DNA of 24,736 bases, taken from IMG/VR virus record IMGVR_UViG_3300038675_000170, positions 1-24,736 of that record; one strand, 5' to 3'. Source of the DNA: a virus. Taxonomy: Duplodnaviria; Caudoviricetes. Made by a program: the position numbers and the translations under genes. Shown one piece after another: positions 1-24,736 of this stretch (within the stretch, counting starts at the first letter, position 1; every line of letters starts with the position of its first letter). The notes beneath the pieces were generated by a model. That model did no database searches and was not told the origin of the DNA. It saw only the letters and a program-made list of their open reading frames with translations.

Positions 1-97
1 CTACGGCTTGTCCGTTTTCATTTATGGGTATATTTCCCGCATCTACCTTTTCGTGCTTATCTCCTTTTATGAAGTCCAAAATTCCTGCATAACTCAT
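1..97 (-). CDS. Hypothetical protein, 3' end cut by window edge (MSYAGILDFIKGDKHE...)
   Basis: ATG at 97 just after the stop of 102..446, purine-rich RBS upstream, frame open to the window edge; translated by eye. Confidence 0.55.
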   Translation of the reverse strand, partial: MSYAGILDFIKGDKHEKVDAGNIPINENGQAV

Positions 98-101
98 CCC
101 C

Positions 102-446
102 TCATACCTCCTTGAATAATTGTAAAATCGAGTCGGCTAACGCATACCAATAATCCTTGATGATGTCCCAATTCTTTTCTCTTATCTCCAAATCTTTCCA
201 ATGAACAAGTTTTTCTTTGAAGAACTTTTCCGCACAATCTCTCTGAGCTTTTGACATATACAAACATTCTGCTAATTTTTCCCTTATCTCAGGCACTTGA
301 GAGATGAGGTCGAAAAGAATTTTTGCTTTTTCAATAGGAATACCATATAATGATTGTTTGGATGCTCGTATCAAAACAATTCGTTCTTTATCAAACTTTC
401 CTTGTTCTTCTGTCGCTTTTTCATCAACTTCCACAAAGCGTTTCAT
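102..446 (-). CDS. Hypothetical phage protein, 114 aa
   Basis: AGGAGG RBS and ATGA overlap with the upstream gene. Confidence 0.8.
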   Translation of the reverse strand: MKRFVEVDEKATEEQGKFDKERIVLIRASKQSLYGIPIEKAKILFDLISQVPEIREKLAECLYMSKAQRDCAEKFFKEKLVHWKDLEIREKNWDIIKDYWYALADSILQLFKEV

Positions 447-464
447 TGCTTGTCCTCCTTTCCA
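442..464. repeat. 23-bp gene-junction direct repeat, copy 1 (minus strand TGGAAAGGAGGACAAGCAATGAA)
   Basis: Identical to 717-739; contains SD and ATGA stop/start overlap. Confidence 0.9.
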
Positions 465-721
465 TAGTTGTCGATAGCGGAGAGGATAGAGGAACGGCAG
501 TCATTAAAGCCTGTCAACTCATATCTATAACTTCTTTCGTATGCCTTATTATCTATCTTTTCTTCAGGCACCATCTTCCTCATCTCCTGCTTTACATACG
601 CCTGTATGTCGGCGGAAGTTCTTGCTATTGATTTGTTGTGGAACTCCACATACTCACTACCAAATTGAGTCGCTACTGAATTTACCAAACGCCTAAGAAT
701 ATCTTCTATCGTCAGCTTCAT
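443..721 (-). CDS. Hypothetical phage protein, 92 aa
   Basis: AGGAGG RBS, ATGA overlaps at both ends; ends GKEDKQ like its neighbour. Confidence 0.8.
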   Translation of the reverse strand: MKLTIEDILRRLVNSVATQFGSEYVEFHNKSIARTSADIQAYVKQEMRKMVPEEKIDNKAYERSYRYELTGFNDCRSSILSAIDNYGKEDKQ

Positions 722-739
722 TGCTTGTCCTCCTTTCCA
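717..739. repeat. 23-bp gene-junction direct repeat, copy 2
   Basis: ttcattgcttgtcctcctttcca, identical to 442-464. Confidence 0.9.
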
Positions 740-1005
740 ATCATTTCCAGTGGATACCAGATACCCTTTTTCATTGCCTCGTTCTTTAGCCTTATCCAGT
801 AGTTCTCGGCGTTCGCCCGGCTGCCTTTTCTTAACAGAACATACGCCTCGGAACGACCAGCCATTAGCCCGTCCTCAAGGCCCCGGCGGTATTCACTCTT
901 AGGCGCGTCAAGGCAGTGATCCATAGCGAATAAATATCCCAATATCAAAATCGCAAGAAGAATGACCCACAACATCAAGCGAGCAGGGGGCGTGTATATT
1001 TTCAT
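718..1005 (-). CDS. Small membrane-anchored hypothetical protein, 95 aa
   Basis: N-terminal hydrophobic helix LMLWVILLAILILGYLFAM; GGAGG RBS; ATGA overlap with sbcC. Confidence 0.8.
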   Translation of the reverse strand: MKIYTPPARLMLWVILLAILILGYLFAMDHCLDAPKSEYRRGLEDGLMAGRSEAYVLLRKGSRANAENYWIRLKNEAMKKGIWYPLEMIGKEDKQ

Positions 1006-3053
1006 AATGCAATCCTCCCCGGTAGTATTTCGAGCAGGTCGTCGTCATGGCTTATTAACAGTATTCTATCAAACTGGCCTTGGAGTGATTGCAGAAGCTT
1101 TAGTATCCGTTCGCTGTTTTCGGCGTCCAGGGAGTCGAACACCTCGTCGATGAATAGCGTTCTGAGCCGTGATCCCCCGCGCCTGGCCTGCCATACGGAC
1201 AGGGTCAGCCGGATGGCCGTGCGGATGAGCTTCTGCTCGCCTCCGCTGAATTCTCCTATCTCCTGTTCCTGCCCGTCCCGTGTGATTATTATGTCAAGGC
1301 TCTCCGCTGTTTCCCCGGACTTCAGTTCCTTGGTCGTCGCGAACCGTACCTGCATACGGCCTTCCGTTGCCTGGCCGAGCATTTCGTTGGCCACCTGTTC
1401 GAGTTCGGGCCGGGCTTGTTCGATGATAAGAGGCTGAATTCCCGACCTCCCAAACGCCCGTTCGATTTCCTTAAGGTCTGATATCTTTTGCCGTACTCCT
1501 GTTATGTGAGCCTCTATGCCGGTTGCTTTTTCTGCGTCCGTTTCTTTTTGTTTGATGATGGTCTTTGCGGATGATATCTCGCCAAGTAGGGACTCTATGG
1601 CTCGTTCTGTTGTCTTTTGTGCCTGCTCTGCCATGGCCATGTCGTTATCGAGATTTCCCGGCGAGCATTGATCCTTGGCGACTTTGACCTCCACCTCAAG
1701 CCTCTGGTACTCCGTGCGCTTCTTTTCGAGGTCGTCCTTTTGCGCCTTCCCCTGGGCCTCCAGCTCGCCCAACCTGCCCTTCAGCTCGCCAACAGCCCTA
1801 CTGCTATCTACGGAAGCCTTAAGCCCCGGCAGAGAGGCTATAACGGCGCTCAGCGTGCTTTTTGTCGTTGTAATCGGAACGTCCCCTATACTGTCAAGTT
1901 TTGCCTGGGCTTTATCCAGTCGTCCTTGGACCTCGGCCATGGCGTTTTTGGCCTCCCATGCGCTTGCTACCAAGGGACAGGTTTTGCATATTTCCTGTGC
2001 CGGTGTCTTTTCTATCAGCGCGGCCCGGCTTTCGAGCTGTTTGAGTTCTGCTTGTATTGCGCGGATCTCCGACTCAGCAAGCCGCTTCTCGGATGCCAGG
2101 CGGTCTTCTTCCTGCGCTTTCTTTTGCAGGGAGTCCTTTACTTCCAATGCCTCGTCATACGCTTGCTGTGCCTGTATAGGGTCCGGGGCGACGGATATCT
2201 GGTTCTTTAGGCTCGTCCACGCTTCCCGTCCGCTTTTCAGCGCTGCTTCCAATGCGCCGACTTCTTGAACAAGTGAAGCGAGCTGCTTGTCGAGGTTCAG
2301 CCACCGTTCCTTTGCTACGGCAAAGGCGTTGATCTTTTTCTCTACTTCCCTTACCCGTTCTTTTTGTATCTCAAGCTTCTGCTGGGCTTCTACAAGCTCG
2401 GCTTCCATTTCGTTCAGCGAGGTCTTCTGCTCGATCACCCCGGACGACCTTTCCTTAAGCACCGACAACGCCGCTTCTTGCGACTCTATCTCGGCGGTCA
2501 GCGACCGGGCTTTATTCTTTGCTGCGTCTGACAGGACGTCGTATTTTTCCAGTCCTATGAGCCGGCCCAGGACGGCCTTGCGCTCCGACGGCTTCGCGTC
2601 GCACAGGTCGCCCGTGTTCTTTTGGCTGCTGAACACGCTCGCCAGGAACGTGTCCTCATGACCTAAGAGGTTCCTTATGGCCTGCTCGAAGTCCGTGACC
2701 TTTGGCCCCGCCACAACATCAACAATCGATCCCATGCGGCTTAATGTCGCCTCGGACGACGTGGTCTTGCCGGATTGCTTAAGCTTCCTGACGGCTTGGT
2801 ATGCGGTCCCGTTCATTTCGAAGTCTACTCTTATCGATGCCTCGCCCTTCCACCCGTTCGTTATTCTGTCGTACAGCGATCCCGGTCGCGTCGGGAAGTC
2901 GCCGTATAAGCAAGCCGGAGCCGCCTCAAGCAGGAACGTCTTACCGGCTCCATTGCGGCCAGTTATAGCGCATACCGGGGGCTTGTCGTCGAGGAATATC
3001 TCGGTCGCCTTGTGGGGGCCAATGTTCTTTAGGACTATGCGGTTTATTTTCAT
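1002..3053 (-). CDS. sbcC: SbcC/Rad50-family SMC-like ATPase
   Basis: Walker A GRNGAGKT, long coiled coils with central CKTC zinc hook, signature FSGGE, Walker B LFIDE, D-loop SLD, H-loop ISH; coupled to the SbcD gene. Confidence 0.95.
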   Translation of the reverse strand: MKINRIVLKNIGPHKATEIFLDDKPPVCAITGRNGAGKTFLLEAAPACLYGDFPTRPGSLYDRITNGWKGEASIRVDFEMNGTAYQAVRKLKQSGKTTSSEATLSRMGSIVDVVAGPKVTDFEQAIRNLLGHEDTFLASVFSSQKNTGDLCDAKPSERKAVLGRLIGLEKYDVLSDAAKNKARSLTAEIESQEAALSVLKERSSGVIEQKTSLNEMEAELVEAQQKLEIQKERVREVEKKINAFAVAKERWLNLDKQLASLVQEVGALEAALKSGREAWTSLKNQISVAPDPIQAQQAYDEALEVKDSLQKKAQEEDRLASEKRLAESEIRAIQAELKQLESRAALIEKTPAQEICKTCPLVASAWEAKNAMAEVQGRLDKAQAKLDSIGDVPITTTKSTLSAVIASLPGLKASVDSSRAVGELKGRLGELEAQGKAQKDDLEKKRTEYQRLEVEVKVAKDQCSPGNLDNDMAMAEQAQKTTERAIESLLGEISSAKTIIKQKETDAEKATGIEAHITGVRQKISDLKEIERAFGRSGIQPLIIEQARPELEQVANEMLGQATEGRMQVRFATTKELKSGETAESLDIIITRDGQEQEIGEFSGGEQKLIRTAIRLTLSVWQARRGGSRLRTLFIDEVFDSLDAENSERILKLLQSLQGQFDRILLISHDDDLLEILPGRIAL

Positions 3054-4081
3054 TCTACCCCCTCCGATATTTCCCGTGCTTCTTTGACGATCCTTTCGAT
3101 ATCATCCGGTGTGTAATCTTTTTGCACAAGCCAGGCTCGCAACAAATCCTCGTCGCTGCGCCCTGCCTCTATCCCTTCTACCTCGCGGGTGATGATGTCC
3201 CGTTCGGGGACTATCTCAATGGTTGTGTTTGGGAGCGCCGCTATTTCGTCATAGTTTTCTGGTGGTTCTTTGAACCGGTATTTTATGTAATCCTCTGTGT
3301 GGAAGGGGTTAGGGACTGGAGCGTCGTCTATCGTGAAGTATTTCGGTGCGTCGATGTCTATAAACTCGTGCATTCTTTTTTCTGTATCCACGAGCATGAA
3401 CCCTTGAGGGTTTCCTTCGTCTCCGAAGCTGTCCTGCGATAATGCTCCGACATACCAAATCTTCTCGCCTATCTTTTGCCGTTTGTGAATGTGACCAAGT
3501 GCTATAAGGTCTGCGCCCGTCGCTTCTAAGTCTTCCGGTGCGACCTCGAACTCGCCTCCACCTTGCATGACCGTGCCGTTATTGAGAGTACACCCCTTGA
3601 CGGTTAGATGCCCGACTATGAGCTTGAATGCTGGGAACTTGTCATCTTTGGCGTAGCGCAAGAATACCTTCAGCTGCTCGTCGCGGTCTTGGTCTTCCAA
3701 CCATGGTATAAAATAGAGATTGACGTCGCCAACCGGGAAATGGTTTAACCCCTGAGCTACCTTGACCTTTGTGTTAGTGAACACCTCAATGGGGCTTTTC
3801 TGATCTCCGTTCGTTCCCTCATGTACCCCATTGCCTTTTATGGCTATGACCTCGATATCTCTGTCCGTCAGCGTTTTTAGTGGGGTCGTGAACGCTTCGA
3901 GAACTGTTCCTGTAGATGCGTACCTTGATCCTATGTTTCGAGTATCAAACGTATCTCCGGCAAGTATGAGCATATCAATTTCGAGATCTATCATTTTACG
4001 AACAGCTTGTTCCCATGCGAGGCGTTTGTCCTGGAGCTTCTTTCCGCGGAAGTGAGCGTCTGCAACAATAGCGATTTTCAT
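3050..4081 (-). CDS. sbcD: SbcD/Mre11-family metallophosphoesterase nuclease
   Basis: Motifs ADAH, AGD, GN(GV)HE, GH, LGHIH, YVGAL; directly upstream of SbcC. Confidence 0.93.
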   Translation of the reverse strand: MKIAIVADAHFRGKKLQDKRLAWEQAVRKMIDLEIDMLILAGDTFDTRNIGSRYASTGTVLEAFTTPLKTLTDRDIEVIAIKGNGVHEGTNGDQKSPIEVFTNTKVKVAQGLNHFPVGDVNLYFIPWLEDQDRDEQLKVFLRYAKDDKFPAFKLIVGHLTVKGCTLNNGTVMQGGGEFEVAPEDLEATGADLIALGHIHKRQKIGEKIWYVGALSQDSFGDEGNPQGFMLVDTEKRMHEFIDIDAPKYFTIDDAPVPNPFHTEDYIKYRFKEPPENYDEIAALPNTTIEIVPERDIITREVEGIEAGRSDEDLLRAWLVQKDYTPDDIERIVKEAREISEGVE

Positions 4082-4103
4082 TTATTACCCCCCTGCTCGT
4101 TTT

Positions 4104-4133
4104 ATTATACTACCTGTAGATTGGGATTGTCAA
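4104..4133 (-). promoter_or_regulatory. sigma70/sigmaA promoter for sbcD-sbcC
   Basis: TTGACA (4133-4128), 18-nt spacer, TATAAT (4109-4104), then GGGGGG RBS and ATG at 4081. Confidence 0.85.
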
Positions 4134-4496
4134 GCACATTTGGCCTGGCTTCAGTGGCATTTTGATGGGCTGCACCTGGCTCATTTCGTAGGCTCGCTCC
4201 AGGGCATTTAACCTCTCGGACATCTTTTTCATTCTCGACTTTAACTGACGAGTTGAGATGTCGAGTTCCTCCCGTGAGGTTATCTCAAAAAACCCCTTGT
4301 CGGGATGCGATCCGTACAGGCTCCCCATGCGGACGGCTTGCGCGTATATCCCGCGGGCTTTTACTTTCGACACGCCGAGGCTGCTTGCCAATTCATCGTT
4401 TGATACTGCATTTTCCATGCCTTTGTGTTGCGACATGAATACCCGGAGGTTTGCCAAGAGCCGCAGATCCTTTATCAGAAGATTATTGTTGTTCAT
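4110..4496 (-). CDS. Winged helix-turn-helix protein, 128 aa
   Basis: Pattern KGMENAVSNDELASSLGVSKVKARGIY...GSHPDKGFF, typical of a phage wHTH followed by a coiled coil; AGGAAG RBS. Confidence 0.7.
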   Translation of the reverse strand: MNNNNLLIKDLRLLANLRVFMSQHKGMENAVSNDELASSLGVSKVKARGIYAQAVRMGSLYGSHPDKGFFEITSREELDISTRQLKSRMKKMSERLNALERAYEMSQVQPIKMPLKPGQMCLTIPIYR

Positions 4497-4782
4497 CGAC
4501 TTCTTCCTTTCTTTGAATGAATTCTATCTTTTCCTTCCACAGCCTATCGAGAATTCTTTTGTCTGTTATGCCAGGACCTTTTGGCTTGTAAAATCCCCAA
4601 CAGTTCCGAACATAAACCCCGCCCTTTTTGTTCAGCCCTCTGGTGACGGTGTACTCCCCGGTTTTAAGCTTGACGTACAGGTATTCGATGTTTTCGTATC
4701 CCGTCCTTTGAATTACCTTGGCCACCGAGTAGTTCTCGGTGTCGCGCTGTTTGCTTTGTACCGGGGAGATTTCGGAGAACAT
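4483..4782 (-). CDS. Hypothetical phage protein, 99 aa
   Basis: AAGGA RBS; tiles between neighbours. Confidence 0.7.
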   Translation of the reverse strand: MFSEISPVQSKQRDTENYSVAKVIQRTGYENIEYLYVKLKTGEYTVTRGLNKKGGVYVRNCWGFYKPKGPGITDKRILDRLWKEKIEFIQRKEEVDEQQ

Positions 4783-4787
4783 GATCC

Positions 4788-5165
4788 TTAGAAGTTCCCT
4801 TCTTTTGAGAAGCTCCTAACCCTTGCCGAGCAAGCGAACCCTATTTTATCCAGCGCTTGCATTAGGTATTCTATCTGCCGGCGCGTGACCTCGTGCTGGG
4901 CGTTGACGTTGATCTCGCTTTCCTTCTCGGCTTGTGAAGCCGTCATGCCCTTTGATCCGTCTGGTCCGGGTTGCACCAGTTTCACGAACTCGCCCATTAT
5001 CTCGTCCCGGATGTCGGCGTACTCTCCGCTTAGCCTTGCGTAGTAGCAGGCCATATCCCCACCGAGCTTGCTTATCATGTCCGGGTTGCTGCTTGAAAGT
5101 ATCTCCTGCGTTTCCTTTCCCTCTACGATATCCCTGTAGCCTTGGTATTCCATTTTAGATAGCAT
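4788..5165 (-). CDS. Helical hypothetical protein, 125 aa (possible recombination accessory)
   Basis: Tiles the operon, amphipathic helical pattern; function suggested by neighbourhood only. Confidence 0.7.
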   Translation of the reverse strand: MLSKMEYQGYRDIVEGKETQEILSSSNPDMISKLGGDMACYYARLSGEYADIRDEIMGEFVKLVQPGPDGSKGMTASQAEKESEINVNAQHEVTRRQIEYLMQALDKIGFACSARVRSFSKEGNF

Positions 5166-5466
5166 TCTTTTTCCCTTTCTTTTGTTTTCTCCCCGGCTTC
5201 ACTTTGCTTTTGATCCCCCACCTTGAGTACCACCTGCCGAGGTTCTTTTCGTTCACCCTGAATAATCCGTCCTTTACTATTTTTAACCTCAGAAGCTTGG
5301 ATGCCTTATCCTGTGAGGTCAACAGCCGGACGATGCTGATGTTCATCTCGTCTGCGATCATTGCCCAGGACCAACACTTTGAAGCGCGGTCGTATAGGTA
5401 GTCCTCTAACTTCCACCCGCTGGAAGCTTCGAACAACAGGACGAGGTCGCTTTTGAACTCTTTCAT
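5155..5466 (-). CDS. Basic hypothetical protein, 103 aa (possible DNA binding)
   Basis: ATGA overlap with upstream gene; Lys-rich C-terminus; SWAMIADEM resembles an HTH helix. Confidence 0.7.
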   Translation of the reverse strand: MKEFKSDLVLLFEASSGWKLEDYLYDRASKCWSWAMIADEMNISIVRLLTSQDKASKLLRLKIVKDGLFRVNEKNLGRWYSRWGIKSKVKPGRKQKKGKKNAI

Positions 5467-6644
5467 TGTTTGCCTTTCGGGATCGCCCTGGTGAGGAAGT
5501 TCGCATAGTGGTCTATTTCGTCATCGGACAATCCGAGCAGCGAGTCCCGCTTGTAGAAGTTCTTGACGTAGCCCTCTATCTCGTCGCGGGTAAACGCCTG
5601 GGTCCCGAGTTCTACCACCTGGATTATCTTACCCAGATGATTTACGGCCTTGTTGAGCTCCTGCTCTGTCATGAACTTCGTCCCGGTCTTTTGAAACTGC
5701 TTCTGGATATATGCCGTCATCAGCGCCGGCGCGTACCCGAGTTGCTTCAATTGCGCCCCCAGGAGCTTTATGGCTTCGGGGCCTTTTAGCGTGGCCTTTA
5801 GTTCTTCTGGCTCTTTGTCCAGACTCTCGATAAACCCGTCCTCGTGGTCTTCCGGCTGTTCTTCTGCCTCCACGACCGCTTCGATGGGTTCTTCCACGAA
5901 GTGGTCCTCGTGGGTTTCGTCCGGGGCCGGCAGTAGCGCTTTTGGCGACTCGGTTGCTATCGCCTTTGTGGAGTTCTCGCGCATGGCGTTTTGCAGGGTC
6001 CCCTCGATAGACAAGCTTATCACGTAGACCGTCTTTGCGCGGCCTTCGGCCTTGACCGTTCTTGGGCTGAGGATCAGCCGTAGCGGTACGCCCGATATCC
6101 GTTTATATATCGTCTGGACAAGCTTCAGCCCGGCGTTGACGTTTATGATCGAGTGAAACGAGCTTGTGTCGAGTTGCCACACGCCGAGTCCGGGGACCTT
6201 GGGGAGCAGGAACTGAAGCGAAGCCATCGGGCGGCATTTGCGGTTGATCTTTTTGCCGTCTTTTATGAAGTCCTTTTGATGAGGACACCCTTCGCATTTT
6301 ACCTGCTTTTCCCCGGTCTTTTTGCCGTCCTTGTCGAGAACTATCTCGGTAGCGTCCACCCCGTCGCCCTTGCATATCAGCGTGCTAAACGAATACCTTT
6401 TCATGAACTGCGGGAATATTTGGTCCGGATCGTCTATCGGAAAAATGATGTCCAGCGCTTTTGGCTTCTCGCCGTACGCCCGGCGCACTTCTTCCATTAT
6501 CGCTTCGTCGTTGGGATCAACCACGAAGTAGTCTGTCTTTTCAGGATACTCAGCCCCGGACTTTTCGGACTTCTTTTTTATACCAAGCCGGATTTTACCC
6601 ATTCTGGGAAGCCTGGCGATCTCTGATATTCCTTTAATCGGCAT
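5463..6644 (-). CDS. phiC31 Gp3-like (recombination directionality factor-like) replication/recombination protein
   Basis: N-terminus MPIKGI..RLPRMGKIRLG..YP...DYF, CKGDG, C/C/C cluster, LQFLLP..G.GVWQLDTSSFHSI as remembered for the Gp3-like family; acidic linker and helical C-terminus. Confidence 0.75.
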   Translation of the reverse strand: MPIKGISEIARLPRMGKIRLGIKKKSEKSGAEYPEKTDYFVVDPNDEAIMEEVRRAYGEKPKALDIIFPIDDPDQIFPQFMKRYSFSTLICKGDGVDATEIVLDKDGKKTGEKQVKCEGCPHQKDFIKDGKKINRKCRPMASLQFLLPKVPGLGVWQLDTSSFHSIINVNAGLKLVQTIYKRISGVPLRLILSPRTVKAEGRAKTVYVISLSIEGTLQNAMRENSTKAIATESPKALLPAPDETHEDHFVEEPIEAVVEAEEQPEDHEDGFIESLDKEPEELKATLKGPEAIKLLGAQLKQLGYAPALMTAYIQKQFQKTGTKFMTEQELNKAVNHLGKIIQVVELGTQAFTRDEIEGYVKNFYKRDSLLGLSDDEIDHYANFLTRAIPKGKQ

Positions 6645-6649
6645 ATGAA

Positions 6650-6820
6650 TTATCCCCCTATCTCTTTTATTTCGAACTCGTACTCTCGCTCGCCGTCCAG
6701 TGCTCTTTCAAGCTCGGACGCATCAATGGCCACGTCCTCTTTTTCCCGTTGGAGAATGCGGTCATGTACCAAGTCTACGATCTCCGACCCCTTCATCACC
6801 ACCTTTACTGTTCTTTTCAT
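6650..6820 (-). CDS. Hypothetical protein, 56 aa (MKRTVKVVMKGSEIV...)
   Basis: Start moved from 6862 to ATG 6820: GGAG RBS and ATGA overlap with the upstream small ORF. Confidence 0.7.
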   Translation of the reverse strand: MKRTVKVVMKGSEIVDLVHDRILQREKEDVAIDASELERALDGEREYEFEIKEIGG

Positions 6821-6984
6821 ATTACTCGCTCCAGTCTTGCGGGACGTGCGCGCATAAGACAAAATGACAATTTCAGCGAGTCCTGCGTGTCATCGGCTTT
6901 TGGGGATTGGTATTCTACCTTCATGCCTTTTGCTAACGGCCTTGAGAGGACTTCCTTCGCCCTCTCGTACTCCTTTAGTATCAT
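6817..6984 (-). CDS. Hypothetical protein, 55 aa (MILKEYERAKEVLSRPLAKG...), absent from ORF track
   Basis: GGAGG RBS, ATGA overlaps at both ends; fills the gap exactly. Confidence 0.7.
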   Translation of the reverse strand: MILKEYERAKEVLSRPLAKGMKVEYQSPKADDTQDSLKLSFCLMRARPARLERVI

Positions 6985-7169
6985 GAGGTTAAATCCTCCA
7001 CTTTCTTTAAGGCTTCTTCACGGTCTCTGGCTTCGAACGGACCCACAACCTCTTCGCAAAAAGGGCTTTCTTCGGCCTCCGATATATCTAATGCGTCAAA
7101 GTACCTTTTTGCCTGGTATGTTCCACTTGTGTGCTTATATCCCCACCAAAGGTTCCCTTTATCCCTCAC
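6981..7169 (-). CDS. Hypothetical protein, about 62 aa (GTG start; ...WWGYKHTSGTYQAKRYF...)
   Basis: GGGGTGA RBS before GTG 7169; the ORF-track start at 7235 lacks an RBS. Confidence 0.7.
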   Translation of the reverse strand: MRDKGNLWWGYKHTSGTYQAKRYFDALDISEAEESPFCEEVVGPFEARDREEALKKVEDLTS

Positions 7170-7255
7170 TTCATCACCCCGGCCTTTCTCATTTCCCTGA
7201 CGAAATAATGATCCTCTTCGGCAAGTCCGATCCATATGAGTAGTTGCTTAAGCAT
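7166..7255 (-). CDS. Possible 29-aa peptide (MLKQLLIWIGLAEEDHYFVREMRKAGVMK)
   Basis: Overlaps the upstream stop and has a GTGA overlap with the downstream start; weak RBS. Confidence 0.45.
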   Translation of the reverse strand: MLKQLLIWIGLAEEDHYFVREMRKAGVMK

Positions 7256-7538
7256 CGGCTTCCGCGAGCTTTAGCGCGCCTCTTAGCACAAATGCGGACA
7301 TCGACAGCCCTGCTTGTTTTGCGGCTTCTTTGATGCGTATCTTTTGCGATGCTGTGTCTGCAAATATGACTATCTGCCTGGAAGCGCGGGTTTCTTCTAT
7401 CGCTGAGTCCTGCGGGGTTTCGACCACTACCGTCTTTATGGGATTCGATCCTTTTAGCATTTCATTCCTTATCCCGGCCTTTATCCTTTCTCTTTCCCAT
7501 CTTTCCATTCCCCTTTCTTTTATTTGGATCTTGAGCAT
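7248..7538 (-). CDS. Protein with C-terminal ribbon-helix-helix DNA-binding domain
   Basis: RQIVIFADTASQKIRIKEAAKQAGLSMSAFVLRGAL fits the beta-helix-G-helix RHH pattern; TAATG coupling to ssb. Confidence 0.75.
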   Translation of the reverse strand: MLKIQIKERGMERWERERIKAGIRNEMLKGSNPIKTVVVETPQDSAIEETRASRQIVIFADTASQKIRIKEAAKQAGLSMSAFVLRGALKLAEADA

Positions 7539-7882
7539 TAAGCTTCGGCCTCGGATTTGACGGTCGATTTGTAAAACTTCGTATCTAACATCAACATATT
7601 GTCTACGGATATATAGGCCGCCATTTTGTCCTTTCCCTTGCTTTTATAGGTCTTGGGCTGCATTTTGCCTTCTATGGCTACCAGACTCCCTTTTTTGAGG
7701 TATTCTGCAACGATTGTTGCAAGGCCCCGACGTGCGACACAAACAAAAGTTTGCGGGTCGGAGGATTTTGCCGCATTCACCTCAACAACAAACCTCGCCA
7801 CCGGCACTTCTTCCTTGGTGTATCGAAGTTCTGGGTCTTTCGTTAGCCTTCCTGTTGCTATGATCCTGTTTAATCCCGGCAT
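7538..7882 (-). CDS. ssb: Single-stranded DNA-binding protein (OB fold only)
   Basis: LNRIIATGRLTKDPELRYT, AEYLKKGSLVAIEGKMQ motifs. Confidence 0.95.
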   Translation of the reverse strand: MPGLNRIIATGRLTKDPELRYTKEEVPVARFVVEVNAAKSSDPQTFVCVARRGLATIVAEYLKKGSLVAIEGKMQPKTYKSKGKDKMAAYISVDNMLMLDTKFYKSTVKSEAEA

Positions 7883-7906
7883 CTTTTCTCACCCCCTTCG
7901 AGCAGT

Positions 7907-7935
7907 ATCATATACTACCCGTAGGCAAAAGTCAA
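7907..7935 (-). promoter_or_regulatory. sigma70/sigmaA promoter for the ssb operon
   Basis: TTGACT (7935-7930), 17 nt, TATGAT (7912-7907), then AGGGGGTG RBS. Confidence 0.8.
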
Positions 7936-9149
7936 TAAACTTTTTTGCATTTAATCTGGGACGATTTCTTGCCCGTAAAATCCTCCCATCGGTCTATGAT
8001 CACCTGGCAGTAAACGGGGTCAAGCTCCATCATCCGGCACTTGCGGTTCAATTTTTCACAGGCAATTAATGTCGAACCGGAACCTCCAAACAAATCGAGG
8101 ACTATATCATCGGGAGCCGAACTATTCTTAATCCCTTTCTCGCATAACTCGATTGGCTTCATAGTCGGATGAAGCTTGGAGTTCAGCGGACGGTCTATTT
8201 CCCACACCTCGGTTTGTTTGCGGTCGCCCTGGAAGCTGCTTTTTTCAAACCATCCATAAAAACACGGCTCGTACATCCTTTGATAGTTCGCAGGAGTAAG
8301 CACCAGTTGCTGTTTTTTCCATATAATCGTGGCAGACCAATGACATCCCATTTCTACGAGTTGAAGCCGGGAGGACATTCCATCCGGCTCAGGTCCACCC
8401 CAGAGATATATATCCCCTTTATTGTACTTTTTAAATATCTCGAATATACTCGCACAGAATATTTTCCATTCCTCTGGGGACTGTTTGTCGTTCTTTATCT
8501 GCCGGATTTTGTGACGGGGGTTTTTGTTTGCTCCGTAGTCGACGTTGTACGGCGGGTCGGTGAACACCATATTGGACTGCTCCCCTTGCAAAAGCTTCTC
8601 GACATCCTGATATCTCGTGGCATCGCCGCACAGAAGTCTGTGTTCTCCAAGCTTGAACATATCCCCAATTTTTATATTTGTCTTTCTGGGGGCCGGGATG
8701 TCGTCGTCTTTTTCCGACGAAAGCGCCGTGTTGCTTGTTAGTGTGTATAGAAGAGGTGCTTCTTTAATATCCACAGAATAAGTCTTAAGGTCTATGCTTG
8801 ATAGTCCCTTTACTAATTCCAAAAGCGAGTCTTCTACATACACCCCGGCGCGGTCGTTATCGGACAGCGCCACTTTTATCATTTCCTCTTCGTTCTTAAA
8901 TGCTATGGGGATCACCCAGACCTTCGGGGTGCCAAGCTCGCGCAAAGCCTTCAGGCGCATATTGCCACCGGCTACCGATCCTATGGGGGCCACCTTGGGG
9001 TTTGTATTAATTAACATGGGCTTGTATTGGCCAAGGTCCGTGATCTGTTTTTTGAGGTTCTCTATGCCCGCCTTGGTAGGCTTCCGGGGGTTCTTGTCCC
9101 ACTCTTTCAGTTCTTCTATCGGCCACATTTCCGTCGTCAGGTCTTTCAT
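7932..9149 (-). CDS. ParB-like N-terminal domain fused to beta-class N6A/N4C DNA methyltransferase
   Basis: ParB motifs NPRK, GGNMRLKAL, DN; LLCGDAT, catalytic FTDPPYN, HPTMKP, SAM-binding LDLFGGSGST. Confidence 0.92.
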   Translation of the reverse strand: MKDLTTEMWPIEELKEWDKNPRKPTKAGIENLKKQITDLGQYKPMLINTNPKVAPIGSVAGGNMRLKALRELGTPKVWVIPIAFKNEEEMIKVALSDNDRAGVYVEDSLLELVKGLSSIDLKTYSVDIKEAPLLYTLTSNTALSSEKDDDIPAPRKTNIKIGDMFKLGEHRLLCGDATRYQDVEKLLQGEQSNMVFTDPPYNVDYGANKNPRHKIRQIKNDKQSPEEWKIFCASIFEIFKKYNKGDIYLWGGPEPDGMSSRLQLVEMGCHWSATIIWKKQQLVLTPANYQRMYEPCFYGWFEKSSFQGDRKQTEVWEIDRPLNSKLHPTMKPIELCEKGIKNSSAPDDIVLDLFGGSGSTLIACEKLNRKCRMMELDPVYCQVIIDRWEDFTGKKSSQIKCKKVY

Positions 9150-9232
9150 GGTCTTTGTCCTCCGTTCTGTTTTTTACATCAATAACCAGGACAACACCAA
9201 AATATAGTCGCCTTTATGCATTTATTTTTGCC

Positions 9233-9760
9233 TCACTTTATCTCCCCCAGTATCTGCCCGATCATGTTTTTGACTTCGTCCGGTCCGGGTATCCGGTCCG
9301 GGTCCGGTTGAGCATTTTGAGAAAAATCCCTGTCTTTTGAATTGTCTTTTGAAAGAGTGTCTTTTGAGTGTGCTCTTTTAGCCACTGGCAAAGTGTCGGA
9401 AAAGCCACTACCTGTGACCATTTTAGCCACTACCTCTGGTGCCTTTTTAGCCAGTGGTCTTTTAGCCACTACCCACTCTTTAGTGTTTTTGTTTAAGCTA
9501 TAGCAAAAATTGGTCTTTAGTAGTGCTCTTTTAGCCACTAACCCTTTTAGTACCCGGCAGAGACGGCGGTGTTCTATTCCCGTTGCGCTCTCGAACTGTG
9601 ACAGGGGTATTCGGTCTATTTTTTTATTCCAGCCGTATGTTTTTCTTATCACCACAAACAAAACCCTCCACTCGGAGCCGGAAAGCGGGATCTCCGCAAA
9701 GTCCTCAAGAAGTGTATTTGCTATGCGTATATATCCGTCTTCAATCTGCGGGCCTCTCAT
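9233..9760 (-). CDS. lambda O-like replication initiator
   Basis: IEDGYIRIANTLLE...VVIRKTYGWNKKIDRIPLSQF matches the Phage_rep_O N-terminal domain; internal iteron cluster. Confidence 0.88.
   Translation of the reverse strand: MRGPQIEDGYIRIANTLLEDFAEIPLSGSEWRVLFVVIRKTYGWNKKIDRIPLSQFESATGIEHRRLCRVLKGLVAKRALLKTNFCYSLNKNTKEWVVAKRPLAKKAPEVVAKMVTGSGFSDTLPVAKRAHSKDTLSKDNSKDRDFSQNAQPDPDRIPGPDEVKNMIGQILGEIK
9370..9540. repeat. Iteron cluster TTTTAGCCAST, likely replication origin
   Basis: Copies at 9376, 9421, 9445 (variant), 9460 and 9529, partial at 9403; 17-mer GTGCTCTTTTAGCCACT at 9370 and 9523. Confidence 0.85.
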
Positions 9761-9926
9761 TCCCTTGCTCCTTACTTAATACTTGATCCTTAATGTCGTT
9801 ACTGAAAAACCAGAAGTGCTTCATGACCTGATCCTTGATGATTTGAGGCGTGTTGATTTCGTCAAGCGAGTTGAGAAGTTTTGCCAGGTGTCGGTTTGTG
9901 AGTTGCTTTAGTTTCGCTTCTTGCAT
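9741..9926 (-). CDS. Hypothetical protein, 61 aa, first gene of the replication operon
   Basis: TAAGGA RBS directly after a consensus promoter. Confidence 0.75.
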   Translation of the reverse strand: MQEAKLKQLTNRHLAKLLNSLDEINTPQIIKDQVMKHFWFFSNDIKDQVLSKEQGNERPAD

Positions 9927-9951
9927 TTACTTTTTCCTTACCACAATCGCT

Positions 9952-9980
9952 ATCATACGCCCGCGTCAGATTTCTGTCAA
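9952..9980 (-). promoter_or_regulatory. sigma70/sigmaA promoter for the replication operon
   Basis: TTGACA (9980-9975), 17 nt, TATGAT (9957-9952). Confidence 0.88.
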
Positions 9981-10031
9981 GCCCTTTTCCGTACCTTTAG
10001 CGAGAATTTAAAAGTAACGTTTTTTTAGGAG

Positions 10032-10070
10032 CAAAATCAAAGCGCCGGAGTTCATAACGCTCCGGCGCTT
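10032..10070 (-). terminator. Intrinsic terminator closing the late operon
   Basis: 11-bp stem AAGCGCCGGAG/CTCCGGCGCTT, 9-nt loop, followed by TGATTTT on the minus strand. Confidence 0.8.
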
Positions 10071-10160
10071 GACCGGGTCCGGGGCCTGCGGTTTCGGATA
10101 GGGGGGTAATCCATATGCCAACCACCTGAAGCCCCGGACGCGGCGCCCCCCCTATCCTTG
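10071..10160 (-). ncRNA. Candidate structured antisense RNA (3'UTR-derived)
   Basis: Interleaved stems 10147-10157/10096-10106 (11 bp) and 10131-10139/10077-10085 (9 bp, extendable); loop antisense to 6640-6662. Confidence 0.6.
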
Positions 10161-10163
10161 TTT

Positions 10164-10508
10164 TTATGTTCCGAGCTTTTTCTTCACAAGCTCTTTCATC
10201 GAGTTGAATATTGTCTGGACAATCCACCTTCTCACTCCGAGCGGTATCCAACCCGTCCATTTAGTGTTTCCCATCCAATCAGCGGCGGCATTCAACGCTT
10301 CTTCCGGGGTCATGGATATTTTTACCTTCATCTCATTGACCGCGGCAATAGCGTCCCGCGCCTTAGACTCCAATCCAAAGACCGCCACGAGCAAGGCCAG
10401 TATCACGGAAATCGGCCCGCTGTTGTTTCCTATGAACGCCCACACAGCAAGCGCCCATCCCCAAGCTCCACTCGCTATCGACTGTAGAATTTCTATCACT
10501 CCACCCAC
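10164..10508 (-). CDS. Holin-like membrane protein (start possibly GTG 10499)
   Basis: One or two N-terminal hydrophobic segments, basic C-terminus KKKLGT; last gene of the late operon; function inferred. Confidence 0.55.
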   Translation of the reverse strand: MGGVIEILQSIASGAWGWALAVWAFIGNNSGPISVILALLVAVFGLESKARDAIAAVNEMKVKISMTPEEALNAAADWMGNTKWTGWIPLGVRRWIVQTIFNSMKELVKKKLGT

Positions 10509-10517
10509 CCCCTTTCT

Positions 10518-11198
10518 TTAAGGTAGTTGATCGTCGCCTGTGTACAATAGCCCCCCAAAGTCCGGGGGGGTGAAAGTATATGACAACCCGACCGTCTGAG
10601 GTGCGCCCGATCCTGTGTCCGTCACGGTTACCGTGGCACCAGAAAAGGCACTATTTATTGCTGTTTTTAACGAGTCGATAAGCGTCTTTATGTCCGTTGT
10701 GGCGTTTTTTATGGCCGCCTTGCCGCTCTTTATGCTTATCTGCGTGTCACCGTCATATAGGCTCGTAGCCTCGTAATCGGGGCCTGTGGCGGGGTTTGTG
10801 AGGGGCCTGAAGCCCACAATGGCAAAGCCATCCGCTATGCTATGTATACGCCGGCTGTTGGGCTTCTGTGCGCTTCCTGTGGCATACCAGTTGTCGATGT
10901 TCCTGTCCGAGAATATTAAAAGGCACGGGTCCCCTTTGACGATAGGCAGGTTCACCCCGGCCGTGCCGCCGGTCAGCCTGAACACGGGAACATCCGTCAG
11001 CAGCGGATAATCGGTCGTAGCCCCCGTAATATCGTTTATGGCGCGCTTTACGCCCACGGACACCTCTGCCGTGCTTTTGGCCGGGTCGTAGGACTCTATG
11101 CGCCCTGGGAGCGCACAGAACGTGTTGCTGAGCGCCTTTGATATGAAGTCTTCTATTATATCCGACAGCTTAGGTTTCTCCGGCAGATTGTTCTTCAT
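10518..11198 (-). CDS. Baseplate central spike, Gp138-like N-terminal OB domain
   Basis: ALPGRIESYD, LTDVPVF, PIVKGDPCLLIFSDRNIDNW, RRIHSIADGFAIVG motifs; follows the hub gene. Confidence 0.9.
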   Translation of the reverse strand: MKNNLPEKPKLSDIIEDFISKALSNTFCALPGRIESYDPAKSTAEVSVGVKRAINDITGATTDYPLLTDVPVFRLTGGTAGVNLPIVKGDPCLLIFSDRNIDNWYATGSAQKPNSRRIHSIADGFAIVGFRPLTNPATGPDYEATSLYDGDTQISIKSGKAAIKNATTDIKTLIDSLKTAINSAFSGATVTVTDTGSGAPQTVGLSYTFTPPDFGGLLYTGDDQLP

Positions 11199-12136
11199 TG
11201 CCCTATTCCTACCTTTGCGTGTATTCTAAGCGATGGTGTCGTGGTGGTTTGCGTGTCGTGAGAACCCGATATCATCCCTTGATGCCTTACGCCCACAATC
11301 TGGTATACTCCGTTATAATCGCTGTATCTCATAGTTTCCTGGGCGCGGATCGTGACCATCTGCCCGACCTGTAATTGAGGCGTGAACATAAGAGGCACGA
11401 TTAACGCCTGGTTTGTTTTCACCGGGACGTTCAAAAGCCCGGAGCTCGAGTCGATCGTCGGCATGATCGCCCCCGCCGTTGTTTCGTCCTTGCCAAGCAC
11501 AAGCGGGACTCCGTTGTCGATCGTGAATATCCCGTCGCCTTTGATCTCGTCTATTATCTTCATGGTGTCGCCGTGAAGCGCGGCATCCCTGTTCGGGCTG
11601 TATATTTTGCTTTCAAAGCTCGTCCCGACGATCGCGTTCTTATATCCCATGTCCAGCAGTAGTCCTTTTATGATATCCGCTTCTGTAGACCCCTTGCGGA
11701 AGTTCTTGCTTGATATCGAATTATACGTCCACACGCCGGGGTCCATGCATTCCAGCTCAGTGATCATGTCCGGTCCTTTGCGCGTGCTGTTGCCGTAGAA
11801 CAAGTACCCGCTGAATATTAACGACAGCGCCTGGTTCTCGCCTTCGTAGCCACCGTACAGCTCGACGTGCCGGACTTCGTTTAAAGGACTCCGCGGTGAT
11901 AAGGGGTCGGGATATAAGAACCTGGCGTGAAACAGTTTTGATCTCGTTGCCTGCGAGAGGTTGTAAATCTTTATTGCCGTTGTGTTGGCCGAGGCGTATG
12001 CCGTTCGGTCGACCGTGAATTCAATTGTCATGGGAAGCTGTATCACAACCCACTCGCCCCCTTTAGGGTTTTCTAACGTACCACCGTTAGGGTAGGGCAT
12101 TTGAACTCGCAGCTGATATATTTTCTGGAATTTCAT
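11195..12136 (-). CDS. Baseplate hub protein
   Basis: Start moved to ATG 12136 (ATGA overlap); IKIYNLS..TR, ELYGGY, IFSG, ITELECMD, SSGLLNVP, GVYQIVGVRHQG motifs and synteny. Confidence 0.85.
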   Translation of the reverse strand: MKFQKIYQLRVQMPYPNGGTLENPKGGEWVVIQLPMTIEFTVDRTAYASANTTAIKIYNLSQATRSKLFHARFLYPDPLSPRSPLNEVRHVELYGGYEGENQALSLIFSGYLFYGNSTRKGPDMITELECMDPGVWTYNSISSKNFRKGSTEADIIKGLLLDMGYKNAIVGTSFESKIYSPNRDAALHGDTMKIIDEIKGDGIFTIDNGVPLVLGKDETTAGAIMPTIDSSSGLLNVPVKTNQALIVPLMFTPQLQVGQMVTIRAQETMRYSDYNGVYQIVGVRHQGMISGSHDTQTTTTPSLRIHAKVGIGQ

Positions 12137-12489
12137 GCTGTGCTTTTCGCTTCGCCGAGCAAGCTTGTGTACCGGGCTACTTCGGCCTGCGTCAGCAGTA
12201 AAAGCCCGCACCGGCCGCTTAGAAAGTCGTCCGCGAGGTATGGCTCCGATCCGTCGAGCACGTAGCACGCCAATCCGAACGGCAGAATGTTCTTCCACTG
12301 ATGAAGCATGTTCGGGCTGGCAAACACTCTACGACCTTTGATAGCCGTAGTTTGATATTCGAGGTCCAAGAACCAGCTCTTGTTGATAGACGAATATCTT
12401 AATTCAAGCGTTGCGGTGTTGACCCCATCGGGAAGAATAAGCGTCAGCCTCTGTTTTGGATCGCCCGTGATGTTTGGTAATTGGTACAT
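12133..12489 (-). CDS. Baseplate plug-type small protein, 118 aa
   Basis: Q.LTLIL...LELRY.....WFLDL pattern; lies between tube initiator and hub. Confidence 0.75.
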   Translation of the reverse strand: MYQLPNITGDPKQRLTLILPDGVNTATLELRYSSINKSWFLDLEYQTTAIKGRRVFASPNMLHQWKNILPFGLACYVLDGSEPYLADDFLSGRCGLLLLTQAEVARYTSLLGEAKSTA

Positions 12490-13289
12490 TATTGAACTCC
12501 CATAAATGATAGAACCGCCGTTTGAATGCCTTTTGTCGCATTATTCCACGGAGGCGATAGGGGATCAATCTCATCGCCTTTTATCTGCTTTGATACCAAT
12601 GGAGCAAACATTTCCTTCGCCCTGCCTGCCAAATCAGATGTTTGTATTTGTAAAGTAGCGAACCTGAGCTGTTTCAGCGTGACTATCACGTCACTGTACA
12701 TTTCCGATTTATTGTCTTGCTCGAATATAACGTTTTGGATTGCCATGTTGTCAAAGTATTCCCAGGGAGTTTCTACCGTCACCACCTGCTTTGATTGCCA
12801 CATAGCTTTTAATGCGGCAAAGGCATTCTGCTGCGCCGTCCCCAAGGGCGAGCGCGTAATGAGCGACACGAGGTTTTGCGCCCGGTCTACGGCTTGATTT
12901 ATTTCCTGCAATGCGCTCCCGGCCTGGCTTACGGCATTGCTAAGCGCCAATAGCCCTCCCGTTGAGTATTGCGGAAGATAAGTTGATAAATCCGTCAGCT
13001 TGTTTTGAAGCGCTGCGGACGCCGGGACGGGCGAGGTTATCGTTTGGCTTACCTCTCCTATGAACCCCCGCAACGTTATTGTTGGGGCTTTAAGCGCTAT
13101 ATGATCTTGAGATACCGAGTTGTCCTCCATGACATAATCCGTTATCTCGGCCCTCAGCTCGGCCCGTTCATCATCCCGGAGGTCAAATACAAACCCGCCG
13201 ATACCTTTAGCTGTTATAGGTTTTATGATGTACGAATTAGCCTGCGCTTTTAGCCATGCGCCATAGTCCGTTATCTGTCCTGTTGTCAT
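12489..13289 (-). CDS. Dit-like tail tube initiator/baseplate protein
   Basis: ITDYVMEDNSVSQDHIALKAPTITLRG, VTVETPWEYFDNMAI, VTLKQLRFA; follows tape measure. Confidence 0.82.
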   Translation of the reverse strand: MTTGQITDYGAWLKAQANSYIIKPITAKGIGGFVFDLRDDERAELRAEITDYVMEDNSVSQDHIALKAPTITLRGFIGEVSQTITSPVPASAALQNKLTDLSTYLPQYSTGGLLALSNAVSQAGSALQEINQAVDRAQNLVSLITRSPLGTAQQNAFAALKAMWQSKQVVTVETPWEYFDNMAIQNVIFEQDNKSEMYSDVIVTLKQLRFATLQIQTSDLAGRAKEMFAPLVSKQIKGDEIDPLSPPWNNATKGIQTAVLSFMGVQ

Positions 13290-14608
13290 GCCATTGCTCC
13301 CTGCGTTTGCATTGATGCACTGTCTATCATTCTTGATATCTCCTCGGTGATCATCTTTGACAGCTCCATATTATCGCTGCTGTTGGAGTTCAGGGATATA
13401 TTGAAATTGTTGGTTGATGACCGGGGCTGCCCCACAGGAGGCTTTTGTCTTTCTGGAATTATATCTGGATAGTAATCAGGAAAAAGCATCTTCATAGTTT
13501 TCTGATGAGATTGCCCTGTAATTACGCCCCATAGGTCTTCCATGCTTCCCATGAACCCAAGCCCGTGCTTTTCCATTATCTCGTCCATCCCACGAAAGCT
13601 TTTGTTTGATGTATCCATAAGAGCCGAAAGCATTCTTCCTGTGATGGTCTTGGTCATTATTCCCTTAGTCTTTTCTGCAAAGCTCCCCGGCCCCTGCATT
13701 ATCGACATAGCATTTATGGCATCCAAGAAGAATAACCATGGAGCCTTGAATGCAATCAATCCCGCCACCAAGAAATCGAGTGCATTAGCCCATCCCATGG
13801 TTTGCGTTATTACATGATCCAGCCCTTCCCATGTGGCCTTCCCTATGCTCCCTATCTCTCCAAGGTAGCTTCCGATCATCTTTGCGTATTTTTGAATTTC
13901 TGGGCGGTTTGACTTTATCCACGCGTCTATTTTTTTCACAATATCTTCGAGTTGTGGAGTAACTTCTTTAAAGGCATCGGCAAATACCATGGTTATTGTT
14001 CGTCCCAGGGCTTTCAGCTCCACGTTGAACTTCACCATTTGCCGTATCTGCTCGTCGCTTATTATCGCCTCTCGGTTTGCCATACGGTCAAACTCGTCAT
14101 TTGACAATCTAAGCACTGGGATGAGGTCGCCCATGATACCCATGGATTGCGCGAGGTTTGAGAACATCTGAGGCGATATCTCGCCGCTTTTAGACAGCCG
14201 GCGCATTTCGTCAAGGACCTGCCATACGTCCTTTGTCATTACGTCTATGCCAAGCCTGGCGAACGGACCTATTCCCGCTCCTGTCATTCTTATCTCTGCC
14301 AGGCGTGCGCTCAGGCTCGCAATAGACGACGCCACGCCTTCCGCGGACGCCCCCAATCCTTCCCCGGCGTGTTGCCACTCCTGGAGCTTGTACGTTGATA
14401 ATCCCGTCTGTGCGTTGAATTGTGCAAGTGCTATCGAGGTCCCGAGTATCTTATTAAACATCGTCCCCACGCCGATCGACGTGCCTACCGCTGCGGCGGC
14501 GATCCCCAGGAACGACCTTTTGCCGTCTTCGAGTATGCGGAAGAAGTCCTTAGCCTTTTTCTCGTCGGCTTTAATTCCGAGATATACGAAAAGTTCTGAG
14601 ATTTTCAT
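13286..14608 (-). CDS. Tail tape measure protein, 440 aa
   Basis: ISELFVYLGIKAD start, helical Ala/Gly-rich body, hydrophobic segments; downstream of the chaperone genes. Confidence 0.88.
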   Translation of the reverse strand: MKISELFVYLGIKADEKKAKDFFRILEDGKRSFLGIAAAAVGTSIGVGTMFNKILGTSIALAQFNAQTGLSTYKLQEWQHAGEGLGASAEGVASSIASLSARLAEIRMTGAGIGPFARLGIDVMTKDVWQVLDEMRRLSKSGEISPQMFSNLAQSMGIMGDLIPVLRLSNDEFDRMANREAIISDEQIRQMVKFNVELKALGRTITMVFADAFKEVTPQLEDIVKKIDAWIKSNRPEIQKYAKMIGSYLGEIGSIGKATWEGLDHVITQTMGWANALDFLVAGLIAFKAPWLFFLDAINAMSIMQGPGSFAEKTKGIMTKTITGRMLSALMDTSNKSFRGMDEIMEKHGLGFMGSMEDLWGVITGQSHQKTMKMLFPDYYPDIIPERQKPPVGQPRSSTNNFNISLNSNSSDNMELSKMITEEISRMIDSASMQTQGAMA

Positions 14609-14616
14609 TTGGCTTG

Positions 14617-14645
14617 ATTATAACACCTTCCCATGTCTTTTTTAA
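14617..14645 (-). promoter_or_regulatory. Extended -10 promoter directly before the tape measure gene
   Basis: TTAAAA, 17 nt, TGtTATAAT; the -10 ends 8 nt before ATG 14608 and there is no SD in between. Confidence 0.55.
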
Positions 14646-14893
14646 TCCCTTTTTTTGAGGTTAAGGTATTGGTAGGCGCGTTGATATTCATTGTAGAATT
14701 TGTCGTATAATATCATGTGGATTACGATATCTACCCTCATATTTAAGATCTCCTCTGGGCTTCCATACCCTGCTTGAGCCAGCCTTACCGCACAGAGGAT
14801 CTTGTCGTCCGCTTTGATATCTACTGTGGGGAAGCGTTCGTCCCCGGTAGCGGGGCGTTCTTTAACAACGAAGGAAGGTGGCTCAAAAAAGGG
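14642..14893 (-). CDS. -1 frameshift extension of tail assembly chaperone (gpGT-like)
   Basis: Open -1 frame from the slippery site to 14642 (...AVRLAQAGYGSPEEILNM...), in the classical position before tape measure. Confidence 0.75.
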   Translation of the reverse strand, partial: PFFEPPSFVVKERPATGDERFPTVDIKADDKILCAVRLAQAGYGSPEEILNMRVDIVIHMILYDKFYNEYQRAYQYLNLKKRD

Positions 14894-15264
14894 CGGATGT
14901 TGGCACTTCCGACCTCCCATGCCACGGGGATGAAATCTCCCCGGCGTGTTTCTTTTTCGAACGTTTCTCTCGTGATCCGTTCCTTGACCCCGTCATCGTA
15001 CGTGCATCTCTGGAAGCACTGGAACAGTAAGTCCTCGACTTCTTTTGAGGCAAGAATGTCTATGAATGCATCGGCCAACCCTCCGAAGTTTTTGATGTCC
15101 ATATCCTGGAAAGACCCCATATCAAATTTGTCCGGGAGCTTAGAAGCCACCCCACCTTCCCTGGCTGCTTTTAGAACAGCCCTGAATAGCTCGAACGCTA
15201 TTCCGTAGCTTGATAATGTAATTTCAACCTTTGCGCCGGACGGCGCTGTGTACTGAATGGCCAT
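14821..15264 (-). CDS. Tail assembly chaperone (gpG-like), 147 aa
   Basis: Start moved to ATG 15264 (AGGGGGG RBS); lies before tape measure and carries a slippery heptamer. Confidence 0.8.
   Translation of the reverse strand: MAIQYTAPSGAKVEITLSSYGIAFELFRAVLKAAREGGVASKLPDKFDMGSFQDMDIKNFGGLADAFIDILASKEVEDLLFQCFQRCTYDDGVKERITRETFEKETRRGDFIPVAWEVGSANIRPFLSHLPSLLKNAPLPGTNASPQ
14887..14893 (-). promoter_or_regulatory. Programmed -1 frameshift heptamer C CCT TTT
   Basis: CGC CCT TTT TTG in frame 0 gives X XXY YYZ; -1 frame reads CCC TTT TTT GAG and stays open. Confidence 0.8.
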
Positions 15265-15283
15265 TTTGTACCCCCCTTTGAAT

Positions 15284-15901
15284 TTATGCGGACTTTTTAG
15301 AGCAGAACTTGCGAGGCGCTGCGTTCTTCTTGATGCCGAGTTTTTCCCTGAGCTCTTTCTCGTCATTCGCATCCATGCGGAAGTCTTCCACCACGCCCTT
15401 AATGATTTCCTCGACTTTTGCTTTCCAGTCGGCCTGTTCCCTAACCTTTCGCTCTGCGTCGGACACAGAGTTCTTCTTGGCCACATTGAAGCGCCCTATA
15501 TCTATAATACTTATGTCGCTACTATCCGATCCGAACACCTGGCTTATAATGTCTTTAACTTCGCTTCTTGATTTGCCGGATATTTCAAATTCATAGCTAC
15601 CTCCGCCACCGCCTGCGTCCGAAAATCCTTTGCTTTTAAGCGCAGACTCTCTGCTTTGTGAATAATACTCTTTGTCCACGGATATCATCCATGATTTCCC
15701 GCTCGCGTTCTTTTTCAACGTCAGGCTTGTATGCCCGCCCAATGGATTTCTTAGGTCAGCCACTGTAGTCCCAAGGTTGTCAGCCAGCTCTTTAATTGTT
15801 TTCGGGCTGCCAGCTTGGGCATAGGTTAAATCAAAAGCTTTGCAATATTCTTTTATAGTTTGAATATCCTCATTCTTTTTTACACTACAGTATTTTGCCA
15901 T
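15284..15901 (-). CDS. Hypothetical 205-aa protein with four KKN motifs, possible processed internal virion protein
   Basis: AAGGAG RBS; inserted between tube and chaperone genes. Confidence 0.75.
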   Translation of the reverse strand: MAKYCSVKKNEDIQTIKEYCKAFDLTYAQAGSPKTIKELADNLGTTVADLRNPLGGHTSLTLKKNASGKSWMISVDKEYYSQSRESALKSKGFSDAGGGGGSYEFEISGKSRSEVKDIISQVFGSDSSDISIIDIGRFNVAKKNSVSDAERKVREQADWKAKVEEIIKGVVEDFRMDANDEKELREKLGIKKNAAPRKFCSKKSA

Positions 15902-15911
15902 TGCCCGCTCC

Positions 15912-16367
15912 TTAAGCTATTGATCTCTTGCCGTCAGCGAATGCGAATTGGTACACGGCCACGGCCTGTTCGGTGTCGCCTTCCATGTTCTCTTTGACCG
16001 CTATAGGCCGCCTGAATATTCCGCCGGTCATATCGTACGTCACGCTGTTAACGTTCCCGGCTCCATCCCCAACCTTCTTAACAAATTGTCCGGTCATGGT
16101 GGTAAATGCAGCAGAGTCGGCGATCCACGATTGAAGTAAGCTGTTGAGGAACTTATCGTCAGCCGAGCCGAGCATTACTCTTAAGGTAAGATTGGCGTTC
16201 CGGCCTGTGGCGTTAAAAGCAAAAATGCTATTGCCGTTCTTGCCCGTCTTTACGTTGCCTACGTCGTTCGGGAACTCTATCACCCCGGTATCGCCGTCCG
16301 CGAGGTCTGTTAGAATTCTTCCGTTTATCTGGATTACATCTGCCCCCGTTAATGCTTCTACGCTCAT
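15912..16367 (-). CDS. Tail tube protein (DUF3277-like)
   Basis: 151 aa, beta-rich, directly after sheath; GRNANLTLRVMLGSADDKFLNSL pattern. Confidence 0.85.
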   Translation of the reverse strand: MSVEALTGADVIQINGRILTDLADGDTGVIEFPNDVGNVKTGKNGNSIFAFNATGRNANLTLRVMLGSADDKFLNSLLQSWIADSAAFTTMTGQFVKKVGDGAGNVNSVTYDMTGGIFRRPIAVKENMEGDTEQAVAVYQFAFADGKRSIA

Positions 16368-16392
16368 CGCTTAGCCCTCCTTAATTATGAAT

Positions 16393-17892
16393 TTATGAAA
16401 TCTGCACGATCACGTCTGCGGAGTGTATCGCTCCGGCTTCTTTAACGGCTATCTGCACAAGGGGCGCTTTTCTGGAATTGCGATCCGCAGCGCTCTGTTG
16501 CGCTATCGGAAGCGAGTAGATGTAGTACCCAGCGTCCGTTATATTCCTGCGCAGGTCTTCCGGGTTGCCGAACGTTGTCGGGTTGGTCCAAGTCAGCCCA
16601 CTGGCCAGGTATCCGTTCCTTATCCCCTGTAAACATACGCTTGCGAATGCACCCTTCAGCCCGCTCATGCCTGGCTCGGTCTGCGGGATCTTTGTGTTGG
16701 TCATGGCCAGGTGATTAAACCCTGCGACCTGCAGAGCCAGTTTCAACCATAGCTGCCCGTAGATTTGATCCGCGTACCCGTTTGCGCCGTAAGACAATAC
16801 CGCTGGATATCCCGCCACTGAAACGTAGATATCAAATCCATAGAGCGTGGCCTGTTGGTCGATATTGTCGCTTGCGGCATCCGGGTCCGGGGTTATCCCG
16901 GCCAATTGCTTGAGGTTCATTGTACACATCGTGTTTGAACCCGCCCAGTTAATTCCAAACAATCTCGATGCATATGCGGCCACGGCCTCCCTTGCATCGG
17001 CCTCGCCTATGGTATACAGCAAGCAGCGAGTGTGGGTAAGCCCGGACTGTTGAATTACTTTAAATAGCGTGTCGATCTCGGCGGCGTCGTTCCTGCCGAT
17101 GAATGCGAGCTTGTCCTGTGTCTGCATATAGGCCGCGAAGTTTAGGACGTTTTCGACGGTGTCTGATATGGTCGAGAGTATTCCGAAGTAGAAAACCTCG
17201 AGCTTTGTGCGCTCGACAGCTTCGACGATGTCCTCTGCGGACAGGGCGGCTTTGCCGTTGACTATCTTAACGTTGCCCGTCCCGTTGAGGTATGTTTCAC
17301 CTGATAGATCAGTTCCTGCGGCGGGAGCCGAAAGCTTGGTCACCTTGGAGTCTACTCCTGTAGTTGAGGAAGTAAACAAGAATGCGCCTTGGCCTGAGTT
17401 TGCGGATGCTACGTACGCGCACGTCCCGCCTGTCAAGGCAGTATCTATCACTGTCGCAACATCGTCCAGGTCTTCAGCATCTGAGAAATCAAGGTCCGTT
17501 AGGCTTTTTTCTACCCCATCAAAGGATATCTTAAACGCGCCATCCTCCACGAGCTGAAACGCTTCCAGTGCACCTGGTGCCAATGTTTGCATGATCCCAG
17601 CCGTTGCCTCTGCGTTCTCTTTCAGAGGGATTACAACAAGATACCCGTTGCCAGTGAGTATATTAGGGGTTTGAGAAAATATCGCCACGGCCTGTTTGTA
17701 AGTATCAGACGCGAGGCCGAAATCTGTAAGCACTCCACCCGGATCCCTGTAGATTTTATATCCGTCATCGCCGAATGTGACGTTCGGGGTTTCGTCGGTG
17801 AACAGAGCCAGCGAATTTACATTGAACCCCGGCAGTCCCTGCGGAGTCGCCATCAGCGTTACGTTGATGATTTTGCTAAGTGATACTTCCAT
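16393..17892 (-). CDS. Contractile tail sheath protein (DUF3383-like)
   Basis: LSKIINVTL start, YKQAVAIFSQTP, TMNLKQLAGI, KIPQTEPG, GYYIYSLPIAQQSAADRNSRKAP, AGAIHSADV. Confidence 0.93.
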   Translation of the reverse strand: MEVSLSKIINVTLMATPQGLPGFNVNSLALFTDETPNVTFGDDGYKIYRDPGGVLTDFGLASDTYKQAVAIFSQTPNILTGNGYLVVIPLKENAEATAGIMQTLAPGALEAFQLVEDGAFKISFDGVEKSLTDLDFSDAEDLDDVATVIDTALTGGTCAYVASANSGQGAFLFTSSTTGVDSKVTKLSAPAAGTDLSGETYLNGTGNVKIVNGKAALSAEDIVEAVERTKLEVFYFGILSTISDTVENVLNFAAYMQTQDKLAFIGRNDAAEIDTLFKVIQQSGLTHTRCLLYTIGEADAREAVAAYASRLFGINWAGSNTMCTMNLKQLAGITPDPDAASDNIDQQATLYGFDIYVSVAGYPAVLSYGANGYADQIYGQLWLKLALQVAGFNHLAMTNTKIPQTEPGMSGLKGAFASVCLQGIRNGYLASGLTWTNPTTFGNPEDLRRNITDAGYYIYSLPIAQQSAADRNSRKAPLVQIAVKEAGAIHSADVIVQIS

Positions 17893-17923
17893 GTTTTTGC
17901 CTCCCCTTGTCTTTACTGCAATA

Positions 17924-17951
17924 ATTCTAACACAACAGGCGTTATTGTCAA
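17924..17951 (-). promoter_or_regulatory. sigma70-type promoter before sheath gene
   Basis: TTGACA (17951-17946), 16 nt, TAGAAT with extended TG; GGGAGG RBS downstream. Confidence 0.72.
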
Positions 17952-17955
17952 TTCT

Positions 17956-18495
17956 CTAATTTTCATGAACCTCGGCGTCCCTGAAGTCGTCGTAATAGTC
18001 AATTGCCTTGGTCTTTGTGTATTTTACGTGGCATTGGAACCTGGCTTGGAACCGGTACAATTTACCCGCGCCCTCTACTTCCGAGATATCCACAAAAGAC
18101 GACGGGTGCGAGAATATTTTAAACCCGTTCTTTCCCTGCTGATCCTGCGAGTAGTAGCTGGCCAGCGCCATCAGAACTTCTTCTTTTCTTTCCCTGGCCT
18201 CCGAGTTCCGGCTCAGCACGTCCACGGTGACCTCTTTCTGCATTACCGCTTCCTGTATCTGCTGCGGTGGGCTGTCGTCGGTGAACTTGAAGGAGTTGTG
18301 TATCGCCCGGCCAGGGGTTTCTTTTAGGATGACGAACATATAGTCGTACGCCGGGAGCGTGAAGTTCTGGTTCCATAAGAACACCCGGCGGTCGTTCGGG
18401 TTCTTGCTCGCAGGGTTTGCGGGCTGCAGTGTAAGCTCGCGCTCGATGATATCGGCGATCACCTGTATATATTCTTTGTCTGAGTTTTCGTTCAT
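17956..18495 (-). CDS. Tail terminator/neck protein, 179 aa
   Basis: Start moved to ATG 18495 (GAGGTGA RBS, ATGA overlap); immediately before sheath. Confidence 0.8.
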   Translation of the reverse strand: MNENSDKEYIQVIADIIERELTLQPANPASKNPNDRRVFLWNQNFTLPAYDYMFVILKETPGRAIHNSFKFTDDSPPQQIQEAVMQKEVTVDVLSRNSEARERKEEVLMALASYYSQDQQGKNGFKIFSHPSSFVDISEVEGAGKLYRFQARFQCHVKYTKTKAIDYYDDFRDAEVHEN

Positions 18496-18881
18496 TCCGT
18501 CACCTCGTAATCCTGCGTAAGGTCGAATTGGTAGTACCCGCCTTGCGCCCAATCAGCGCGCTTCATTACCCGGTACTTGTTGCCTTTGAAGTCGATGATA
18601 TTGTCCCCAACGTTTATGTCGTAATCCGTCTGCGTCCACAGGCTCCACCATTTCCAAGCCCGCTGTCCTTCAGGTTTAAATGCTATCTGCTGGCCGGGCA
18701 TGGGTTGGAATACTCCCTCGCATTCAAAGTCCGAGCTTATTTTAACGTTCTCAAAGTCCACTATCTCGTCCGTTATCTTTGTGAACGTCATGCTGTTAGA
18801 CCATATCGGCAGGTACCCTCCCATTTCGGGGAAAGGCCCCGTGCGGCCGTTTTTGGCGTTCAGCGGTGATCGTGGCATCAT
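18492..18881 (-). CDS. Head closure protein, 129 aa
   Basis: Start moved to ATG 18881 (ATGA overlap); GVFQP..QIAFKPEGQRAWKW, GNKYRVMKRADW..GGY. Confidence 0.82.
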   Translation of the reverse strand: MMPRSPLNAKNGRTGPFPEMGGYLPIWSNSMTFTKITDEIVDFENVKISSDFECEGVFQPMPGQQIAFKPEGQRAWKWWSLWTQTDYDINVGDNIIDFKGNKYRVMKRADWAQGGYYQFDLTQDYEVTE

Positions 18882-19360
18882 TCGCCTTTCTTTACAACGG
18901 CAGATGTTATGGATCTCTGCAGTTGGCTTGTTTCTATCAATATGGCTGTGGAACCTTTGAGCTCGGCCGTCATGGTAGATATCGGCTTCCACTGACCGAA
19001 CCCGCCGCTTTTGAATGCGTCTGCTACGGCCGCTTCCCCTGCGATCCCCAGGATCTTCAGCGTTGGGATCAGGTCCCCGTTCACCATGTCTTGCGCTATA
19101 GTCTTTATAGCCGACCGTGCTATTTCCTGCGACTTCTTCTCAAGCGGCATTTTAAGAAACGACCTTTGAGGTATATGCTCGCTGTAGGAACCGAACTCGT
19201 GCTTAGCTCCTATACTTACGTTTGTTTCCCCGTCGCCGGCATTGCGAGAGGCTTTGTTTGATAAGATCCCGACCTTCACGCGCATATCGTTCACTCCCCG
19301 GAACGATCCGATGAGCTTCTTTAACCCATCAAAGTTTGCGCGGACTTCATTTTCGGCCAT
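18878..19360 (-). CDS. Tail completion/neck 1 (virion morphogenesis) protein
   Basis: VKVGIL, IGAKHEFG, IPQRSFL, KGSTAILIETSQLQRSIT motifs. Confidence 0.85.
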   Translation of the reverse strand: MAENEVRANFDGLKKLIGSFRGVNDMRVKVGILSNKASRNAGDGETNVSIGAKHEFGSYSEHIPQRSFLKMPLEKKSQEIARSAIKTIAQDMVNGDLIPTLKILGIAGEAAVADAFKSGGFGQWKPISTMTAELKGSTAILIETSQLQRSITSAVVKKGE

Positions 19361-20257
19361 TTACGGCTGTGTCCTTCCCCTGGCGACTCCCGGCTTGCCT
19401 TGTATTCTGGGCCAAACGTAGGCGATATACGTGCGCCCGTAGCCGGTTGTTGCAAGCTCGCCCCATGTCGGGCTTGATGAGAAGTGTTCCGGCACCGAGA
19501 AGCTCACGCTCACGCTGCCTACGCTTTGCGAGCTTGCTATACTCTCGCCCTTGGAGTCGATCCCTGATCCGGCAAGCCTTAAGTCTTTGACCATATAATG
19601 AGCCGTGAGGTACAAATACGCCTCTACCAGCACCTGCCCGTTCTCGAACAGTTCCGGGTTTATAAGCGTCAGCGCCTTCCCGAACCCTTTTTGTATGTCC
19701 ATGTCAAGGACGTAATTGTCCACATCCACGTTCACAGCCTCCCACGTCGGGGGGTCTGTGACCTCTGTGGGGATCACGCCCTGTGACGAGGTTAGGAGCA
19801 TTTTATAAAAGTTAACGTCATTGCCCACTTGGTACGAAACGATGTCGTCCTCGAAGTATTCCTTGGTAAGGCTGAAGGGCTTTAGGTACTTAAAGTCCCT
19901 TGTAAAATAATCCCTGAAATCCGCAGGCTCGATTGAAATAAGGAACGAGTCGTACGAGCTTGACGGTATAGTCCCATACGGGTACGGCCACACCCTCACT
20001 GGCGGTTCGGCCCATCCCGCGGGGTTGTATGTCAGTTGCCTGATTATGAGCGTATAGACGCCAGGCTCGTCCGGTATGAATTCGGCCTGGTAGTTCCCGT
20101 TCGTCAGCTCGTTGATTGTTACGGCTATCTGGTATGGGGTTCCGTCCAGGAACATTTCTATCACAAAATCCTCGGTTGTCAGCCCGAGTACAGGGTTGCC
20201 GTCCTCGTCTGCTACGTGGAGCGCTCCGCTGTAATACTTCTGGTCTATTTTATACAT
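19361..20257 (-). CDS. Head-tail adaptor (DUF4054-like) with extra domains
   Basis: C-terminal YLYLTAHY, SSQSVGSVSVSF, LATTGYGRTY; N-terminal Ig-like extension. Confidence 0.85.
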   Translation of the reverse strand: MYKIDQKYYSGALHVADEDGNPVLGLTTEDFVIEMFLDGTPYQIAVTINELTNGNYQAEFIPDEPGVYTLIIRQLTYNPAGWAEPPVRVWPYPYGTIPSSSYDSFLISIEPADFRDYFTRDFKYLKPFSLTKEYFEDDIVSYQVGNDVNFYKMLLTSSQGVIPTEVTDPPTWEAVNVDVDNYVLDMDIQKGFGKALTLINPELFENGQVLVEAYLYLTAHYMVKDLRLAGSGIDSKGESIASSQSVGSVSVSFSVPEHFSSSPTWGELATTGYGRTYIAYVWPRIQGKPGVARGRTQP

Positions 20258-20275
20258 CCGTTTTCCCTCCCCTAT

Positions 20276-20284
20276 ATTGTAGCA
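20276..20284 (-). promoter_or_regulatory. Possible extended -10 promoter before adaptor gene
   Basis: TGcTACAAT followed by GGGGAGG RBS; no correctly spaced -35. Confidence 0.4.
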
Positions 20285-20290
20285 AACGGG

Positions 20291-20464
20291 TCAAGACTTA
20301 ACCCTTTTATTGTGCTCGCATTCCACTTCACAGTCCCCGCAATCCTTTCCATGATCCCTGCACCAATCTACCCGCCCTTCATTCATTACCCTGCGGAAGT
20401 TCTCGAGTATCTCCCGCGAAGCCCGGCCTATCAATTCCTGCTCATGTTGAATATCGAGGCACAA
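20291..20464 (-). CDS. Small Cys/His-rich protein, 57 aa, absent from ORF track
   Basis: AAGGTGA RBS, TTG start; MCLDIQHEQE...WCRDHGKDCGDCEVECEH; fills the gap between endolysin and adaptor. Confidence 0.55.
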   Translation of the reverse strand: MCLDIQHEQELIGRASREILENFRRVMNEGRVDWCRDHGKDCGDCEVECEHNKRVKS

Positions 20465-21011
20465 GTTCTTTCACCTTTGCGTATAGGTTTTTGCCCGGGC
20501 AGGTCGTGGCCTTTAGATCCCTATGCCCATATATGCCTTTTATGGGGTACTTCTTGCACAGCAGGTCGACAAGTTCTTTTAACGAATACAGCTGAGCCTG
20601 CGGGACTTCGGGCTGTATATCAAAGTCGCCTACCACGCATATGCCTATGGTATCGTGGTTTTGATTTAGACAATGAGCTCCCCATAAGTCCTCAGCCCGA
20701 CCACGTTCGATCACTCCATTCTTGCGGATCACAAAGTGGTACCCTATCCCACCGTAGTCTTTGTCTATATGCCACTTGTGGATCTCTTCAGCCGATACGT
20801 CGCGGGTCAGCTTGCCTACGTGGTGTATGACAAGCCTGACCGTTGACTTTCGTTTAGTGGCATACTTGACAGGGAACGGATCCCCAAGCACGTCAAGGCC
20901 GCCTGCAGGGGACGCAGGAGCCTCCACCGGAACGGACTCGATTTTAGTTGCACCCGACACGTCCCCGTCGTCTATCTTTTGTAGATCAGGTTTCTTCCAC
21001 CACAAGCACAT
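20442..21011 (-). CDS. Endolysin, N-acetylmuramoyl-L-alanine amidase (Amidase_2, T7 lysozyme-like)
   Basis: LVIHH, IGYHFVIRKNGVIERGR, GAHC, IGICVVGDF, GHRD....CPG zinc-ligand motifs. Confidence 0.94.
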   Translation of the reverse strand: MCLWWKKPDLQKIDDGDVSGATKIESVPVEAPASPAGGLDVLGDPFPVKYATKRKSTVRLVIHHVGKLTRDVSAEEIHKWHIDKDYGGIGYHFVIRKNGVIERGRAEDLWGAHCLNQNHDTIGICVVGDFDIQPEVPQAQLYSLKELVDLLCKKYPIKGIYGHRDLKATTCPGKNLYAKVKELVPRYST

Positions 21012-21012
21012 G

Positions 21013-21309
21013 CTACTCTCCCTTTATCACGCTTACTATTTCCTCCAGGTCTTTCTTTTCCGCTTCTTTATTTTCAATAACCTCGGCAACCTTTGCTATC
21101 TGTGAAGTCACATCAGACAGCTTTATCTTTTGCGTGTGCATTATTTTTTCCTTGCCGTCTTTGTCAAAAGAAAAGTATTCTAACCTCGCCAAACTGTCGC
21201 TTTCCTTCACAGCCCTTTTCTCGCAATTGGCAAGAACCTTTGACAATGCGCTTGCCGTAACCTTAGAAAACGCCCTCATTTTTGCGAACTCCTGTTGCAT
21301 ATCAACCAT
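21013..21309 (-). CDS. Hypothetical 98-aa protein with C-terminal coiled coil (possible fibre chaperone)
   Basis: AGGAGGT RBS; directly downstream of the fibre-like gene; role inferred from position. Confidence 0.7.
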   Translation of the reverse strand: MVDMQQEFAKMRAFSKVTASALSKVLANCEKRAVKESDSLARLEYFSFDKDGKEKIMHTQKIKLSDVTSQIAKVAEVIENKEAEKKDLEEIVSVIKGE

Positions 21310-21326
21310 TTTTCAACACCTCCTTT

Positions 21327-23942
21327 TTATATCAAAGCCAATAAAGCCTGTAATTGAGTTTCGTTCAGGCTTGTTGAACCCAGAGTGAGTCCTGCGGCAT
21401 ATACCGTCCCGCTGTAATGCCCGTCTTTCCAGCGCAGGTCTTCCGTTCCATTATCATATGCTCCGTCCTCTTGCCCGCACCAATCCCAATTCACCCACGC
21501 ATACTCGTCCGTTAAATTCATGCCGATAGAGCCGCTTGATGAAAAATCGGACTTTGCAAATATGATTTCAGGCTCGTCAAAATCTCCCTGTGCGAATATT
21601 CCCAAACTGTCGTAAACACCAAGAGCATAAGGGAAGGGAACGACTTCTGGTAAAGAACTTAGGGCCTCGCTTTGAAGAATTGGAAAAGTTATCTCAAGGT
21701 CAGGGACTAACGCTGAAAGGTCAACAGTCAGCTCTTTACTTTCAATGGCGGTGTTAGGGAACGAGAACCTGAAGAAATCGTCAAGCTCGTAATACTCGTT
21801 GCCGTAGTCATAGCCAAACACCTTCGGGTTCTCTTTGTCAGAGTCGTAGAATGTAAGGCTTGCATTTGTCTCTCCGTCCTTTGCTATTACGTTCGCAGAC
21901 TTCTGTAGGTAGACTCCTTCTTCTACTGAGCCTTCGTCGTCTCCATCGTCGAACAATCTCGTCATCCCGCTCATCACGGGTATTCTTGAATGAGAGTATT
22001 GCCCGTTCCTTACCTGCTTGTATCCATAGGTCAATTCCTCTCCCCAGAACCCAACGTGCAGGTCGTGGAAGAACCCTGTCGGGCCGTTCACTCCCGGCTG
22101 TTCTATCACGCCCAGGTATGGAAGCTCACGGCTGAAATCCGCAAATCCGAGATATAGATATTTGCCGTGGACTGCAAGCGTAAGCGGCATAGGAGCGTAA
22201 AACTTCTTTGCTACTATATATGGGTTTGCGGGGTCACGCACGTCAATGACATAAAGGTTCGGCTCGCTTGACGACCAATTCACCAGGTAGCAATATCCGT
22301 TGACGTATTTTACATAGCTTGACGGAGATACCAGGTCGGACAAAAGCGACGACACTATTGTCGGGGCCGTCTTGTTGCTCACGTCAACGATATAAAATTT
22401 AGGGTTGTCGCTTTCCATAAATGACAGTCCAGAGGCAATATAGACATAATCGCCCCAGACGTTCAGCGTCCATATACCGTCAGGGATATTGAGAGCGGAA
22501 CCGCCTACTACGGACATATCGGACGGGTCGGTAGCGTCTATTATCCTGAACATATCCGTCCCAAGCGTGGAGTTCCTGCCGCCTACATACACATATCCGT
22601 CCTGGACTTTGCACGTCCAACACACAAATGCACCGTCGCTTATTGGAACAATACTGTCGAGTATTGCGGGATTATCAACATCTGAAACATCTACGGAATA
22701 TAGCGTCTGCTGTCCTGTGACATAGACAACGCCATTCTCGTAATCAAGCGTAGCACCGCCACCACTATTTTCAAACCCCGTAAGTGCAGAGCCGCCCTTA
22801 ACGACAGGGTTTGTCGGGTCATGCACATCGACTATGCGGAACACATCCCCTCCCGTTGCTTCGAACGCGATATACAAATACCCGCCCTGATACCGTATGC
22901 CCTTAATGGCGTGTGCGGGAAGGTTTGTTATGGTTGTCGGGCTTACCTTAACAGGATTTGCGGGGTCTGCAAGAGAATATATCTGCAACGGACAGACTTC
23001 TTCTTCGTAGTATGTGCCAAGATACAGATACTTTCCGTCGGTGTCTATTGACCGTGCGGTGTTCTCAAGCCCTACCGCCGTTGTGATATCCTTCATCGTT
23101 GGGGCCAACCATGCGTCAACGGCTTCTGATGATGATATTCTTTCGTAAGCACTTATATTTTGACCGCACCAGAAATCACTCTCTGTAAGCTCAAGTGTGT
23201 TATTGTCAAAATCTGGGTAGAGTTCTATCCCGCCAGTCATTGCTCCTTCTGTGAATTGCAGGAATATTAAGCTATGGTTTGCGTCGTTGTCCAGATCGAA
23301 CGACGATATGCCAAACCTCATGCTCCACAATGCCGCATCAAGTCCGCTTTGCGAGGTCGTTGCCTTTATATGCGGAAACGTCACTTCTCCTAATCCAACC
23401 GCTGTCAAATCTACCGTTTCTTGTTTCATGCGGATATTCAATCCCGTATGTCCGAACATCATTCTTATCTCTGAATTTTCTTCGTCAATTTCATACATAG
23501 ATATAAAGAAGGGGTATTCAATATCATCAGCGTCAGGAGCTTCCCCCATAATAAGCCCAGAGTTAAGATTGAACGTGTAATAATAAAATTCCGTGTCTTC
23601 GTCTGCGGTGCTGATAATGGGCTGTGTAAATTGATGAAAAACATTCGCATCTTCTTCGTCTTGTCCGAATGCCGCACAAATGCATTTGACTTCCTCCGGC
23701 CCCATGTTGGCGATATCTGCCAAGAAGAACCCAGACGCAATGGCAACAGGCATATGTTCTATTTCTTCGAGTTCTTCATTCCATGTATAGCCAGTTAAAT
23801 ACGCAATTTCCTCAAATTCTTCTACGGCTATGTAGTGCGGGGTTGCGGACGTGGCATCGCCGAGCTTTGTGTCGAAGCCGAGTTCTCCAAAGCCAGCAAC
23901 GTACAGGTTGCGGTCTATATATTTATCGCCTTTAGTTCGCAA
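21327..23942 (-). CDS. LVIVD-repeat beta-propeller protein, putative receptor-binding/fibre protein
   Basis: About seven repeats such as GGYLYIA..FRIVDVHDPTNP, FYIVDVSNKTAP and LYVIDVRDPANP; fibre-like C-terminus YDNGTEDLRWKDGHY; TTG start. Confidence 0.82.
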   Translation of the reverse strand: MRTKGDKYIDRNLYVAGFGELGFDTKLGDATSATPHYIAVEEFEEIAYLTGYTWNEELEEIEHMPVAIASGFFLADIANMGPEEVKCICAAFGQDEEDANVFHQFTQPIISTADEDTEFYYYTFNLNSGLIMGEAPDADDIEYPFFISMYEIDEENSEIRMMFGHTGLNIRMKQETVDLTAVGLGEVTFPHIKATTSQSGLDAALWSMRFGISSFDLDNDANHSLIFLQFTEGAMTGGIELYPDFDNNTLELTESDFWCGQNISAYERISSSEAVDAWLAPTMKDITTAVGLENTARSIDTDGKYLYLGTYYEEEVCPLQIYSLADPANPVKVSPTTITNLPAHAIKGIRYQGGYLYIAFEATGGDVFRIVDVHDPTNPVVKGGSALTGFENSGGGATLDYENGVVYVTGQQTLYSVDVSDVDNPAILDSIVPISDGAFVCWTCKVQDGYVYVGGRNSTLGTDMFRIIDATDPSDMSVVGGSALNIPDGIWTLNVWGDYVYIASGLSFMESDNPKFYIVDVSNKTAPTIVSSLLSDLVSPSSYVKYVNGYCYLVNWSSSEPNLYVIDVRDPANPYIVAKKFYAPMPLTLAVHGKYLYLGFADFSRELPYLGVIEQPGVNGPTGFFHDLHVGFWGEELTYGYKQVRNGQYSHSRIPVMSGMTRLFDDGDDEGSVEEGVYLQKSANVIAKDGETNASLTFYDSDKENPKVFGYDYGNEYYELDDFFRFSFPNTAIESKELTVDLSALVPDLEITFPILQSEALSSLPEVVPFPYALGVYDSLGIFAQGDFDEPEIIFAKSDFSSSGSIGMNLTDEYAWVNWDWCGQEDGAYDNGTEDLRWKDGHYSGTVYAAGLTLGSTSLNETQLQALLALI

Positions 23943-24201
23943 GGTTAAATTCCTTTACTTCAAATCCGAGTATTTCGCAGGCTCCGTTAACTAACATTTT
24001 GCATAGCATTTTCAGGCTATACTTTTTGCCGTCAGCCATCGTCTTGTCATCTATCACGTGCTGGTCGTTTATAGCAAAGAGTATGTCCTTCACGCTTTCC
24101 TTATCAAGGGAAGCAGGGTAGGGAGAGTTGTAGGACTTAACCACTATCTCCCCACCCTTCTTTTGGATTATACAGCTGTATATAAAGTCTGCTATCCTCA
24201 A
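23932..24201 (-). CDS. Hypothetical protein (start possibly GTG 24144)
   Basis: Tiles between two structural genes; a better RBS lies before GTG 24144. Confidence 0.6.
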   Translation of the reverse strand: MRIADFIYSCIIQKKGGEIVVKSYNSPYPASLDKESVKDILFAINDQHVIDDKTMADGKKYSLKMLCKMLVNGACEILGFEVKEFNLAN

Positions 24202-24736
24202 ATGATCACTACCTTCCCCGCGTACCTAAGATCAGGATCTTCTGGAACTCTGAACGAAACGTCGCCGTTTGCTGCTACAAGAACTCTGTCCGGCATTACA
24301 GCTATCTGATCCGTGCCGTCGGTTTCGTAGAACTCGGTGTTTGGACTCGTCCCTCTGCCGTGCGTGGCTGCTGTTATGGTTATTGTGTAATACCCGCCCG
24401 CGGCTGCTCCCCAATCGGTTGTTGCGTCATGGGTCGTGGTGTACCGGCTGGCCACCACCTCGCCGGGGTCGTCGAGCTTTACAACGTGCCACGTGCCGTC
24501 CGCATCGCTGTTATCAAGCAATACGAACTGATACGCCTCGCCTGCGGGAACGGCTTTTATGGTATCTCCTGCGGTATCGTCCTTGACCGTTATGGCTTCG
24601 GCTCCGCTTGCATAAACTACCACAGCCCATCCGTTAGGAAGAGTCGTAGCGTCCGGCAATGTGCAGTCCTGAGCCGCGGCTGCACTTAGCGACTGCCAGT
24701 AAGCGGAATGCCTCGTGAGCACCTCAGTTCCAGTGA
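24198..24736 (-). CDS. Virion structural/fibre-type protein, 5' end cut by window edge
   Basis: Frame open to the edge; Ala/Thr/Gly-rich beta pattern CTLPDATTLPNGWAVVV and C-terminal ITAATHGRG domain. Confidence 0.7.
   Translation of the reverse strand, partial: TGTEVLTRHSAYWQSLSAAAAQDCTLPDATTLPNGWAVVVYASGAEAITVKDDTAGDTIKAVPAGEAYQFVLLDNSDADGTWHVVKLDDPGEVVASRYTTTHDATTDWGAAAGGYYTITITAATHGRGTSPNTEFYETDGTDQIAVMPDRVLVAANGDVSFRVPEDPDLRYAGKVVII

Follow-up and report, generated by a model that had tools for sequence, protein, structure and literature searches.

The 3' end of a late phage transcript is fairly likely to be an antisense RNA that acts in trans and blocks translation of an early, probably ssDNA-binding, Gp3-like gene. 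The element is encoded in a 24.7-kb virus record (24,736 nucleotides), which was analyzed at full length and is called the window here. A small RNA that lowers translation of its target late is likely because the loop of the element complements the ribosome-binding site (RBS) of the Gp3-like gene and because the corresponding segment of a distant relative, G001, matches an unrelated gene in the same slot. A conserved hairpin, target alleles that stay paired in close relatives, and the equivalent pair in G001 support an antisense RNA made from the minus strand.

All main genes of the window are on the minus strand and are co-oriented. The structural block encodes a contractile tail (sheath, baseplate, amidase) and runs from 24.7 to 10.2 kb. 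It is followed by replication/recombination genes that are RepO-like, ParB-methylase, SSB, Gp3-like (PF18897), SbcD-like, and SbcC-like. In transcript order, the junction between the two blocks is composed of the stop codon (10164) of a 114-aa ORF, the element, a GC-rich stem (10040-10070), and a sigma-70-type promoter, TTGACA-17-TATGAT (9952-9980, minus strand; 11/12 in the promoter scan). This promoter is the likely start of the early operon containing the target, and G001 has an equivalent 11/12 site at L001:10547-10574. The promoter scan of the window found none dedicated to the antisense RNA. A second sigma-70-type promoter (7907-7935, minus strand; 10/12) is located between the methylase and SSB genes and may give a shorter early message that includes the target. 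The 114-aa ORF (10164-10508, minus strand) is the last of the structural block and has a hydrophobic N-terminus. It was labeled holin-like in the initial annotation, a label without backing from Pfam or PHROG, neither of which assigns the ORF to a family.

The guide (10097-10124, minus strand) has a 23-nt core at 10097-10119 and is antisense to the Shine-Dalgarno (SD) sequence, spacer, AUG, and first codons of the Gp3-like gene. The target site (6635-6662, minus strand), 3.4 kb away, holds the RBS, start codon, and first codons and also covers the stop of an upstream 56-aa ORF (6650-6820). The claimed 21/23 match of the core to 6640-6662, covering SD and AUG, was exact in sequence and coordinates on recheck. 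The 28-nt pairing of 10097-10124 with 6635-6662, with four G-U wobbles and one true mismatch (C-A), was likewise borne out. The wobbles had been taken to favor RNA pairing on the minus strand, an argument that proved weak because the five differences are all transitions, for which a 4:1 split is expected by chance in about one case in five (calculated by hand); the duplex energies compared are -41.4 and -38.1.

The predicted duplex between the guide and the Gp3-like start is -42.2 kcal/mol, and the next best non-self site in the window reaches -31.6. When the guide is compared with all gene starts of the window, the Gp3-like start is best, and the next among the 35 others is at -27.7. The guide score of 22.7 ranks first of 1784 gene starts from the loci compared in that ranking, where the next scores are 21.0 and 18.2. 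Against 32 starts, this score was reached by 0/3000 shuffles, with the same result when the C6 core was kept. The landing of the match on a gene start is not chance. The length of the match is not decisive by itself in a large scan, since 4/175 order-4 Markov windows contain some inverted match of at least 21/23 anywhere, and the window has another of 20/22 (19944-19965 with 21779-21800, between two coding regions) that is treated as chance. The RBS of the SbcD-like nuclease gene (4083-4093, minus strand) is a possible secondary target with an 11/11 seed match and a weak duplex (-25.9); by this complementarity, control may extend to that gene.

The element was said to match no recognized RNA family, and the Rfam search agrees, with 0 hits at gathering in the window. 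At E<=10, only two chance-level hits occur in 9800-10400, neither of them C4, and none to C4 occurs in L001:10200-10700. Literature searches, which left aside supplements and the table of 38 uncharacterized phage sRNAs in PMC12197685, found no description of the element.

The carrier of the guide is a hairpin (10072-10146, minus strand) with arms at 10129-10139 and 10077-10087 and the C-rich seed in its loop. Its folding energy is -39.7 kcal/mol (z -3.07), and 0/200 shuffles are as stable. The proposal that the guide fills a hairpin loop is therefore confirmed for the hairpin itself; the loop is only partly open, with about 8 nt (the C run) unpaired in the MFE structure and 13 in the centroid. 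Immediately upstream is a purine run, GGAUAGGGGGGG (10146-10157, minus strand), that mimics an RBS and forms an 11-bp pairing with the seed (10096-10106) in a predicted alternative or co-transcriptional fold. This mimic-seed fold is less than 3 kcal/mol from the final fold (-59.5 vs. -62.4 kcal/mol) and is predicted to dominate until the 3' arm is transcribed. In these fold models, the upstream mimic could mask the seed. The mimic loses 2 nt in the related runs X7 and X8 and is kept in run X4, despite the different upstream gene there.

Downstream of the hairpin is a terminator-like stem (10040-10070, in the feature at 10030-10070, minus strand) with a weak U tail and a loop motif, TTATGAAC, at 10050-10057 that is common to G001. 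Of the terminator proposed initially, the GC-rich stem stands and has a compensatory pair, but the consensus terminator scan did not call it, with its 9-nt loop and weak U tail. The element (10072-10157) thus lies between a stop codon (10164) and this stem, the location of a 3'UTR-derived sRNA, though the terminator call is weak. A contig of run X19, a run labeled RNA-Seq but flagged as probably DNA, spans the stem.

The TTATGAAC loop is identical in the window and at L001:10462-10469, though the stems around it differ, and is possibly a protein-binding site on RNA or DNA. Taken further, the repeats and this loop would be sites for a protein or a DNA structure at the late/early junction, with RNA pairing incidental. 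The folding of the plus strand of the hairpin (z -2.93) would suit such a role. It is nevertheless very improbable, as the match is centered on the SD in both phages and it is the minus-strand stem of the hairpin that is lengthened by G-U pairs.

Close relatives of the window were compared in runs from activated sludge, wastewater, and unspecified metagenomes. The contigs of X4, X7, and X8 have no substitution listed in the 81 nt of hairpin and guide (10065-10145). The surrounding contigs differ at 73/1366 nt in X7, 40/918 nt in X8, and 4/209 positions in X4. Counting X7 and X8 once, this gives modest evidence that the hairpin is under constraint (P about 0.01-0.03 by hand). In X7 and X8, the pair 10046/10064 of the terminator-like stem has changed from C-G to T-A, which is a compensatory change. 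In X4, the upstream 114-aa ORF is replaced and the sequence is retained through the purine run (10146-10157). Related runs have other sequence in place of the stretches 6862-7165 and 10151-10503, so that variable cassettes adjoin both the upstream ORF of the target and the element.

Among the differences listed, with 6654-6662 outside the listing, the target is changed in X4, X7, and X8 at 6645, 6648, and 6653. The changes at 6648 and 6653 remove exactly the two mispairs of the window, and the change at 6645 adds one; the modeled duplex with the changed target is -46.7 vs. -41.4 for the window. A chance match would not be repaired in this way, and guide and target are therefore related by history or function. 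X2 and L065 are identical to the window at the target, and cluster members retain KEIGG at the protein end. Compensatory changes between guide and target, proposed as a check in the initial annotation, were not found in X4, X7, or X8: the guide is fixed, and the 6645 mismatch is unrepaired.

These comparisons bear on a relic without function, in which an ordinary 3' UTR would hold the start of the ancestral gene as an inverted copy whose plus strand reads as a 4-codon ORF. The guide sequence equals the consensus of the two observed target alleles, as such a copy could, and paralogous gene starts on opposite strands score similarly in other phages. By itself, the count of 0 guide changes against 3 target changes also lacks significance (1 in 8, calculated by hand). 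A relic is distinctly unlikely all the same, as the whole hairpin is unchanged, the downstream stem covaries, and G001, with another sequence that matches another gene in the slot, is left unexplained.

Further searches for close relatives gave little. A pattern search of IMG/VR for guide and target had 0 hits, and a search with the 17-nt 3' arm had 8, every one in an unrelated context. GenBank phages had no match by blastn of 9900-10250 or by tblastn of the Gp3-like protein. Metagenome contigs of close Gp3-like relatives end short of the element.

G001 is a 40.5-kb IMG/VR genome found through its baseplate gene. Of the 37 window proteins, it has 17, which keep their order and are 34-65% identical. 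Its junction is composed of the last late ORF, a C-rich segment, a stem with the TTATGAAC loop, and the 11/12 promoter. As in the window, the stem has a weak U tail and is not called by the terminator scan; the G001 hairpin is weaker than that of the window and is not alignable with it. No Gp3-like gene was hit by tblastn in G001, and its absence rests on tblastn because the PF18897 search gave a signal in no control. The Gp3-like slot is instead occupied by an unrelated 149-aa gene, between the SSB gene and a 125-aa gene. The small ORF before this gene and the one that precedes Gp3-like in L067 share 50% identity (E 3e-16), and no relation is detectable between the 56-aa ORF before the target in the window and the 68-aa ORF in G001. 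The equivalence of the two slots follows from gene order and the L067 ORF match. The 149-aa protein resembles clusters with PF25690 in 23-28% of members, which is a lead only.

The G001 segment was located by position and loop motif before its target was searched for. Its best same-strand hit in an ungapped scan is the SD region of the 149-aa gene, where L001:10420-10440 pairs with the start at L001:13544 at 18/21 Watson-Crick positions. The pair is reciprocal: across the 40.5 kb, no other same-strand antisense site scores better for L001:13544 than the segment, and among 55 starts none scores better for the segment than L001:13544. The segment-start duplex is -35.8 vs. -29.5 for the next. The pair score is reached by 0/3000 full shuffles and 6/3000 core-kept shuffles; the 38-nt segment used for these tests was delimited with the hit already known and spans almost the entire stop-to-stem gap. 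Anti-SD 38-mers of the compared loci score as high in 13/7240 cases, the window and G001 pairs included. The first, cruder duplex scan did not have the G001 pair in its top 12. The score of 15.3 equals that of the best opposite-strand chance hit, 15.2, and support therefore comes from position. Across relatives, seed-target complementarity is 21-22/23 in the close ones, for the part of the target listed (6654-6662 outside it), and 18/21 between other sequences in G001, the one distant genome.

The strand opposite the G001 guide lacks an SD+ATG, as no ATG follows its SD-like G run. A decayed gene start, which the initial annotation named as grounds for refutation, is weakened by this result. 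Alignments of the ParB-methylase, 125-aa, and SbcD proteins returned only G001 and two distant SbcD loci from IMG/VR as further family members and nothing from GTDB genomes; Gp3-like alone as family query returned 0 loci.

The target gene (5463-6644, minus strand) is Gp3-like by Pfam (PF18897, E 1.9e-51) and has conserved cysteines. The recombination directionality factor (RDF) of phage TG1 is described as a functional gp32-like SSB that binds ssDNA, resembles T4 gp32, and is similar to the phiC31 and phiBT1 RDFs (PMC11795197). By analogy, the Gp3-like protein is probably a gp32-like ssDNA-binding protein rather than a recombinase. Given this account of the TG1 RDF, the element would more likely dampen an ssDNA-binding replication protein than shut off recombination, as was proposed initially. 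The AlphaFold model of the Gp3-like protein is uninformative (pLDDT 49, domain unreliable), and no solved structure related to it by sequence was found. A Pfam scan of 26 window proteins found no cognate large serine integrase, the window being a 24.7-kb fragment.

Antisense sites are not a general property of Gp3-like genes. They are not enriched at distant Gp3-like starts (2/51 vs. 26/735 control starts; 88 distinct starts), and none was found in 30 viral loci (2 duplicates left out; 9 starts misplaced). The element is therefore a feature of this phage family and not of PF18897. A hit in L010 with a score of 15.0 was rejected because it lies inside a baseplate gene. An unrelated phage pair, L074 and L088, with Gp3-like proteins that share 80% identity, has an anti-RBS segment between genes, 1.6-1.9 kb downstream of where Gp3-like starts. 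In L074 (L074:11624-11661), a perfect 13-bp hairpin displays the segment in its loop (10/10, z -4.27); in L088 (L088:6488-6537), a GC hairpin directly follows the segment (11/11 plus extension). The differences between the two segments parallel those between the two RBSs; the segment scores are within background, and the segments are a lead only. In L107, a perfect 21-nt inverted match joins the start at 17047 and a site at about 17455, 408 nt apart; it flanks a 140-aa ORF and covers its leader. Pairing between 3' and 5' UTRs or the ends of a mobile unit are possible explanations.

For an antisense RNA acting in trans, the steps can be proposed as follows. The minus strand would be transcribed from late promoters to the stem at 10040-10070, and the 3' end of the late transcript, whole or trimmed, would pair with the early message. 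The open C-rich loop would seed on the G-rich SD and zip to 23-28 bp, and pairing that spans the AUG and the stop codon of the preceding ORF would block initiation. By transiently masking the seed, the upstream RBS mimic would leave the RNA quiet while nascent or until trimmed. The mimic would also keep a strong anti-SD off the neighboring late genes during synthesis. The guide, in turn, would track whichever gene holds this replication-module slot.

A more tentative proposal is a late-to-early RNA feedback switch. Here, the mimic, the guide, and the conserved-loop stem would be a fixed cassette that silences the DNA-binding gene of the slot. The guide would be rewritten upon replacement of the target, and the mimic would mask the seed until the RNA is complete or trimmed.

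The same complementarity could also act in cis on late read-through RNA, where the guide would fold back on the Gp3-like RBS of its own molecule and silence only read-through messages. The genes are co-oriented, and in both phages the stem that would end the transcript has a weak U tail and was not called. Repression by distant anti-SD sequences on the same mRNA is also reported in vivo (PMC12697547), as is anti-SD pairing in cis in PMC3868564. A cis mechanism is unlikely, since 3.4 kb of translated RNA separates guide and target, far more than the several hundred nucleotides in the cited work, and a seed displayed by a hairpin before a conserved 3' stem better fits a free RNA.

The element would be a variant of phage trans-encoded antisense RNA that is distinct from C4 and CI, judged by its sequence and predicted fold. 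The C4 RNA of P1 and P7 (PMC5320573) is the closest in plan: as described there, it is phage-encoded and trans-acting, displays an RBS-occluding sequence in a loop, and has a guide that varies with its target; the element resembles it in having a loop complementary to the RBS of a gene encoded elsewhere. C4 consists of three stem-loops, with separate loops a' and b' for targeting, while the element has one guide hairpin and a terminator-like stem and gives no Rfam hit. C4 is described in an immunity operon with an antirepressor target, whereas the element is at the end of the structural operon and is aimed at the replication module.

The C4 precedent also suggests superinfection exclusion, in which the RNA would build up in an infected or carrier cell and, when a related phage enters, silence the early gene of that phage rather than time its own cycle. 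A fixed guide, with target alleles that vary yet stay paired, fits this proposal. Exclusion is improbable, as no repressor or integrase was recognized among the proteins of the window, a fragment, nor a promoter of its own for the RNA, and a late RNA in a lysing cell would have little time to act.

The CI RNA of P4 (PMC4825925) is similar to the element in that, as described, its precursor has its own complementary site, seqA, upstream of the guide, in the position of the mimic at 10146-10157. CI is reported to cause premature termination at flanking sites, whereas the main target here is an RBS 3.4 kb away, and the element has no Rfam hit. The upstream 11-bp site is present, and no CI-type downstream site is found directly downstream among the best matches. 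The icaR 3'UTR of Staphylococcus aureus (PMC3868564) is described as using a C-rich motif to pair with the SD and block initiation. That pairing is within one mRNA and by a short motif, whereas here the pairing would cover 21-28 nt, and a terminator-like stem and a new promoter separate the element from its target, which is probably on another transcript.

The antisense RNAs P22 sar, lambda OOP, and aQ are cis-encoded. As in the present proposal, they are phage antisense RNAs described as controlling the translation or mRNA stability of the phage itself (PMC12197685). They oppose lysis-lysogeny regulators, whereas the element lies 3.4 kb away from its target and matches it imperfectly. In the cited literature, phage antisense RNAs mostly control lysis-lysogeny regulators or host genes. 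If the present reading is correct, an RNA from the end of the structural operon would lower an early replication gene and couple virion assembly to DNA metabolism without a protein. Re-aiming at a non-homologous slot gene would be a natural case of guide reprogramming, and unknown genes could be assigned to a function through the RNA that targets them.

Other features of the two genomes were observed in passing. In G001, two HNH-like ORFs were recognized by eye (L001:9010-9498 and 15049-15624), one of them reversed within the lysis region. The RepO-like gene of the window contains three 22-nt direct repeats (9369-9543) that are iteron-like and are likely the replication origin.

Follow-up and report, generated by a model that had tools for sequence, protein, structure and literature searches.

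In synthetic toehold switches, a sequestered pairing region lies beside a free single-stranded toehold, at which strand exchange starts. In Staphylococcus aureus, a C-rich motif in the 3'UTR of the icaR mRNA reportedly pairs with the Shine-Dalgarno sequence (SD) in the 5'UTR and blocks translation. For the small RNA RoxS of Bacillus subtilis, RNase Y is described as trimming the 5' end by about 20 nt, after which RoxS binds a second target, sucCD, more efficiently (PMC4409812). The CI RNA of satellite phage P4 (seqB) is described as pairing with seqA, which lies upstream of it, and with seqC, which lies downstream; it terminates transcription prematurely and is excised from a leader that is not translated (PMC4825925; PMC3632133). 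The names under which Rfam holds the P4 RNAs are given as C4 and IsrK (PMC3632133). Here, we analysed a stretch of DNA of 24,736 bases, hereafter called the window, which is a single IMG/VR virus record with an estimated completeness of 54%. We describe an RNA element at the end of the late operon of this phage and compare it with the systems above.

All the plausible genes in the list of open reading frames of the window are on the minus strand, and so are the features described below unless the plus strand is named. Read 5' to 3', the late genes form a tail and baseplate module, which includes the baseplate hub (12298-11195) and a 226-aa spike-like protein (11198-10518). The module ends in a 114-aa predicted membrane protein (10508-10164), the last late gene, with its TAA stop codon at 10166-10164. 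An intergenic region of 237 nt separates this gene from the early genes. The early module starts with a 61-aa ORF and includes an O-like replication initiator (9760-9233), a ParB-methyltransferase fusion, an SSB and several small ORFs between the O-like and Gp3-like genes, the gene of a 393-aa Gp3-like protein (6644-5463; PF18897, E 1.9e-51) and, after it, SbcD/SbcC-like genes. An early promoter-like site, TTGACA-17-TATGAT (9980-9952), matches at 11 of 12 positions and lies ahead of the replication genes.

The element follows the late stop codon, in the first half of this intergenic stretch, and the near-consensus early promoter comes after its terminator. Since the element lies between the late stop codon and an intrinsic terminator, it is an untranslated tail of the late operon. 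The early promoter is itself flanked by the direct repeats GGTAAGGAAAA and GGTACGGAAAA (minus strand, window 9932-9942 and 9985-9995; repeat finder, D2), one located just upstream of the -35 and the other over the SD of the first early ORF; these could be operator or iteron half-sites. Elsewhere in the window, a near-identical translation-initiation stretch, GGAAAGGAGGACAAGCAATGAA, is found at 438-461 and 713-736 (23 of 24 letters) in two consecutive small genes, whose minus-strand starts are at 446 and 721. It is the only direct 24-mer repeat that an all-against-all census finds in the window.

The element extends from the late stop to a run of U's, over positions 10163-10033 of the minus strand, and can be described as composed of a 5' arm, a GC-rich hairpin with a large loop, and a terminator. 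The 5' arm, GGATAGGGGGG (10157-10147), which the original prediction regarded as a built-in mimic of the target, starts 6 nt after the stop codon. It takes in most of a run of seven G (10152-10146). The GC-rich hairpin is formed by stem B, with its 5' strand at 10144-10129 and its 3' strand at 10087-10072. This stem was detected as repeat I1 (10073-10092 / 10124-10143, 20 nt, 80% complementary); it has a perfect 9-bp core (10139-10131 / 10085-10077) and, with a single bulge, reaches 15 pairs, some of which are G-U. Within the loop, a segment of 24 nt, the putative antisense guide, can be divided into two halves. The 'toehold' half, GGCATATGGATTA (10119-10107), is antisense to the start-codon side of the putative target, 6652-6640, and the anti-SD half, CCCCCCTATCC (10106-10096), is the partner both of the 5' arm and of the SD side of the target, 6663-6653. 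The intrinsic terminator (10070-10033; repeat I2) consists of a perfect 11-bp stem (10070-10060 / 10050-10040) with a 9-nt loop, followed by TTTGATTTT; its U-tract is on the transcribed strand, and it carries a compensatory change in one of the strain contigs, X8. It was missed by a simple terminator scanner because of the 9-nt loop. Folding energy does not tell the two strands apart, since the plus strand reaches the same value as the minus strand (-60.8 kcal/mol); we infer that the RNA is the minus strand from the gene orientation and the U-tract.

The repeat finder shows that GGATAGGGGGG is the perfect reverse complement of CCCCCCTATCC (repeat I3; 11 nt, 100%), the two arms being 40 nt apart. 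That this 5' arm pairs perfectly with the anti-SD half of the loop, as originally predicted, is therefore confirmed in 11 of 11 positions, with every coordinate correct. The prediction had further placed this pairing across the 9-bp stem in pseudoknot order, and the four strands do interleave. Along the minus strand they follow one another as A5' (10157-10147), B5' (10139-10131), A3' (10106-10096) and B3' (10085-10077), which is the strand order of an H-type pseudoknot (S1a-S2a-S1b-S2b). Both helices are perfect, and the linkers are of 2-7, 22-24 and 8-10 nt. The 9-mer GATAGGGGG, common to the arm and the target ribosome-binding site (RBS), has three exact copies, in the arm, in the complement of the loop and in the target.

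The putative target (6663-6640, minus strand) comprises the end codons and the stop of a 56-aa ORF, an SD (GGGGG) and the ATG of the Gp3-like gene. The 24 nt of the loop (10119-10096) are antisense to this segment in 21 of 24 positions, with one of the three non-matches being a G-U, and the claim that the guide is antisense to an RBS is thus upheld. The arrangement resembles that of P4 immunity, in which a small phage antisense RNA is complementary to two sites of the phage's own transcription unit and the downstream site lies ahead of replication genes. In the window, the 5' arm corresponds to the upstream site (11/11) and the RBS at 6663-6640 to the downstream site (21/24). Unlike in P4, the effect predicted here concerns an RBS, the element stands at the end of a late operon that is coding, and its upstream site is near enough for pairing in cis. 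The likeness to RoxS and RsaE, sRNAs of Firmicutes, is that of a C-rich unpaired motif directed against a G-rich SD; in the predicted fold of the element, the C-run is exposed, and it is complementary to the SD. By analogy, RoxS may also serve as a precedent for activation by the loss of a 5' segment (PMC4409812). It differs from the element in being a stand-alone chromosomal sRNA with several C-rich regions, and the part of its description cited here mentions no pseudoknot (PMC4409812).

By covariance model, the element is not a member of the P4 CI / c4 or RoxS/RsaE families. At gathering scores, Rfam gave no matches over the whole window. With E values up to 10, the region 9850-10350 gave three weak matches to other families, two of which cover the terminator hairpin only, and neither the P4 CI / P1 c4-type nor the RsaE/RoxS-like models matched in these searches. 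A search for tRNA and tmRNA genes found none. The remaining two systems differ from the element in the placing of their partners. The icaR pairing takes place within one mRNA, whereas the target here is in another operon, about 3.5 kb downstream. Toehold switches are engineered and their masked partner is the mRNA, whereas the predicted masked partner here is the antisense guide.

The complementarity of arm and loop, which the original prediction took to be real, is indeed non-random by the repeat finder and by shuffling; it is significant given its place and only mildly unusual window-wide. Perfect inverted repeats of at least 11 bp with a spacer of at most 80 nt occur twice in the 24.7-kb window, and these two are the terminator and the arm-loop pair. 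With the threshold lowered to 9 bp, inverted repeats are found in seven distinct places in the window, three of which are inside the element. Because about 0.5 perfect 11-bp inverted repeats (spacer of at most 80 nt) are expected by chance per 24.7 kb, on an estimate that takes uniform composition, the arm-loop pair is not significant window-wide on its own. The duplex of the 20-nt leader with the 45-nt loop has an energy of -25.6 kcal/mol. Shuffling both segments reached this energy in 6 of 3000 cases when dinucleotides were kept and in 1 of 3000 with mononucleotide shuffles, and a perfect run of at least 11 appeared in 4 of 3000 dinucleotide shuffles. The arm 11-mer, with at most one mismatch, is found in the window at the two arms only; at least two such matches were present in 12 of 100 shuffles of the window.

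In nested folding, the optimum (-60.8 kcal/mol) combines stem B with a weak hairpin at the apex, where one half of the guide is partly paired with the other. A nested fold in which the arm helix is enforced has an energy of -59.5 kcal/mol, 1.3 kcal/mol worse than the optimum. The nested ensemble gives the arm helix a probability of 0.025 and stem B one of 0.96-0.98; with stem B blocked, the 11-bp arm helix becomes the best remaining structure (-22.9 kcal/mol). A crude estimate in the style of Dirks and Pierce places the pseudoknot between -36.8 kcal/mol, for the 9-bp stem, and -47.5 kcal/mol, for the 15-bp stem with a linker of only 2 nt. Nested folding of these 93 nt gives -40.0 kcal/mol, which is inside this range. 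By these crude energies, the pseudoknot is plausible and may be the most stable state, with the nested fold close to it, and the linker of 2-7 nt between the arm and stem B may put it under strain. The run of six C (10106-10101) in the apical region, with unpaired probabilities of 0.97, 0.93, 0.85, 0.49, 0.14 and 0.54, is complementary to the G-rich SD at 6658-6654.

The match of the guide with its target was compared with other matches in the window. An all-against-all census of inverted 24-mer pairs with at least 21 matches finds two in the window, so the guide-target match is not unique by itself. The second pair (19942-19965 / 21779-21802; 21 of 24), which is within coding sequence and was used as a yardstick, is probably due to chance. 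Among 100 shuffles, none had a second match of the 24-nt guide. In a scan with RNAduplex, the target came first of 2449 minus-strand windows (-44.3, the next being -35.3; mean -17.7, sd 4.7), a ranking without discriminating power, as one of the control windows on the plus strand outscores the target (-46.9, through a long interrupted duplex). The weight of the guide match rests on the locations of its two partners, a loop in a conserved non-coding tail and a correctly oriented RBS.

Strain variation was followed in contigs from public runs. Contigs of four runs (X2, X3, X7 and X8) were compared over 6400-10400, and of four (X3, X8, X11 and X12) over 9990-10210, X11 giving none. There is no substitution between 10065 and 10145 in X3, X8 and X12, the last of which reaches 10132 only; arm and loop lie in a non-coding element kept by these related strains. 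In X8, the spacer 9927-10031 (105 nt) carries at least 12 substitutions, at 9955-9989 and 10025-10031. The segment 10032-10157 (126 nt) has two (Fisher p = 0.002), and the hairpin and arm together (87 nt) have none (p = 0.0006). The terminator of X8 differs from that of the window by two plus-strand substitutions, C>T at position 10046 and G>A at position 10064, the partners of one terminator base pair. The double change is therefore compensatory, and it is a signature of selection on RNA structure. The element is thus real, conserved and under strong constraint in an uncultured phage. In the neighbouring early promoter, the spacer and the -10 (9955-9989) have eight substitutions in X2, X7 and X8, the RNA element being unchanged.

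The arm is kept in all three variant runs that reach it (X3, X7 and X8). In each of them the G-run has five letters instead of seven, with two letters missing at 10146, and ten perfect pairs remain. The arm-loop pairs show neither a substitution nor a compensatory change in the strains, and only the length of the G-run varies (7 or 5). Because the paired letters are invariant, the strain comparison is neutral on the arm pairing; stem B has no substitution either, and its invariance is likewise neutral on that helix. The X3 contig is unlike the window upstream of 10159/10160, for about 1.4 kb. As this divergence lies directly upstream of AAGGATAG, the shared block begins at the arm, and the sequences point to a mosaic junction at 10159-10160, with X3 carrying this RNA element behind another late-gene end.

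The 2-nt indel in the arm means that no reading frame is kept across it. An 87-aa ORF (10260-9997) in the -1 frame of the 114-aa gene was rejected, since it would cross the terminator and the strains carry the 2-nt indel inside it. The motif AAG AAA AAG at 10181-10189, near the end of the 114-aa gene and upstream of the open -1 frame, has the look of a frameshift site; this reading was rejected on the same two grounds, the terminator inside the -1 frame and the strain indel.

The original prediction had also proposed that GGGGCGCCG (10149-10141) could pair with the 3' arm of the terminator and possibly control read-through. The complementarity is present: GGGGCGCCG can form six Watson-Crick and three G-U pairs with CGGCGCTTT (10047-10039). 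It is built from a low-complexity GC motif that is found also in the terminator's own 5' arm. A functional pairing, and with it read-through control, is disfavoured because the change at 10046 in X8 is compensated at 10064 and not at 10142, which is unchanged in X8 while the terminator pair changed. The shorter G-run of the strains costs this pairing two G-U pairs.

On the side of the target, X3, X7 and X8 differ from the window at 6645, 6648 and 6653. Against the unchanged loop, 6653 and 6648 gain Watson-Crick pairs in place of a mismatch and a G-U, and 6645 becomes a mismatch. The chance that at least two of three random changes in the target gain pairing is about 0.005. The target changes fit selection for pairing and neutral decay from a once-perfect match equally well. 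In the same three runs, about 300 nt of the early region (6861-7166), comprising most of an 84-aa ORF (7235-6981), are replaced by 114-119 other letters, a strain-level module swap.

Homologues of the element and of its neighbours were searched for in several collections. A blastn search against phage records gave no match. In viral contigs, neither the 114-aa neighbour nor the 393-aa target protein has relatives, and the O-like protein was found at one locus. Relatives of the 226-aa protein are present at 32 viral, 55 metagenome and 11 genome loci, the best with 53-58% identity. One of these relatives (L036) ends before the region of the element, and a blastn search of the element against 33 other loci (L002-L034 only) gave just chance matches of 11-15 nt. 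Exact scans of viral contigs found neither the 24-nt guide nor the stem with a free loop. Overall, the scanned phage, viral-contig, metagenome and genome collections hold no alignable homologue of the element. A screen of all loci for the run of six C gave five contexts, of which that in L003 is the only one at a late/early junction.

The record behind L003, G001 (40.5 kb, 91% complete), is the closest relative, with 53% identity in the 226-aa protein. It has the same late-to-early junction with a shorter tail, which consists of a small hairpin with a 9-nt loop, UCCCCCCUU, followed by a terminator whose loop resembles that of the window. A 19-mer across the UCCCCCCUU loop is complementary in 16 of 19 positions to a site about 3.1 kb downstream; the two lie at L003:5420-5438 and L102:1501-1519. 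At this downstream site, a 68-aa ORF has its stop and a 149-aa early gene, located just after the SSB, has its SD. Any such sense-strand match was seen in 10 of 300 block shuffles, and the G001 match is supportive and not decisive because the 19-mer was chosen after the sequence had been viewed. The 149-aa gene is not homologous to the Gp3-like gene of the window, and G001 is without the long hairpin, the 11-nt arm and a homologue of the 393-aa target protein. Taken together, the two sequences suggest a theme of the lineage, in which the late operon ends with a C-rich anti-SD loop directed against an early RBS. They also suggest that the branch of the window itself added the long hairpin and the arm.

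Our preferred reading, which we hold tentatively and at somewhat less than even confidence, is that 10163-10033 of the minus strand is a conserved non-coding RNA, composed of a GC-rich hairpin and a terminator, in which the arm and the loop form a pseudoknot or a competing helix that masks an antisense guide. The original prediction was that of an auto-inhibited RNA. Its arm-loop complementarity, its conservation and its guide match are observed, and the masking itself is plausible. The alternative that survives best, a possible one to which we give less credence, is that the arm has no functional pairing with the loop. The anti-RBS hairpin and the terminator would then be functional, and the G-rich arm would be kept for another reason, for example as an SD-like stretch by the stop codon or as part of a signal for processing or stability of the transcript; complementarity to the loop would be inherent to an SD-like sequence facing an anti-SD sequence. 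As arm and target SD have GATAGGGGG in common, the complementarity of the arm to an anti-SD loop is automatic. The arm helix probability of 0.025 in nested folding, the tolerance seen in the shortening of the G-run from 7 to 5 and the simple hairpin that suffices in G001 point the same way. However, the 11 perfect pairs, which include the non-SD pairing GGATA/TATCC, exceed what a G/C-rich composition gives (6 of 3000 shuffles), and the conserved block of X3 starts exactly at the arm.

It is unlikely that the element is a transcript-end structure only, that is, a stabilising hairpin and a terminator of the late operon, with the RBS match and the arm pairing arising by coincidence in GC-rich sequence of low complexity. 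In favour of this reading, a compensatory change is proven for the terminator alone, another inverted 21/24 pair in the window (19942/21779) resembles chance, and the plus-strand control of the RNAduplex scan scores as high as the target. However, a stabiliser needs a stem and not an invariant loop of 45 nt, and this loop has no substitution in X3, X8 and X12. Two of the three strain changes in the target move toward the complement of the loop, and G001 has an analogous loop-RBS match.

A role of the interleaved repeats as double-stranded DNA, for instance as protein-binding sites, an origin near the replication genes or an attachment site, is very unlikely. The element does stand at the junction of the late and early modules, shortly before the O-like replication gene, it is invariant in the strains, and its plus strand folds as well as its minus strand. 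Against this role, the repeat finder detects no iterons inside the element, and the compensatory change in the terminator and the orientation of the U-tract point to RNA. No integrase of either kind is present in the window or in G001, which is 91% complete. A reading as attP is unlikely for this reason, the absence of a tyrosine or serine integrase domain from the window being, at 54% completeness, not conclusive. Finally, we give almost no credence to the hairpin as the coding sequence of a small peptide, an Arg-rich ORF of 20 codons ending in the terminator loop, for which an SD-like AGGTGG 7 nt ahead of an ATG (10114-10112) is present and invariance in the strains would be compatible with coding, since the antisense match to the target's palindromic CATATG explains the ATG most simply, the 15-bp GC stem and the terminator enclose both SD and ORF, and the ORF is without a counterpart in G001.

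Under the preferred reading, a masked antisense guide in the tail of the late message, the element would act as RNA, be it the 3' tail of that message or a piece released from it by cleavage. By binding the early Gp3-like gene at its RBS, the loop would lower translation of this gene late in infection. The 5' arm and the target would be competitors for the C-run, and strand exchange would begin at the free 13-nt half of the loop. As an alternative, the arm may be released by ribosomes stopping 6 nt upstream of it, or by a nuclease. With no integrase found, a role other than excision control is suggested for the Gp3-like protein here; some directionality factors are described as possible moonlighting proteins (PMC11795197).

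A bolder form of the masked-guide reading, which we regard as speculative and rather doubtful, would have the late message of a lytic phage end in a natural 'toehold switch', an antisense RNA that is pseudoknotted and masks itself, its guide being kept closed by a built-in copy of the target SD. The mask would open when the free half of the loop docks on the RBS of the early Gp3-like recombination/replication gene, or when a terminating ribosome opens it, and that gene would not be shut off until late transcription had begun.

Whether or not the mask exists, the strains reveal strong constraint on a small non-coding element of an uncultured phage. If the arm truly masks the guide, the element would be a natural self-inhibited phage riboregulator, which would couple late transcription or translation to the shut-off of an early gene. 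Such a masked guide would follow the logic of engineered toehold switches and of the seqA/seqB/seqC triad of P4.
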